A stretch of DNA of 52,166 nucleotides from an uncultured Gammaproteobacteria bacterium (GTDB taxonomy: Bacteria; Patescibacteriota; Patescibacteriia; Magasanikbacterales; GWA2-37-8): positions 1 through 52,166 of the forward strand of contig CAZEYR010000002.1 in NCBI GenBank assembly GCA_964516735.1, in the 5' to 3' direction. Positions 1 to 52,166 of the stretch are shown piece by piece (position 1 is the stretch's first letter; each line of letters starts with the position of its first letter). A model generated the notes under the pieces. That model did no database searches, was not told the DNA's origin, and saw only the letters and a program-made list of their open reading frames with translations. Made by a program: the position numbers and the translations under genes.

Positions 1-768
1 GATGAAAAAACTGTAGGCGCTAATGAATTGTGGATTTCATCGGAAGATTTTAACGGTTTGAATCACGCTCCTTCAGTTAGGCATGTATGTCGCGGTGATA
101 AAGAACTCTTTTATTTACAGATGGATTGGAATGGCGAGACTCTTAAACCTGGCGCCACGCAAACTGGTAAGTTAATTGCTGTTGATTCTACAAATGTTTT
201 TCCTATCACTTCAGTCAATAAAGATCCGGAGGTAAAATTGGTTGAAGATAAAAATTCACAATCTCAAAACACAATCACAATTTTAGTTGATGGAAAAAAT
301 ATTATTTTTGATTTAGCGACTAAAAAATTTAGTGAAGTTAAACTAACTCTTAGTGCAATAGAAAAAGAAGCTGAGGTGGTAAATTATGGACCGTTAAAGT
401 TTGTTGAAAAAATCCCTGGTAGGCTGCTCTATAGTGGCGAAGTAGTTATAAACGGTGTCTACGGGTATACGTCAGGCTCTTCGATGGAAGCATCTGATGG
501 ATTGTCTTTTACACCAGATGAAGAAAGTGCAAAATTATTACCTCAATTCGACGTTGTTAGTAATGGTTTTAATGTAAGCAACCGAGATCAGATGATTAAA
601 ATGTTAGGTTTAACCGATGTTGCCAAAGGTAAAATTTGCATAAAAGGCAAAGCTACAATTAAAATAAGTGGTTATTCTTTAAATATCATGGAATTTCAGG
701 CTTATAATTATTCAAAAGTTGTTGAAGTTTTATCTAAAGAAAATTATACTAAGTGTGAATTAAACTAA
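1..768 (+). CDS. hypothetical protein, 5'-partial (frame is open to the window edge; the tracked TTG at 28 is probably internal)
   Basis: Frame 1 has no stop from nt 1 (DEKTVGANELWISSEDF...). No family motif recognised. Stop lies 3 nt before the alaS start. Confidence 0.5.
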   Translation, partial: DEKTVGANELWISSEDFNGLNHAPSVRHVCRGDKELFYLQMDWNGETLKPGATQTGKLIAVDSTNVFPITSVNKDPEVKLVEDKNSQSQNTITILVDGKNIIFDLATKKFSEVKLTLSAIEKEAEVVNYGPLKFVEKIPGRLLYSGEVVINGVYGYTSGSSMEASDGLSFTPDEESAKLLPQFDVVSNGFNVSNRDQMIKMLGLTDVAKGKICIKGKATIKISGYSLNIMEFQAYNYSKVVEVLSKENYTKCELN

Positions 769-771
769 ACT

Positions 772-2628
772 ATGCTCACCTCCAAAGAACTTCGCAGAAA
801 ATATTTAGATTTTTTTCAAAGTAAAAGACATAAAATTATTCCTTCCGCTTCTTTGATTCCGGAGAATGATCCGACGGTGTTGTTTACTACTGCCGGCATG
901 CACCCCCTCGTGCCATATTTACTCGGTGAAAAACACCCAGAAGGCACTCGGTTGGCCAGTGTACAAAAATGTATTCGCACCCAAGATATTGACGAAGTGG
1001 GGGATAATCGACACGATACTTTTTTTGAGATGCTTGGCAATTGGTCTTTGGGTGATTATTTTAAACAGGAAGCCATTACTTGGAGCTGGGAATTTTTGAC
1101 TGGTAGAGAGTGGCTGGGTTTGGATTCAAGAAAATTGTCCGTATCGGTATTTGCTGGCGAAGCAGAAAATAATATTCCGCGCGATGAAGAGGCGGCTGGT
1201 ATTTGGAAATCACTTGGTATATCGGAAGATCGTATAGCCTATCTTCCAAGAAAAAATAATTGGTGGGGTCCGGCTGGGCAAACTGGCCCGTGTGGTCCAG
1301 ACACTGAAATGTTTTATTGGAAAGGGGAGGGCGAATATCCACCAGCCGGCAGCAATCCGGGGAATAATGAAGATAATTGGCTGGAAATCTGGAATGATGT
1401 ATTCATGCAATATAATAAAAACACGGAAGGGAAGTATGAGGCCCTTAAACAAAAAAATGTGGATACTGGCATGGGGTTAGAGCGTACATTGATGGTATTG
1501 AATAATTTTGTTGATGTTTTTCAGATTGATACATTTTGGCCTCTGATTCAAAAAATACAAGAAATTTCTGGCCATGAATATGTGGAAGGCGGGGAAGTGA
1601 CTAAATCTATGCGTATCGTGGCTGACCATATACGCACGGCCACTATGATTATGGGTGATAATAAAAAGATCGCTCCGTCCAATGTGGACCAGGGTTATAT
1701 TGTGCGTCGGTTGATTCGTCGCGCGGTGCGCCATGGCCGTCAGTTGGGGATTAAAGAAAATTTTTGTTCACAGATTGCTGAAGAAGTAATTAAAATTTTT
1801 GCTGATGTTTATCCGGAAGTAGTAAAGAATAAAGAGTTTGTTTTGAATGAAATGGCCAAAGAAGAAAGTAAATTTAGAAATACGATCGAGCAAGGTTTGA
1901 AAGAATTTGAAAAATTAGTAGCTGGTTTCCGAATGGCTTTTGAAAAAACTGGAAAATTAGTTAATGAAATTTCTGGCAAACAGGCCTTTAAACTTTATGA
2001 CACTTTTGGTTTTCCTCTAGAAATGACCCAAGAGTTGGCCGTAGAAAATAATTTGAAAGTAGATGTGACTGGGTTTAAAGAAGCTTTTGAAAAACATCAA
2101 GAGCTCTCTCGTGCTGGTGCAGAACAAAAATTCAAAGGTGGTTTGGCTGATACCGGCGAAATGTCAGTAAAATATCACACTGCCACCCACTTATTACACG
2201 CCGCTTTGCGCAAAGTTTTAGGTACACACGTGGAGCAAAGAGGTAGTAATATCACCGCCGAACGTCTGCGTTTTGATTTTTCCCATCCAGAAAAAATGAC
2301 CGAAGAACAAAAGCAAGAAGTGGAAAGATTAGTTAATTATGCAATACAGAAAAATTATCCAGTGAGTTTTGCTGAGATGGCCGTCGCCGAAGCCAAAGCC
2401 AAAGGTGCTATGGGTTTGTTTGAAGATAAATATGGTAATAAAGTAAAAGTGTATTCGGTTGGCGATCCAGAACAAATGCCGGATGCTCACGAAGACGCTC
2501 TAACTTTCTCTAAAGAAATTTGTGGCGGCCCACATGTGGAAAATACTGGTGTGCTCGGGAAATTTAAAATAAAAAAAGAAGAGGCCGTTTCTTCAGGTGT
2601 TAGAAGGATTAAAGCAGTTTTGGAATAA
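772..2628 (+). CDS. alaS: alanine--tRNA ligase, short form (catalytic plus editing domains, no C-Ala domain)
   Basis: N-terminus MLTSKELRRKYLDFFQSKRHKIIPSASLIP...TTAGM is typical of class II AlaRS. Editing-site motifs HTATHLLH and CGGPHV are near the C-terminus. The protein ends right after the editing domain. Confidence 0.93.
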   Translation: MLTSKELRRKYLDFFQSKRHKIIPSASLIPENDPTVLFTTAGMHPLVPYLLGEKHPEGTRLASVQKCIRTQDIDEVGDNRHDTFFEMLGNWSLGDYFKQEAITWSWEFLTGREWLGLDSRKLSVSVFAGEAENNIPRDEEAAGIWKSLGISEDRIAYLPRKNNWWGPAGQTGPCGPDTEMFYWKGEGEYPPAGSNPGNNEDNWLEIWNDVFMQYNKNTEGKYEALKQKNVDTGMGLERTLMVLNNFVDVFQIDTFWPLIQKIQEISGHEYVEGGEVTKSMRIVADHIRTATMIMGDNKKIAPSNVDQGYIVRRLIRRAVRHGRQLGIKENFCSQIAEEVIKIFADVYPEVVKNKEFVLNEMAKEESKFRNTIEQGLKEFEKLVAGFRMAFEKTGKLVNEISGKQAFKLYDTFGFPLEMTQELAVENNLKVDVTGFKEAFEKHQELSRAGAEQKFKGGLADTGEMSVKYHTATHLLHAALRKVLGTHVEQRGSNITAERLRFDFSHPEKMTEEQKQEVERLVNYAIQKNYPVSFAEMAVAEAKAKGAMGLFEDKYGNKVKVYSVGDPEQMPDAHEDALTFSKEICGGPHVENTGVLGKFKIKKEEAVSSGVRRIKAVLE

Positions 2629-2736
2629 TTTACAGGATGCCAATATTATTTTCGCTTTCCTCGGCCGCCAAGGCCTCAGGGGTGCCGCTGTGGCGGCACA
2701 ACCCGCTCAAATAACATTGCCACCCTTCAAAATATT

Positions 2737-3138
2737 ATGTTTGTTAAACTGTTAAAATACTTCTGGTCACTACGCGGGCAATTTATAAAATATTTCATAA
2801 TCGGCATCTCCGGTGTATTTTTGGATGTTGGCAGTTTAATTTTACTCAAAGAAAAATTTGGTTGGAATCCGACTTTAGCAGTAGTGGTAAATCAGATATT
2901 TATTTTAGTCTTCAATTTTTCTCTAAATAAATATTGGTCGTTCAAAGAAACTTCCATGCCGCACAAACAGGTGGTGCGTTATCTTATTTTGGCCGGCTTA
3001 AATTACGCCTTTTCCATCGCGGTAATGTACCTCTTTAATCACCTGTGGGGCTTTGACTACCGTCTGGTCCGTCTTAGCACCATTGCCGCCATGGTCAGTT
3101 GGAACTTTTTCTCATATAAATATTGGGTTTATCGGTAA
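2737..3138 (+). CDS. GtrA-family membrane protein
   Basis: 133 aa with 4 predicted TM segments. Has FIKYFIIGISGVFLDVG and NKYWSFK / YKYWVY motifs characteristic of GtrA-like proteins. Confidence 0.8.
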   Translation: MFVKLLKYFWSLRGQFIKYFIIGISGVFLDVGSLILLKEKFGWNPTLAVVVNQIFILVFNFSLNKYWSFKETSMPHKQVVRYLILAGLNYAFSIAVMYLFNHLWGFDYRLVRLSTIAAMVSWNFFSYKYWVYR

Positions 3139-3221
3139 AAGGCTAGGGGAGAGGGTAAAATGGCTAATTTAAGCCAAAAAATATGCTAAAATTATTCACA
3201 TTTAACCTGTCCGTCGCCCCC

Positions 3222-3250
3222 TTGACTTTTTCGCTAAGATTCTATATAAT
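3222..3250 (+). promoter_or_regulatory. sigma70-type promoter for the infA-rpmJ-rpsM... cluster
   Basis: TTGACT (3222-3227), 17 nt spacer, TATAAT (3245-3250), located 22 nt upstream of the infA ATG. Confidence 0.5.
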
Positions 3251-3272
3251 AACACTGTTTTAACTAAACAAA

Positions 3273-3485
3273 ATGGCTAAAGACATTATCGAATTAGATG
3301 GCAAAATTGAGGAATTACTACCAGCTGGCACATTTCGTGTCATGTTGGAAAGTGGCCAATCAGTGATTGCCCATCTGTCCGGCAAGATGAGAATGAATAA
3401 GATTCGTCTTAGCATCGGGGATAAAGTGAAAGTAGAGATGACCCCGTATGATTTGACTAAAGGAAGAATTTCTTTTAGATACTAA
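3273..3485 (+). CDS. infA: translation initiation factor IF-1
   Basis: 70 aa S1-like OB fold sequence ([22 protein letters not shown]...[37 protein letters not shown]). Confidence 0.95.
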
Positions 3486-3513
3486 TCAGAAAAAGGAGTG
3501 ACAATTTATCAAT

Positions 3514-3659
3514 AATATGTGGGTAAGGCCCGCATATTCATCGAGACTCGGTTAAAAGAAAAATTATTTTCTTTTACCTCGTCTCTCGAATATCAACCAT
3601 TGCGGTGTAGCTTGGCCATTGAGCTGGGCGTCGATATCGCGGCAGTGGTTGATATTTTT
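3514..3659 (+). promoter_or_regulatory. three consecutive stable hairpins in the infA-rpmJ spacer; the last ends in a T-run (possible attenuator or r-protein leader)
   Basis: H1 3514-3538: 10 bp stem, loop TAAGG. H2 3541-3589: about 19 bp interrupted stem. H3 3590-3655: 14 bp outer stem ATATCAACCATTGC/GCAGTGGTTGATAT enclosing two small hairpins, followed by TTTT at 3656-3659. Confidence 0.4.
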
Positions 3660-3688
3660 ACATTACTAATTAATTTTTATATAAAAGT

Positions 3689-3802
3689 ATGAAGGTTTGT
3701 GCCTCAGTTAAGAAGGTTTGCATGAAATGCAAAGTGGTACGCCGCAAAGGTAGAGTCCACGTTATTTGTAGCAATCCAAAACATAAACAACGTCAAGGTT
3801 AA
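3689..3802 (+). CDS. rpmJ: 50S ribosomal protein L36 (below the ORF-track length cutoff)
   Basis: Hand translation gives [37 protein letters not shown] (37 aa), the canonical L36 zinc-ribbon sequence. It sits in the conserved infA-rpmJ-rpsM position. Confidence 0.9.
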
Positions 3803-3828
3803 TTTAATAATAATGTAATTTTATAGTT

Positions 3829-4215
3829 ATGCGTATTTCTGGTGTAGAAATTCCAAAGAACAAGAGAGTCGTCGCCGCATTACCATACATCTATGGTGTT
3901 GGCCCAACTTTAGCTAAAAAAATCTTGGCTAAAGCCGGTATTAGCGAAGATATTCGCACTAAAGATTTGACTTCTGCTCAAGAAGATAAACTTCGTCTGA
4001 TTGTAGAAAAAGAATATAAAACTGAAGGTGACTTACGTCGCGAGGTGATGGCTAATGTTAAAAGGTATAAAGATATTAAGTGTTATCGCGGAGTACGCCA
4101 TATGAGACATTTGCCTGTTCGTGGTCAACGCACTAAAACTAATTCTCGTACTGTGCGCGGTAATGTAAGAAAGACCGCCGCTTCTGGAAAAAAACCAGCC
4201 GCTCAAAAGACCTAA
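3829..4215 (+). CDS. rpsM: 30S ribosomal protein S13
   Basis: [25 protein letters not shown]...[20 protein letters not shown] is the S13 signature. Confidence 0.95.
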
Positions 4216-4250
4216 TATTTTCCCTTAAATAATCCGATTAATAAATTTGT

Positions 4251-4691
4251 ATGACCGAACAAAAACAAGTCACTAACACTACTGCTCCAGCCGCTGCAGA
4301 AGGCGTTAAAGTGGTAAAAACAAAAAAGAAAAAAATTGTTAAGCAAGTACCTCGTGGCAATGCTTATATTTCCGCTACTTATAATAACACTATTGTCACT
4401 ATTGCTGATCCAAACGGTAACGTTTTGGGTTGGGCTTCTGCTGGTATGGTTGGTTTTAAAGGTCCAAAGAAAGCTACCCCATACGCCGCTTCTATGGTAG
4501 TAAAACAAGTTGCCGACAAAATCGCTGATTACGGTGTAAAGGAAGTCAGTGTGTTTGTAAAAGGTATTGGCGGCGGCCGCGAAGGCGCGATTCGTGGTTT
4601 GCACACGAATGGTTTCAATGTAGTTTCTGTAAATGATACTACTCCGATTCCACACAATGGTTGTCGTCCTCCGAAACGTCGTCGTGTTTAA
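4251..4691 (+). CDS. rpsK: 30S ribosomal protein S11
   Basis: GNAYISATYNNTIVTIADPNGNVLGWASAG...TPIPHNGCRPPKRRRV is the S11 signature, preceded by a Lys-rich N-terminal extension. Confidence 0.95.
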   Translation: MTEQKQVTNTTAPAAAEGVKVVKTKKKKIVKQVPRGNAYISATYNNTIVTIADPNGNVLGWASAGMVGFKGPKKATPYAASMVVKQVADKIADYGVKEVSVFVKGIGGGREGAIRGLHTNGFNVVSVNDTTPIPHNGCRPPKRRRV

Positions 4692-4716
4692 TATTCCACA
4701 TTAAATTAATGCATAT

Positions 4717-5355
4717 ATGGTTAAATTATTAACAAAAAAAGTTACTACCTATTGCGCACAATGCCGCCGTGCCGGTGAAAAGTTGCTTTTGAAGGGCGAC
4801 AAATGTTTGACTGCTAAATGTCCTTTTGCCAAGAGAAGTTATCCTCCTGGTCAACATGGTCCAAACCAAAAACATGTAAAAATGTCCGGTTATGGTAAAC
4901 AGTTGCGTGAAAAACAAAAAGCTAAAATTATTTACGGATTGATCGAAAGACAATTTGCTAATTACGTAGCCGAAGCTTCTAAAAAGACTGGCGATACTAG
5001 TAAATATTTGCTAAACTATTTAGAGTCCCGTTTGGATAACGTTGTTTTCCGCATGGGTTTTGGTAAATCTCGTGCTAACGCTCGCCAAATGGTGAGACAT
5101 GGTTTGATGACAGTTAATGGTAAAAAAGTTGACATCCCATCTTTCCGTGTTCGCATTGGTGATGTGGTTTCTTTGAGCGATATTGCTAAAAAGAAAAAAG
5201 GTTACACCGATTTGTCTGAAAGAATGGCTAAGGTGGAAGTGCCAGCTTGGGCCGCTGTTGATCCGAAAACTGTATCCGGCAAAGTGTTGAATGCTCCGGC
5301 TGTAGAAAAACCAAATTTCAACGCTAAATCAATCATTGAGTTCTATTCACGCTAA
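4717..5355 (+). CDS. rpsD: 30S ribosomal protein S4
   Basis: Zinc-knuckle N-terminus (CAQCRR...KC..AKC), YGKQLREKQK, and an S4 RNA-binding domain (LESRLDNVVFRMGF...ARQMVRHG). Confidence 0.95.
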   Translation: MVKLLTKKVTTYCAQCRRAGEKLLLKGDKCLTAKCPFAKRSYPPGQHGPNQKHVKMSGYGKQLREKQKAKIIYGLIERQFANYVAEASKKTGDTSKYLLNYLESRLDNVVFRMGFGKSRANARQMVRHGLMTVNGKKVDIPSFRVRIGDVVSLSDIAKKKKGYTDLSERMAKVEVPAWAAVDPKTVSGKVLNAPAVEKPNFNAKSIIEFYSR

Positions 5356-5367
5356 TTTTAAATAAAT

Positions 5368-6174
5368 ATGGAGAATTTACTTTTACCATCTAAAGTAGAA
5401 TTCCAAGCCGGTAAGGCCCCGCATACAGGTACTGTGGTGATTACACCATGTTATTATGGTTATGGCACCACCTTGGGCAACGCTTTACGTCGTGTCTTGT
5501 TGTCTTCTCTTCCGGGTGGCGCGGTTGAGGCCTTTAAAATCAAAGGCGCTCAACATGAGTTTAGTACAGTTGGTGGCGTGAAAGAAGACGTAGTAGAAAT
5601 TACTTTAAATTTAAAACAATTAGTAGTAAAAGTTTTTTCTGATGATCCGGTTATTTTAAATATTTCTAAAAAAGGTCTCGGCCCAGTAACCGCTGGTGAT
5701 ATAGAGGCTAATTCTGCGGTTGAAATTATTAACAAAGATTTGGTAATCGCTACTGTAACCGAAGATAAAACTTTTGAAATGGAAATTGTAGTTGGACGCG
5801 GTCGCGGTTTTAAAACTGCCGAAGAAAAAGAAAGAAAAAATTATGATTTGGGTACTATCGTAGTGGACTCAGTGTACACTCCGGTAAAAGATGTTGGTTA
5901 TTTCGTAGAGAATACTCGCGTTGGTGATATTACTGATTACGAAAAATTAACATTGAATATCGAAACCAACGGCACAATTGCTCCATACGAAGCATTGAAG
6001 TTGGCCGCTCAAATTTTAATTGACCATTTTAATATCATCTCTCAGGCGACTGAGGTGGGTGGTAATGAAGAAGTGGTAGAAGAGGCTAAAACTGAAGTTG
6101 TAGAAGCGGTAGCCCCAGCTGAAACAACCGATGATGAGCCAAAAACTGAAAAGAAAACCAAAAAGAAGAAATAA
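5368..6174 (+). CDS. rpoA: DNA-directed RNA polymerase alpha subunit, N-terminal domain only plus an acidic/Lys-rich tail
   Basis: GYGTTLGNALRRVLLSSLPG and the dimerisation/insert domain match alpha-NTD. The protein ends at 268 aa with ...TDDEPKTEKKTKKKK and has no helix-hairpin-helix CTD. Confidence 0.9.
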   Translation: MENLLLPSKVEFQAGKAPHTGTVVITPCYYGYGTTLGNALRRVLLSSLPGGAVEAFKIKGAQHEFSTVGGVKEDVVEITLNLKQLVVKVFSDDPVILNISKKGLGPVTAGDIEANSAVEIINKDLVIATVTEDKTFEMEIVVGRGRGFKTAEEKERKNYDLGTIVVDSVYTPVKDVGYFVENTRVGDITDYEKLTLNIETNGTIAPYEALKLAAQILIDHFNIISQATEVGGNEEVVEEAKTEVVEAVAPAETTDDEPKTEKKTKKKK

Positions 6175-6193
6175 TTTATTGCTATTATAAAGT

Positions 6194-6544
6194 ATGCGTC
6201 ATCAAATGAAAAAGATCACCTTGGGTCGCAAGACAGCCGGACGCCGTTCCTTAATGGCTAATTTGGCTGAAAGTGTGATTTTATATGAAAAAGTAAAAAC
6301 TACTCAAGCTAAAGCTAAAGCTGTGCAGTCTGTGGTGGAAAAATTAGTTACCAAAGCCAAACAAAACAATTTAGCCGCTCGTCGGGAAATCGCTAAAGTT
6401 CTTTACACTGAAAATGCTGTAAAGAAGTTGATGGAACAACTGGGCCCTAAATATGCCGATCGAAAAGGCGGTTTTACCCGTGTAACGGTAGTTAAAAATC
6501 GTATTGGCGACGGCGCTGTTGAGGCGTTAATTGAATTAGTGTAA
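6194..6544 (+). CDS. rplQ: 50S ribosomal protein L17
   Basis: MRHQMKKITLGRKTAGRRSLMANLA...GGFTRV is the L17 signature. Conserved position after rpoA. Confidence 0.93.
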   Translation: MRHQMKKITLGRKTAGRRSLMANLAESVILYEKVKTTQAKAKAVQSVVEKLVTKAKQNNLAARREIAKVLYTENAVKKLMEQLGPKYADRKGGFTRVTVVKNRIGDGAVEALIELV

Positions 6545-6553
6545 TAAATATAT

Positions 6554-6907
6554 ATGGCTACTATTAAACGCAAGAAGATTGAGATTGATGCCACCGGACA
6601 AACTCCCGGCCGTTTGGCTACCAAAATCGCCACTATTTTGATGGGTAAACATAAGGTTACTTATGTTCCACACATTGATGCTGGTGATAAAGTGGTGATT
6701 TTAAACGTCAACGAGATTCGTTTTACCGGTAAAAAATTAGATCAAAAAATTTATCGTCATCATTCTATGCATCCGGGTGGTTTAAAAGAGATCCCGGCCA
6801 AAAAGATGATGGAAGATCCAAAACAAATTATTTTGTTGGCTGTAGCAAAAATGTTGCCAAAAAATAAAATGCGCGATTTACGCATGAACAGAATTTCTTT
6901 TAAATAA
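6554..6907 (+). CDS. rplM: 50S ribosomal protein L13 (short, C-terminally truncated relative to E. coli)
   Basis: IDATGQTPGRLATKIATILMGKHK..Y.PH.D.GD.V...N is the L13 signature. 117 aa. Confidence 0.9.
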   Translation: MATIKRKKIEIDATGQTPGRLATKIATILMGKHKVTYVPHIDAGDKVVILNVNEIRFTGKKLDQKIYRHHSMHPGGLKEIPAKKMMEDPKQIILLAVAKMLPKNKMRDLRMNRISFK

Positions 6908-6912
6908 TTCGT

Positions 6913-7320
6913 ATGACCAAGATTAATAAAAAAACCGACAAAATTAGAGCAGTTGGTCGCAGAAAATCTGCTTCCGCTCGCGTAAAAATCGATAAAGGTA
7001 GCGGGAAATATACTGTCAACGGTTTGGATGTTAAAGTATATTTTCCTTATTTTGAATTACAAGAAATCGCTTGGTCTCCACTTAAAGCCTTAGCCAAAGA
7101 AAAAGACTTGGATGTGTCTGTAAAAGTGGCCGGTGGCGGTAAAAAAGGTCAGGCGGAAGCCGTTCGCCATGCGGTGTCTCGCGCTTTGGTGCTTTGGAAT
7201 GAAGAATTTAAGAAGACTTTAAAAACATTGGGTTTCATGACTCGTGACGCTCGTGTCAAGGAGAGAAAGAAACCGGGTTTGAAAAAAGCTCGTCGCGCAC
7301 CACAGTGGTCCAAACGTTAA
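6913..7320 (+). CDS. rpsI: 30S ribosomal protein S9
   Basis: GRRKSASARV...GGGKKGQAEAVRHAVSRAL...TRDARVKERKKPGLKKARRAPQWSKR is the S9 signature. Confidence 0.93.
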   Translation: MTKINKKTDKIRAVGRRKSASARVKIDKGSGKYTVNGLDVKVYFPYFELQEIAWSPLKALAKEKDLDVSVKVAGGGKKGQAEAVRHAVSRALVLWNEEFKKTLKTLGFMTRDARVKERKKPGLKKARRAPQWSKR

Positions 7321-7329
7321 ATTTCAAAA

Positions 7330-7355
7330 ACACTCGCCAAAAGCGGGTGTTTTTA
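7330..7355 (+). terminator. intrinsic terminator after rpsI
   Basis: ACACTCGC-CAAAA-GCGGGTGT stem (one G-U pair) followed by TTTTT. Confidence 0.6.
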
Positions 7356-7406
7356 TATGTTGTGAGGTTTGTTTTTTTGTGATAACCTATATTAAATACA
7401 TAAATT

Positions 7407-8840
7407 ATGTCGTATTCGGTTGCCAAAAATACCTCCTTTCTGACCGCTGCTTCTATTTTGCAAAAAATAATTTCTTTTGTTTATTTTACGTTTGTCGCTC
7501 GTTATATTGGAGTAGGGAATACCGGCCAATATTTTTTTGCTATTGCTTTTACTACTATCTTTGCTGTAGTGGCGGATTTTGGCTTGGCCTCGGTCCTGAC
7601 TAGAGAATTGTCTCGCCATCCCAAAAAAACTGAAAAATTTGTCGGTACAATTTTTTGGACAAAAATATTTTTTGGTTTACTGGCCTATGGCTTGGCTATA
7701 TTAGCGGTTAACTTATTGGGTTATGATACGGTCCTCAAGCATCTAATTTATCTATCCGGAGTGACCATGTTTTTTGACAATCTGCACATGATTTTTTACA
7801 GTATTTTCAGGGCTAGAAAAAATTTGGTTTATGAATCAATTGGTATCGTAGGATCACAATTTATCACTTTGGTGGTCGGCACTACAGCGATTGTATTGGG
7901 CTGGCCAATGATTTGGTTGATCGCCGCTTATACTATTCCGAGTTTTCTAAATTTTATTTATGTTGTCAGTTTCGCCAAAAAAGTTTATAAATTACGCTAC
8001 TATTTTGTTTGGGATAAACAAATTTTTAAATGGTTTTTTGCCTTAGCGGTGCCATTTGCTTTGGCGGCATTAGTCGGTCGGTTATATTCATACAGTGATT
8101 CATTGTTGATGTCTAAGATGCTGACAGCCCAAGAGCTGGGTTGGTGGAGTGTGCCGTATAAAATAACTTTTGCTTTTCAATTTATACCGGCGGCTCTTTC
8201 AGCTAGCGTTTATCCGGTAATGAGCAGTCTGTATGTTCAAGAAAAATATAAGATTGCTGAATTGTTTGAAAAATCTTGGCGCTATTTATTTTTGTTGGTT
8301 TTTCCTTTATCATTCGGCTTGTTTATTTTGGCCGAACCGGTGATTATAAAGTTATATCGTCCTGATTATTATCCTTCGGTGGCGGTATTACAAATATTAG
8401 TGATTAGTTTAATTTTTGGTTTTTTAAGTTTGATTACAGGTGCTTTGCTCAATGCTACCAATCGTCAAAAAATACAAACAGGAATTTTATTTATTTCTTT
8501 GTTATTCAACATCATTTTAAATTTATTTTTATTGCCCAGATTTGGTATAAACGGTGCGGCCATAGCCGCCCTAGCCAGCAATATATTGTTGTGTTTAGCT
8601 GGTTTATTTTTTGCCGGCAAAGAAATACAAGTTCGCCATATTAATTTATTTAAATATCTAAATCAAGCTTTTTGGCCAGCTTTAATCATGGCGGGGGTAG
8701 TCCATTATTTGTCTCAAAAAATTAATTTTATTTATACTATCCCGCTGGGTGGTTTGGTATATGGTGGTTTATTGTTTGTCACTGGTGGATTGAGCGTTAG
8801 CTTTATAAAAAAGATTTTTAATAAAGTATTTAAAGAGTAA
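7407..8840 (+). CDS. oligosaccharide/polysaccharide flippase (Wzx/MOP superfamily)
   Basis: 477 aa with about 12-14 TM segments. N-terminal pattern (SVAKNTSFLTAASILQKIISFVYFTFVARYIGVGNTGQY) is typical of polysaccharide biosynthesis/flippase proteins. Adjacent to two glycosyltransferases. Confidence 0.8.
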   Translation: MSYSVAKNTSFLTAASILQKIISFVYFTFVARYIGVGNTGQYFFAIAFTTIFAVVADFGLASVLTRELSRHPKKTEKFVGTIFWTKIFFGLLAYGLAILAVNLLGYDTVLKHLIYLSGVTMFFDNLHMIFYSIFRARKNLVYESIGIVGSQFITLVVGTTAIVLGWPMIWLIAAYTIPSFLNFIYVVSFAKKVYKLRYYFVWDKQIFKWFFALAVPFALAALVGRLYSYSDSLLMSKMLTAQELGWWSVPYKITFAFQFIPAALSASVYPVMSSLYVQEKYKIAELFEKSWRYLFLLVFPLSFGLFILAEPVIIKLYRPDYYPSVAVLQILVISLIFGFLSLITGALLNATNRQKIQTGILFISLLFNIILNLFLLPRFGINGAAIAALASNILLCLAGLFFAGKEIQVRHINLFKYLNQAFWPALIMAGVVHYLSQKINFIYTIPLGGLVYGGLLFVTGGLSVSFIKKIFNKVFKE

Positions 8841-8844
8841 TAAT

Positions 8845-9963
8845 ATGAAAAATTTAATTATTACTTTGGAATATCCACCGCAAGTGGGCGGTATCGCCTC
8901 TTATGCCTATAATTTGGCCGGTTCTTTAGTGCCTGACCAAACGGTGGTTTATGCTCCAAAAGTTTTAGGCGACAAAGAATTTGATGCTCGAAACGCATGG
9001 AAAACCTATCGTCAAAATATATATTTTTCTTTTTTATGGCCGAAATGGCTACGAGCGTTTTGGCAGGTCAAGAGCATAATTAATCGAGAAAAAATTGAGC
9101 AATTATACATCCATCATGTTTTGCCGATGGGTTATGTTGGTTATTTGATAAAGAAATTTAAAAAAATTCCTTACACTATTTTTTTACATGGTACGGATTT
9201 GGAATTAGCCTCTCGTTTTAAAAGAAATAAGCTGGCCAGAGTCTGCCGAGAGGCTAGTCTGATTGTAGTGAATAGCGTTTTTTTAAAGAATAAATTATTG
9301 GCTAAATTAGAAAATGTGGCCGAAAATAAAATTTTAATAATCTATCCTAGTCCGGCTGATAATTTTTTACAAAATTCGCCAAAAGAAGAGCTGCAAAAAA
9401 TAAAGGATCAATTAGCTTTGAACGGTAAAAAGGTAATTTTAACGGTGGCCCGGATGGAGGAAGGAAAGGGTTACCCGCATTTACTTAGATTGTTGCCAGA
9501 AGTTTTGTTAGAGGTGCCAAATGCGGTGTGTGTGTTGGTGGGTGATGGCCCTAAAATGAAAATTTTGCTAGAAATGATGCAAAAGGAAGGCTTGCAAAAT
9601 TCGGTGCGCTTTATGGGGGCGGTACCCAATCAAGAATTGCATAAATATTATCAATTGGCTGATGTATTTGTGTTATTAACTCATTTGGACGAAGAACGAG
9701 AAGAGGGGTGGGGAACGGTATTTTTAGAGGCCGCGGCTTGCGGTTTGCCGGTAGTGGCTGGACGAGCCGGTGGGGTAGAGGAGGCAGTGTTGGATCAAGT
9801 TACTGGTTTCATAGTGAATGTTTACCAAGAAAAAGAGGTAGTAAGCGCCATAGTCAAATTGCTAAAAGATGAAGGTATGGCTAGTCAGATGGGAACGGCA
9901 GGTCAAGATAGAGTGCTGAGGCAATATAATTGGTCTAATCAGATAAATAAACTTCCGCAATAA
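8845..9963 (+). CDS. glycosyltransferase family 4 (GT-B fold)
   Basis: C-terminal EGWGTVFLEAAACGLPVVAGRAGGVEEAV is the E-X7-E motif region of GT4 enzymes. Confidence 0.85.
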   Translation: MKNLIITLEYPPQVGGIASYAYNLAGSLVPDQTVVYAPKVLGDKEFDARNAWKTYRQNIYFSFLWPKWLRAFWQVKSIINREKIEQLYIHHVLPMGYVGYLIKKFKKIPYTIFLHGTDLELASRFKRNKLARVCREASLIVVNSVFLKNKLLAKLENVAENKILIIYPSPADNFLQNSPKEELQKIKDQLALNGKKVILTVARMEEGKGYPHLLRLLPEVLLEVPNAVCVLVGDGPKMKILLEMMQKEGLQNSVRFMGAVPNQELHKYYQLADVFVLLTHLDEEREEGWGTVFLEAAACGLPVVAGRAGGVEEAVLDQVTGFIVNVYQEKEVVSAIVKLLKDEGMASQMGTAGQDRVLRQYNWSNQINKLPQ

Positions 9964-9966
9964 TTT

Positions 9967-10701
9967 ATGTCAGATTTAATCTCAGTTATTGTACCGGTTT
10001 ATAATCACGCTCATACCTTGCGTCATTGTTTGCGTACAGTATTGAATCAAACTTATCCAACGTTAGAAGTGGTAGTGGTTAATGATGGCAGTACTGACGG
10101 TTTTGAGAAAGTCGTTGATAACATCAAAAAAGATTTTAATGTTTTAAATATTAAGTATAAGCGAGTTTTAATCTTTATTAATCAAGAAAATAAGGGTAGT
10201 TCCGCGGCTCGCAATATCGGTTTTGCTAATTCTCATGGCCAGTATGTAATATTTTTTGATGCTGATACGATCGCTCGGCCAGATATGTTGGAACAAATGA
10301 AAAGGGGATTGGATAAGCACCCTGAAGCTAGTTATGTGTATAGTCAATTTAGGTTTGGCTGGAAAAAGATTAAAAGCCATCCGTTTGATTTTTATTTGCT
10401 ACGACAAACAAATTTTATAGACACCACGACCTTGCTGCGTCGGGCAGATTTTTCAGGCTTTGATGAAAATCTAAAAAGATTTCAGGATTGGGATTTGTGG
10501 CTGACACTGTTAGAAAAAAGTAAGATTGGTTATTTTATTCCTCGGGTGTTATTTAAAAAAATTGTGAGTGGACGAACAGGGATTAGTAGCTGGTTTCCAA
10601 AAATATTTTTTAAATTGCCGTGGAAAACCAAGCGGGTGCAAAAATACGAACAGGCTCGAGCGGTAATTTACAAAAAACATGGATTAAAAAACCCCACTTA
10701 G
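9967..10701 (+). CDS. glycosyltransferase family 2
   Basis: ISVIVPVYNHAHTLRHCLRTVLNQTYPTLEVVVVNDGSTD and FFDADT (DXD) are GT2 signatures. Confidence 0.85.
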   Translation: MSDLISVIVPVYNHAHTLRHCLRTVLNQTYPTLEVVVVNDGSTDGFEKVVDNIKKDFNVLNIKYKRVLIFINQENKGSSAARNIGFANSHGQYVIFFDADTIARPDMLEQMKRGLDKHPEASYVYSQFRFGWKKIKSHPFDFYLLRQTNFIDTTTLLRRADFSGFDENLKRFQDWDLWLTLLEKSKIGYFIPRVLFKKIVSGRTGISSWFPKIFFKLPWKTKRVQKYEQARAVIYKKHGLKNPT

Positions 10702-10717
10702 AGTGGGGTTTTTATTT
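10686..10717 (+). terminator. intrinsic terminator (A-run / hairpin / T-run, potentially bidirectional)
   Basis: AAAAA-CCCCACT-TAG-AGTGGGG-TTTTTATTT. The hairpin loop contains the GT2 stop codon. Confidence 0.65.
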
Positions 10718-10910
10718 AGTTGCTTTGTTTGTTTCCTTCATCTTCTAAAGATGGTTCCGATTCTTCGGCCAAAGATTTAAAACCTTTTAACTCTTCATTT
10801 ACTTGCTCCGGAGAAGTGGGGCCGACGGGTTTTTCTCTTTTAGGAAATCCACCCCACAATTTTTGGGTTTGGGTTCTTGTTGACTCTGGCGTAGGCATAC
10901 CTTCTGGCAT
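10716..10910 (-). CDS. small acidic low-complexity hypothetical protein (uncertain)
   Basis: 64 aa ORF starting 13 nt downstream of the O-antigen-ligase-like gene on the same strand. Pro/Glu-rich and no recognised motif. A 66 aa ORF overlaps it on the opposite strand. Confidence 0.3.
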   Translation of the reverse strand: MPEGMPTPESTRTQTQKLWGGFPKREKPVGPTSPEQVNEELKGFKSLAEESEPSLEDEGNKQSN

Positions 10911-10923
10911 AGGTTTATAGTTA

Positions 10924-12318
10924 TTAAGATTTAACTCGGGCAGTGATGCCCATAATTAGTATTATACCCAAAACGTGGAAAATAGCCGGTGAGGTCAGAT
11001 TAACGACTAAAAAGGCCATTAGAATGCTAAAAAATGAGTATTTGAGAGGGTTGGACCATTGGCTTAATCGCCAAAAAGCGCTAGATATCCACAGTCCCCA
11101 GATTACCAATCCTATTATACCCATTTCGGTTAAAATTTCCAAATAGCCCCAATCAAATTGATTAGTAGTGATCTCTTTTTTGTATACGGGGCTGTAAATA
11201 GCAATAGCGCTAGCCAATCCATGTCCGATTATCGGCTTTTGTTTAATTTCTAAAATTATTTTAGGTAAAAGTATCATTCGAGATAAAGAGCTGTCTTCAA
11301 TTTGAGGCCGAGCGATGCTCTGCAGGCGTAGGCCAAAAATTTCCCAACCAAAACTTTGTCCGCGGGAGGCAATTAAGTGGGTGGTAGAAAAAATAGTGAT
11401 AAATAAAAACGAAGTGATGATTAATGTCTTTAGCCAAGCTCGCCAATTTTTACGAGAAAATAAACAGAGTATGCCGACGGCCAAAGCCAACAAATAAATT
11501 CTGGTTAAATTTAATCCCAAGATAAATAATAGCAAGCTTAAAAAAAAGTAATCACTTTTTTTATTTTTTTGTATGGTGATTAATTTAAAAATGAAAAATA
11601 AAAGCAAAGGAATTAATAAAAGATGTTCGTTTAGAACTATACGATAAAAATCCAAGCCAATTAGTGTGATTTTTCCCAAAGCCACATCGCGAAACCAATG
11701 GTAATATTCACCCTGTAGAGCAAGCCAGCGGCCGGAAAAACCGACAATGGTCAGGAGTATAAATAAACTGTTACCGATGATGCCGGCGATGACTCCATTG
11801 GCGGTAATTTGTTTAAAACGCTCGTTGGAAATAATTTCTCGAAGCGGAAAATAATATAATAAAAATCCATAAGGAATAATGTCTGAGAAAACAAGCGGCC
11901 AAGGGTGTCTCAACCATAACCCGTGCGCGGCAGAAAAAAAGCCCCAAAATAATAAGGCCGTGATAGACAAAGAAAGCAGATTGTCTTGTTTGATAGTGAT
12001 AATTAATTGACGGCTAATGTTTTTTTGAATTAAAAAAATAATTAAAGAGACAATCAATAAACTGGTTCGGAGAGATAGTGGTCCGATAGATAAAAAACCG
12101 CCCGCTCCGCCCAAGATTATTTCCAAAGCAACTAGACCCCAGCCCCAAATATTTTGTTTCCAAATTAAATAGGTAGTAGCCAACAAAAAACCGACGGCCG
12201 TGGCGGTATTTAAAAAAGACCCGGTTTGTAAAGGTGTAACCGGGCCAAAAAAATAGGAAAAGATCCTTAAAAAGAAATAAGAAGCTAAAAATATCCAAAA
12301 ATATTTTTTAAAAAACAT
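10924..12318 (-). CDS. O-antigen ligase / Wzy-like polytopic membrane protein
   Basis: 464 aa with more than 10 TM segments and a large loop followed by the GHGLAS motif, typical of the O-antigen ligase (Wzy_C) family. Lies next to the glycan cassette. Confidence 0.7.
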   Translation of the reverse strand: MFFKKYFWIFLASYFFLRIFSYFFGPVTPLQTGSFLNTATAVGFLLATTYLIWKQNIWGWGLVALEIILGGAGGFLSIGPLSLRTSLLIVSLIIFLIQKNISRQLIITIKQDNLLSLSITALLFWGFFSAAHGLWLRHPWPLVFSDIIPYGFLLYYFPLREIISNERFKQITANGVIAGIIGNSLFILLTIVGFSGRWLALQGEYYHWFRDVALGKITLIGLDFYRIVLNEHLLLIPLLLFFIFKLITIQKNKKSDYFFLSLLLFILGLNLTRIYLLALAVGILCLFSRKNWRAWLKTLIITSFLFITIFSTTHLIASRGQSFGWEIFGLRLQSIARPQIEDSSLSRMILLPKIILEIKQKPIIGHGLASAIAIYSPVYKKEITTNQFDWGYLEILTEMGIIGLVIWGLWISSAFWRLSQWSNPLKYSFFSILMAFLVVNLTSPAIFHVLGIILIMGITARVKS

Positions 12319-13219
12319 AACCGTCGATATTTTTATATCCGTGCAAAAATTCTTTGGCAGACATGGGTTTTTTTCCTTCCAGTTGTAACCTTAAAATTTC
12401 CAAAGATTGTTTCGCGGAACCGATATAAATTTTTTCATGATCAATTTTTACTTGACCAGCTGAAATTTCTTTTTCAATTGGCTGGACAGATAATAATTTT
12501 AATCGTTTTCCATTCCAGACAATGTAGATACCCGGCCAATCAGAAAAAGCCCGGAATTGGTTATATATTTCGTGGGCGGTTTTTTGAAAATTTATCAAGC
12601 CGTCTTCTTTTTTAAATATTTTACAAAAAGTGGCATCGTTTTCATTTTGAACTCGCGGGGTAATTTTTTTAGATAGATATTCTGGTACAGTTTGTAGTAA
12701 TAAATCCGCAGAAATTTTTACTAATTTTTTAGTTAGAGTAGAGTAATCGTCATCATTGGCAATGGATAAAGTTTTTTGGGCTAAAATCGGTCCATGGTCC
12801 ATTTGATCATCAATAATCATAATGCTCGTGCCAGTGGATGTCTCACCATTTAACAAAGCCGATTGAATTGGAGAAGCACCGCGATATTTAGGTAAAAGTG
12901 ATGGGTGAACATTGATAGTTTTAAATCTAGGCGCTTCAATAATGTGGGAAGGAATCAATAAACCGTATTCAACCACAATGTTTAAATCGTAATTACTAAT
13001 TGGCCATTCGTATTTTTTTAATGTTTCTGGTTGGGCAATCGGCAAATTATATTTTTCCGCCACTAATTTTACCGGAGATTTTTGAATTGTTTGGTGGCGA
13101 CCGACCGGACGATCAGGCTGGGTAAAAATCATTTTAAATTCAAATAATTTACTATTGATAAGTTGTTCTAAAATATAAGCGGCAAATTTTTCGGTGCCCA
13201 AGAAAACTGTAGAAATCAT
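12308..13219 (-). CDS. fmt: methionyl-tRNA formyltransferase
   Basis: INVHPSLLPKYRGASPIQSALLNGE is the formyltransferase core. Conserved def-fmt pairing. Confidence 0.92.
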   Translation of the reverse strand: MISTVFLGTEKFAAYILEQLINSKLFEFKMIFTQPDRPVGRHQTIQKSPVKLVAEKYNLPIAQPETLKKYEWPISNYDLNIVVEYGLLIPSHIIEAPRFKTINVHPSLLPKYRGASPIQSALLNGETSTGTSIMIIDDQMDHGPILAQKTLSIANDDDYSTLTKKLVKISADLLLQTVPEYLSKKITPRVQNENDATFCKIFKKEDGLINFQKTAHEIYNQFRAFSDWPGIYIVWNGKRLKLLSVQPIEKEISAGQVKIDHEKIYIGSAKQSLEILRLQLEGKKPMSAKEFLHGYKNIDGYVF

Positions 13220-13221
13220 AA

Positions 13222-13713
13222 TTATAATCCTTTTTCTATTTCATGTAAGTCTTTGGCTTTTTCTATGAATAAAACCCCTTGCAGGTGATCACATTCGTGT
13301 TGGATGACTCGAGCAGGAAAATCTTCGGCAGTAAAATTTAAAGGTTGGCCGTTTTCATCCAAGGCTTTAACTCTAATTTTTCTATATCTTTTTACTTTGC
13401 CGTAAATTCCCGGCACCGACAAACATCCTTCTTCATCCCAAGCTTTAAAAACACTGGTTTTTTCCCAAGTCGGATTTATTAAAATCAAATCTTTATTTGG
13501 ATCAAGCGGATTTTGTTGTTTGTGTATAACACACAATTGTACTGATTCATTAATTTGAGGAGCAGCCATCCCAACACCGTCTTTGACATACATGGTTTCG
13601 ATCAAGCCTTTGATTAATTTTTTAAATTTTTGTTCACCAATTATAGCCGGATCAACCGACTGAGCTTTTTTATGCAAAATTGGATTTGGTTCCACGATCA
13701 CTGGTAGAGTCAT
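13222..13713 (-). CDS. def: peptide deformylase
   Basis: All three PDF motifs are present: GMAAPQI, EGCLSVPG and QHECDHLQG. Confidence 0.93.
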   Translation of the reverse strand: MTLPVIVEPNPILHKKAQSVDPAIIGEQKFKKLIKGLIETMYVKDGVGMAAPQINESVQLCVIHKQQNPLDPNKDLILINPTWEKTSVFKAWDEEGCLSVPGIYGKVKRYRKIRVKALDENGQPLNFTAEDFPARVIQHECDHLQGVLFIEKAKDLHEIEKGL

Positions 13714-13714
13714 A

Positions 13715-15628
13715 TTAAAAGGTTAGTAAGTTATTAGGATTAGGGTCAATTTTCCATTCATTTGACAAGTTTTGGCCTAACAATTTAGTTTCCTGTTTAT
13801 ATCTAGAATACGGAATTTTGGCTAAAATAACTTGCCAATAACGTCCTTTGTGCAAATAAGGATCGGTTTTAATTGGACCGGTAAGTTTACCAGTAAAACC
13901 ACGGTTGGTCAAGCTGTTAAGGGTATTATAAGCTTTTTTTGCCTGTTTTTCCACTACTTCTGGTTGCTCGTGACCAATGATCGCTCGCCAGAGATAATTA
14001 TAAGGAGGGTAGCCCAAGATTTTACGCTCTTTAAGTTGAGTTTGATAAAAACTTTCCGGATTGTGCAAGGCTTGAAAAATTAGGTGCTCCGGATGGTTAG
14101 TTTGGATAAAAAAATGGGCAGTGTCTGGTAATCGAAAAGCCGCATCGCGTAAGACTTGCCACCAATCTTCCAGGGCTTTAAATTCCGGAATAACTAGGGG
14201 AGTATCAGCTTCCAAAAAAGCCATGACTTTGATTTTTTCCCAGTTAAGATGCGGCCAAGCTAACCGCGTACCGATAATAATTTTTGGTTTGTTAGATGAT
14301 GAAATTTTGGTCGATGGTATAGCGTTTGCAGTCGATGTGTTTCCAATTTTTGTGGAATCGCTATCTAGGCGCAAAACAAGTCGTTCTGGATAATTTTTTT
14401 TAATTTCATCCTCTACGGCTTGAGTGCCGGTGCCAAAGGCTCGCAAATTTAAACTATGGCAATTATGGCATTCGGCACTGACCGGGCGTTCAGTCCGACA
14501 ATTTGGGCAACGTAAATTGTTTTTAGATCGAATGTAGGTGTAGGCCTTTTGACAAGTTGGACAGGTGGCAATTTCTCCGCAATCTTTACAAATGACAAAA
14601 TTAAAAGTTCCAAGACGATTGATACACAAAAACACGTCACCGGTGGTGTGTTTAATCGCTTCGGTTAAGTCCATTCCTAAGCTTTGTTGATTGCCGGCGC
14701 GTCGTTCGTTTTTGGAATTGATAATCTGGACGGGGAATTTGATATTTTGTAGTTGATTTTTTAAAGAGTATATTTTGTGTTTGGCAAAAAAATAAGTTTC
14801 TACAGATGGAGTGGGGGAAAGAAAAAATAATTTAGTTTGATGTTGCTTAGCTAAAAAAAGACAGGCATCGCGGGTTTGGTAGCGTGGCGTCATGTCCCAG
14901 CTTTTGTAGCTACTATGCCCCTCGTTATCTAAAAAAATATTTTTTAGATTATGCCAAGGTAAAAATAGCGCTGTACGAGTACCAAGTATAATTTTTTTTT
15001 CTCCGGTCCAAATTTTTAGCCAGAGATCAAAGTTTTGTTTAGGGGTTAGATCACTGGAAACTATAGCGATTTTTTCTAAAAATTTTACCGGGATTAAGCG
15101 AACAATCTCCGCCTCTGTCGGCAATTCCGGAAAAAGTATTAAGTGCTGTCCTTCTAGATTAAGTTTTTCTTGATAAAAATTATTAAGTTCGGAATAATTT
15201 TGGTAAATAAATAATTCTGGTCTGGGCATTAAGCCGGTGGAATCAGACGCACTGTCGAGAAGATTTTTAGGGAGCAAGTCTGTGGTGCTAGAAAAATATT
15301 TTTCTAATTTTCTTTTTTGCAATGGTAAAAGATTGGTTTTAATTAAAAAACCTAAAGATGTTTTGTAAAATTCCGATAATTCATTTAAAAAATTTAATTG
15401 GGCGCCGGATAAGAGAGGATGGTTAGAAACAATTTCTACAATATCTTTTAATTTTTCTTTCGACTGATTGATGATATTTTTTACAATTCCATATTCCATT
15501 TGCTGGCGTAGGGGTATTTTTACCAATTGGCCAATTTTAAGATTGCCCGCCATTTCTTTTGGGACAGCATAATCCAAAAATGGCAGGGAAGTCGGCATCC
15601 TCCTGACGGGTATTACCTCAGCATACAT
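13715..15628 (-). CDS. priA: primosomal protein N' (PriA)-like, with degenerate helicase ATPase motifs
   Basis: Has the PriA N-terminal 3'-DNA-binding region (MYAEVIPVRRMP...LDYAVPKE...GQLVKIPL) and the Cys-rich zinc region (CKDCGEIATCPTCQKAYTY...LRCPNCR...CHNCHS). Start moved to the Met at 15628 because the tracked start overlaps the upstream gene by 124 nt. Confidence 0.8.
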   Translation of the reverse strand: MYAEVIPVRRMPTSLPFLDYAVPKEMAGNLKIGQLVKIPLRQQMEYGIVKNIINQSKEKLKDIVEIVSNHPLLSGAQLNFLNELSEFYKTSLGFLIKTNLLPLQKRKLEKYFSSTTDLLPKNLLDSASDSTGLMPRPELFIYQNYSELNNFYQEKLNLEGQHLILFPELPTEAEIVRLIPVKFLEKIAIVSSDLTPKQNFDLWLKIWTGEKKIILGTRTALFLPWHNLKNIFLDNEGHSSYKSWDMTPRYQTRDACLFLAKQHQTKLFFLSPTPSVETYFFAKHKIYSLKNQLQNIKFPVQIINSKNERRAGNQQSLGMDLTEAIKHTTGDVFLCINRLGTFNFVICKDCGEIATCPTCQKAYTYIRSKNNLRCPNCRTERPVSAECHNCHSLNLRAFGTGTQAVEDEIKKNYPERLVLRLDSDSTKIGNTSTANAIPSTKISSSNKPKIIIGTRLAWPHLNWEKIKVMAFLEADTPLVIPEFKALEDWWQVLRDAAFRLPDTAHFFIQTNHPEHLIFQALHNPESFYQTQLKERKILGYPPYNYLWRAIIGHEQPEVVEKQAKKAYNTLNSLTNRGFTGKLTGPIKTDPYLHKGRYWQVILAKIPYSRYKQETKLLGQNLSNEWKIDPNPNNLLTF

Positions 15629-15633
15629 ATGAT

Positions 15634-16425
15634 TTAGATAACGAAGTTGGAAACTAAATAACCTATACCAAAAGGTGCCTCGTAAGAGTAATTTTTGTAG
15701 TGATAATTGATTCCTTTCAAGGCCCCCATCAAAATCAAAGCCGAACGAAAACCGCACTCAGCAGCGTTATCAACCAATTTTGGATCGAGTTGTAACATGC
15801 CAGCTACATTGTTGTTAGAAAAAAGTTCTTGAATTTTTTTATCGAACTCTGCTCCGGCTGGATTAAATCCGGCGGGGGCTTCGGTAGTTAAAGCATGAGA
15901 TAAATCCCCGGAAGCAATGATCGCCACTCGTTTGTTAGTGTTCATAATTTGGTCTTTCATGATATATCCAAATTCTATATGTTTTTTCCAATCTAAACCG
16001 CTAAAGCCAACAGGCAATATTGAAACATTTTGTAAATGAGGGGTGAGATAATAGAGAGGAATGGCCACTCCATGGTCAATATGTTTTTCAGTGATCATTG
16101 TAGTGGGGCAATTTTTATCACGACAAGCCTTGTCAATTTTTGCTGCCAAACCCATCTCTCCTTTAAATTTTATTTTCGTAGAAATATCTCCAAATTCTTT
16201 TAAATCAGTTTTATATTCAGGAGCGGTATTAAGGGTAAAGGCTTGGGGGAAAAGTGTGCCATGAGGAGAAATAATAATAATTACGTCTGGATGGCTAATA
16301 TATAATTCTTCTTCTAACCTTTCCATGGCTTTTTTAGTTTTGTCCACCTTTTTTATTTCTTTTTTACCAATAGTTGGCAATAAAAGTGGAGGATGGGGGG
16401 CAATGGCGGAAAAAACTAAAGACAT
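15634..16425 (-). CDS. LigB-family (class III extradiol dioxygenase-like) protein
   Basis: APHPPLLLP, ISPHG, DHGVAIPL and SGDLSH motifs are typical of the LigB/YgiD superfamily. Confidence 0.7.
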   Translation of the reverse strand: MSLVFSAIAPHPPLLLPTIGKKEIKKVDKTKKAMERLEEELYISHPDVIIIISPHGTLFPQAFTLNTAPEYKTDLKEFGDISTKIKFKGEMGLAAKIDKACRDKNCPTTMITEKHIDHGVAIPLYYLTPHLQNVSILPVGFSGLDWKKHIEFGYIMKDQIMNTNKRVAIIASGDLSHALTTEAPAGFNPAGAEFDKKIQELFSNNNVAGMLQLDPKLVDNAAECGFRSALILMGALKGINYHYKNYSYEAPFGIGYLVSNFVI

Positions 16426-16442
16426 ATGATTTAATTTAATAA

Positions 16443-18659
16443 TTATTTGGCACTAGCAATGTTTACTTTACCGGCAGCAATCCATTTGCCAATGTTATTT
16501 GGTTCGTCAAAACGATGGGCATAATCGGCATTGCCCATAGTGACAATTATATATTGTTTTTTATTAACTTTTGATTCAATTAGCATTATTAGCACACCGC
16601 CGGCTTCGTCGGTATAACCAGTTTTACTGGCTAATATCCGATAATTTCTGCCCGTCATATCAATAATTTGGTTGGTATTTTTAAGAGTGTGACTAGAAGT
16701 TTTGTTTTTGTTTACTAATTCTCTAAAAGTATAACTAGTCTGACTAAGAGCTGTTTTAATAGTAGCATTGCCCAAGACTTTGGTAAATATCTTTAACAAA
16801 TCTCGAGGAGTTGACTCGTTTTTTTCACTTAAGCCAGTAGTATCGGCAATGGAGGTATTATCAGCACCCCATTCTTCTAATTGCTGATTGATATTGTATA
16901 TAAAGTCTTCTTCACTTTTGTTTACCCCTTTGGCCACCATCCGAGCGGCGTTGTTGATGGAGCCGACTAGCATAGCGTTAAAAATATCTTTGTTGGATAA
17001 TTTTTCTCCATCCACCAAACCCAAGGGGTTGTTATAGGCTTTATATTCGTTATTTTGGTAGATTGTAGCTTTTTTGAAATCATATTCTTCGGTCAAAGCT
17101 TGGTAGGCAGTCAAAAGCTTGGTGAGGGAAGCAATCGGACGTTTGGTGTCAATATCTTTGCCGGAAATAATGCGGCCGCTTGGATATTCAGCTACTAAAT
17201 AAGTCGGACTTTTTTTGGTTTTGTATAGATCTTCTACCAGCACTTCGCTGTCTCCTAAAAATTTATTTTTTGAAGATAATAAACTAGCGTTTAGATAGAT
17301 TGGGTCGCCGGCTAAGATATTGTTTAGCGTTAATTGGCTAACAGTAGTAACATTGGATTTTTTATAACCCATGGCAATAAAAGTATCCTCGTCAGCAATG
17401 CGTCGTTTTTTTCCTTTTTCTACAACATAAATTTTACTGCTACCATTAGTTTTTAAAAGGGTGCCATCTTTAAATTGGGCCGGTAAATCAGCGGTTTGAT
17501 ATTGATTCAATTCTTTTACTTTATGTTTTTCAATTTTTAAATTTTTATAATTGATGTCGACTATTTTTTTATCAGTAATCGGCGTTAATACATTGTCCTT
17601 AAAAAGATAATAAGCGTTGTTTAAATCAGTGATTTGGTAAATTACGCCTTGAGGGGCGGTGGCGCCAGAGGTAATTTGGCTGCCGACAGTATAAGCGGCC
17701 AAGTCAATTAAATTTACTTCCATAATCTCTTGCGGATTATATCCGAGTTGGCGCACTACTTCGTCACTAGCAAATGGACGCAAAATATCATAATCCAATA
17801 AGTAAGTAGTTGAACCGGATTTTAAAATGGAATAATTTGGAAAATTTAATTCTGGACCGACTGGATAATTGCTTAGTTCACTATCTGGTACGGTAATTAC
17901 CATTTTAGGATCGGCGCGACTAATTAAAACAGTTTGGCTTTTAAATTTTCTTTTTTGGCCATTTTGTAATAGCCAAATGTCCGTAGAACTAGCAGATTTG
18001 ATCAAAGAACCATCCGGATATATCTGAGTAAACCAAGTATTCCAAATACGACTAAAATTTTGATTGCCGTGCAAGTGAGGAGTGTAAGTATATAAGAAGG
18101 CAGTGGCCCAAGACTCAGGAATAATTGTTTGTCCATCAATCATAGTAGCTAGACCCTTCTTTTTTACAAAACTTTTATCTTCATTGTCATAATACCAACG
18201 GAAAACACCCGCGGCATTGTCCACTTGATTGCCGAAACCTTTGTGTTTTTGCAATTTCGGGTCATCCATGCTGCAGCTGTCGCAAATAGAATAACCGGCT
18301 GCCCAATCTAGTTGTTTTTGACTAGGATTGTCATCAGTTATTAAACTTTGTTCTTTTTGCAAAGTAACCAATAAAAATTTAGGGTTTATTTTGTAAGCTT
18401 GGGCGGCATCATAGATAATTTCTGCTGCGGATTTTAATACGCCTTTTGCATCTGGACAAAAATAATTTTTTAAATAAGAGCCTTTGCCTTCCAAAAATTT
18501 TTGGATGTCGTTAATTGACCACGCATTACAATCTTGGATTTCAGTATCAGAAATAATAAAATGTGGGTTAAAATCGACGGCCAATGCGGTATGAGTTGGA
18601 GACAATAAAGCAAAAACAGTTAAAATAGCAATTATTTTAGGTAAAAATTGTCTAATCAT
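16443..18659 (-). CDS. secreted D-alanyl-D-alanine carboxypeptidase (S11 PBP5-type C-terminal domain) with a large N-terminal domain of unclear function
   Basis: C-terminal SLTK (SxxK), SIN (SxN) and KTG motifs. Signal-peptide-like MIRQFLPKIIAILTVFALLSPTHTALA starts at the Met at 18659. The tracked start at 18698 lies inside the putative -10 box. Confidence 0.8.
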   Translation of the reverse strand: MIRQFLPKIIAILTVFALLSPTHTALAVDFNPHFIISDTEIQDCNAWSINDIQKFLEGKGSYLKNYFCPDAKGVLKSAAEIIYDAAQAYKINPKFLLVTLQKEQSLITDDNPSQKQLDWAAGYSICDSCSMDDPKLQKHKGFGNQVDNAAGVFRWYYDNEDKSFVKKKGLATMIDGQTIIPESWATAFLYTYTPHLHGNQNFSRIWNTWFTQIYPDGSLIKSASSTDIWLLQNGQKRKFKSQTVLISRADPKMVITVPDSELSNYPVGPELNFPNYSILKSGSTTYLLDYDILRPFASDEVVRQLGYNPQEIMEVNLIDLAAYTVGSQITSGATAPQGVIYQITDLNNAYYLFKDNVLTPITDKKIVDINYKNLKIEKHKVKELNQYQTADLPAQFKDGTLLKTNGSSKIYVVEKGKKRRIADEDTFIAMGYKKSNVTTVSQLTLNNILAGDPIYLNASLLSSKNKFLGDSEVLVEDLYKTKKSPTYLVAEYPSGRIISGKDIDTKRPIASLTKLLTAYQALTEEYDFKKATIYQNNEYKAYNNPLGLVDGEKLSNKDIFNAMLVGSINNAARMVAKGVNKSEEDFIYNINQQLEEWGADNTSIADTTGLSEKNESTPRDLLKIFTKVLGNATIKTALSQTSYTFRELVNKNKTSSHTLKNTNQIIDMTGRNYRILASKTGYTDEAGGVLIMLIESKVNKKQYIIVTMGNADYAHRFDEPNNIGKWIAAGKVNIASAK

Positions 18660-18721
18660 AAAAAATATTGGTAAATTGTTACCAATATTATAACACATTG
18701 ACGTACAGAAGAAAAGCCGGG

Positions 18722-18750
18722 TTGACTTCTTGTTTTGAAAGTAGTTTAAT
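18722..18750 (+). promoter_or_regulatory. sigma70-type promoter driving the G+C-rich unit
   Basis: TTGACT (18722-18727), 17 nt spacer, TTTAAT (18745-18750). Confidence 0.5.
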
Positions 18751-18756
18751 TAAATT

Positions 18757-19100
18757 AAGGAGGTCCCCCAAAAGGGGAAGGAGGTGCACCAATGAGTGCA
18801 AAATCACTAATCAGAGAGGAGGTTGACAAATACCTGCAACATTCCAACGAAATCGCGATTGCGCACGAACTCCGGGAGGTGGAGCGGGGAGTGTGTGAAC
18901 ACTGTAAAACTCCGAATCCCGGACAACCCAAACGGTGTCGCATGTGCGGTGCCAAATTGCGGCGGTAGAGAATTCCAGCTGCACAAAGGAAGTCAACCTG
19001 ATGAGTCAGTATAAGGTGGTGCACCAACGAACCCTGCTCGCGCCACCTGCTGTGCGTCTAAATTTTGGACTCACAGCTTATGGCCAGCGAGCGGGGTTTT
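18757..19100 (+). ncRNA. candidate structured RNA of about 340 nt; RNase P RNA-like motifs but atypically compact and with a non-canonical P4
   Basis: Has its own promoter and a terminator (CCCTGCTCGC 19032-19041 / GCGAGCGGGG 19087-19096 plus T-run). Helices are perfectly nested: GGTGCACC 18783-90 / 19018-25; AGGTTGAC 18820-27 / GTCAACCT 18992-99; TCCGGGA 18871-77 / TCCCGGA 18917-23; GGAG/CTCC; AGTGT-GTGA-ACACT 18890-18903 (GNRA loop). Four overlapping open frames are typical of a G+C-rich RNA gene in an AT-rich genome. Confidence 0.45.
18792..18968 (+). CDS. alternative reading of the same locus: 58 aa zinc-ribbon mini-protein
   Basis: AAGGAGGT sits 7 nt upstream of the ATG. Hand translation: MSAKSLIREEVDKYLQHSNEIAIAHELREVERGVCEHCKTPNPGQPKRCRMCGAKLRR (CxxC-x12-CxxC). 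Codon usage (CGG, GCG, CTC, CCC) is unlike the neighbouring genes. Confidence 0.3.
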   Translation: MSAKSLIREEVDKYLQHSNEIAIAHELREVERGVCEHCKTPNPGQPKRCRMCGAKLRR

Positions 19101-19103
19101 GTT

Positions 19104-21737
19104 TTATTTAATTATAATTTTTTCTTTTTCAACCACGATTTTCATGGTCCCGCCTTTTTGAGTTTTTCCAGAGATAATTTCCAGTGATAATTTGTCCAAG
19201 AGTTCGGTTTGGATAGCCCTTTTGAGCGGACGGGCGCCGTAATTTTCATCATAGCCGATTTTGGCTAAATATTTTTTGACCGCCTCATCAATATTTAATT
19301 TTATTTTCTTATTTTTTAGACGCTCTTTTACTTTAGTAAGTTGAATTTCTACAATTTTTTCAATTTGTTTTTCGGTTAAGGCATGGAAAATAATAATTTC
19401 ATCTAAACGATTTAAAAATTCCGGACGAAAATTGTCTTTCAAGACACTCATTATCATCTGACGAGCTTTTTCCTCATCGGCTCCTTTCTTTTTTTTCCCG
19501 CCTTCAGCAAAGCCGAATTCACCATGTTTATTCATGTCCAAAAGAGCTTGACCACCCAAGTTGGAAGTCATGATAATTATGGTATTTTTAAAATTCACAG
19601 TTCGGCCTTTGGCGTCGGTCAATTTACCATCGTCCAAAATTTGTAGCATGATATTAAAGACATCGGGGTGGGCTTTTTCTATTTCATCAAATAATATTAC
19701 CGCGTATGGACGACGACGAATAATTTCAGTTAGCTGGCCTCCTTCTTCATAGCCGACATACCCCGGAGGAGAACCGATAATTTTAGAAATAGCGTGTTTT
19801 TCCATGTACTCACTCATGTCTACTCGGACTAAGGCTTCTTCGGTATCAAACATAAATTCCGCTAAAGCTTTGGCTAATTCGGTTTTGCCTACGCCGGTTG
19901 AACCCAAAAAGATAAAGGATCCGATTGGCCGGTTTGGCTCGGAAATTCCGGCTCGAGAACGACGGATGGCGTTTGACACCACAGTTACCGCTTCGTCTTG
20001 GCCAATTACCCGTTTGGTTAACTCTTTTTCCATGTTAGCTAATTTAGAGCTTTCACTTTGCAACATTCTTTTTAGTGGAATACCAGTCCAGCGCGCTACC
20101 ACTCCGGCGACATCTTCTTCAGAAATTTCTTCTTTGAGAATGCCACGAGATTTTTGTAAGTTAGCTAATTTTTTTTCATCTTCTTTAATCGTTTTTTCCA
20201 AATAGGGGATAGAGGCGTAGCGAATCTCAGCCACTTTTTGCAGGTCGCCTTTACGCTCTTCGATCTCCGCTTTTTGTTTTAATTGATCAATTTCTTTTTT
20301 GTGCTTGTGGATTCTTTCAATGGTTTCTTTTTCATTTTTCCACTTAACTTCTAATTCCGAACTTTTTTCTTTTAATTCGGCCATTTCTTTTTCAATTTTT
20401 TTTAAGCGCATCTTAGAATCTTCATCTTTTTCTTTCTGTAAAGCGCGTTTTTCAATTTCAAATTTAGTGATGCCGCGTTTCATTTTATCTAATTCTTCTG
20501 GCATAGAGTCAATTTGTAAACGCAAACCAGAAGCCGCTTCATCAATTAGGTCGATCGCTTTGTCCGGTAAAAAGCGATCAGTAATATAGCGTTCAGATAA
20601 TATCACTGAAGCAATTAAGGCCGCGTCAGTAATGCGGACGCCGTGATGCACTTCGTATTTTTCTTTGATACCGCGCAAGATAGAAATAGCGTCTTCTTCT
20701 TTAGGCTCATTGACGAGCACTGGCTGAAAACGACGCTCCAAAGCGGCATCTTTTTCTATATATTTTTGGTATTCCTTTAAAGTAGTGGCACCGATAGTGT
20801 GTAATTCACCGCGAGCCAACATAGGTTTAAGCATATTAGAAGCGTCCATAGAGCCATCGCTGCCACCAGCTCCGACGATAGTGTGTAATTCATCAATAAA
20901 CAAGATAATTTTGCCAGCGGATTTATTAATTTCTTTCAAAACCGCTTTTAATCTTTCTTCGAATTCACCGCGAAATTTAGTGCCAGCTAAAAGTGAACCA
21001 ATATCCAGAGTAAAAATATCTTTATTTTTTAAAGAATCCGGCACGTCTCCATTGATGATACGTTGAGCCAAACCCTCCACAATAGCGGTTTTTCCGGTGC
21101 CCGGCTCACCAATTAAGACCGGATTATTTTTGGTACGACGGGCCAAAATTTGCATCACCCGACGAATTTCGTCGTCGCGACCAATCACTGGGTCAATTTT
21201 TTCTTTACGAGCCAGCTCGGTTAAATTTTTTCCGTATTTTTCTAAAACATTGTATTTGCTCTCTGGCTCAGGGGAGTCTACTTTTTGAGTGCCTCGTATA
21301 GAGGCCAAAATTTTTAAAACATTTTCATAATTTACTCCATGTTTAATCAAAAAATCACTGATCGGATTTTTGTTCGTTAAAAAAGCTAAAAGCAGATGTT
21401 CTACACTTATATATTCATCGCCGATTTTTTTAGCTTCGTTGGTGGCATTCTGAAAAATATGCAGCATATTCTGACCAAGCATGATTTGTCCGGCAGCTGT
21501 TTGGACAATTTGTTTTTGTTCGGGTAAGCGATTTATAATTCCTTGTGTACTTAATTGTATATCTGATAGATTAGCGTTTAATTTTTGCAATACCGAAACC
21601 ACAATTCCATCCGGATCATTAAGAAGAGATAAAAATAGGTGTGGTGGTTCAACCTGTTGCTGGTTGTTTGCAAAAGCGATTTGAGCCGCTTTTTGTATAG
21701 CTTCTTGAGATTTATTAGTAAAATTTTGTGGAATCAT
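19104..21737 (-). CDS. clpB: ATP-dependent chaperone ClpB
   Basis: 877 aa. Two AAA+ modules ([15 protein letters not shown]; [15 protein letters not shown]), a Clp N-domain and a long coiled-coil middle domain. Confidence 0.95.
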
Positions 21738-21762
21738 ATAATAAGGTTGGGTGTTTATACTA

Positions 21763-21789
21763 TTATCACTCTAACTATGAGAGTGATAA
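21763..21789. promoter_or_regulatory. CIRCE-like inverted repeat (putative HrcA operator) on the clpB promoter
   Basis: TTATCACTC-N9-GAGTGATAA versus the CIRCE consensus TTAGCACTC-N9-GAGTGCTAA. It is part of a perfect 17 bp inverted repeat spanning 21756-21796. Confidence 0.55.
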
Positions 21790-21790
21790 T

Positions 21791-21818
21791 AGTATAACAT
21801 AATTGTCCTTTTTGTCAA
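21791..21818 (-). promoter_or_regulatory. sigma70-type promoter of clpB
   Basis: On the minus strand: TTGACA (21818-21813), 16 nt spacer, TATACT (21796-21791). The -10 box overlaps the CIRCE-like repeat. Confidence 0.5.
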
Positions 21819-21861
21819 ATGTGCTATAATACTCTAGATTAAGCCAAAATTTGTGTATTTT

Positions 21862-22767
21862 ATGCGTACTTTTATTTCATTTCCTATTTCTGAAGAAGCG
21901 ATTAAGGAGCTTGTGAACATCCAAGAGGAACTCAAAAAATACAATGAAAAGTTGCCAGTTAAGTGGTCAGAAGACTTAAATTTGCATGTTACGGTAGATT
22001 TTTTGGGCGAAATAGAAAACGGCCAAAAAGAAGAAGTGGCTCGTATTTTGCGCGGAGTGGCCAGTCGTCAGCAATCATTTACTTATTGGTTAGACGAGTT
22101 AGGATGTTTTCCAGATGCCGAAAGTCCCCGGGTGTTAATGGTCAAATTGCGGGAAAATCGTATGCAGAGCATTTTAATCCATGATGAAATTCATCGTGAA
22201 TTAAGAAAAATCGGATTAAAATTAAATGGCAGCTCTTGGATCCCGCATATTACTTTGGGATGGATTAAAAATAATAATGAAGAACCGGTGGTTATGAAAA
22301 AAATTAAGATTAAATCTGTAAGTTGGCTTGTTGACCGGATGGAAATTTTCAAGAGCAACCAAAAACCAAATGGTAAAAGATATGAGCTTTTAGAAGAGTT
22401 GAAATTTAGCGACATTAGTGAATCTTTTATTTTGGCCAAAAAATTTTTTAACAAGGAGGTAGATCTGATTATTGACAAACCTATCGGCACAATTAATCCA
22501 AAATTTAAATTTGTCTACGAATCTAATTATGGTTATGTGCCCAAAACCATGGGTCCGGACGGAGAAGAATTGGATGCTTATTATTTGGGCACGACTGAAC
22601 CGCTTCTTCGAGCTAAAGGTAAATGTATTGCTATCATTCATCGTTTCGGCGATGATGATGATAAATTAGTAGTGGTGCCGCCTGGATTAGAATTGACCGA
22701 CAAAGAAATTATAAAAGCCACCTATTTTCAAGAAAAGTGGTTTAAGAATAAAATTTTTAGAGGTTAA
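21862..22767 (+). CDS. fusion protein: 2',5' RNA ligase/ThpR (2H phosphoesterase) domain plus inorganic-pyrophosphatase-like domain
   Basis: The N-terminal half has two H-x-T-x motifs (LHVTVDF, PHITLGW). The C-terminal half (NYGYVPKTMGPDGEELDAYYLG...DDDDKLVVVP) resembles the family I PPase core (NYGY...DGDPVDVLV...KLVAVP). ATG at 21862 is preferred over the GTG at 21853. Confidence 0.8.
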   Translation: MRTFISFPISEEAIKELVNIQEELKKYNEKLPVKWSEDLNLHVTVDFLGEIENGQKEEVARILRGVASRQQSFTYWLDELGCFPDAESPRVLMVKLRENRMQSILIHDEIHRELRKIGLKLNGSSWIPHITLGWIKNNNEEPVVMKKIKIKSVSWLVDRMEIFKSNQKPNGKRYELLEELKFSDISESFILAKKFFNKEVDLIIDKPIGTINPKFKFVYESNYGYVPKTMGPDGEELDAYYLGTTEPLLRAKGKCIAIIHRFGDDDDKLVVVPPGLELTDKEIIKATYFQEKWFKNKIFRG

Positions 22768-23402
22768 AGTCGGGCTTCTAAATATTTAATAGTGGTGCCA
22801 AGTCGACGGTGCTTATTTTCAAAATAGGTGTGGATATTTATCAATTCATGCCTTTTTGTTTTATCCACATTGTTGGTACAAAATTTAATTTGTCCGCCAA
22901 AATCGGCGATAGATTCCAGAGAGTAATCAAACAGACAGGCATTGTCGGTTTTCAGCCGTAACAGGCCGTTTGGTTTTAATATTTTTTTATACATTTTTAA
23001 AAAGCCAACGGAGGTTAGGCGTTTTTTAGCTTGTTTTTTGGTAGGAAATGGATCGGGAAAAGTTATCCAAATTTCTTCTACCGAATTTTTATCAAAAAAT
23101 TTATCCAATTGTTCAATAGATATTCTTAAAAAACCGGCGTTATTAATTTTTTCTCGTAAAGCTTGTTTGGCTCCAATCCACAGCCGTTCACCTTGAATAT
23201 CGATGCCAATAAATTTTTTATTCGGATAAAGTTTGGCTAAATTATTTGTGTAATCACCACTGCCACAACCCAATTCAAGCACGATTGGATTTTTATCAAT
23301 AAAATTTTTCATTTTTTCCACAGATCCTTCAATCCAGCCGTCAAAAATGTTAGATAAATTTTTAGCTTCTTCGATTCTTTTTTGTTTTTTACGAGCGCAC
23401 AT
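22764..23402 (-). CDS. trmB: tRNA (guanine-N7)-methyltransferase
   Basis: LELGCGSGDY SAM motif and the WITFPDPFPTKKQAKKRL signature of TrmB. Confidence 0.9.
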   Translation of the reverse strand: MCARKKQKRIEEAKNLSNIFDGWIEGSVEKMKNFIDKNPIVLELGCGSGDYTNNLAKLYPNKKFIGIDIQGERLWIGAKQALREKINNAGFLRISIEQLDKFFDKNSVEEIWITFPDPFPTKKQAKKRLTSVGFLKMYKKILKPNGLLRLKTDNACLFDYSLESIADFGGQIKFCTNNVDKTKRHELINIHTYFENKHRRLGTTIKYLEARL

Positions 23403-23485
23403 AAAAAGTTAGACAATAGTCAGCCCCTGTCGTAACAGGGGCTTATGCGGATAGACATGGTTTCCTCCCGAGTAGCAGTTATGAT

Positions 23486-23755
23486 TTATCTGTGGAAGGG
23501 CTCAAAATCTATCTCGCCGGTCAATATGTCCAGAATCCTCACCGGCATGGTGTGATTGCTGGAAAAACTTAAATATTTATCGCCCACCCAGCGGCCGTCT
23601 ATATTCTGGCACACCAGAACGGTAGTGTCAGATGTTTTCTGAAAAGGGGCCGAGAATGAGATCCAGGCGTGGCGAGCAATGGCCCAGAGGGGCAGATTTT
23701 GAAAAAGAACGATTTCCTCGTCGTACATCGGTTTAATAGGGTCTTTTTGTGTCAT
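23486..23755 (-). CDS. hypothetical protein, 89 aa, compositionally atypical (G+C-rich third positions)
   Basis: Single long open frame, with GGGGGT 6 nt upstream of the ATG. No recognised motif. Codons such as CTG, CCC, GCC, CGC and TCG are rare in neighbouring genes. Confidence 0.55.
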   Translation of the reverse strand: MTQKDPIKPMYDEEIVLFQNLPLWAIARHAWISFSAPFQKTSDTTVLVCQNIDGRWVGDKYLSFSSNHTMPVRILDILTGEIDFEPFHR

Positions 23756-23852
23756 AGCTCTACCCCCGATGTGTTTAATTTTAGAGTATATTTTTAAGCT
23801 TAAGATGTCAATTGACTATGTGTATAATTTAGGCTAAAATAAAAGAAGAAAT

Positions 23853-24575
23853 ATGCAATTTTTAAATATTAAAATTGATAGTTTAAGTTTGACGGAAGCC
23901 AAAGAAAAAGTGCTTAATTTTTTAAATTCTATCAGTCAATATAAAATTTTTACACCGAACCCAGAAATGATAGTTAAAGCTCACGCCGATCAATATTTTA
24001 AAAAAGTGTTAAATAGTGGCGACTTAAATATTTGTGATGGGTTTGGTTTAAGCTTGTTTTCTGGAGCTAAAAGAATTACCGGGGTGGATTTTATGTTAGA
24101 AGTTTGTCAGATGGCTGAACAGACTGGGAGAACTGTCTACTTATTGGGGTCTGGGAATCAAACAGTGGTACAAAATACGGTCAAAAAAATATTAGAAAAA
24201 TTTCCCAAATTGAAAATTGTTGGCGCAGATCCGGGAGAAAATATGACTGAAGAAACTGGGCGGGGTGGGGGGATGGCAGAAAAAGTTGCTGAATCTGAGG
24301 CCGAGATTTTATTTGTGGCGTTTGGGATGGGCAAACAAGAAAAATGGATTTATGAAAATTTGACCAAGATGCCTAAAATTAAAATTGCTATGGGGGTGGG
24401 TGGGGCGTTTGATTATATTTCCGGATTTGTGCCCAGAGCCCCTTTATTTTTACGTAAAATTGGATTAGAATGGATGTATCGGCTTATTCGCCAGCCGCGA
24501 AGATTTTGTCGTATTTTACGGGCCACTTTTAGTTTTACATTTTTAGCTATCAAAAATTATGGAAAGAAAATTTGA
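23853..24575 (+). CDS. WecB/TagA/CpsF-family glycosyltransferase (GT26)
   Basis: FTPNPEM, DGFG, FGMGKQEKWI, GVGGAFDY and GLEWMYRLIRQPRR motifs are typical of TagA-like N-acetylmannosaminyltransferases. Confidence 0.85.
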   Translation: MQFLNIKIDSLSLTEAKEKVLNFLNSISQYKIFTPNPEMIVKAHADQYFKKVLNSGDLNICDGFGLSLFSGAKRITGVDFMLEVCQMAEQTGRTVYLLGSGNQTVVQNTVKKILEKFPKLKIVGADPGENMTEETGRGGGMAEKVAESEAEILFVAFGMGKQEKWIYENLTKMPKIKIAMGVGGAFDYISGFVPRAPLFLRKIGLEWMYRLIRQPRRFCRILRATFSFTFLAIKNYGKKI

Positions 24576-25155
24576 ACAATGGGGAGAGGGTCAAAAACAG
24601 GAGCGTAAAGAAAAGCCAAAGAAAAAGAAAATTGTGGAAGTGGGCACGCGTTATGGGATGCCATTTTTTGTGGCAGGCGACAGACAATTAAAGACGGAAG
24701 ATTTGTATGTTTCGGTTGATCAAGAAAAAGAGTCGGCGGCTTTAACTAAGCAAAAAATGAAAAGTAGGTCAATACAAGGCGAATCTTTGATCGCTGACGC
24801 GAGGAAGATGCCTTTTTTATCAGATACCATTGATGAGGTAATTTTTACTAATGTTTTTGGAGAATTAGGTAAAAAAGATATCCAAACACATTTAGATTTA
24901 ATCAAGGAAACAGTGAGAGTATTGAAGTCGGGCGGAAAATTAATTATTAATGAAACATATACTCCAGAGAAGGTGCCGGAAAATATGGAGGTAGGGCGAA
25001 CTCTCTGGGGAAAATTAAAAGTTCCTCAATCTTTTTTTGAAAACTTTGGCTTGACGGTGGATTCCAGCACTGCCGATTTGGAAGAAATTTCTAAATATAA
25101 TAAAAAAATTAGTTTTGATAAAGACGCTTTTCAATTGATACTTAGAAAAAGATAA
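24559..25155 (+). CDS. putative SAM-dependent methyltransferase-like protein with a Lys-rich N-terminus
   Basis: ADARKMPFLSDTIDEVIFTNVF and LKSGGKLII resemble post-I/II motifs of class I methyltransferases. Motif I is poor (VEVGTRYG). Confidence 0.5.
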   Translation: MERKFEQWGEGQKQERKEKPKKKKIVEVGTRYGMPFFVAGDRQLKTEDLYVSVDQEKESAALTKQKMKSRSIQGESLIADARKMPFLSDTIDEVIFTNVFGELGKKDIQTHLDLIKETVRVLKSGGKLIINETYTPEKVPENMEVGRTLWGKLKVPQSFFENFGLTVDSSTADLEEISKYNKKISFDKDAFQLILRKR

Positions 25156-25177
25156 TTAAGAATTTAGAATTAAGTTT

Positions 25178-26641
25178 ATGATTAAAACACGCTACGCGCC
25201 AAGTCCAACAGGTTATTCTCATGTAGGAGGTATTCGTACAGCCTTAACTTCATATTTAATTGCCAAAAAGGCGGGTGGAAATTTTATTTTGCGCATTGAA
25301 GATACGGACCAAAAAAGATTGATTGAAGGCGCCATAGAAAGCATTCTGAGTTCGTTGTACTGGGTAGGCATCATACCCGATGAGGGGTTGGTACTTGATA
25401 ATAATAATGTGGCCCAAAAAGGAGAAAATGGGCCATATATTCAATCACAAAGATTGGATATATACAAAAAATATGCCGATGAAATTGTAGAAAAAGGCCA
25501 TGCTTATCATTGTTTTTGTACTGCCGAGAGATTGGAAGAATTGCGTGTCTATCAACAAAAAAATAAATTACCGACTGGCTATGATGGACATTGTCGCGAT
25601 TTAGACCCAGAAGAAGTGAAAAAACGTTTATCGGCTGGCGAGTCGAGTGTTATTCGTATGAAAATGCCGCGTGAGGGCGAAACAATTTTTACGGATTTAA
25701 TTCGTGGCGAAGTAAGATTTAAAAATGAATTAATTGACGATCAAGTTTTAATGAAGACTGATGGTTTTCCAACTTATCATTTGGCGGTGGTAGTAGACGA
25801 TCATTTAATGGGAATAACGCACGCTGTGCGTGCAGAAGAATGGTTGCCTAGCACTCCTAAGCAACTGCAACTATTCAAATGTTTTGGATGGGAGGCCCCT
25901 GCTTATGCCCATGTGCCGCAATTAGTAAATAAAGACAGAACAAAATTGAGTAAGCGCCAAGGAGATGTAGCTGTGGAAGATTATATTAAAAAAGGTTATT
26001 TGCCAGAAGCAGTGCTTAATTTTATAGCTTTGCTAGGTTGGAACCCCGGTACGGAACAGGAGATATTTACCATGGACCAATTAATTAAAGAATTTGATGT
26101 TGAAAAAATTGGTAAATCCGGAGCGTATTTTAATCTAGAAAAATTAAATTGGTACAACCAACAATACATTAAGAAATTAACCAATGAAGAATTAGCGGAG
26201 CGGGCTAAACAGTGGTTAGACGAAGTTGGCCTTGATAAAGTAGATAAAAATTTACTCGTTAAAGCTGTGGGTTTGGAAAAAGAACGCATTGTCACTTTGG
26301 CCGAATTGCCAGCCGCCATTAAATTTGTATTAGAATTGCCAAATTATGAAGGCAATTTGTTAGTTTGGAAAAAATCCAGCGCTGATGAGGTAAAAAAAAT
26401 ATTGCCAGAAGTAGCGGAATTTTTGCAAACAATTGATGTTAACGATTGGAACAAAGATACTCTGCAAGCCAAGGTGGGGGAGTGGATTAAGACAAAAGGT
26501 TACCAAAATGGTAGTGTGCTTTGGCCAATGCGCGTAGCTTTATCCGGACAAGATAAATCTCCAGGTCCGTTTGAGATTGCGGAAGTATTAGGGCGGGCCG
26601 AAACTATCAAAAGAATCCAAACTGCCATTCAAAAATTGTGA
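25178..26641 (+). CDS. gltX: glutamate--tRNA ligase
   Basis: RYAPSPTGYSHVGGIRTAL (HIGH region), KLSKR (KMSKS), and typical GluRS length. Confidence 0.93.
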   Translation: MIKTRYAPSPTGYSHVGGIRTALTSYLIAKKAGGNFILRIEDTDQKRLIEGAIESILSSLYWVGIIPDEGLVLDNNNVAQKGENGPYIQSQRLDIYKKYADEIVEKGHAYHCFCTAERLEELRVYQQKNKLPTGYDGHCRDLDPEEVKKRLSAGESSVIRMKMPREGETIFTDLIRGEVRFKNELIDDQVLMKTDGFPTYHLAVVVDDHLMGITHAVRAEEWLPSTPKQLQLFKCFGWEAPAYAHVPQLVNKDRTKLSKRQGDVAVEDYIKKGYLPEAVLNFIALLGWNPGTEQEIFTMDQLIKEFDVEKIGKSGAYFNLEKLNWYNQQYIKKLTNEELAERAKQWLDEVGLDKVDKNLLVKAVGLEKERIVTLAELPAAIKFVLELPNYEGNLLVWKKSSADEVKKILPEVAEFLQTIDVNDWNKDTLQAKVGEWIKTKGYQNGSVLWPMRVALSGQDKSPGPFEIAEVLGRAETIKRIQTAIQKL

Positions 26642-26653
26642 TATAATAGTATC

Positions 26654-27889
26654 ATGAAAATAAAACATTTATTGTTTTTTGGGGTTTTACTAGGGGGATT
26701 ATTGTTAACCCCAGTTTTTGTTTTAGATAAAGTTAACGCCGCTACAGATACTAACAGCACAGAGATTGAAATTTTAAACAAAGAAATCGCTGTTAAAAAA
26801 GATAAAATTAAACAACTGGAAGAGACGATCGAAAAATACAACAAAGAAATAGAACAAAAAAGAACAGAGGCAATATCTTTAAAAAATCAATTGAATATCT
26901 TAGACACCCATTTAGAAAAAATAGAAGCAGATATTGAATTGACACAAAATCAGATTGCCGAAGCTAATTTGCAGATTAGCGCCTTACAAATTTCTATTTT
27001 AGAAAAAGAAACAGTGATCGCGAGGCAAAAAATAATTATAGCCAAGATGGTACAAGACATCCATGCTGAAGATCAAAAAAATTATGTGGAAATAATGTTG
27101 ACCAATAAAAGTTTTGCGGATTTTTTTAATCAAGTAAAATATTTGGAAAATGTCTATACCGATTTGGGCCGTTCAGCAAAAACCTTGCGTTTAGCTAAAG
27201 AAGAATTGGAAAATAAAAAAAATCAACTAGAAACTAAGAAAAAAACTTTAGAAAAATTAAAAAACGATTTGGAAAATAAGAGAAAAGATTTGAGCGAGCA
27301 AACTTTTAGCAAGCAGACTTTATTGGCTCAAACACATGGCCAGGAATTACAATATCGTACCTTATTATCTAGTTTAAAACAGCAGTATCAAGCAGTAGAG
27401 GGAGAAGTAAAAAATTACGAAGACCAAGTTAGAAAAAAATTATCAGCCCAAGACAAGATTGATGATAACTCTTCTGGACAATTATTTTGGCCGGTGGTGA
27501 GTCATTATGTTACCTCATATTTTCATGACCCGGACTATCCTTATCGTCGGGTATTTGAACATAGTGGTATAGATATACGCGCTTCTCAGGGTGCGGCTGT
27601 GCGGGCGGCCTCGTCCGGTTATGTAGCTCAGGCCAAACGTTGTTCGTCCGCTTCTTGCTATAGTTACGTTTTGATTATCCATTCCAATACGATTTCCACA
27701 CTTTATGGCCATTTGAGCAGTATCACAGTAGCCAATGATCAATTTGTGGGTAAAGGTGATGTGATTGGGTATTCGGGCGGCACTCCGGGCACTGTAGGGG
27801 CTGGGCCATTTGTTACCGGGCCGCATTTGCATTTTGAAGTGCGCCAAAACGGTATTCCAACTAATCCTTTAAACTTTTTAGTACAATAA
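26654..27889 (+). CDS. M23-family metallopeptidase with a long N-terminal coiled coil (EnvC-like)
   Basis: Signal peptide, about 250 aa of heptad-rich sequence, then HSGIDIRA ... GPHLHFEVRQNG (M23 HxxxD / HxH motifs). Confidence 0.85.
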   Translation: MKIKHLLFFGVLLGGLLLTPVFVLDKVNAATDTNSTEIEILNKEIAVKKDKIKQLEETIEKYNKEIEQKRTEAISLKNQLNILDTHLEKIEADIELTQNQIAEANLQISALQISILEKETVIARQKIIIAKMVQDIHAEDQKNYVEIMLTNKSFADFFNQVKYLENVYTDLGRSAKTLRLAKEELENKKNQLETKKKTLEKLKNDLENKRKDLSEQTFSKQTLLAQTHGQELQYRTLLSSLKQQYQAVEGEVKNYEDQVRKKLSAQDKIDDNSSGQLFWPVVSHYVTSYFHDPDYPYRRVFEHSGIDIRASQGAAVRAASSGYVAQAKRCSSASCYSYVLIIHSNTISTLYGHLSSITVANDQFVGKGDVIGYSGGTPGTVGAGPFVTGPHLHFEVRQNGIPTNPLNFLVQ

Positions 27890-27897
27890 TTAATTAT

Positions 27898-28962
27898 ATG
27901 AAAAAGAAATTGTTGAAAGTGGGAGTTTTGATGGGGGGTCCGTCTACGGAGAGGGAAGTGTCAATGATTACCGGCCAAGCGGTGTTTGATAATTTAGATC
28001 GTAAAAAATATAGTGTCTCTAAAATTATCATGGGCAGAGATAGTACTTTTGTCTTAAAACAAAAAAATGGTCGGAGTCGTAAATTAGATTTTTTAAATAA
28101 AGATCGCAAATTGTTTGATCTAATTTTTATTGCTATGCATGGCACTCCGGGAGAAGACGGCACTGTACAAGGATTGTTTCAATTTTTAGGAATTAAATAT
28201 ACTGGCCCAGAAGCTTTGTCCAGCGCTTTGGCTATGAATAAAGTTTATTCTGCTATGGTATATTATGCGAACGGTTTACCGCATCCGGAATTTATTCATT
28301 TTAAAAAAGAGGGTTGGAAACATAGAAAAGAAAAAATATTGTCAGATATTAAAGTTAGGGTGGGCTTTCCTTTAGTATTAAAACCAGTGGATCAGGGTTC
28401 GGCCGTAGGTGTAACAATTGTAAAACAAGAAAAAGAACTGGAAAAAGAAATTAATAAAACTATTAAACAATTTTCTTGGCTGATGGCTCAGAAATTTATT
28501 AAAGGCCAAGAGGGGACCTGTGGAGTAATCGAAAAAGACGATCAATTGATGCCCTTGCCGCCAACCCATATTTTGGCTAATTTGAGTGAGTTTTACGATT
28601 ATAAATCAAAATATTCGAAGGGTGGTTCTACTCATGTTTGTCCAGCCGATTTTCCAGAAGAAATAAATCATCAAATGCAGGATTTAGCTTTAGCGGCTCA
28701 TCAGGTGTTGGGTTGTCGTGGCATGTCTCGCACGGATATTTTTTATTGCGAGAAGAAAAAGGAAAAAAAATATGACCATTGCGAACATGGTGAAAATGGT
28801 TGCGGGCATGACCATTGTGGGTGCGAGCAGGGAGAGTTATATGTAATTGAAACTAATACTATTCCAGGTATGACGCCGACTAGTTTGTTTCCAGAAGCGG
28901 TTGGCAAGGTAGGAATTGGGTTCAGTGAAATGTTGGATTTAATCATTAAGGCGAGTTTGTAA
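27898..28962 (+). CDS. ddl: D-alanine--D-alanine ligase with a His/Cys-rich insertion
   Basis: VLMGGPSTEREVS, FIAMHGTPGEDGTVQG and ETNTIPGMT are Ddl motifs. Extra segment KKKEKKYDHCEHGENGCGHDHCGCEQ precedes the last motif. Confidence 0.9.
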   Translation: MKKKLLKVGVLMGGPSTEREVSMITGQAVFDNLDRKKYSVSKIIMGRDSTFVLKQKNGRSRKLDFLNKDRKLFDLIFIAMHGTPGEDGTVQGLFQFLGIKYTGPEALSSALAMNKVYSAMVYYANGLPHPEFIHFKKEGWKHRKEKILSDIKVRVGFPLVLKPVDQGSAVGVTIVKQEKELEKEINKTIKQFSWLMAQKFIKGQEGTCGVIEKDDQLMPLPPTHILANLSEFYDYKSKYSKGGSTHVCPADFPEEINHQMQDLALAAHQVLGCRGMSRTDIFYCEKKKEKKYDHCEHGENGCGHDHCGCEQGELYVIETNTIPGMTPTSLFPEAVGKVGIGFSEMLDLIIKASL

Positions 28963-28967
28963 TTTTT

Positions 28968-29438
28968 ATGAATAAGTTTTCAATAAAATTTCCTATTATA
29001 ATCGGACTTATTTTTTTGACTGGCTTTGGCTGTAATAAACATAAAATCGTATTAGAAAATACCGACGGCCCGATCAATAAACAAAAAAATTATGCCACAT
29101 CAGTAGAACAATCTTCGGAGCAGTTTGAAGGCAGTTTGGTAGATTATTATAAAATGATACAAGCCGAAAAAAATACTAAAATAATAAATGCTACTAGCGG
29201 GTATAAATGGATATATAGAAATCATCAAGAGAAACCGTGGTGTGTTTTTACATTAGAGTTGCCTAGTGTTGAGAAAAAAGGAAATATAAATAAAAAAATT
29301 ATTGGGCTAGAAAGCGATATTTTACCTAAGGATTGCGACTATAATAGTATGTCTTTAGAAAATACCTCGATAAACGAAGAAATTATTAATGCGCTTAAGG
29401 TTTTGATGAGTGAGTTGGAGGAGGGGGTGGAAAAATAA
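28968..29438 (+). CDS. hypothetical secreted protein or lipoprotein
   Basis: N-terminal hydrophobic segment ending in GFGC (imperfect lipobox). No family motif recognised. Confidence 0.5.
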   Translation: MNKFSIKFPIIIGLIFLTGFGCNKHKIVLENTDGPINKQKNYATSVEQSSEQFEGSLVDYYKMIQAEKNTKIINATSGYKWIYRNHQEKPWCVFTLELPSVEKKGNINKKIIGLESDILPKDCDYNSMSLENTSINEEIINALKVLMSELEEGVEK

Positions 29439-29442
29439 TTTT

Positions 29443-30405
29443 TTATTTTTCCCCACTATGAAACTTTTTGTGTATATCGCGCAGACGAGGGTTGGTGACA
29501 TGTGTATATACTTGAGTAGTCATAATATTTTTGTGCCCCAACAATTCTTGTACCGAACGCATATCAGCACCTTGCTCAAGTAGATCGGTGGCAAAACTAT
29601 GGCGTAAAGTGTGCGGAGTGGTGTCCACTGGTAGACCGGCCATCATATTATATTTTTTTACTAAACGTTCGATAGAACGTACGGTGAGACGGTGATCATT
29701 ATCATCGTCTCCTTTTTTATAGTTAATAAACAGGGGAGGGAACATATCTTTTCTGGTCTTCAAATAATTGGCCAGCCATCTGAGTGAGCGGTTGGAAAAA
29801 TATATGGTGCGTACCGATCCACCTTTACCGGCGATAGATAATTCAAAATCTTTAAATTTATTTTCCAACAACCCCTTCAAATCAAACTGTCTAATATTAA
29901 GCGACGTTAATTCGGAAACACGCATACCCGTGGAGTAGAGGACTTCCAAAATAGCTCGATCGCGCATGCCGTCAACAGTGGCCATATCCGGTGTATTCAT
30001 TAATTTTTCCACTTGTGCAAAATTTAAGAATTTTATTTTTTTATCTTTATCAGTTAATTTGGGCAATTTAATTTTTTCAGTTGGCAGACATTGAATGTCT
30101 CGAACGGTAAAATAATTTAATAGGTTGCGTAAAGCGATTAGATAGTAGTTTTGAGTGGTCTTTTTTATAAAAGCCCCTGAAGCGTCTTTGTGGCGTGAAA
30201 GGTATAATCTATAGTCCCAAACATGCTCTGGTTTTAGCTCGTGGGCCTTGATATCATACAGCCGGTTTTCCCGAAGCCACTGTATAAAGACCTTTAGAAA
30301 GTTGTGATAGTTACGAGTAGAGACGGGAGAGAGACCTTTTTCTACCTCGCAATATTCTAAAAAGTCTGGAATGTGGGCGACTAGGGTTTTATAGGATTTG
30401 TTCAT
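29443..30405 (-). CDS. tyrosine recombinase, XerC/XerD-like
   Basis: SAM-like N-domain; catalytic residues in GMRVSEL (R), HTLRHSFAT (HxxR), LGH and VYTHV (Y). Confidence 0.88.
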   Translation of the reverse strand: MNKSYKTLVAHIPDFLEYCEVEKGLSPVSTRNYHNFLKVFIQWLRENRLYDIKAHELKPEHVWDYRLYLSRHKDASGAFIKKTTQNYYLIALRNLLNYFTVRDIQCLPTEKIKLPKLTDKDKKIKFLNFAQVEKLMNTPDMATVDGMRDRAILEVLYSTGMRVSELTSLNIRQFDLKGLLENKFKDFELSIAGKGGSVRTIYFSNRSLRWLANYLKTRKDMFPPLFINYKKGDDDNDHRLTVRSIERLVKKYNMMAGLPVDTTPHTLRHSFATDLLEQGADMRSVQELLGHKNIMTTQVYTHVTNPRLRDIHKKFHSGEK

Positions 30406-30515
30406 ATTGCATAAAGGTTTTAGGCGTATAATACGCCTCTTAATCTATGTTATACGACATTATATCTATTCTAAATAAAAAACGGTATTTCGTCAAATTA
30501 TCATCCTCTCCTCTA

Positions 30516-31595
30516 TTATTTCCAATAGACCCGATCAGAAAAACGGAGATCAATATATTCATTTATAATATTGTCTTTCAATACCTCCTTCATTCTGGTC
30601 AGCTGTTCAGTTAAATCTTTGGTTGGGTCAAAAATGATAACCCATGGCAGGTCGGTATGAGTAGTAATTCCTCCCAATGGATGCTCACAGGTCATGTATT
30701 TTACACTCATCCCCTCTTTCTCTAAAATATCCGACCAAACGATAGTATTTTCAATTATTTTTTTACTGATAATGTTTGGCTGTTTTTCTGTCACAGAAAT
30801 ATTTCTCGTGTCATACAAAATTACATATGAACCAAAATTCTTTTTTATTTTTCTAAATTCCGGTATGTGAGTTTTGATCAGCTCTTTTTCTTCATTAGGC
30901 AGTGTGATTCCCTGGATCAAAGATGAAATTGCGGGGGTGCTGGTGGTTGACAAAGAACTAGTAGCCATAACAGTCGCTTCAGTGGCATTTTTTTCGTTTG
31001 AGGGTGGTACAATCATACCACCCTCTTTGGAAATATTGACCTCTGGATTTTCTGCTTTGTCTAAAAATTTTAAAACCCCGCCTTCATTGTCCAAAAGATA
31101 ATATCCCAAACCGTTGTCATAAATGATAGTGGAAATTTTTTCGTCCAAGTCCACTAGTAATTCACTCGGAAAAATTTTTTTGACTTTGATAGAGTTGAGC
31201 GAATATTTTTCGGAAAGTTTTTTTTCTAAACTTTTGGTATTGATTAAAAAATAACCATTGGGCGTCATCACCAGTCGGTTGTTTAAAAGATCGTTTTTAA
31301 TTGTACTATCGATGTCTTCTTTTTTAATAAAATTTAAACCTAAGTAAGTAATTTTGGTAATTTTAAAATATGGCAAATAAATTAAAATTCCCACCCATCC
31401 CAAAATAATCACAGCTAAGAGTATTAAATATATTTTGGTTCGGCTTTTCTTTTTAGATGCCGGTCGTTTGTATGGATTGACCAAAAAACCTGAATTTTCT
31501 TGAGTTATTTCAAGTTTTTCTGATGTTGGTGCTGGAGTGGCTCCGGGTTTGTCTTGTCGGAAATTATATTGTGAACGATAAAATTCGTGGTTCAT
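30516..31595 (-). CDS. FtsQ/DivIB-like cell-division protein (TM plus POTRA)
   Basis: Single TM segment (IYLILLAVIILGWVGILIYL) followed by a POTRA-like ITKITYLGLNFIKKEDI. Context includes ddl and alr. Confidence 0.7.
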   Translation of the reverse strand: MNHEFYRSQYNFRQDKPGATPAPTSEKLEITQENSGFLVNPYKRPASKKKSRTKIYLILLAVIILGWVGILIYLPYFKITKITYLGLNFIKKEDIDSTIKNDLLNNRLVMTPNGYFLINTKSLEKKLSEKYSLNSIKVKKIFPSELLVDLDEKISTIIYDNGLGYYLLDNEGGVLKFLDKAENPEVNISKEGGMIVPPSNEKNATEATVMATSSLSTTSTPAISSLIQGITLPNEEKELIKTHIPEFRKIKKNFGSYVILYDTRNISVTEKQPNIISKKIIENTIVWSDILEKEGMSVKYMTCEHPLGGITTHTDLPWVIIFDPTKDLTEQLTRMKEVLKDNIINEYIDLRFSDRVYWK

Positions 31596-32701
31596 TTTAA
31601 TCTCCTAGGTATTAATGGATTGATCCGATCGACGATTTCATAATTGATTGTTTGGGCTATTTTAGCCAATTCGTCGACTGTTATGATGTTATTTTTTTGT
31701 TTCCCGATTAAAATCACTCGATCGCCCTCACCAGCCTCAACCCCAGTGATATCTACAATAGTCAAATTCATGCAAATACGGCCTCTGACAGGGCATTTTA
31801 CTCCGTTAATTAATACTTGGCCCTGATTGGAAAAACGTCGGTCATAACCATCGTAATAACCCACCGGTATGATAGCTAATTTACTTGTTTTTTTAGTGGT
31901 ATAAGTGTTGCCATAGCCGATTTTGGTGCCAGTCGGGACAATTTTGGTCTGGATGATAGTAGTGTTCCAAGTTAAAGCCGGTTTTAATTGTACCTTATTA
32001 CGAGTTTGTTCGGCGGGGTGTAATCCATAAAGGCTTAAACCTAAACGTATGGCATTAAAACCCTCCAGTTTGAAAGCCACTGTGGCAGCCGAACAGGACA
32101 TATGTTTGATCCTCGGCTCTACCCTATTATTTTTTAAAATTTTTAAAGCATCCTGAAAATTATCATATTGTTTTTGTGTATATTGGGCATCATCTTCACT
32201 GGAAGCAAAATGACTCCACACTCCTTCAATTTCTAAGTATTTTAAATATTTAATCGATTGAATAAATTTTTTTAGATCCTGGGGGAGAACGCCGATACGC
32301 GAAGTGCCAGTATCTATTTTAAGATGCACCTTAATTTTTTTATTCAACCTATCCCCTACTTTGTTTAGCGTTTTAGCTTGCTTTAGCGAAAATAACGGAA
32401 AAATCACTTTATTTTTAGCTAATTTTAGCAAAATTTTCTCATCTAAAACGAAAAAACTCAATATCATGATTGGTTTTTTTATACCCATTTCAATCAAAAC
32501 CGTTGCTTCGTCGGAATTTACTACACAAATTCGATCGACCACCTTGTTTTGGCTGCAAATTTTAGCTATTTCAAGAAAACCATGACCGTAAGCGTTGGCT
32601 TTTATGACCGGCATCAGTAATCTGTTTGGGCCAATAATTTTTCTAAATTGTTTTAAATTGTAATTTATGGCTTTTGAATCGATTTCTACCCAAGTGAACA
32701 T
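31592..32701 (-). CDS. alr: alanine racemase
   Basis: PVIKANAYGHG PLP-lysine motif, typical length and C-terminal beta domain. Confidence 0.9.
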   Translation of the reverse strand: MFTWVEIDSKAINYNLKQFRKIIGPNRLLMPVIKANAYGHGFLEIAKICSQNKVVDRICVVNSDEATVLIEMGIKKPIMILSFFVLDEKILLKLAKNKVIFPLFSLKQAKTLNKVGDRLNKKIKVHLKIDTGTSRIGVLPQDLKKFIQSIKYLKYLEIEGVWSHFASSEDDAQYTQKQYDNFQDALKILKNNRVEPRIKHMSCSAATVAFKLEGFNAIRLGLSLYGLHPAEQTRNKVQLKPALTWNTTIIQTKIVPTGTKIGYGNTYTTKKTSKLAIIPVGYYDGYDRRFSNQGQVLINGVKCPVRGRICMNLTIVDITGVEAGEGDRVILIGKQKNNIITVDELAKIAQTINYEIVDRINPLIPRRLK

Positions 32702-32702
32702 A

Positions 32703-33461
32703 TTACATTTTCTTGGCTTTCAAAAACATGAATAAAGGAATTTCCGTACGAGCTTTATTTTCCGCTTCTTGGCGTGGGCTGGCAGTAGTTTTGCGATGTG
32801 AGATCCATTCTTCCATGGCGATTACTCCAAAATTATTTTTTCCTAAAGCTTTAAAGTAATATTGCAACGGCCGATGAAAACTGATAGTGAAATCCGATGG
32901 ATTACTGCCGGGGCGGGTCTGAATTTTTATTTTACTTTCTGATAAATATTTATCTACGCGGCGATATTGAATTTTATTTTTGTCGTCCCATCCCCATTTG
33001 CTAGCTTGTGGATTGCGAAAAGCCGGATGGTTTAAAACCAAATTTAATTCGCCGTTAGGCCTGAGCACCCTGGCGCATTCTTTTAAAACCCCAGAAGCAT
33101 TTTCTATATTTTGTATTGCTAATATACAAACAATTTTATCTACGGTTTTATCTTTTAAAAAAGAGATATCGTCAGCTGATGAAACATAATAGGCAATTTC
33201 TTTTGGGGAATTTTTAATTGCGATATCAATCAATTCTTTAGCAATATCTGAAGCGAACACTTTGGCTCCGGCTTTGTAAAATTCTCGACTAAAAAAACCT
33301 TGCCCACAAGCTAAATCCAAAATTACCTCGCCTTTTTTGAGATTAATTTGTCGTAATAAATTCGGTAAAATTACTTGTTTTTGGTAGGCTTTATCATCTT
33401 TCAACAAATGATCATACCAATCAGCGGCCTTGCCCCAAGAAGTATTATTTTTGCTTTTCAT
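32703..33461 (-). CDS. class I SAM-dependent methyltransferase
   Basis: VLDLACGQGFFSREF motif I, plus motif II/III spacing. Confidence 0.8.
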   Translation of the reverse strand: MKSKNNTSWGKAADWYDHLLKDDKAYQKQVILPNLLRQINLKKGEVILDLACGQGFFSREFYKAGAKVFASDIAKELIDIAIKNSPKEIAYYVSSADDISFLKDKTVDKIVCILAIQNIENASGVLKECARVLRPNGELNLVLNHPAFRNPQASKWGWDDKNKIQYRRVDKYLSESKIKIQTRPGSNPSDFTISFHRPLQYYFKALGKNNFGVIAMEEWISHRKTTASPRQEAENKARTEIPLFMFLKAKKM

Positions 33462-33467
33462 ACCCCA

Positions 33468-34733
33468 TTATATTTTTTTAAATCCAGTATATTTTTGCAG
33501 GGTTTTTGGCAAGCCGATAGTACCGTCGGCTTGCTGATGATTTTCTATCAAGGCAATCGGAAAACGACTTAAAACTATAGCAGTGCCGTTTAAGGTGTGT
33601 ACGAACTCATTGTTGCCGTCTTCTTTTTTGTATTTGATGTTTAGGCGGCGTGCTTGATAATCTAAACAGTTGCTGGTACTGGTGATTTCACCATATCCGC
33701 CGTTATCATTTTTACCTCCTTGCATAATCATCCAAGCTTCAATATCAAATTTACGATAAGCCGGTCCGCCCAAATCGCCAGAAGCAATATCAATTACACG
33801 GTATGGTATTTCTAATCCGTCAACGATTTCTTTTTCAATATCCAAAATCTCTTGATGATATTTTTCACTATCTTCTGGTTTGCAAAAAACAAACATTTCT
33901 AATTTGGTAAATTGGTGAACGCGATATAAACCTTTACTGGTGCGGCCATAAGAACCGGCTTCAGTGCGGAAACAGTGAGAAACTGCGACATATTTTTTAG
34001 GGCCTTTGGACAAATCTAAGATCTCTCCGGCATGATACCCACCCACGGTGATTTCAGCGGTGCCGACCAAGCTTAGGTCAGTGTTTTCAATAGAATAAAC
34101 CTGAGTTTCATTGCCGCGCGGATTAAAACCAATGCCGGTTAAAATTTCGTCTTTCGCCAAATCTGGAGTTTCAAGCAGGGTGTAGCCATGTTCCGTGGCA
34201 ATATCCATGCCATAATTTAATAGAGCAATATTCAAGCGCACCATGTTATTTTTGGTGAAATAAAATTTAGCACCGGATGTCTTGGTTGCCCTTTCAAAAT
34301 CAATTAAATCATTTTGGATCATTAATTCTTCGTGGTCTTTGGGATTAAAATCAAAATTTGTTGGTTTTTTATTAGTATAGATTACTTTATAATCCTCTTC
34401 TCCGCCAATTGGGGTTTCTGGATGGGTTAAGTTTGGCACTTGCAACAAAAGATTTTTATATTCTTTTTCTACCACAGCCAACTCGCCTTCCAATTTTTTT
34501 ATTTGTTCCCCCACCTCTCGCATTTTGGCAATTTCTTCCGGGGTCGGTTTACCTTTAGATTTTTTGTTGCGTAAAGACCGTAAGTCCTCCGCTTTTTTAA
34601 GATATTCTTTGCGCTCCTCGTCTTTTTTTAACAAAGCTTCTACGTCAATTTTTACTCGACGATTTTTACAGTTTGTTTTAATTGTTTCAATATTTTCTCG
34701 GATAAATTTGATGTCCAACATATGATTAGTCAA
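33468..34733 (-). CDS. serS: serine--tRNA ligase
   Basis: N-terminal coiled-coil arm; class II motifs (FRTEAGS, GTAIVLSR). Confidence 0.95.
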   Translation of the reverse strand: MTNHMLDIKFIRENIETIKTNCKNRRVKIDVEALLKKDEERKEYLKKAEDLRSLRNKKSKGKPTPEEIAKMREVGEQIKKLEGELAVVEKEYKNLLLQVPNLTHPETPIGGEEDYKVIYTNKKPTNFDFNPKDHEELMIQNDLIDFERATKTSGAKFYFTKNNMVRLNIALLNYGMDIATEHGYTLLETPDLAKDEILTGIGFNPRGNETQVYSIENTDLSLVGTAEITVGGYHAGEILDLSKGPKKYVAVSHCFRTEAGSYGRTSKGLYRVHQFTKLEMFVFCKPEDSEKYHQEILDIEKEIVDGLEIPYRVIDIASGDLGGPAYRKFDIEAWMIMQGGKNDNGGYGEITSTSNCLDYQARRLNIKYKKEDGNNEFVHTLNGTAIVLSRFPIALIENHQQADGTIGLPKTLQKYTGFKKI

Positions 34734-35769
34734 TATACTTTTTTAATATTTTATAGTTTTTTACGGCTTGTATCGATCTTTTATTTAAAGGTAAAAGATT
34801 TAATTTTAAAGCTTCTTCAAAAGTAAACCATCCATGATCGGCGGTTTCGGCATCGGCCGGTTTGTATACGCCTCCAGCGGCCGTACAGATATATAGTGTT
34901 AAAAATACCTTATAATTACCGGCTTTTTCTCCATTATGAATACTTAATATTTCTGGTAAAATTTCTTGTATTTTAATATCATAACCGGTTTCTTCTTTTA
35001 CCTCGCGCAACAAACATTCTTCTATTTCTTCCGATAACTCTACTCCTCCGCCGGGAAATTCCCACGCCCCATTAAATTCTGGGCGTAGGTCACGACGCTG
35101 TGTTAGTAGCATTTTGCGATCTTTGATAATAATCGCAGCTGGAACAATGAACTGTTTATAGCTGTATTGTTTTTGTAAAAAATGTTTAATTTGATTTATA
35201 ATTTGTCCACGATGGCTGACATTGTTTTTTTTATAAATGTCTATCTCGGCAAAATGTTTTTGCAATGGAGGAAAATAAAAGATAGAATCATACCCCATTC
35301 CTTCACGAGAAATTTTAGATTCTTTTTCGGCTATTATTCCGTCCACTCGTCCATTAAAAACATAGAAGTTATTTTTATCTGGATCAAATACACAGGCATC
35401 AGTTTCAAAATGCGCTCGACGCTGATCGCTGGCCACATTTTTAAGAGCTTGTAAAATAATTTGATTGCGATTTTCGGCGTTTGTACCTAGTCTTTTAGCT
35501 TTTACTCCAGGTTCACCATTTAAATAATCTACATAAAAACCCGTGTCTTCGGCGATAGTTAAGAGACCAGTTTTTTGGGCGTAGAATCTAGCTTTAAAAA
35601 CGGCATTCTCCCAAGTCGTGTTATATGGCTCGTCTGGTTCTTCGCCGGTATATTTTATATCTTTTAGATTAACAAAATTAAAAAATAAATCTGCAAATTG
35701 GGCAGTAAATTCTTTAAATTTACCAACATTAGTCGTTGCGATCAAAATTCTTTTTTCGATTTTTTCCAT
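34726..35769 (-). CDS. fusion protein: RdgB/HAM1 non-canonical purine NTP pyrophosphatase plus NUDIX hydrolase
   Basis: N-terminal ILIATTNVGKFKEF and FYFPP...SHRG (HAM1 family). C-terminal Nudix box GGGVELSEEIEECLLREVKEETG. Confidence 0.8.
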   Translation of the reverse strand: MEKIEKRILIATTNVGKFKEFTAQFADLFFNFVNLKDIKYTGEEPDEPYNTTWENAVFKARFYAQKTGLLTIAEDTGFYVDYLNGEPGVKAKRLGTNAENRNQIILQALKNVASDQRRAHFETDACVFDPDKNNFYVFNGRVDGIIAEKESKISREGMGYDSIFYFPPLQKHFAEIDIYKKNNVSHRGQIINQIKHFLQKQYSYKQFIVPAAIIIKDRKMLLTQRRDLRPEFNGAWEFPGGGVELSEEIEECLLREVKEETGYDIKIQEILPEILSIHNGEKAGNYKVFLTLYICTAAGGVYKPADAETADHGWFTFEEALKLNLLPLNKRSIQAVKNYKILKKYID

Positions 35770-35771
35770 AA

Positions 35772-36170
35772 TTATTTTTTAGCTAAAAGCGAACTCTTAT
35801 AAACCTCTGGTAGATAGGGAGACAGACGAACAATTTGTACGTGGGGCTCTACGGCATCAGATAAATTATCAACAAAAGCCCGTTGATCATAACCTAGAGC
35901 CACCACATCAGGTTTTTCTTCGGCAATCGCTTGGTATTTATTTTCCCCAAGGCAACCCAATCGAACTTTATCAGCAATGCCTAATTCTTCAACAGCCTTT
36001 AATCTAGTCTGATCATTATTTTTTGGTTCTCGCCCTTTGATCTGGCAAACTGTATTGTTTCTGGCAATTACCGCTACTAAGTAATCCCCGTATTCTTTGG
36101 CTTCTTTCAACATATGAACATGTCCGGGATGTATTAGATCAAAGGTGCCAAAAACGATCACTTTTTTCAT
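35772..36170 (-). CDS. cytidylyltransferase-like nucleotidyltransferase (RibL/TagD-like family)
   Basis: VIVFGTFDLIHPGHVHMLKEAKEYGD is the (H/T)xGH nucleotidyltransferase motif. 132 aa. Confidence 0.75.
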   Translation of the reverse strand: MKKVIVFGTFDLIHPGHVHMLKEAKEYGDYLVAVIARNNTVCQIKGREPKNNDQTRLKAVEELGIADKVRLGCLGENKYQAIAEEKPDVVALGYDQRAFVDNLSDAVEPHVQIVRLSPYLPEVYKSSLLAKK

Positions 36171-36172
36171 AG

Positions 36173-37660
36173 TTATTTTTCTTTACTTTCTGGTTTTAAA
36201 GTTGGAAATAAAATCACTTCTTTTAAATTTTGGGCATTAACTAATAATTTTATCAAACGATCGATACCCATACCCAAACCGGCAGTTGGCGGCATACCGT
36301 GTTTTAAAGCCCTAACATAATCTTCGTCGTATGGCATACTTTCTTCGTCGCCGCCCCGGCCCAATTTTTCCTGCTCTTTGAATCTATTTTCTTGATCAAG
36401 CGGATCGTTTAATTCAGAAAAACCATTGCACAATTCGTTTCCACCCACACAAACCAATTGCATTCTTTCTACATATCTCGGGTCTTCTTTTTTAGCTTTG
36501 GCCAAAGGTGATAATTCTACGGGGTGATCAATCATAAAGACCGGATTGATAATATATGGCCGGGCAAAAGTTTTATAAATTTCATCAATTAATTTACCAC
36601 GACCGGTGGTTTTATCTATACCTTCTATTTTCATTTCCATGGCTTTGTTAAACATGGCTTTTTGGTCTGGATAATCTTCAATGTCAATTTTAGCGTATTG
36701 TTTGATCAATTCACGCATGGTTTTACGCGGATAAGGTGGGGTAAAATCCACTTCTTGCTCATCGCTTTTAATTTTTAAAGGCAAACCAACCGCCTTTAAC
36801 ATTTTTGGCAATAAGTCTTCCATTAAATTTATCAAATCTTTATAGTTGGCATAGGCCCAATAAAACTCAATTTGAGTAAACTCCGGATTGTGGTTATGAT
36901 CGATCCCCTCGTTGCGGAAACATTTAGCAATTTCATAGACTTTTTCGAGACCTCCTACAATTAATCTTTTTAAATACAATTCTGGAGCAATACGTAGATA
37001 AAGTTTCATGTCCAAAGTATTGTGATGTGTTACAAACGGGCGAGCGTTGGCCCCGCCATACAACGTTTGTAGTATGGGAGTCTCTACTTCATAAAAACCT
37101 TTGTTATCAAAATAATTACGAATTTCACGAACCAATAAACTCCGTATTTGGGCAATCCGCATGGCTTCCTCGTTGGAAATCAAATCCAGATACCTTTGGC
37201 GATAGCGGATTTCTACATCGCTTAAACCGTGAAATTTTTCTGGCAACGGCAAAAGAGCTTTAGATAGTAAAGTATATTTTTTAGCTAAAACAGAAATCTC
37301 ACCTTTATGAGTGATAAACATGGTCCCCTCCACTTCCACAAAATCTCCCATGTCAAAGTTTTTAATAAAAAATTTATAGCTATCTTTATTAAGTTCTTTT
37401 TCAGAGAAAGCTATTTGTAGACGGTCGCTATTATCTTTGAGATGCACAAAGCATAATTTGCCCATTTCTCTTTTGGTCATAATACGACCAGCGACTTTAA
37501 CCGAAGTGCCCTCGGCACTTTTTTTAGCTTCGTTTAAAGTGTGCTGTCGGCCACAGGCGGCCGGATAGGCTTCTTGTCCTGCCGTTTTAAAATTTTCTAA
37601 GTGCTGTAAACGTACTATTTCTTCGTTGATATTTTGTTCTGGCATACTAAAATTATTCAA
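36173..37660 (-). CDS. lysS: lysine--tRNA ligase (class II)
   Basis: OB anticodon-binding domain, plus class II motifs (FRNEGID, GMGIDRL). Confidence 0.95.
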   Translation of the reverse strand: MNNFSMPEQNINEEIVRLQHLENFKTAGQEAYPAACGRQHTLNEAKKSAEGTSVKVAGRIMTKREMGKLCFVHLKDNSDRLQIAFSEKELNKDSYKFFIKNFDMGDFVEVEGTMFITHKGEISVLAKKYTLLSKALLPLPEKFHGLSDVEIRYRQRYLDLISNEEAMRIAQIRSLLVREIRNYFDNKGFYEVETPILQTLYGGANARPFVTHHNTLDMKLYLRIAPELYLKRLIVGGLEKVYEIAKCFRNEGIDHNHNPEFTQIEFYWAYANYKDLINLMEDLLPKMLKAVGLPLKIKSDEQEVDFTPPYPRKTMRELIKQYAKIDIEDYPDQKAMFNKAMEMKIEGIDKTTGRGKLIDEIYKTFARPYIINPVFMIDHPVELSPLAKAKKEDPRYVERMQLVCVGGNELCNGFSELNDPLDQENRFKEQEKLGRGGDEESMPYDEDYVRALKHGMPPTAGLGMGIDRLIKLLVNAQNLKEVILFPTLKPESKEK

Positions 37661-37696
37661 GTATATGATTGAATTTATTGGCTTTTAGCTACTTGA

Positions 37697-37725
37697 ATTG
37701 TACCTAATTTTAGCCAATAAGTCAA
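37697..37725 (-). promoter_or_regulatory. sigma70-type promoter of lysS
   Basis: On the minus strand: TTGACT (37725-37720), 17 nt spacer, TACAAT (37702-37697). Confidence 0.45.
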
Positions 37726-37753
37726 AACCCGTTCGGGATAGGCGAACGGGTTT
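37724..37753 (-). terminator. intrinsic terminator after greA
   Basis: On the minus strand: CCCGTTCG-loop-CGAACGGG followed by TTTT. Confidence 0.6.
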
Positions 37754-37774
37754 CGGGATCAATGATAGTCAGGG

Positions 37775-38248
37775 TTATTTTACCTCTAAAATTTCATATT
37801 TTTGTTTACCGGCCGGAGTGGTAATTTCCACTTTTTCTCCTTTCTCGTGACCGATTAATGCTTCGCCGATTGGTGATTCATTAGAAATCAGACCTTTTAG
37901 TGGATTGGCTTCTTGCGGACCAACAATCGTATATTCTTTTTCTTTTCCATTTACCTTAATTTTGACTGTGCTGCCGACAGCAATTTCGCCAGTCTTTTCA
38001 TCTTTAGTAATTACTTTGGCATTTTCTAAGATATGCTCAATTTCGTTTAAACGGCCTTGAGCCCAAGACATATCCTCTCTAGCTTGATGGTATTCGGCAT
38101 TTTCTGACAGATCGCCTTGCTGGCGAGCAGAATCTATTCTGGCAGCAATTTCTAAAATAGTTTTATTTTTTAACTGTTCCAGTTCTTTTTTTAAAGCGTC
38201 TAAACTATCAGTGGTCAGATAGTAAACTTTTTGTTCATCAGAGGACAT
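37775..38248 (-). CDS. greA: transcription elongation factor GreA
   Basis: Coiled-coil N-domain with the DLSENAEY acidic tip motif, plus a C-terminal FKBP-like domain. 157 aa. Confidence 0.93.
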   Translation of the reverse strand: MSSDEQKVYYLTTDSLDALKKELEQLKNKTILEIAARIDSARQQGDLSENAEYHQAREDMSWAQGRLNEIEHILENAKVITKDEKTGEIAVGSTVKIKVNGKEKEYTIVGPQEANPLKGLISNESPIGEALIGHEKGEKVEITTPAGKQKYEILEVK

Positions 38249-38329
38249 AAAACAAAATTAAAATTTATTTTTAACTTATTTGGCAGTATAACACATCGTT
38301 TTTAAGGGCACAAGTTATTTGGCTGTGGA

Positions 38330-40309
38330 CTATTTTAAATATTTTTTTCCCCACCAAGCGAGAAAATCACGAGCGATTGGCATAGCTGCAGTGCTTCCCT
38401 CTTCCCCTTCTTCTACCAACACCACAACGACTATTTGCGGGTTATAGTAAGGCGCGAAAGAAGCAAACCAAGCATGATCTGGTTTGGTGCTATTCCACTG
38501 GGCGGTTCCCGTTTTTCCAGCTGCTAAAAAAGGTAAGGTTTTTAGCAATTGACAGCTTCCTTCAGTCACACATTGACGCATCCCCTGTTGGACAATTAGT
38601 ATATTTTCTTCAGAAACCATGTTTTCATTTAAAATTACCGGTTTTTTTACCACCTCTTTTTTAGTAGTCGGATCGATATTTTTGTTTAATAAATGAGGTT
38701 CAATTACCTTGCCTCCATTAGCTATGGCTGAAGTCCAAACCGCTACCTGCAACGGAGTCACCAACAAATTACCTTGTCCAATCGATAAATTATAAGTATC
38801 ACCAACATACCAACGTTCTCCCCGGTTTCTTTCTTTCCAGTCTTTGGTAGGTACAAAACCGCTATTTTCGCCCGGTAAATCAATGCCGGTTTTTTGTCCT
38901 AAATAAAAAGCGGTCATGTATTTGTAAATCTTATCTACTCCCAAACCGACAAAATTTTTATAACCACCGCCTATATAATAAAAATAGGTATTTACCGACC
39001 ACGCCAAAGCTTTAGTAACATTGGTTACGCCGTGCCCTCCGGCTTTCCAGTCTTTAAACAAATGCCCACCAACTTCTAATCCGCCTACGCTCAAAAAAGT
39101 AGTATTGATATTAACTAATTTTTCTTGCAAAGCCGCGGCCGCTACTATCATTTTTGCGGTAGAGCCAGAAGGATAAGTGCCACCAATCGCCCGATTAAAC
39201 AAAGGCCGGTTTTGATCAGAGTTATATCCATCATAGGTGGCCTGATCGATTCCACCGGAAAAATCATTGTTATTAAAAGATGGCCAGCTGACCATTGCTA
39301 AAATTCCCCCATTTTGTGGATTCATAGCAATTGCTACGGCTCGAGTTTTATTTAAATATTTTAGTCTTTGTTTAATTAATTTTTCCATTTCTGCTTGAGC
39401 TTCTTTGTCTAATGTTAAATAAACATTTTTCCCGGGGACAGGCGCTTCTTCGGCCAGAACGTTCATTTCTTTACCGGCGGCATTAACTTCAATTTTTTTT
39501 CGGCCGTACTTTCCTCTTAATTCATTTTCATAAATTTTCTCCAAACCAGTTTTACCTAAATTGTCTGTTAACAAATAGCCGCTATTTTTTAAACGAGCCA
39601 GCTCCTCATCATTTAATTTACCTAAATAACCCAATAGGTGCGAAAGGCTCAGTAAATTAGCATCCGGATCGTCAGCTGAATTTAGGTAATAACGTTTAGT
39701 TCCTTTTTCAATTTGAATTCCCGGCAGATCCGAGTTCTGTATATACAATTTTAAAGCAGTATTGTAGTCTAAATTTTCTTTAATTATTAAAGATTCATAA
39801 CTATAATTTTTATATTTTTTAATTAAATCACGAATGACTTGGGAGTCTACCCCGCCAATTTCTGAAACTTTTAAAATTAAAGCCTCGCGCTCTTCTTCTT
39901 TGCGCGGTAAATCCTGCGGTACAATTGCTAAAGAAAAATTTGGCACATTTTGTACTAACTCATGACCAAAACAGTCATAAATAATTCCTCTTTCGGCAGG
40001 AATAGGACGTAAACGAACCCGATTCCCCTCAGCAAGTTCGCGGTAGTAGCCACCATTTATGATTTGTAAATAAAAGACTCTTAAAAATACCAAAAATAAT
40101 CCCAGAAAGATTATTCCCATCATTAATTTAACGCGTCTAGATTCAAAGCTTAAACCCAAATAACTTTTCGTCTGCGGGGGTTTAATTTGTTTGCCGGCAT
40201 TTCCTTCAAAGATAAAAGAGCCTTCTACCCAAGATTTTTTATATTTTCCATTTAAATTGCCACTAGAAATTTTCGAGTCGCTATAATCAAAAAGTTGGCG
40301 TTCCCTCAT
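38330..40309 (-). CDS. mrdA: penicillin-binding protein 2 (elongasome transpeptidase)
   Basis: PBP dimerisation domain; STAK (SxxK), SVN (SxN) and KTGTA motifs. Follows mreBCD. Confidence 0.88.
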   Translation of the reverse strand: MRERQLFDYSDSKISSGNLNGKYKKSWVEGSFIFEGNAGKQIKPPQTKSYLGLSFESRRVKLMMGIIFLGLFLVFLRVFYLQIINGGYYRELAEGNRVRLRPIPAERGIIYDCFGHELVQNVPNFSLAIVPQDLPRKEEEREALILKVSEIGGVDSQVIRDLIKKYKNYSYESLIIKENLDYNTALKLYIQNSDLPGIQIEKGTKRYYLNSADDPDANLLSLSHLLGYLGKLNDEELARLKNSGYLLTDNLGKTGLEKIYENELRGKYGRKKIEVNAAGKEMNVLAEEAPVPGKNVYLTLDKEAQAEMEKLIKQRLKYLNKTRAVAIAMNPQNGGILAMVSWPSFNNNDFSGGIDQATYDGYNSDQNRPLFNRAIGGTYPSGSTAKMIVAAAALQEKLVNINTTFLSVGGLEVGGHLFKDWKAGGHGVTNVTKALAWSVNTYFYYIGGGYKNFVGLGVDKIYKYMTAFYLGQKTGIDLPGENSGFVPTKDWKERNRGERWYVGDTYNLSIGQGNLLVTPLQVAVWTSAIANGGKVIEPHLLNKNIDPTTKKEVVKKPVILNENMVSEENILIVQQGMRQCVTEGSCQLLKTLPFLAAGKTGTAQWNSTKPDHAWFASFAPYYNPQIVVVVLVEEGEEGSTAAMPIARDFLAWWGKKYLK

Positions 40310-40860
40310 ATCATTCCTCCAGATTGGCTTGTATTCAAATATTTTGAGCCCAGTCTTTTAAACAACAAGCGAAAAATTAAATATATAAATAAAGTTACAA
40401 TTGGAGTCAAAAATATTTCCATCAAAGAATTTAAAATGATTTCTAAAAGCCCCACATAATTGACAGGGGCTTTGTCCAAAAATTTAGTTAACAAGAGTAG
40501 TAAAATAAAAATACTCCGATATAGTAAAATTACTACCGCTGTAGATAAGTAAACGATTAGGAAAGAACGATTGGTAAAAATTTTTTTTAAAAACCAATCA
40601 ATAATCATCAAGCTACCCAGCAAAGAAAGGCTGATTAAACCGAAACCTTTGGCCGTAAAAGATTCCAATAAAAAAGCTAGCGGAATATAATACCAAAAAA
40701 TTTCTCGCTGTGGGCTAATAACTGTAAATAATATCACTACAATAAATATAATGTTAATGTGATTGAATGGCCAAGGAAAAAAATTACCGATAAAATAATA
40801 GGCAAAAAAAACTAGTCCGGTGATTAAAATACTCAAAATAATCTTGAGTAGGTATCTCAT
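40306..40860 (-). CDS. mreD: rod shape-determining protein MreD-like (by position and topology)
   Basis: 184 aa polytopic membrane protein located between mreC and mrdA. No strong sequence motif. Confidence 0.55.
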   Translation of the reverse strand: MRYLLKIILSILITGLVFFAYYFIGNFFPWPFNHINIIFIVVILFTVISPQREIFWYYIPLAFLLESFTAKGFGLISLSLLGSLMIIDWFLKKIFTNRSFLIVYLSTAVVILLYRSIFILLLLLTKFLDKAPVNYVGLLEIILNSLMEIFLTPIVTLFIYLIFRLLFKRLGSKYLNTSQSGGMI

Positions 40861-40861
40861 A

Positions 40862-41662
40862 TTAATTGGTCAGCAAAACGTCAACTAAAAATATCTTGGA
40901 CAAATCAACCGCTGGGGTTAATACAGCTTGTTGAAAGGGCTGGTAGGCTTCATTTTCAATCGCCGCCACCGTACCGATTAAAAGTCCGCGCGGAATGTTT
41001 CTTTCCAAACCAGAGGTGACCACCTGATCGCCGATGACGATTACTTCGTTGCGAGGAATAAAGCCCATTCTAACACTAATTCCATAACCCCCTTCTACTA
41101 CCCCCAAACTACGATCACGATTTAAAATAGTGGCCGCTATTTTATTTTGATTGTCATTAATCAATCGTAAAAAAGAAATATTTTTTTCTACCTTAATAAT
41201 TTTCCCAACCAAAATTCCTTCCCCTACTGTCACCGGCTGATCAATTTTTATTCCTGACTCTTCGCCGCGATCAATAATAATTACCCTATCAGCTCCATCC
41301 GCATCTTGACCGATTATCCTAGCCGACACTAAAGGCAGTTTGACTTCTTGTTTAAAATTCAACTGTTTTTTTAGTTCATTATTTTCTTCTAACAATAGTT
41401 TATTGGTAGTTTGTATTTTGGTTAAGTTGGCTAAATCCAACAAACATTTAGCATTCTCGTCTAATAATGCTTGCTTGTTGGAATAGAATTTGTATTGTTC
41501 TCCGGTATTTACTTTTAATTGATAGATTGAATCAAACTGTTTTAAAAAAATATTCCGAATTAAATTTTTAAATGGTGATAACCAACCAATTAAATTCAAA
41601 AAAATAAGCACCAATAAACAGGCGCCTAAAATTACAAAATTTTTATGGCTACGATTACGCAT
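40862..41662 (-). CDS. mreC: rod shape-determining protein MreC
   Basis: N-terminal TM segment, coiled coil, then beta-barrel domains with the GQPVTVGEGILVGKI / VVTSGL pattern typical of MreC. Confidence 0.85.
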   Translation of the reverse strand: MRNRSHKNFVILGACLLVLIFLNLIGWLSPFKNLIRNIFLKQFDSIYQLKVNTGEQYKFYSNKQALLDENAKCLLDLANLTKIQTTNKLLLEENNELKKQLNFKQEVKLPLVSARIIGQDADGADRVIIIDRGEESGIKIDQPVTVGEGILVGKIIKVEKNISFLRLINDNQNKIAATILNRDRSLGVVEGGYGISVRMGFIPRNEVIVIGDQVVTSGLERNIPRGLLIGTVAAIENEAYQPFQQAVLTPAVDLSKIFLVDVLLTN

Positions 41663-41673
41663 ATAATCCCTTT

Positions 41674-42723
41674 TTAAATATCAATCTTTGGGGAAACATT
41701 AACTTCTTTTAATAAATCTTCATCTTCCAAAAGTAATCCCGTACCGCGCACGACGGCTGTTAGGGGGTCATCAGCGATTCTAACAGGAATTTCTGTGGCC
41801 CGGCTGATGAGTTTTTCTACCCCGCGCAGCAGGGCGCCACCGCCTGATAACAAAATTCCTCGTTCATGGATATCGGCTACTAATTCTGGAGGAGTGGTTT
41901 CCAAAGTTGCCTTAATATTTTCTACAATGGTACGCAAAGAACGCGAAATAGCCTCTCGCACTTGTGAATCATTGATTAAAACTTCTTTGGGTAGGCCGGT
42001 CACTAAATCACGGCCACGCATTGGAAATTGCATCGATTCGGTCAATTCTACCGCGGAACCAATTTTAATTTTAATTTCTTCCGCCTGTCTTTCGCCGACT
42101 AACAAATTAAATACTTCACGAGCGTATTGCACAATATTGTTATTAAATTCGTCACCGGCGATTTTTATAGAACGAGCATTTACTATCCCGCTTAAAGAAA
42201 TTACCCCAATTTCGGCCGTGCCACCACCAATGTCTACAATAAAATTGCCGATCGCTTCTCGAATTGGCATTCTCGAACCAATCGCCGCCGCCATTGGCTC
42301 TTCTACCAACCAAACTTCTCTCGCTCCGGCATTCAATACGGCATCACTTACCGCTTTTCTTTCTACCTCGGTAATATTTAATGGCACGCCGACTACTACT
42401 CGCGGTCGGGATATCATATTAAAATTTCCCTCGGAAACTTTATCGATAAAATAAGTCAACATTTTTTCTGTCACTTCAAAATCTGAAATAATTCCTCCGG
42501 TTAGCGGTCGAGTAGTGGAAATATGGGGCGGAGTTTTTCCTAACATATCCTTGGCTTCATTACCAACCGACAAAATTTGTTCGGTGCGCATGTTGATAGA
42601 CACCACGCTTGGTTCGTTGATCACAATTCCACGCCCTTTTACATACACTAAAGTGTTAGCGGTGCCCAAATCAATTCCTAAATCTTTTCTAAATTTATTA
42701 ATTAAGTTTCTAAACATAATCAT
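41674..42723 (-). CDS. mreB: rod shape-determining protein MreB
   Basis: Actin-fold motifs DLGIDLGTANT, VDIGGGTAE and LSGGGALL. Start set at the ATG at 42723 (MIMFRNL...) because the tracked start at 42762 is a TTG deep inside the upstream gene. Confidence 0.93.
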   Translation of the reverse strand: MIMFRNLINKFRKDLGIDLGTANTLVYVKGRGIVINEPSVVSINMRTEQILSVGNEAKDMLGKTPPHISTTRPLTGGIISDFEVTEKMLTYFIDKVSEGNFNMISRPRVVVGVPLNITEVERKAVSDAVLNAGAREVWLVEEPMAAAIGSRMPIREAIGNFIVDIGGGTAEIGVISLSGIVNARSIKIAGDEFNNNIVQYAREVFNLLVGERQAEEIKIKIGSAVELTESMQFPMRGRDLVTGLPKEVLINDSQVREAISRSLRTIVENIKATLETTPPELVADIHERGILLSGGGALLRGVEKLISRATEIPVRIADDPLTAVVRGTGLLLEDEDLLKEVNVSPKIDI

Positions 42724-43108
42724 TGTTGCGGTATTTTCTGTTCGTAAAGATAATCCCCTCAATAATCGCGTAAAAAATACCTAAAATAATAGCCACCCAC
42801 CAAGTAAATAGCTGGGCTTGTAACAAAATTAAAACTAAAATCGCCAAGGTAGACAAAAAAGCTCCTTGACGAAAAGTACGTTTGACATGGCGAAAAACCA
42901 ATCGTTCATCTTTCAACATCTTTTTCCTAATCAAAAATCCACTTACCGAAATCGTGCCTAAAATAGCCAAAAATAAGCTAATATAGAAAAAAATAAAACC
43001 AAGCCAACCAGATTTGTTCGGGTCTAAGCTAGTAATTACAAAAAACCAAGCCAACCAGCAGCCAGCTGTGCCAAGGGACATTAAAATAAGATATTGACGC
43101 AAATTCAT
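42710..43108 (-). CDS. hypothetical membrane protein (4 TM)
   Basis: Hydrophobic segments throughout. No recognised motif. Confidence 0.5.
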   Translation of the reverse strand: MNLRQYLILMSLGTAGCWLAWFFVITSLDPNKSGWLGFIFFYISLFLAILGTISVSGFLIRKKMLKDERLVFRHVKRTFRQGAFLSTLAILVLILLQAQLFTWWVAIILGIFYAIIEGIIFTNRKYRNNDYV

Positions 43109-43156
43109 AGCCTAGCTATTTTAGTAAATTAGGCCGGTTTTGGCAATAGCCATTTT

Positions 43157-43447
43157 TTAAGCTAAATAGCGAATTTTAGCTACTGCAATTTGCCCTGCTA
43201 CCTGATTAATTTCGTCAATAATTTTTTCTTCATTTATCTTTATCTCTTGAGCGGCCACCGAGCTAAGACAAGCAATAGATAAAATCCTATTTTTAATATA
43301 AACCGCTTGGGCAATGTCAATAATTTTTTCACCAAAAAATTTTATCAAAATTTGATTGGCTTTTTCTACGGTCATGGCAGCGCTAATCCCCCGCAACAAC
43401 GGTGAACGGTTCGCTTTAAATTTAAATATATCGCCTAACGACTGCAT
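43157..43447 (-). CDS. DUF721/DciA-like small protein
   Basis: 96 aa. The pattern ...A.V...NRILSIACLSSVAAQEIK... resembles DUF721 (the family containing DciA). Tentative. Confidence 0.5.
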   Translation of the reverse strand: MQSLGDIFKFKANRSPLLRGISAAMTVEKANQILIKFFGEKIIDIAQAVYIKNRILSIACLSSVAAQEIKINEEKIIDEINQVAGQIAVAKIRYLA

Positions 43448-43449
43448 AT

Positions 43450-46389
43450 TTATTCTCTAAAATCACAAATATCTCTAAAATCACAATGATCACAGGCAAA
43501 CTTACTGGGAGTCGCAACAAAATTTTTAGAATGAATTTTATCAATAATTTCTTTTAATCTTTCTTTCAATTTTTCTTTTTCTTTTTCAGTACCCAAAAAC
43601 GACACCTTGACGTTATCATTGAGATAAAAGTACGTTAGTTGACTCGGCTGTCCTAAAATTTGATATTCTGGTAATTGCTCCGCGGCAATTTGATAAATCA
43701 AAAGCTGATCTTTATCTTCGCCTACAACTTTTTCTTTAGCCTTGCCAGTTTTATAATCAATAATTTCTAATGTTCCATCAGGTAATTGATCTACTCGATC
43801 GATCCGACCGTGCACCAGATAATCTCCCACTTTAATTTTAAACCAAGATTCCAAGCATACAGGTATCGTCCAATTATTTTCTTGAGTTTTATAAAAAATT
43901 TTGATAATTTCTTCTCCTTTTTTATAATATTTGTTGCGCTGTGTTTCGTCTTTGTACCAGTCTTCCATCCAATGTTTTTTATACATTTCTTGTAATTCAT
44001 CCAAATTTGGCACTTTAATTGCGGTTTTAGCCACCGTAGTCGGTTCTAAAATGGTAAACAAATTAGCTTGCTCTACCTGATTAAGCGCTTGTATTTTTTG
44101 ATAAAATTCTTGTAAAGTACCGTGCAAGGATTGGCCGAAACTAAAACTAGCCGTGCCGCGCACTGGAATTTTTAGGATATGCGCCAGTTTATATTGGTAG
44201 GGGCAAGTATCATAAGATTTAACTTGAGAAAAAGAAAAAGCTTTTGGCAATTCATAAAAAAATTCGCCTGTTTCGTTTTTTTCTATTGGCGCAGAAATAT
44301 CTAGCGCAGTTTTTTCTTCCGATCTATCTTTTTTAGTCGCCATAAAATCCAACTCTGATAAAAAACGACTGATTTTTTTAGCGCGCGCACCGCCGTAGTC
44401 GTCGGCTGAAGTTAGATACAATCTTTGCTTAGCCCGAGTGATACCCACATAAAACAATCGCCTTTCTTCTTGGTAATGGCTGTCCCCTTCCGGTAGTTGC
44501 TCTTTAATTAAAGCGACCGGAATTTCTATACCGCCGCCTCTAGCTCTAGACGGTACCCGTTCTTCCACTAAATTCACTAAAAAAACATACTTAAACTCCA
44601 AACCTTTGGAGGCGTGAACAGTCATGATATTGATAGAATCTGGCGTGTCGGTAGCTTGATACAAAGATCCTTTGTCTCCGGATTCTAAAACATAATCATA
44701 TTGTTCTAAAAATTGTTTTACTTTAGCCCCCGATATGGTTGTTTCAAATTTTGCCAAATAATCAAAAAACTGTTTAAGTTGATAAATTTGTCGAATGATT
44801 TGTCGGTTACCGGCCGCTTCTTCTTTGGTTAAATAATTCAAATAACCGCTTTCATTTAAAAATTCATAAAGCACCGTGGTAGGTTTGCTGTAACGCGCCC
44901 GTTTCATACCATTATGCATAAAGCTAATCAATTTTTGCGCCAAAATTGCTCCTTCGGCCGATACCCCAAATTCTTCCACCCGTTTCAAGGCCTCATAATA
45001 TCCAATGGATTTTTTATGTGCCTGATGAATAATTTTCTGCAAATCATTTTCTTTAAATCCTAAAAAAGGCAAACACATCAAACGATAGATGGCCGCTGAA
45101 TCATAATAATTATCAATCACTCTAAAAAAGTTTACCCCATCCAAAACAATCGGTTGGCGATACAATCCCACCGAAGAAAGATACTCATACGGCAAATGCC
45201 TTTTTTCCAATAAATTTATAAAGGGGTCAGCGTGATTGTTGGCTCGAACTAAAATCGCAAAGTCATCCCAAACCACTTCTGGATTATTTTCTTTAATTTT
45301 TATTATTTCGTCTATTACACTCTGTACTTCCATATCTAAAGTCGGAACATGGATATGGCAAACTGATTTTTCGCCATTATCTTCTGCTTTAGAAACTAAT
45401 TTCTTATCAATTTTTAATTTAACTTCCAGACGATCAGGATTGTTGTTTTGGATTAATTTATACGATAAATCCAAAATCTCTTGCCGGGAACGATAATTTT
45501 CGTTTAGTACTATTTCAGTAGAATCAGGAAAATCATCTTTAAAACGTAAAATATTTGACACCGATGCTCCGCGAAAAGCATAGATACTTTGATCGTCATC
45601 ACCTACTACTGTCAACTGGTTATTTTTTCCAACTAATTTTCGCACTAAATAATATTGCGCCCAATTTACATCTTGAAATTCATCCACCAAAATATATTTA
45701 AACCGTTTTTGTAAAGCTTCCAAAATTGCCGGCCGTTTTTCTAAAAGTTGAATTGTGTAGAATATTAAATCACCAAAATCTAAACTATTATTATCTAAAA
45801 GCAGCTGATTATACACGTGGTAGGCGTTAGAGAGTTCTCGCACCCTTTTTATTTCTTCTTCTGGAAATCGAACATTGTCTTTGTCCAACTGCTGCCCTTC
45901 GGCATATTCCAAATAACTTCTGGGGGTGATTAACTCATCTTTACATTTAGAAAAATGACGAATCAATTCATGAATATGTTTTGAAGGATTTCCTAACGGG
46001 CGATAATAATCCAGATCAAATTTATCTAAATTCTGGCGAATTAAAAGCCATGCATCGGTTTCCGTTAGCAATTTGAACTGATTGGATAAGCCGATTTCTA
46101 GGCCGTAACGTTCCAAAATTTTCTGGCAGAAAGCATGAAAAGTACAAATTTCCATTTCGGCATAGCCAATATCCAAAATTTCATCTACCCGATCTAAAAT
46201 CTCCGTCGCCGCTTTTTCATTAAAAGCCAGGGCCAAAATTTCTTCTGGTTTGGCTAGATTGTTTTTTATTAAATAAGAAATTTTTTGGGTAATGACAGTA
46301 GTTTTGCCAGTGCCAGCTCCCGCTACAATCAATAGCGGACCACGAACATGTTCCACGGCTTTTTGTTGGGCTTGATTCAAAGGTTTCAT
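43450..46389 (-). CDS. UvrD/PcrA-type SF1 helicase fused to a C-terminal PD-(D/E)XK (AddB/Cas4-like) nuclease with a Cys cluster
   Basis: Walker A AGAGTGKTTV, DEFQD, and motif VI VGITRAK. C-terminal GRIDRVD...EIIDYKTGK nuclease motif, with CPYQY upstream and CDHCDFRDIC at the end (Fe-S-type spacing). Confidence 0.85.
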   Translation of the reverse strand: MKPLNQAQQKAVEHVRGPLLIVAGAGTGKTTVITQKISYLIKNNLAKPEEILALAFNEKAATEILDRVDEILDIGYAEMEICTFHAFCQKILERYGLEIGLSNQFKLLTETDAWLLIRQNLDKFDLDYYRPLGNPSKHIHELIRHFSKCKDELITPRSYLEYAEGQQLDKDNVRFPEEEIKRVRELSNAYHVYNQLLLDNNSLDFGDLIFYTIQLLEKRPAILEALQKRFKYILVDEFQDVNWAQYYLVRKLVGKNNQLTVVGDDDQSIYAFRGASVSNILRFKDDFPDSTEIVLNENYRSRQEILDLSYKLIQNNNPDRLEVKLKIDKKLVSKAEDNGEKSVCHIHVPTLDMEVQSVIDEIIKIKENNPEVVWDDFAILVRANNHADPFINLLEKRHLPYEYLSSVGLYRQPIVLDGVNFFRVIDNYYDSAAIYRLMCLPFLGFKENDLQKIIHQAHKKSIGYYEALKRVEEFGVSAEGAILAQKLISFMHNGMKRARYSKPTTVLYEFLNESGYLNYLTKEEAAGNRQIIRQIYQLKQFFDYLAKFETTISGAKVKQFLEQYDYVLESGDKGSLYQATDTPDSINIMTVHASKGLEFKYVFLVNLVEERVPSRARGGGIEIPVALIKEQLPEGDSHYQEERRLFYVGITRAKQRLYLTSADDYGGARAKKISRFLSELDFMATKKDRSEEKTALDISAPIEKNETGEFFYELPKAFSFSQVKSYDTCPYQYKLAHILKIPVRGTASFSFGQSLHGTLQEFYQKIQALNQVEQANLFTILEPTTVAKTAIKVPNLDELQEMYKKHWMEDWYKDETQRNKYYKKGEEIIKIFYKTQENNWTIPVCLESWFKIKVGDYLVHGRIDRVDQLPDGTLEIIDYKTGKAKEKVVGEDKDQLLIYQIAAEQLPEYQILGQPSQLTYFYLNDNVKVSFLGTEKEKEKLKERLKEIIDKIHSKNFVATPSKFACDHCDFRDICDFRE

Positions 46390-46391
46390 AA

Positions 46392-46850
46392 TTAGTTAGT
46401 TCGCTTAATCCGATTCCAAAATTTACTAGTAAACAAATGACGAATTGAATTAAAATATCCAATATTCAATAAAACAAAAATGGTAATAATGGCGGCGTCA
46501 TAGCTTTGCCTAACCCAATAATCATCCTCCAGTCTAATCCACATTCCAAACTCATCGACGGTTAGGCCCAAACCAACTCCGTATAACATTAATGCGAAAT
46601 AAAAACGCTTTGTTTCTGGTTCTGGTCGACGAATAAACATGTATAAACCAACCACGGCAATAATAAATACACCATAGGCAAAATGATGAATATGTACCCC
46701 GTGTATAGTTAGAAAAAAATTTGGCATCATTCGGTCTAAAACCAAATAAACTGTCAATCTGGATAAAATGAAAGTGATTAAAAAAGTAAAAACTATTACA
46801 CCAATTATTTTTTTAGCAGTCGGATTATTTAATGGGCCGAGTATGGGCAT
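46392..46850 (-). CDS. hypothetical membrane protein (4 TM)
   Basis: 152 aa, hydrophobic, no recognised motif. Confidence 0.5.
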   Translation of the reverse strand: MPILGPLNNPTAKKIIGVIVFTFLITFILSRLTVYLVLDRMMPNFFLTIHGVHIHHFAYGVFIIAVVGLYMFIRRPEPETKRFYFALMLYGVGLGLTVDEFGMWIRLEDDYWVRQSYDAAIITIFVLLNIGYFNSIRHLFTSKFWNRIKRTN

Positions 46851-46894
46851 AAAATTATTTTAAACTAATCAAAGGCGTAAACGATCCGCATAAT

Positions 46895-48652
46895 TTATTG
46901 GATAAAACCCCCAGCTTGTAAATTCCAGAGCTTGTTATAAATACCGTCTTTTTTTGCCAATAGCCCTGTGTGAGTTCCGTCTTCTTCGACTCGGCCTCTT
47001 TCTATCACCAAAATCCTATCCATTTTCATAATTGTAGATAGACGATGCGCTATTACAATAACCGTTTTGTTTTCCATCAAGCTATTCATTGCCGCTTGTA
47101 TTAAATGTTCAGACTCGGAGTCTAAGCTGGAAGTCGCTTCATCTAAAACCAAAATCGGAGCGTTGTGTAAAATAGCTCGAGCAATCGCCACTCTTTGTCT
47201 CTCTCCGCCAGATAATTTAACCCCTCTTTCTCCCACAAAGGTATTATAACCATCTGGTAGATTTTTAATAAAGTCATGGCAATAAGCTAATTTTGCAGCG
47301 GTGATAACCTCTTTATCTGTCGCTTCTTCTCGTCCGTAGCGTATATTTTCCATCAAGGAACGATGAAACAAGATTGGATCTTGCGGTACCATACTAACAT
47401 TTTTCCACAGACTCTCCTGAGTAACTTTAGCAATATCTTGTCCGTCGATTTCTATTGCACCATTTTTTATCCCGTACATTCTTAGTAGCATTTTAACAAT
47501 TGTAGTCTTGCCTGCTCCGGACGGGCCAACCAAAGCCACTTTTTGTTTAGAGAAAATTTTCAAATTTAAATTTGAAAAAACTTTTTTAGAATCAGCATAT
47601 TCAAAAGATACCTTTTTAAATTCTACTTCTCCCTGAGTCACTTTTAATTTTTTTGCCTTCGGCGCATCGATAATTTCATGCGGGGTATTTAACACCTCGG
47701 TCATTTCCTCAGCTTCTGCCAGATCCTCATACGATCGTTGAATAACTTTTCCAAAATCGCCTATTCTTAACAGAATTGTAACTACATAAGTTTGTAATAA
47801 AACAAAATCACCAGCGGTAAAAAGGCCTTTTTTCCATAAAAATATCGCATAATAAAAAACTCCGATTTCCAAACCAATAACTAACAAAGTTTGTACTGAT
47901 TCAAACGCTGTACTCATTCCCCAGGTGTAAGCCCGTAATTTTCTTACTTTTTCTGTAATAAAAGCAAAGTCTTTAACCTCTTTCGCATATCCTCCAAACA
48001 ATTTAACATTGGCATTATTAGTAATAGTGTCGGCTAACAAAGCAGTGGAACGAGAATCGGCAGCGCTTCTTTCCACATCATATTTTAATTTATACCTAGT
48101 AAATATCCAATTAATAATTAAAAATAACACTATCCAAACAATTATTCCTAGTCCAATCACTTGATTCCGCCACAAAAGCACAACAATAATAGCCACAATG
48201 TTTACCACCAGCGGCATAAATCTAAAAATAAAATTGTCAAATAAACTTTCAAACGATCTAGTAAAACGATTAACCTTTTTTACTAGTGAACCGACAAAAT
48301 TATTATTAAAATAAGAGAAGGAATGTTTATGCAAATATTCAAAACAAACATTTGATAAATCAGCAATAATTTTTGACTCAAAAAAAACTACCCCAAACAA
48401 AGCAATTCTTCCAAACGACCATTTTATAATTTCTAAAAGAGCTATTACTAATAATATTTTAAACAAAATACCGGAGGCAAAAATTTTATCTGTCGATGCT
48501 AAAACATCAAAAAAATCTTTAAAATATAGCGGAATAATAATATTTAATATACCAGCCACAGTCATGGAAGATAAAATTGCTAACATTAAAAAAAACCGTG
48601 TTTTGGCATGTTCCCAATATATCTTAAAAGTTTGTTTAGTCCTGTATTGCAT
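46895..48652 (-). CDS. ABC exporter, fused permease/ATPase (MsbA/type I exporter-like)
   Basis: 6 TM N-terminal domain; GPSGAGKTT (Walker A), LSGGERQR (signature), ILVLDEATS (Walker B). Confidence 0.9.
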   Translation of the reverse strand: MQYRTKQTFKIYWEHAKTRFFLMLAILSSMTVAGILNIIIPLYFKDFFDVLASTDKIFASGILFKILLVIALLEIIKWSFGRIALFGVVFFESKIIADLSNVCFEYLHKHSFSYFNNNFVGSLVKKVNRFTRSFESLFDNFIFRFMPLVVNIVAIIVVLLWRNQVIGLGIIVWIVLFLIINWIFTRYKLKYDVERSAADSRSTALLADTITNNANVKLFGGYAKEVKDFAFITEKVRKLRAYTWGMSTAFESVQTLLVIGLEIGVFYYAIFLWKKGLFTAGDFVLLQTYVVTILLRIGDFGKVIQRSYEDLAEAEEMTEVLNTPHEIIDAPKAKKLKVTQGEVEFKKVSFEYADSKKVFSNLNLKIFSKQKVALVGPSGAGKTTIVKMLLRMYGIKNGAIEIDGQDIAKVTQESLWKNVSMVPQDPILFHRSLMENIRYGREEATDKEVITAAKLAYCHDFIKNLPDGYNTFVGERGVKLSGGERQRVAIARAILHNAPILVLDEATSSLDSESEHLIQAAMNSLMENKTVIVIAHRLSTIMKMDRILVIERGRVEEDGTHTGLLAKKDGIYNKLWNLQAGGFIQ

Positions 48653-48719
48653 ATTTTATTCTATGACCATAAAAACTCAGCTTGTTTTTAAGCTCTGATT
48701 AATAGATTTATACTTAATT

Positions 48720-48866
48720 TTACTCGCAATCTTTACAATCTCGATCATCGCAAGCACATCCACACTCTTTTTCGCAAGCACAACAATGGGTGCAAAGGCT
48801 AGTGTTACATGGACAGGAAGTACCCTCATTTTCTAAGGGCATTCCACACTTTGAACAATTATCCAT
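48720..48866 (-). CDS. cysteine-rich mini-protein, 48 aa, 13 Cys (not in the ORF track)
   Basis: Hand translation: MDNCSKCGMPLENEGTSCPCNTSLCTHCCACEKECGCACDDRDCKDCE. An extended -10 box TGATATAAT lies upstream, just after the atpC terminator. A weak hairpin plus T-run lies downstream. Confidence 0.45.
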   Translation of the reverse strand: MDNCSKCGMPLENEGTSCPCNTSLCTHCCACEKECGCACDDRDCKDCE

Positions 48867-48904
48867 ATATTTAAATTAAAAACTATCCTTATTATATCAC
48901 GTTT

Positions 48905-48931
48905 AAAAAACCCAGCGCAATGGCTGGGTTT
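48905..48931 (-). terminator. intrinsic terminator after atpC
   Basis: On the minus strand: CCCAGC-CATTGC-GCTGGG followed by TTTTTT. Confidence 0.65.
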
Positions 48932-48935
48932 AGGC

Positions 48936-49373
48936 TTATTTTTGCGGGTTTTGTGGTAATTTTCTATATTTTTGACCAACTTTTAAACGATTAAGAGCTT
49001 TTTCTAAATTAACCTGGATGGCTACATAGTCCACATCTTCCTTACTTCTAGCCTCGGACATTAATTTTTCAGCCTTTGCTTTGGCAGCCTCAGCCCGAGT
49101 AATATCAATTTCTGTGGCTTGTTCGGCCGTATCCGCCAAAATTACTACTGAATTGTCGGGTTTAATCTCCACAAAACCACCGGACACAGCCAAAACATAC
49201 TCTTGGCCATCCTTTTTATAACGCATTTCCCCCGGTTTGAGTACAGAAACCAAGGGCACATGGTGAGCCAAGACGGTAATTTCGCCGTCTTTTGTCATCA
49301 TGGTAATTTGATCGATCTGTTCGGAAAAAACAACTTTTTCAGGAGTAACAATTTTAAAATTTATTTTTTCCAT
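48936..49373 (-). CDS. atpC: F0F1 ATP synthase subunit epsilon
   Basis: Beta-sandwich N-domain (KIVTPEKVVF...ITMMTKDGEITVLAHHVPL) plus a helical C-terminus. Follows atpD. Confidence 0.9.
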   Translation of the reverse strand: MEKINFKIVTPEKVVFSEQIDQITMMTKDGEITVLAHHVPLVSVLKPGEMRYKKDGQEYVLAVSGGFVEIKPDNSVVILADTAEQATEIDITRAEAAKAKAEKLMSEARSKEDVDYVAIQVNLEKALNRLKVGQKYRKLPQNPQK

Positions 49374-49377
49374 AAAA

Positions 49378-50754
<1,377 letters not shown>

Positions 50755-50760
50755 TTATAG

Positions 50761-51675
50761 TTATTCTAACGCCGCGGCGCCGCCAACGATTTCAGCAATC
50801 TCTTGGGTAATCGCCGACTGACGAGCTTTGTTGTAAGTATAATTTAACTCTTTTATAATTTCTTGAGCAGAATCTGAAGCATTTCTCATTGCTACCATGC
50901 GAGCACTATGCTCAGAGGCATCAGATTCCAATATTGCCTGATAAACCTGCATTTCTACTAATTTTGGAATCAGCACATCCAACACATCGCTCGGACTTGG
51001 TTCAAATTTAAATTCAACCTCATCATTCTTTTTAATTTCGCCCTTGGTGCGATTGAATTCATTTTGGGCTTTTCCTAACATGTAATCTCTATCCTGCAAT
51101 GGTAGAATTTGTTTTATTCTTGGGGCCTGTTTGATAGCTGAAACATAATCAGTATAAGCCACCATCAAACGGTCATATTTTTTATTAATATAATCCTTAA
51201 TTGTATTCCTAATCATCGGTAAAATCTCTTCAATTTTAGTAGTTAAGTCAATTTTATCAAATTCAGCCACTACTTTGTGGCCAAAATTTTTATAAATTTT
51301 GCGACCACGACGACCCATTAAAATAATTTCTACTTCTACTTTTTCCTCAGCTTGTATTTTTTTGATAAAAGCATCGGCTTCCATTAGTAGTTTACTAGAG
51401 AATCCTCCGGCCATTCCCCGATTACTGGTTATAAAAATTAAACCGACTTTTTTAGTTGGACGAGTTTTTAAAAGTGGGTGAAACTCTGTTTCGGTTTTTT
51501 TAGCCACATCTAATAACATCTTCCATGCTAAATCAGCATAATTTCTAGTCGCTAAAACATTGGACACCGCTTTGCGCATTTTTACAGCAGAGATCATCTC
51601 CATGGCCTTGGTCAATTTTTTAGTACTGCCAACGGATTTGATGCGACGTTTAATTGTTTTGGTATTTACTGCCAT
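50761..51675 (-). CDS. atpG: F0F1 ATP synthase subunit gamma
   Basis: N-terminal IKRRIKSVGSTKKLTKAMEMISAVKMRKA and C-terminal ARQSAITQEIAEIVGGAAALE are gamma signatures. Confidence 0.92.
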   Translation of the reverse strand: MAVNTKTIKRRIKSVGSTKKLTKAMEMISAVKMRKAVSNVLATRNYADLAWKMLLDVAKKTETEFHPLLKTRPTKKVGLIFITSNRGMAGGFSSKLLMEADAFIKKIQAEEKVEVEIILMGRRGRKIYKNFGHKVVAEFDKIDLTTKIEEILPMIRNTIKDYINKKYDRLMVAYTDYVSAIKQAPRIKQILPLQDRDYMLGKAQNEFNRTKGEIKKNDEVEFKFEPSPSDVLDVLIPKLVEMQVYQAILESDASEHSARMVAMRNASDSAQEIIKELNYTYNKARQSAITQEIAEIVGGAAALE

Positions 51676-51683
51676 AAAAAGTA

Positions 51684-52166
51684 CTATCTCTTTTTAAACT
51701 CTTCAATTGCACTTTTTAATTCTGTTTCTACCTCTTTATCCCATTCCCCCTTAGTGATTTTATCCATCAACGGTGCTTTTACCTTATTCATAAATTCGTG
51801 AAATTTAATTTCCCAAACTCGCACCTCTTTTACTGGTACATCGGTCGCATAGCCATTTGATACGGCATAAATAATTGCCACTTGATTGGCCACTGGCATT
51901 GGTTGATACTGAGGTTGTTTCAAAATTTCTACTAGACGAGAACCTTGGTCAATCTGTTTTTTAGTTTCAGCATCCAAATCGCTAGCAAACTGAGCGAAGG
52001 CTTCCAACTCACGGAATTGGGCCATACTTAATTTCATTTTACCAGCGACTTTCTTCATTGGTTTAGTCTGAGCATCACCACCGACGCGAGATACTGAAAT
52101 ACCGATATTCAAAGCCGGACGAATACCACGATAAAATAAATCACTTTCCAAGAAGATCTGACCATC
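51684..52166 (-). CDS. atpA: F0F1 ATP synthase subunit alpha, C-terminal part (gene continues beyond the window)
   Basis: The frame is open to the window edge ([29 protein letters not shown]...), matching the conserved alpha C-terminal region. The tracked M at 52151 is an internal TTG Leu. Confidence 0.93.

Follow-up and report, generated by a model that had tools for sequence, protein, structure and literature searches.

A rare gene for a predicted zinc-ribbon microprotein, convergent with clpB, whose mRNA may be gated by 5'-3' UTR pairing

The island and its predicted transcription unit

Why should some 360 nt with 50-58% G+C stand inside a 52,166-nucleotide window (the whole stretch of DNA analysed here), and what do they encode? 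In length and strength this G+C island exceeds every other in the window, and its outline, pointed out in the initial annotation, holds on measurement: the G+C fraction is 0.50-0.58 over positions 18800-19100 vs 0.20-0.31 in the intergenic DNA directly upstream (18450-18749) and 0.37 window-wide. That annotation hesitated between a miniaturised or divergent RNase P RNA, another unclassified structured RNA, a horizontally acquired mini-gene for a zinc-ribbon protein and a dual-function RNA. The predicted unit and its neighbours comprise:

16443-18659, minus strand: Peptidase S11 gene (D-Ala-D-Ala carboxypeptidase-like), divergent from the mini-gene; context
18722-18750, plus strand: putative promoter-like site, TTGACT (18722-18727), a 17-nt spacer and TTTAAT (18745-18750)
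18778-18785, plus strand: predicted Shine-Dalgarno sequence AAGGAGGT, 6 nt upstream of the ATG, with GGAGG in 6/6 homologues
18792-18968, plus strand: coding sequence (stop included) of a 58-aa protein, with a predicted N-terminal helix and a C-x2-C-x3-N-x6-C-x2-C zinc ribbon
19030-19098, plus strand: two-tier terminal hairpin with an outer stem (AACCCUGCUCGC/GCGAGCGGGGUU) and an inner one, from folds, covariation and a covariance model (CM)
19097-19109, plus strand: U-tract UUUUGUUUUAUUU on the 3' side of the terminal hairpin, overlapping the clpB stop codon (19104-19106, minus strand)
19104-21737, minus strand: clpB, convergent with the mini-gene and its constant neighbour in six lineages; context

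Taken together, these features suggest a self-contained transcription unit of ~350 nt encoding a 58-residue protein, with a putative promoter, a transcript that would start near 18757, a predicted 3' end and presumed translation. The TTGACT-N17-TTTAAT hexamers claimed earlier can indeed be read in the sequence, and TTTAAT keeps its position in 5/6 homologues: L009, L014, L015 and L016 combine it with a -35 of CTTTAC or TTGACT at equal spacing, and the -10 equivalent of L012 is TGtATAAT. The site is unlisted by our consensus promoter scan because that scan accepts only -10 hexamers whose second base is A. At the other end, the long terminator hairpin that had been described is present, a G+C-rich hairpin (19030-19098) followed directly by the U-tract in the manner of a Rho-independent terminator; a simple terminator scan, which allows loops of at most 8 nt, passed over this longer-looped hairpin. 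The same arrangement is found in L009, L014, L015 and L016, and L012 instead ends with a separate terminator farther downstream. No same-strand gene follows, as had been said, clpB being convergent.

Coding evidence, distribution and the RNase P question

An exhaustive HMMER search yielded one full-length homologue, P0006 (56 aa, 51% identity), and ClpB synteny together with a DNA-pattern scan added four lineages, so that five lineages beyond the window (L009, L012, L014, L015 and L016) carry the gene; the six-lineage set used throughout is these five plus the window, and three of the six are close relatives. The annotated ORF of 58 codons behind a strong AAGGAGGT is where it was said to be. 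As all six frames are open across the G+C-rich stretch, its length alone is no evidence of coding. The way in which the homologues diverge shows that it is: dN/dS in close pairs is 0.18 (L015/L016), 0.21 and 0.35, differences at codon positions 1/2/3 number 5/2/15 and 8/8/18 in close pairs, a clear third-position excess, and indels among the homologues are all in-frame. This codon-level check, and the purifying selection it reveals, supports the zinc-ribbon mini-gene among the readings first offered.

The product (peptide MSAKSLIREEVDK...) is a predicted zinc-ribbon protein, with a long N-terminal helix and a four-cysteine ribbon. Cysteines C35, C38, C49 and C52 are invariant in 6/6 homologues, forming two C-x2-C knuckles at zinc-ribbon spacing; the spacing between knuckles is x10 (x15 in L014), so that the motif reads C-x2-C-x10-C-x2-C and not CxxC-x12-CxxC, as first written. 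The Zn_Ribbon_1, DZR and RanBP2 profiles all match these proteins under the Pfam gathering cut-offs, the best scores being 21.4 bits vs 25 for Zn_Ribbon_1 (PF13240, L015 protein), 18.5 vs 27.3 for DZR (PF12773, window protein) and 14.9 vs 27 for RanBP (PF00641). With these three families the mini-gene proteins share a C-x2-C-x(10-15)-C-x2-C-G-x-x-L knuckle pair; unlike them, they have their own 30-residue N-terminal helix and a single-domain format of 43-65 aa. An AlphaFold model (pLDDT 78.6) predicts a helix at residues 3-32 and a knuckle, for which a Foldseek search of the PDB returned no match at E<0.3, NZF/RanBP2 fingers and ribosomal protein eL40 being the closest neighbours. PADLOC, PHROGs and NCBIfam searches gave no meaningful match. 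The proteins are hydrophilic and basic, with neither a hydrophobic stretch nor a membrane helix.

The family is rare and unnamed, and is so far found only in Candidatus Magasanikbacteria-like (CPR/Patescibacteria) genomes. Gene callers place the protein on only 6 contigs among ~15 billion proteins; word-indexed protein searches, whether queried by the 58-aa sequence or by a profile of two sequences, brought up just the two known clusters, and a peptide-pattern scan of viral contigs found none. Among relatives, presence at the locus varies: the element is absent from the clpB locus in L010/L011, L013, L017, L019 and L020, and S11-peptidase synteny across GTDB genomes led to one Magasanikbacteria genome (L006), which lacks the element and has another gene as its upstream neighbour. 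Where it does occur, it is convergent with the clpB 3' end in 6/6 lineages, even in L012, whose other neighbour differs. A shared clpB 3' locus where ClpB itself is merely 59-80% identical indicates, on this comparative evidence, inheritance with repeated loss, and leaves the proposal of a horizontally acquired mini-gene unsupported. A repeated or mobile element was considered and rejected: the invariant block of the 3'UTR occurs once in the window even at 3 mismatches, the 3'-module CM recovers nothing besides the six known copies over 155 kb (window plus loci), and in IMG/VR all 25/25 exact 16-mer matches are at chance level, with a CM match in none.

What, then, of RNase P? Its RNA is an essential housekeeping RNA, expected in every related genome; an element missing from sister genomes, with no copy detected by its own CM in any fetched locus lacking it, cannot therefore be that RNA. 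The RNase-P-like motifs listed in the initial annotation are no better than chance. Rfam cmscan gave no match at the gathering score in the whole window, RNase P models (RF00010/RF00011) gave none at E<=10 in 18600-19200, and in the five homologous loci all of Rfam at E<=1 produced no RNase P match; whatever these scans did return was at chance level, such as RAGATH-7-assoc at 20.9 bits vs a cut-off of 88.5. The candidate P4, AGGUUGAC/GUCAACCU, pairs perfectly and has no bulge, lacking the AAAGUCC/GGCUU core with its bulged U; it lies inside codons E10-D12, which change in homologues, and is not kept across them. By CM searches, absence at the locus in five related genomes and codon periodicity, a miniaturised RNase P RNA is refuted, and nothing here points to a new minimal RNase P RNA. 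The broader view that the island is a non-coding structured RNA (a mini RNase P RNA, another ribozyme or an sRNA), its ORF being incidental to G+C-rich sequence, could appeal to the strongly stable fold, the six open frames and the conserved UTR helices described below, but it must contend with the dN/dS values, third-position excess, in-frame indels and invariant cysteines, with the lack of any Rfam match in the window and five loci, with inner helices and a 'P4' that are not conserved in register, and with the sister genomes that lack the element; we consider it highly improbable. A hammerhead ribozyme, suggested by a CUGAUGAG-like string at 18997-19004, was likewise discarded (no Rfam match, no stem II, and a C3 equivalent unconserved in L009, L015 and L016), and neither tRNA nor tmRNA occurs in the window.

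Helices of the mRNA

If the island is a gene, is its unusual folding anything more than a consequence of composition? The elements concerned are:

18764-18778, plus strand: 5' hairpin UCCCC-CAAAA-GGGGA at the predicted mRNA 5' end, from MFE folds and covariation
18783-18791, plus strand: 5' strand of the clamp helix P1, GGUGCACCA, comprising the last Shine-Dalgarno bases and the spacer to the start codon
18820-18827, plus strand: window-specific helix strand AGGUUGAC, pairing with 18992-18999; the 'P4' of the initial annotation
18958-18983, plus strand: predicted hairpin that includes the stop codon (UGCGGCGG / CCAGCUGCA), shared by the window, L009, L015 and L016 MFE folds
18992-18999, plus strand: partner strand GUCAACCU in the 3'UTR, also complementary to 18720-18729
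19013-19018, plus strand: invariant AAGGUG in the 3'UTR, identical in 6/6 homologues and leading into the P1 3' strand
19017-19025, plus strand: 3' strand of P1, UGGUGCACC, from the inverted repeat, MFE folds and covariation
19034-19050, plus strand: conserved block CUGCUCGCGCCACCUGC, lying within the terminal hairpin in its 5' arm and internal loop; the first 16 nt of the block are invariant

The fold is more stable than that of shuffled sequences (z = -6.7 over 18750-19110 and -3.7 over 18778-19030), part of the structure signal being that of an ordinary terminator. When the six transcripts were folded independently, the 5' hairpin, P1 and the terminal hairpin appeared in each MFE structure, the 5' hairpin in 6/6 despite differing sequences and with 5/7 of its aligned pairs changed on both sides. 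P1 forms with a pairing probability of ~1.0 in 6/6 homologues and in 6/6 MFE folds. It contains just two double-change pairs, both compensatory (pair 37-55, A-U to G-C; pair 38-54, C-G to U-A), and three wobble changes in total, with G-U wobbles in L014 and in strain L002; three outer P1 pairs are lost in L012. Across the six lineages, fourteen pairs change on both sides and 93.3% of alignment cells pair vs 81.6% in shuffles (0/500), with slid controls at 34-48%, figures that are inflated by an alignment adjusted by hand to suit the helices proposed; three of its lineages are closely related. Eleven G-U cells in the conserved helices are compatible with the plus strand only; an RNA from the minus strand folds nearly as well, but these cells become C-A mismatches and its CM scores are far lower, and we rejected it.

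These comparisons show the UTR helices to be conserved and covarying. All three inverted repeats first proposed, GGTGCACCA/TGGTGCACC (18783/19017), AGGTTGAC/GTCAACCT (18820/18992) and TCCGGGA/TCCCGGA (18871/18917), are real, as is the near-repeat of 18-19 nt that brackets the ORF. The UTR helices covary, P1 with its two compensatory pairs; homologues do not keep the 'P4' and inner helices in register, and L009 has a different pairing of CDS with 3'UTR in place of the 18820/18992 helix. The hairpin across the stop codon draws on the conserved ...CUGCGGCGG codons. The choice of synonymous codons also favours the fold: permuting them destabilises the fold in 5/6 homologues (z -2.2 to -3.7), L012 having no synonymous-site folding bias. 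In the 3'UTR, L015 and L016 differ by 0.11 per site, against a synonymous pS of 0.31. The 16-mer CTGCTCGCGCCACCTG (19034-19049) is identical in 6/6 lineages, and at the next position L014 has T and the other five have C, so that the terminal hairpin holds CUGCUCGCGCCACCUG, invariant over 17 nt in 5/6. A second ORF in the 3'UTR (ATGAGTCAG...) was set aside, being unconserved and closed by a stop after 16 codons in L009. On this comparative record selection acts, as we read it, on the fold of the mRNA in addition to what it encodes.

A proposed self-clamping message, its rivals and its relatives

We posit that the locus is a gene for a microprotein of a rare zinc-ribbon family, with an mRNA selected both as structure and as coding sequence, whose translation or stability is gated by pairing between its 5' and 3' UTRs; we would put the probability of this reading at about 60%. 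P1 would join the 3' half of the Shine-Dalgarno sequence and the spacer to the 3'UTR segment after the invariant AAGGUG, closing the entire ORF into a loop. A closed clamp would hold initiation low, shield the message from ribonucleases, or both, until opened, perhaps by 3' processing, temperature or antisense read-through from clpB; both the regulatory effect and any link to clpB are conjectural. As in icaR-type pairing, a 3'UTR segment conserved among the six homologues is complementary to the ribosome-binding region. The first three GGAGG bases remain unpaired in the closed form, and removal of the 3'UTR in silico frees the ribosome-binding site modestly, its mean pairing falling from 0.51-0.75 to 0.44-0.64.

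That in-silico effect, modest as it is, could be taken to mean that the locus is an ordinary small gene, its structure a by-product of G+C-rich codons and a normal terminator and its clamp devoid of regulatory role. The covariation set is small and its alignment hand-fitted, and G+C-rich sequence folds stably on both strands. Yet P1 recurs in six independent MFE folds of differing sequences, with compensatory changes; GC3 has stayed high (0.55-0.86 vs a genome mean of 0.32) although synonymous sites are saturated from one lineage to another; codon permutation lowers stability in 5/6 homologues; and the 3'UTR is under purifying selection. We therefore regard the ordinary gene as an unlikely account. 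Could the 3' module (AAGGUG, the P1 strand and the invariant block of 16-17 nt) also act alone, as a 3'UTR-derived sRNA or a protein-binding decoy? The 3'UTR is better conserved than synonymous sites, and 16 nt (17 in 5/6) are invariant where ClpB is 59-80% identical, beyond the needs of a terminator stem. Against this, double pairing constraints inside the mRNA can explain the invariant block, neither a target nor a second copy is found in the window or loci, the block being unique in the window even when 3 mismatches are tolerated, and its likeness to the 16S rRNA 3' end (AACAAGGU...CCUGC...CACCUCCU) does not exceed that of dinucleotide shuffles in local alignments of 6/6 homologues, so that mimicry was dismissed. 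Of the unclassified or dual-function RNA first envisaged, then, the conserved, covarying UTR structure stands; a function apart from the mRNA is not shown by anything, and such a second role seems to us improbable.

A further possibility is a module akin to type I toxin-antitoxin systems, in which a harmful small basic zinc-ribbon protein is encoded by an mRNA clamped inert and neutralised by an antisense RNA, for example clpB read-through. The gene is small and patchily distributed among relatives; it has a strong Shine-Dalgarno sequence, and its ribosome-binding site is covered by a long-range 5'-3' helix, features also seen in hok and aapA1. Read in the clpB direction, the first hairpin leads into a U-poor stretch (2-4 U in 8), and a better U-tract, 5-6 U in 8 in 5/6 lineages, comes after the 5' hairpin in reverse complement, so that transcription from clpB could extend antisense over the whole gene. 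The protein is nevertheless hydrophilic and devoid of a membrane helix, not the small hydrophobic toxin of type I systems; it is encoded in a single copy at one fixed locus, neither mobile nor multicopy; no conserved antisense promoter is seen among the homologous loci, and PADLOC and known-toxin matches are none. Such a module is thus rather unlikely, and the self-clamping mRNA remains our preferred reading.

What is new here is a family of microproteins and a structural motif of mRNA, both hitherto unnamed, in CPR bacteria. If the reading is true, a conserved, covarying clamp in uncultured Patescibacteria would mark the 5'-3' strategy as old and widespread. Its present weight is moderate, because it draws on six lineages and on predictions from their sequences.

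To our knowledge, clamps between 5' and 3' UTRs over a ribosome-binding site are documented experimentally in few bacterial mRNAs only. In the icaR mRNA of Staphylococcus aureus, a UCCCCUG anti-Shine-Dalgarno motif in the long 3'UTR pairs with the Shine-Dalgarno sequence, blocking initiation and creating an RNase III substrate (PMC3868564). Here too a 3'UTR segment base-pairs with the ribosome-binding region of its own mRNA; unlike in icaR, the 3' strand, following AAGGUG, is predicted to pair with the end of the Shine-Dalgarno sequence, with the spacer and with the start codon, and the product is a predicted 58-aa zinc ribbon instead of a TetR-type repressor. The hbs mRNA of Bacillus subtilis, which is very stable, carries a 14-bp 5'/3'-UTR interaction that modulates RNase access (PMC5737220). 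Like that of the mini-gene, it is a short message encoding a small basic protein, and it too combines a strong Shine-Dalgarno sequence, a structured 5' end and a long-range helix between the UTRs; however, the hbs helix covers a leader site for RNase Y and that of the mini-gene would cover the spacer and start codon, and the proteins are unrelated. In type I toxin mRNAs (hok, aapA1, dinQ and tisB) a long-distance 5'-3' interaction makes the primary transcript untranslatable (PMC6733600, PMC9841398, PMC5066626). Such mRNAs share with the mini-gene a compact fold in the 150-400 nt range, a protein of < 60 aa and a patchy distribution, but encode hydrophobic membrane peptides countered by a dedicated antisense sRNA, whereas ours is a hydrophilic zinc ribbon for which no antitoxin RNA was identified from sequence.

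The last comparison concerns the Shine-Dalgarno sequence itself, whose rarity among the window genes had been noticed correctly: GGAGG lies upstream of 1/47 other genes, and to judge from these the host genome uses Shine-Dalgarno sequences almost never. Since the anti-Shine-Dalgarno sequence is missing in many Parcubacteria (PMC9297842), the GGAGG of the mini-gene may have no ribosome-binding-site role at all. Or might the gene be a special, Shine-Dalgarno-dependent switch for a ribosome- or RNA-binding zinc-ribbon microprotein, working through its own GGAGG and an anti-SD-like CCACCUG block in the 3' hairpin and perhaps coupled to heat shock through clpB, or might the 3' module yield a separate regulatory RNA? 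By analogy one may entertain this, and we hold it to be quite unlikely; if the switch did exist, it would parallel rpsU/bS21 autoregulation in the SD-blind Bacteroidia. In Flavobacteriia, rpsU (bS21) is the lone strong Shine-Dalgarno gene of an SD-blind lineage (PMC9976891, PMC13000453), and like it the mini-gene encodes a small basic protein and stands nearly alone with its strong Shine-Dalgarno sequence. The likeness is one of analogy only, as the mini-gene has no bS21 homology, is absent from sister genomes and has nothing pointing to ribosome contact. As the lone strong-SD gene of a genome almost free of such sequences, the mini-gene offers a natural probe of whether these ribosomes still read them.

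A microprotein gene convergent with clpB

On comparison of homologous sequences, the G+C-rich island is best read as a real but rare microprotein gene whose conserved mRNA is predicted to clamp itself; the protein and the RNA motif are both unnamed in Pfam, NCBIfam and Rfam. G+C content over 18800-19100 is 0.50-0.58, whereas the intergenic stretch immediately upstream (18450-18749) has 0.20-0.31 and the window averages 0.37; no other G+C island in the 52 kb is as long or as strong. Several features listed in the initial annotation were recovered: the promoter-like hexamers, the 58-codon ORF, the near-repeat (18-19 nt) and, by inverted-repeat reading of the window sequence, three nested complements.

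Features of the mini-gene, plus strand
18722-18727: promoter-like hexamer TTGACT
18745-18750: promoter-like hexamer TTTAAT, after a 17-nt spacer
18783-18791: 5' strand of the clamp helix P1
18792-18968: 58-codon ORF, preceded by AAGGAGGT
19017-19025: 3' strand of P1, in the 3'UTR

All six reading frames are open in the island, as expected since the DNA is G+C-rich; the case for coding comes from homologues. Five short Logan contigs from the same species encode the identical 58-aa protein, and word-indexed protein searches returned nothing beyond such copies. Among 1.84 billion representatives, searched exhaustively with HMMER, there was a single full-length relative, P0006 (56 aa, 51% identity), on contig L009, where the gene is likewise convergent with the clpB 3' end. 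ClpB homologues place the host in Candidatus Magasanikbacteria (Patescibacteria/CPR), and we surveyed relatives through their clpB loci. A homologous element is present in L012 (ClpB 80% identical), its 43-aa ORF lacking the N-terminal helix; the element was not found at the clpB loci of L010/L011 (83%), L013 (80%), L017 (76%), L019 or L020. In L010 and L017, the S11 peptidase gene known from next to the element in the window comes directly after clpB, at a distance of 115 or 71 nt. The first three lineages found share an identical 17-nt block, CTGCTCGCGCCACCTGC, and scanning JGI metagenomes with the pattern AAGGTG-N(8-25)-CTGCTCGCGCCACCTG gave exactly three matches, L014, L015 and L016, all true homologues lying between an S11 peptidase gene and clpB. 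The first 16 nt of the block are invariant in all six lineages; the 17th position is T in L014.

An alignment of the six proteins (43-65 aa) spans an N-terminal helix (EExxK[FY]L) and a pair of invariant knuckles, C-x2-C-x3-N-...-K[RH]C-x2-C, and every indel among them is in-frame.

Pairwise coding comparisons: dN/dS; differences at codon positions 1/2/3
L015 and L016: 0.18; 5/2/15
L009 and L015: 0.21; 8/8/18
L009 and L016: 0.35; 7/8/16

Window and L009 use different synonymous codons at 10 of 17 identical C-terminal residues. Together with the dN/dS values of 0.18-0.35, the in-frame indels and the invariant knuckles, the homologues uphold the zinc-ribbon mini-gene reading; the proposed CxxC pairs are present, but their spacing is C-x2-C-x10-C-x2-C and not x12. 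Pfam zinc-ribbon matches are all sub-threshold (Zn_Ribbon_1, 21.4 vs 25 bits; DZR; RanBP2 type), and NCBIfam, PADLOC and PHROGs gave no useful match. AlphaFold predicts a helix (3-32) and then a zinc knuckle (mean pLDDT 78.6); Foldseek found nothing in the PDB at E<0.3, and NZF/RanBP2 fingers and eL40 came closest.

Horizontal acquisition had also been suggested for the island. The element faces the clpB end in all six carrying lineages, whose ClpB proteins are 59-80% identical to that of the window, a distribution better explained by inheritance with repeated loss than by recent horizontal transfer. A mobile or multicopy element was rejected after copy searches of the window, the homologous loci and IMG/VR.

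A conserved mRNA structure

Could the island instead be a structured RNA of known type? The proposal of an RNase P-like RNA drew on the nested complements, and the island does fold more stably than shuffles (z = -6.7 for 18750-19110, -3.7 for 18778-19030; minus strand, -3.4). Even so, nowhere in the window does an Rfam family attain its gathering score, matches at E<=10 within 18600-19200 are chance-level only, with no RNase P, 6S, SRP or tmRNA among them, and the five homologous loci are likewise without an Rfam family match; the island is not RNase P. No tRNA or tmRNA genes were found in the window. Two further candidates were discarded, a hammerhead ribozyme (no Rfam match, no stem II) and a second ORF in the 3'UTR (on comparison of homologues).

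What survives of the structured or dual-function reading lies in the UTRs, whose helices are conserved with compensatory changes; the supposed P4 and inner stems, inside the coding region, do not keep register among homologues. When the six inferred transcripts were folded independently, every MFE fold contained a 5'-end hairpin, P1 and a two-tier terminal hairpin whose 5' arm holds the invariant block. P1 pairs the last Shine-Dalgarno bases, spacer and start codon with a 3'UTR segment beginning within an invariant AAGGUG, at a pairing probability of ~1.0 in every homologue.

P1 strands, 5' and 3'
Window: GGUGCACCA and UGGUGCACC
L014: GGUGUACCG and UGGUGCACC
L009, L015, L016: GGUGCGU and ACGCACC
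L012: GCGCCA and UGGCGC

Double substitutions occur at two P1 pairs (A-U to G-C; C-G to U-A), and there are wobble changes. Of the two strain variants, both leaving the ORF unchanged, one is an A to G at 18791 (L002 and L005) that turns the last P1 pair from A-U to G-U with pairing retained; the other is a 3-nt 3'UTR insertion (AGT, ~19004; L002 only) between a window-specific helix and AAGGUG. On a UTR-module alignment fitted by hand to the proposed helices, so that the figures lean toward structure, 93.3% of pairing cells pair vs 81.6% in shuffles (0/500 as high), both partners change in 14 of 37 pairs, and sliding partners by 1-3 columns leaves only 34-48%; all 11 G-U cells are compatible with the plus strand only. 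Unconstrained folds recover these helices independently of that fitting. Between L015 and L016 the 3'UTR differs by 0.11 per site vs 0.31 at synonymous sites, within-gene permutation of synonymous codons gives a less stable transcript in five of six homologues (z -2.2 to -3.7), and mini-gene GC3 is 0.55-0.86 vs a mean of 0.32 (maximum 0.46) for 47 other window genes. The mRNA thus appears conserved as structure besides coding.

L012 (5690-5775, minus strand) has a different 3'-end architecture: its conserved terminal hairpin lacks a U-tract and leads into two further strong hairpins, the first with a 15-bp stem (CCCGCACCACGGGG...) and the second a U-tract terminator. In the window, GGTTGACTTC (18720-18729, overlapping the -35 hexamer) is perfectly complementary over 10 nt to GAAGTCAACC in the 3'UTR (18989-18998), which also complements 18820-18827; the former pairing is probably irrelevant if transcription starts at ~18757.

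Neighbouring and related loci

The stretch from the mini-gene promoter to the start of the S11 peptidase gene contains a perfect 11-bp palindrome, AATATTGGTAA-ATTG-TTACCAATATT (18664-18689). Read on the minus strand, the palindrome overlaps a TGtTATAAT-like -10 and is followed by UUUUUU and then the ATG; it could be an operator, terminator or attenuator for the peptidase gene. The 751-aa minus-strand ORF at 16443-18698 probably starts at an internal ATG at 18659 (MIRQFLPKIIAIL...), which gives a signal-peptide-like N-terminus about where homologue alignments begin. A second G+C-rich patch (0.54; 23486-23755, minus strand), in an apparent gap between larger genes, holds an 89-aa ORF (MTQKDPIKPMYDEE...) and has no Rfam match. 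Downstream of clpB in L013 (GCA_030647465.1), which lacks the mini-gene, is a different G+C-rich, long imperfect hairpin (5650-5790; gtcattccgac...gctcggaatgac) unmatched by R1, our covariance model of the 3' module. In Magasanikbacteria genome JACRFW01 (L006), the S11 peptidase homologue has immediately upstream of it a 220-aa lipoprotein-like ORF (332-994, minus strand) of 60-70% G+C, set in DNA of otherwise 35-45%; this ORF may be foreign DNA inserted at the same intergenic position.

Shine-Dalgarno context and the proposed clamp

Shine-Dalgarno sequences are nearly absent from the genome: only one of 47 other window genes (ORFs of at least 120 aa) has GGAGG in the 20 nt before its start, a 4-mer core precedes three more, and leaders are A/T-rich. 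Relatives (L010, L012, L013, L017, L019, L020) are alike, with GGAGG at 3 of 30 other genes, plus the mini-gene. Such scarcity agrees with reports that the anti-SD motif is missing from many Parcubacteria; a published survey detected it in only 48% of their 16S rRNAs (PMC9297842). The putative Shine-Dalgarno GGAGG of the mini-gene is kept in all six lineages. Mimicry of the 16S 3' end was also considered, and scored no better than shuffles.

The constant convergent position suggests a link between mini-gene and clpB. Read along the clpB strand, just 2-4 of the 8 nt after the first hairpin are U, against 5-6 after the reverse complement of the 5' hairpin (five of six lineages), so clpB transcripts may run antisense across the whole mini-gene.

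P1 would close the ORF into a ~230-nt loop and occupy spacer and start codon, and by analogy we propose that it could limit translation and/or stabilise the message until opened. [quoted passage not shown]
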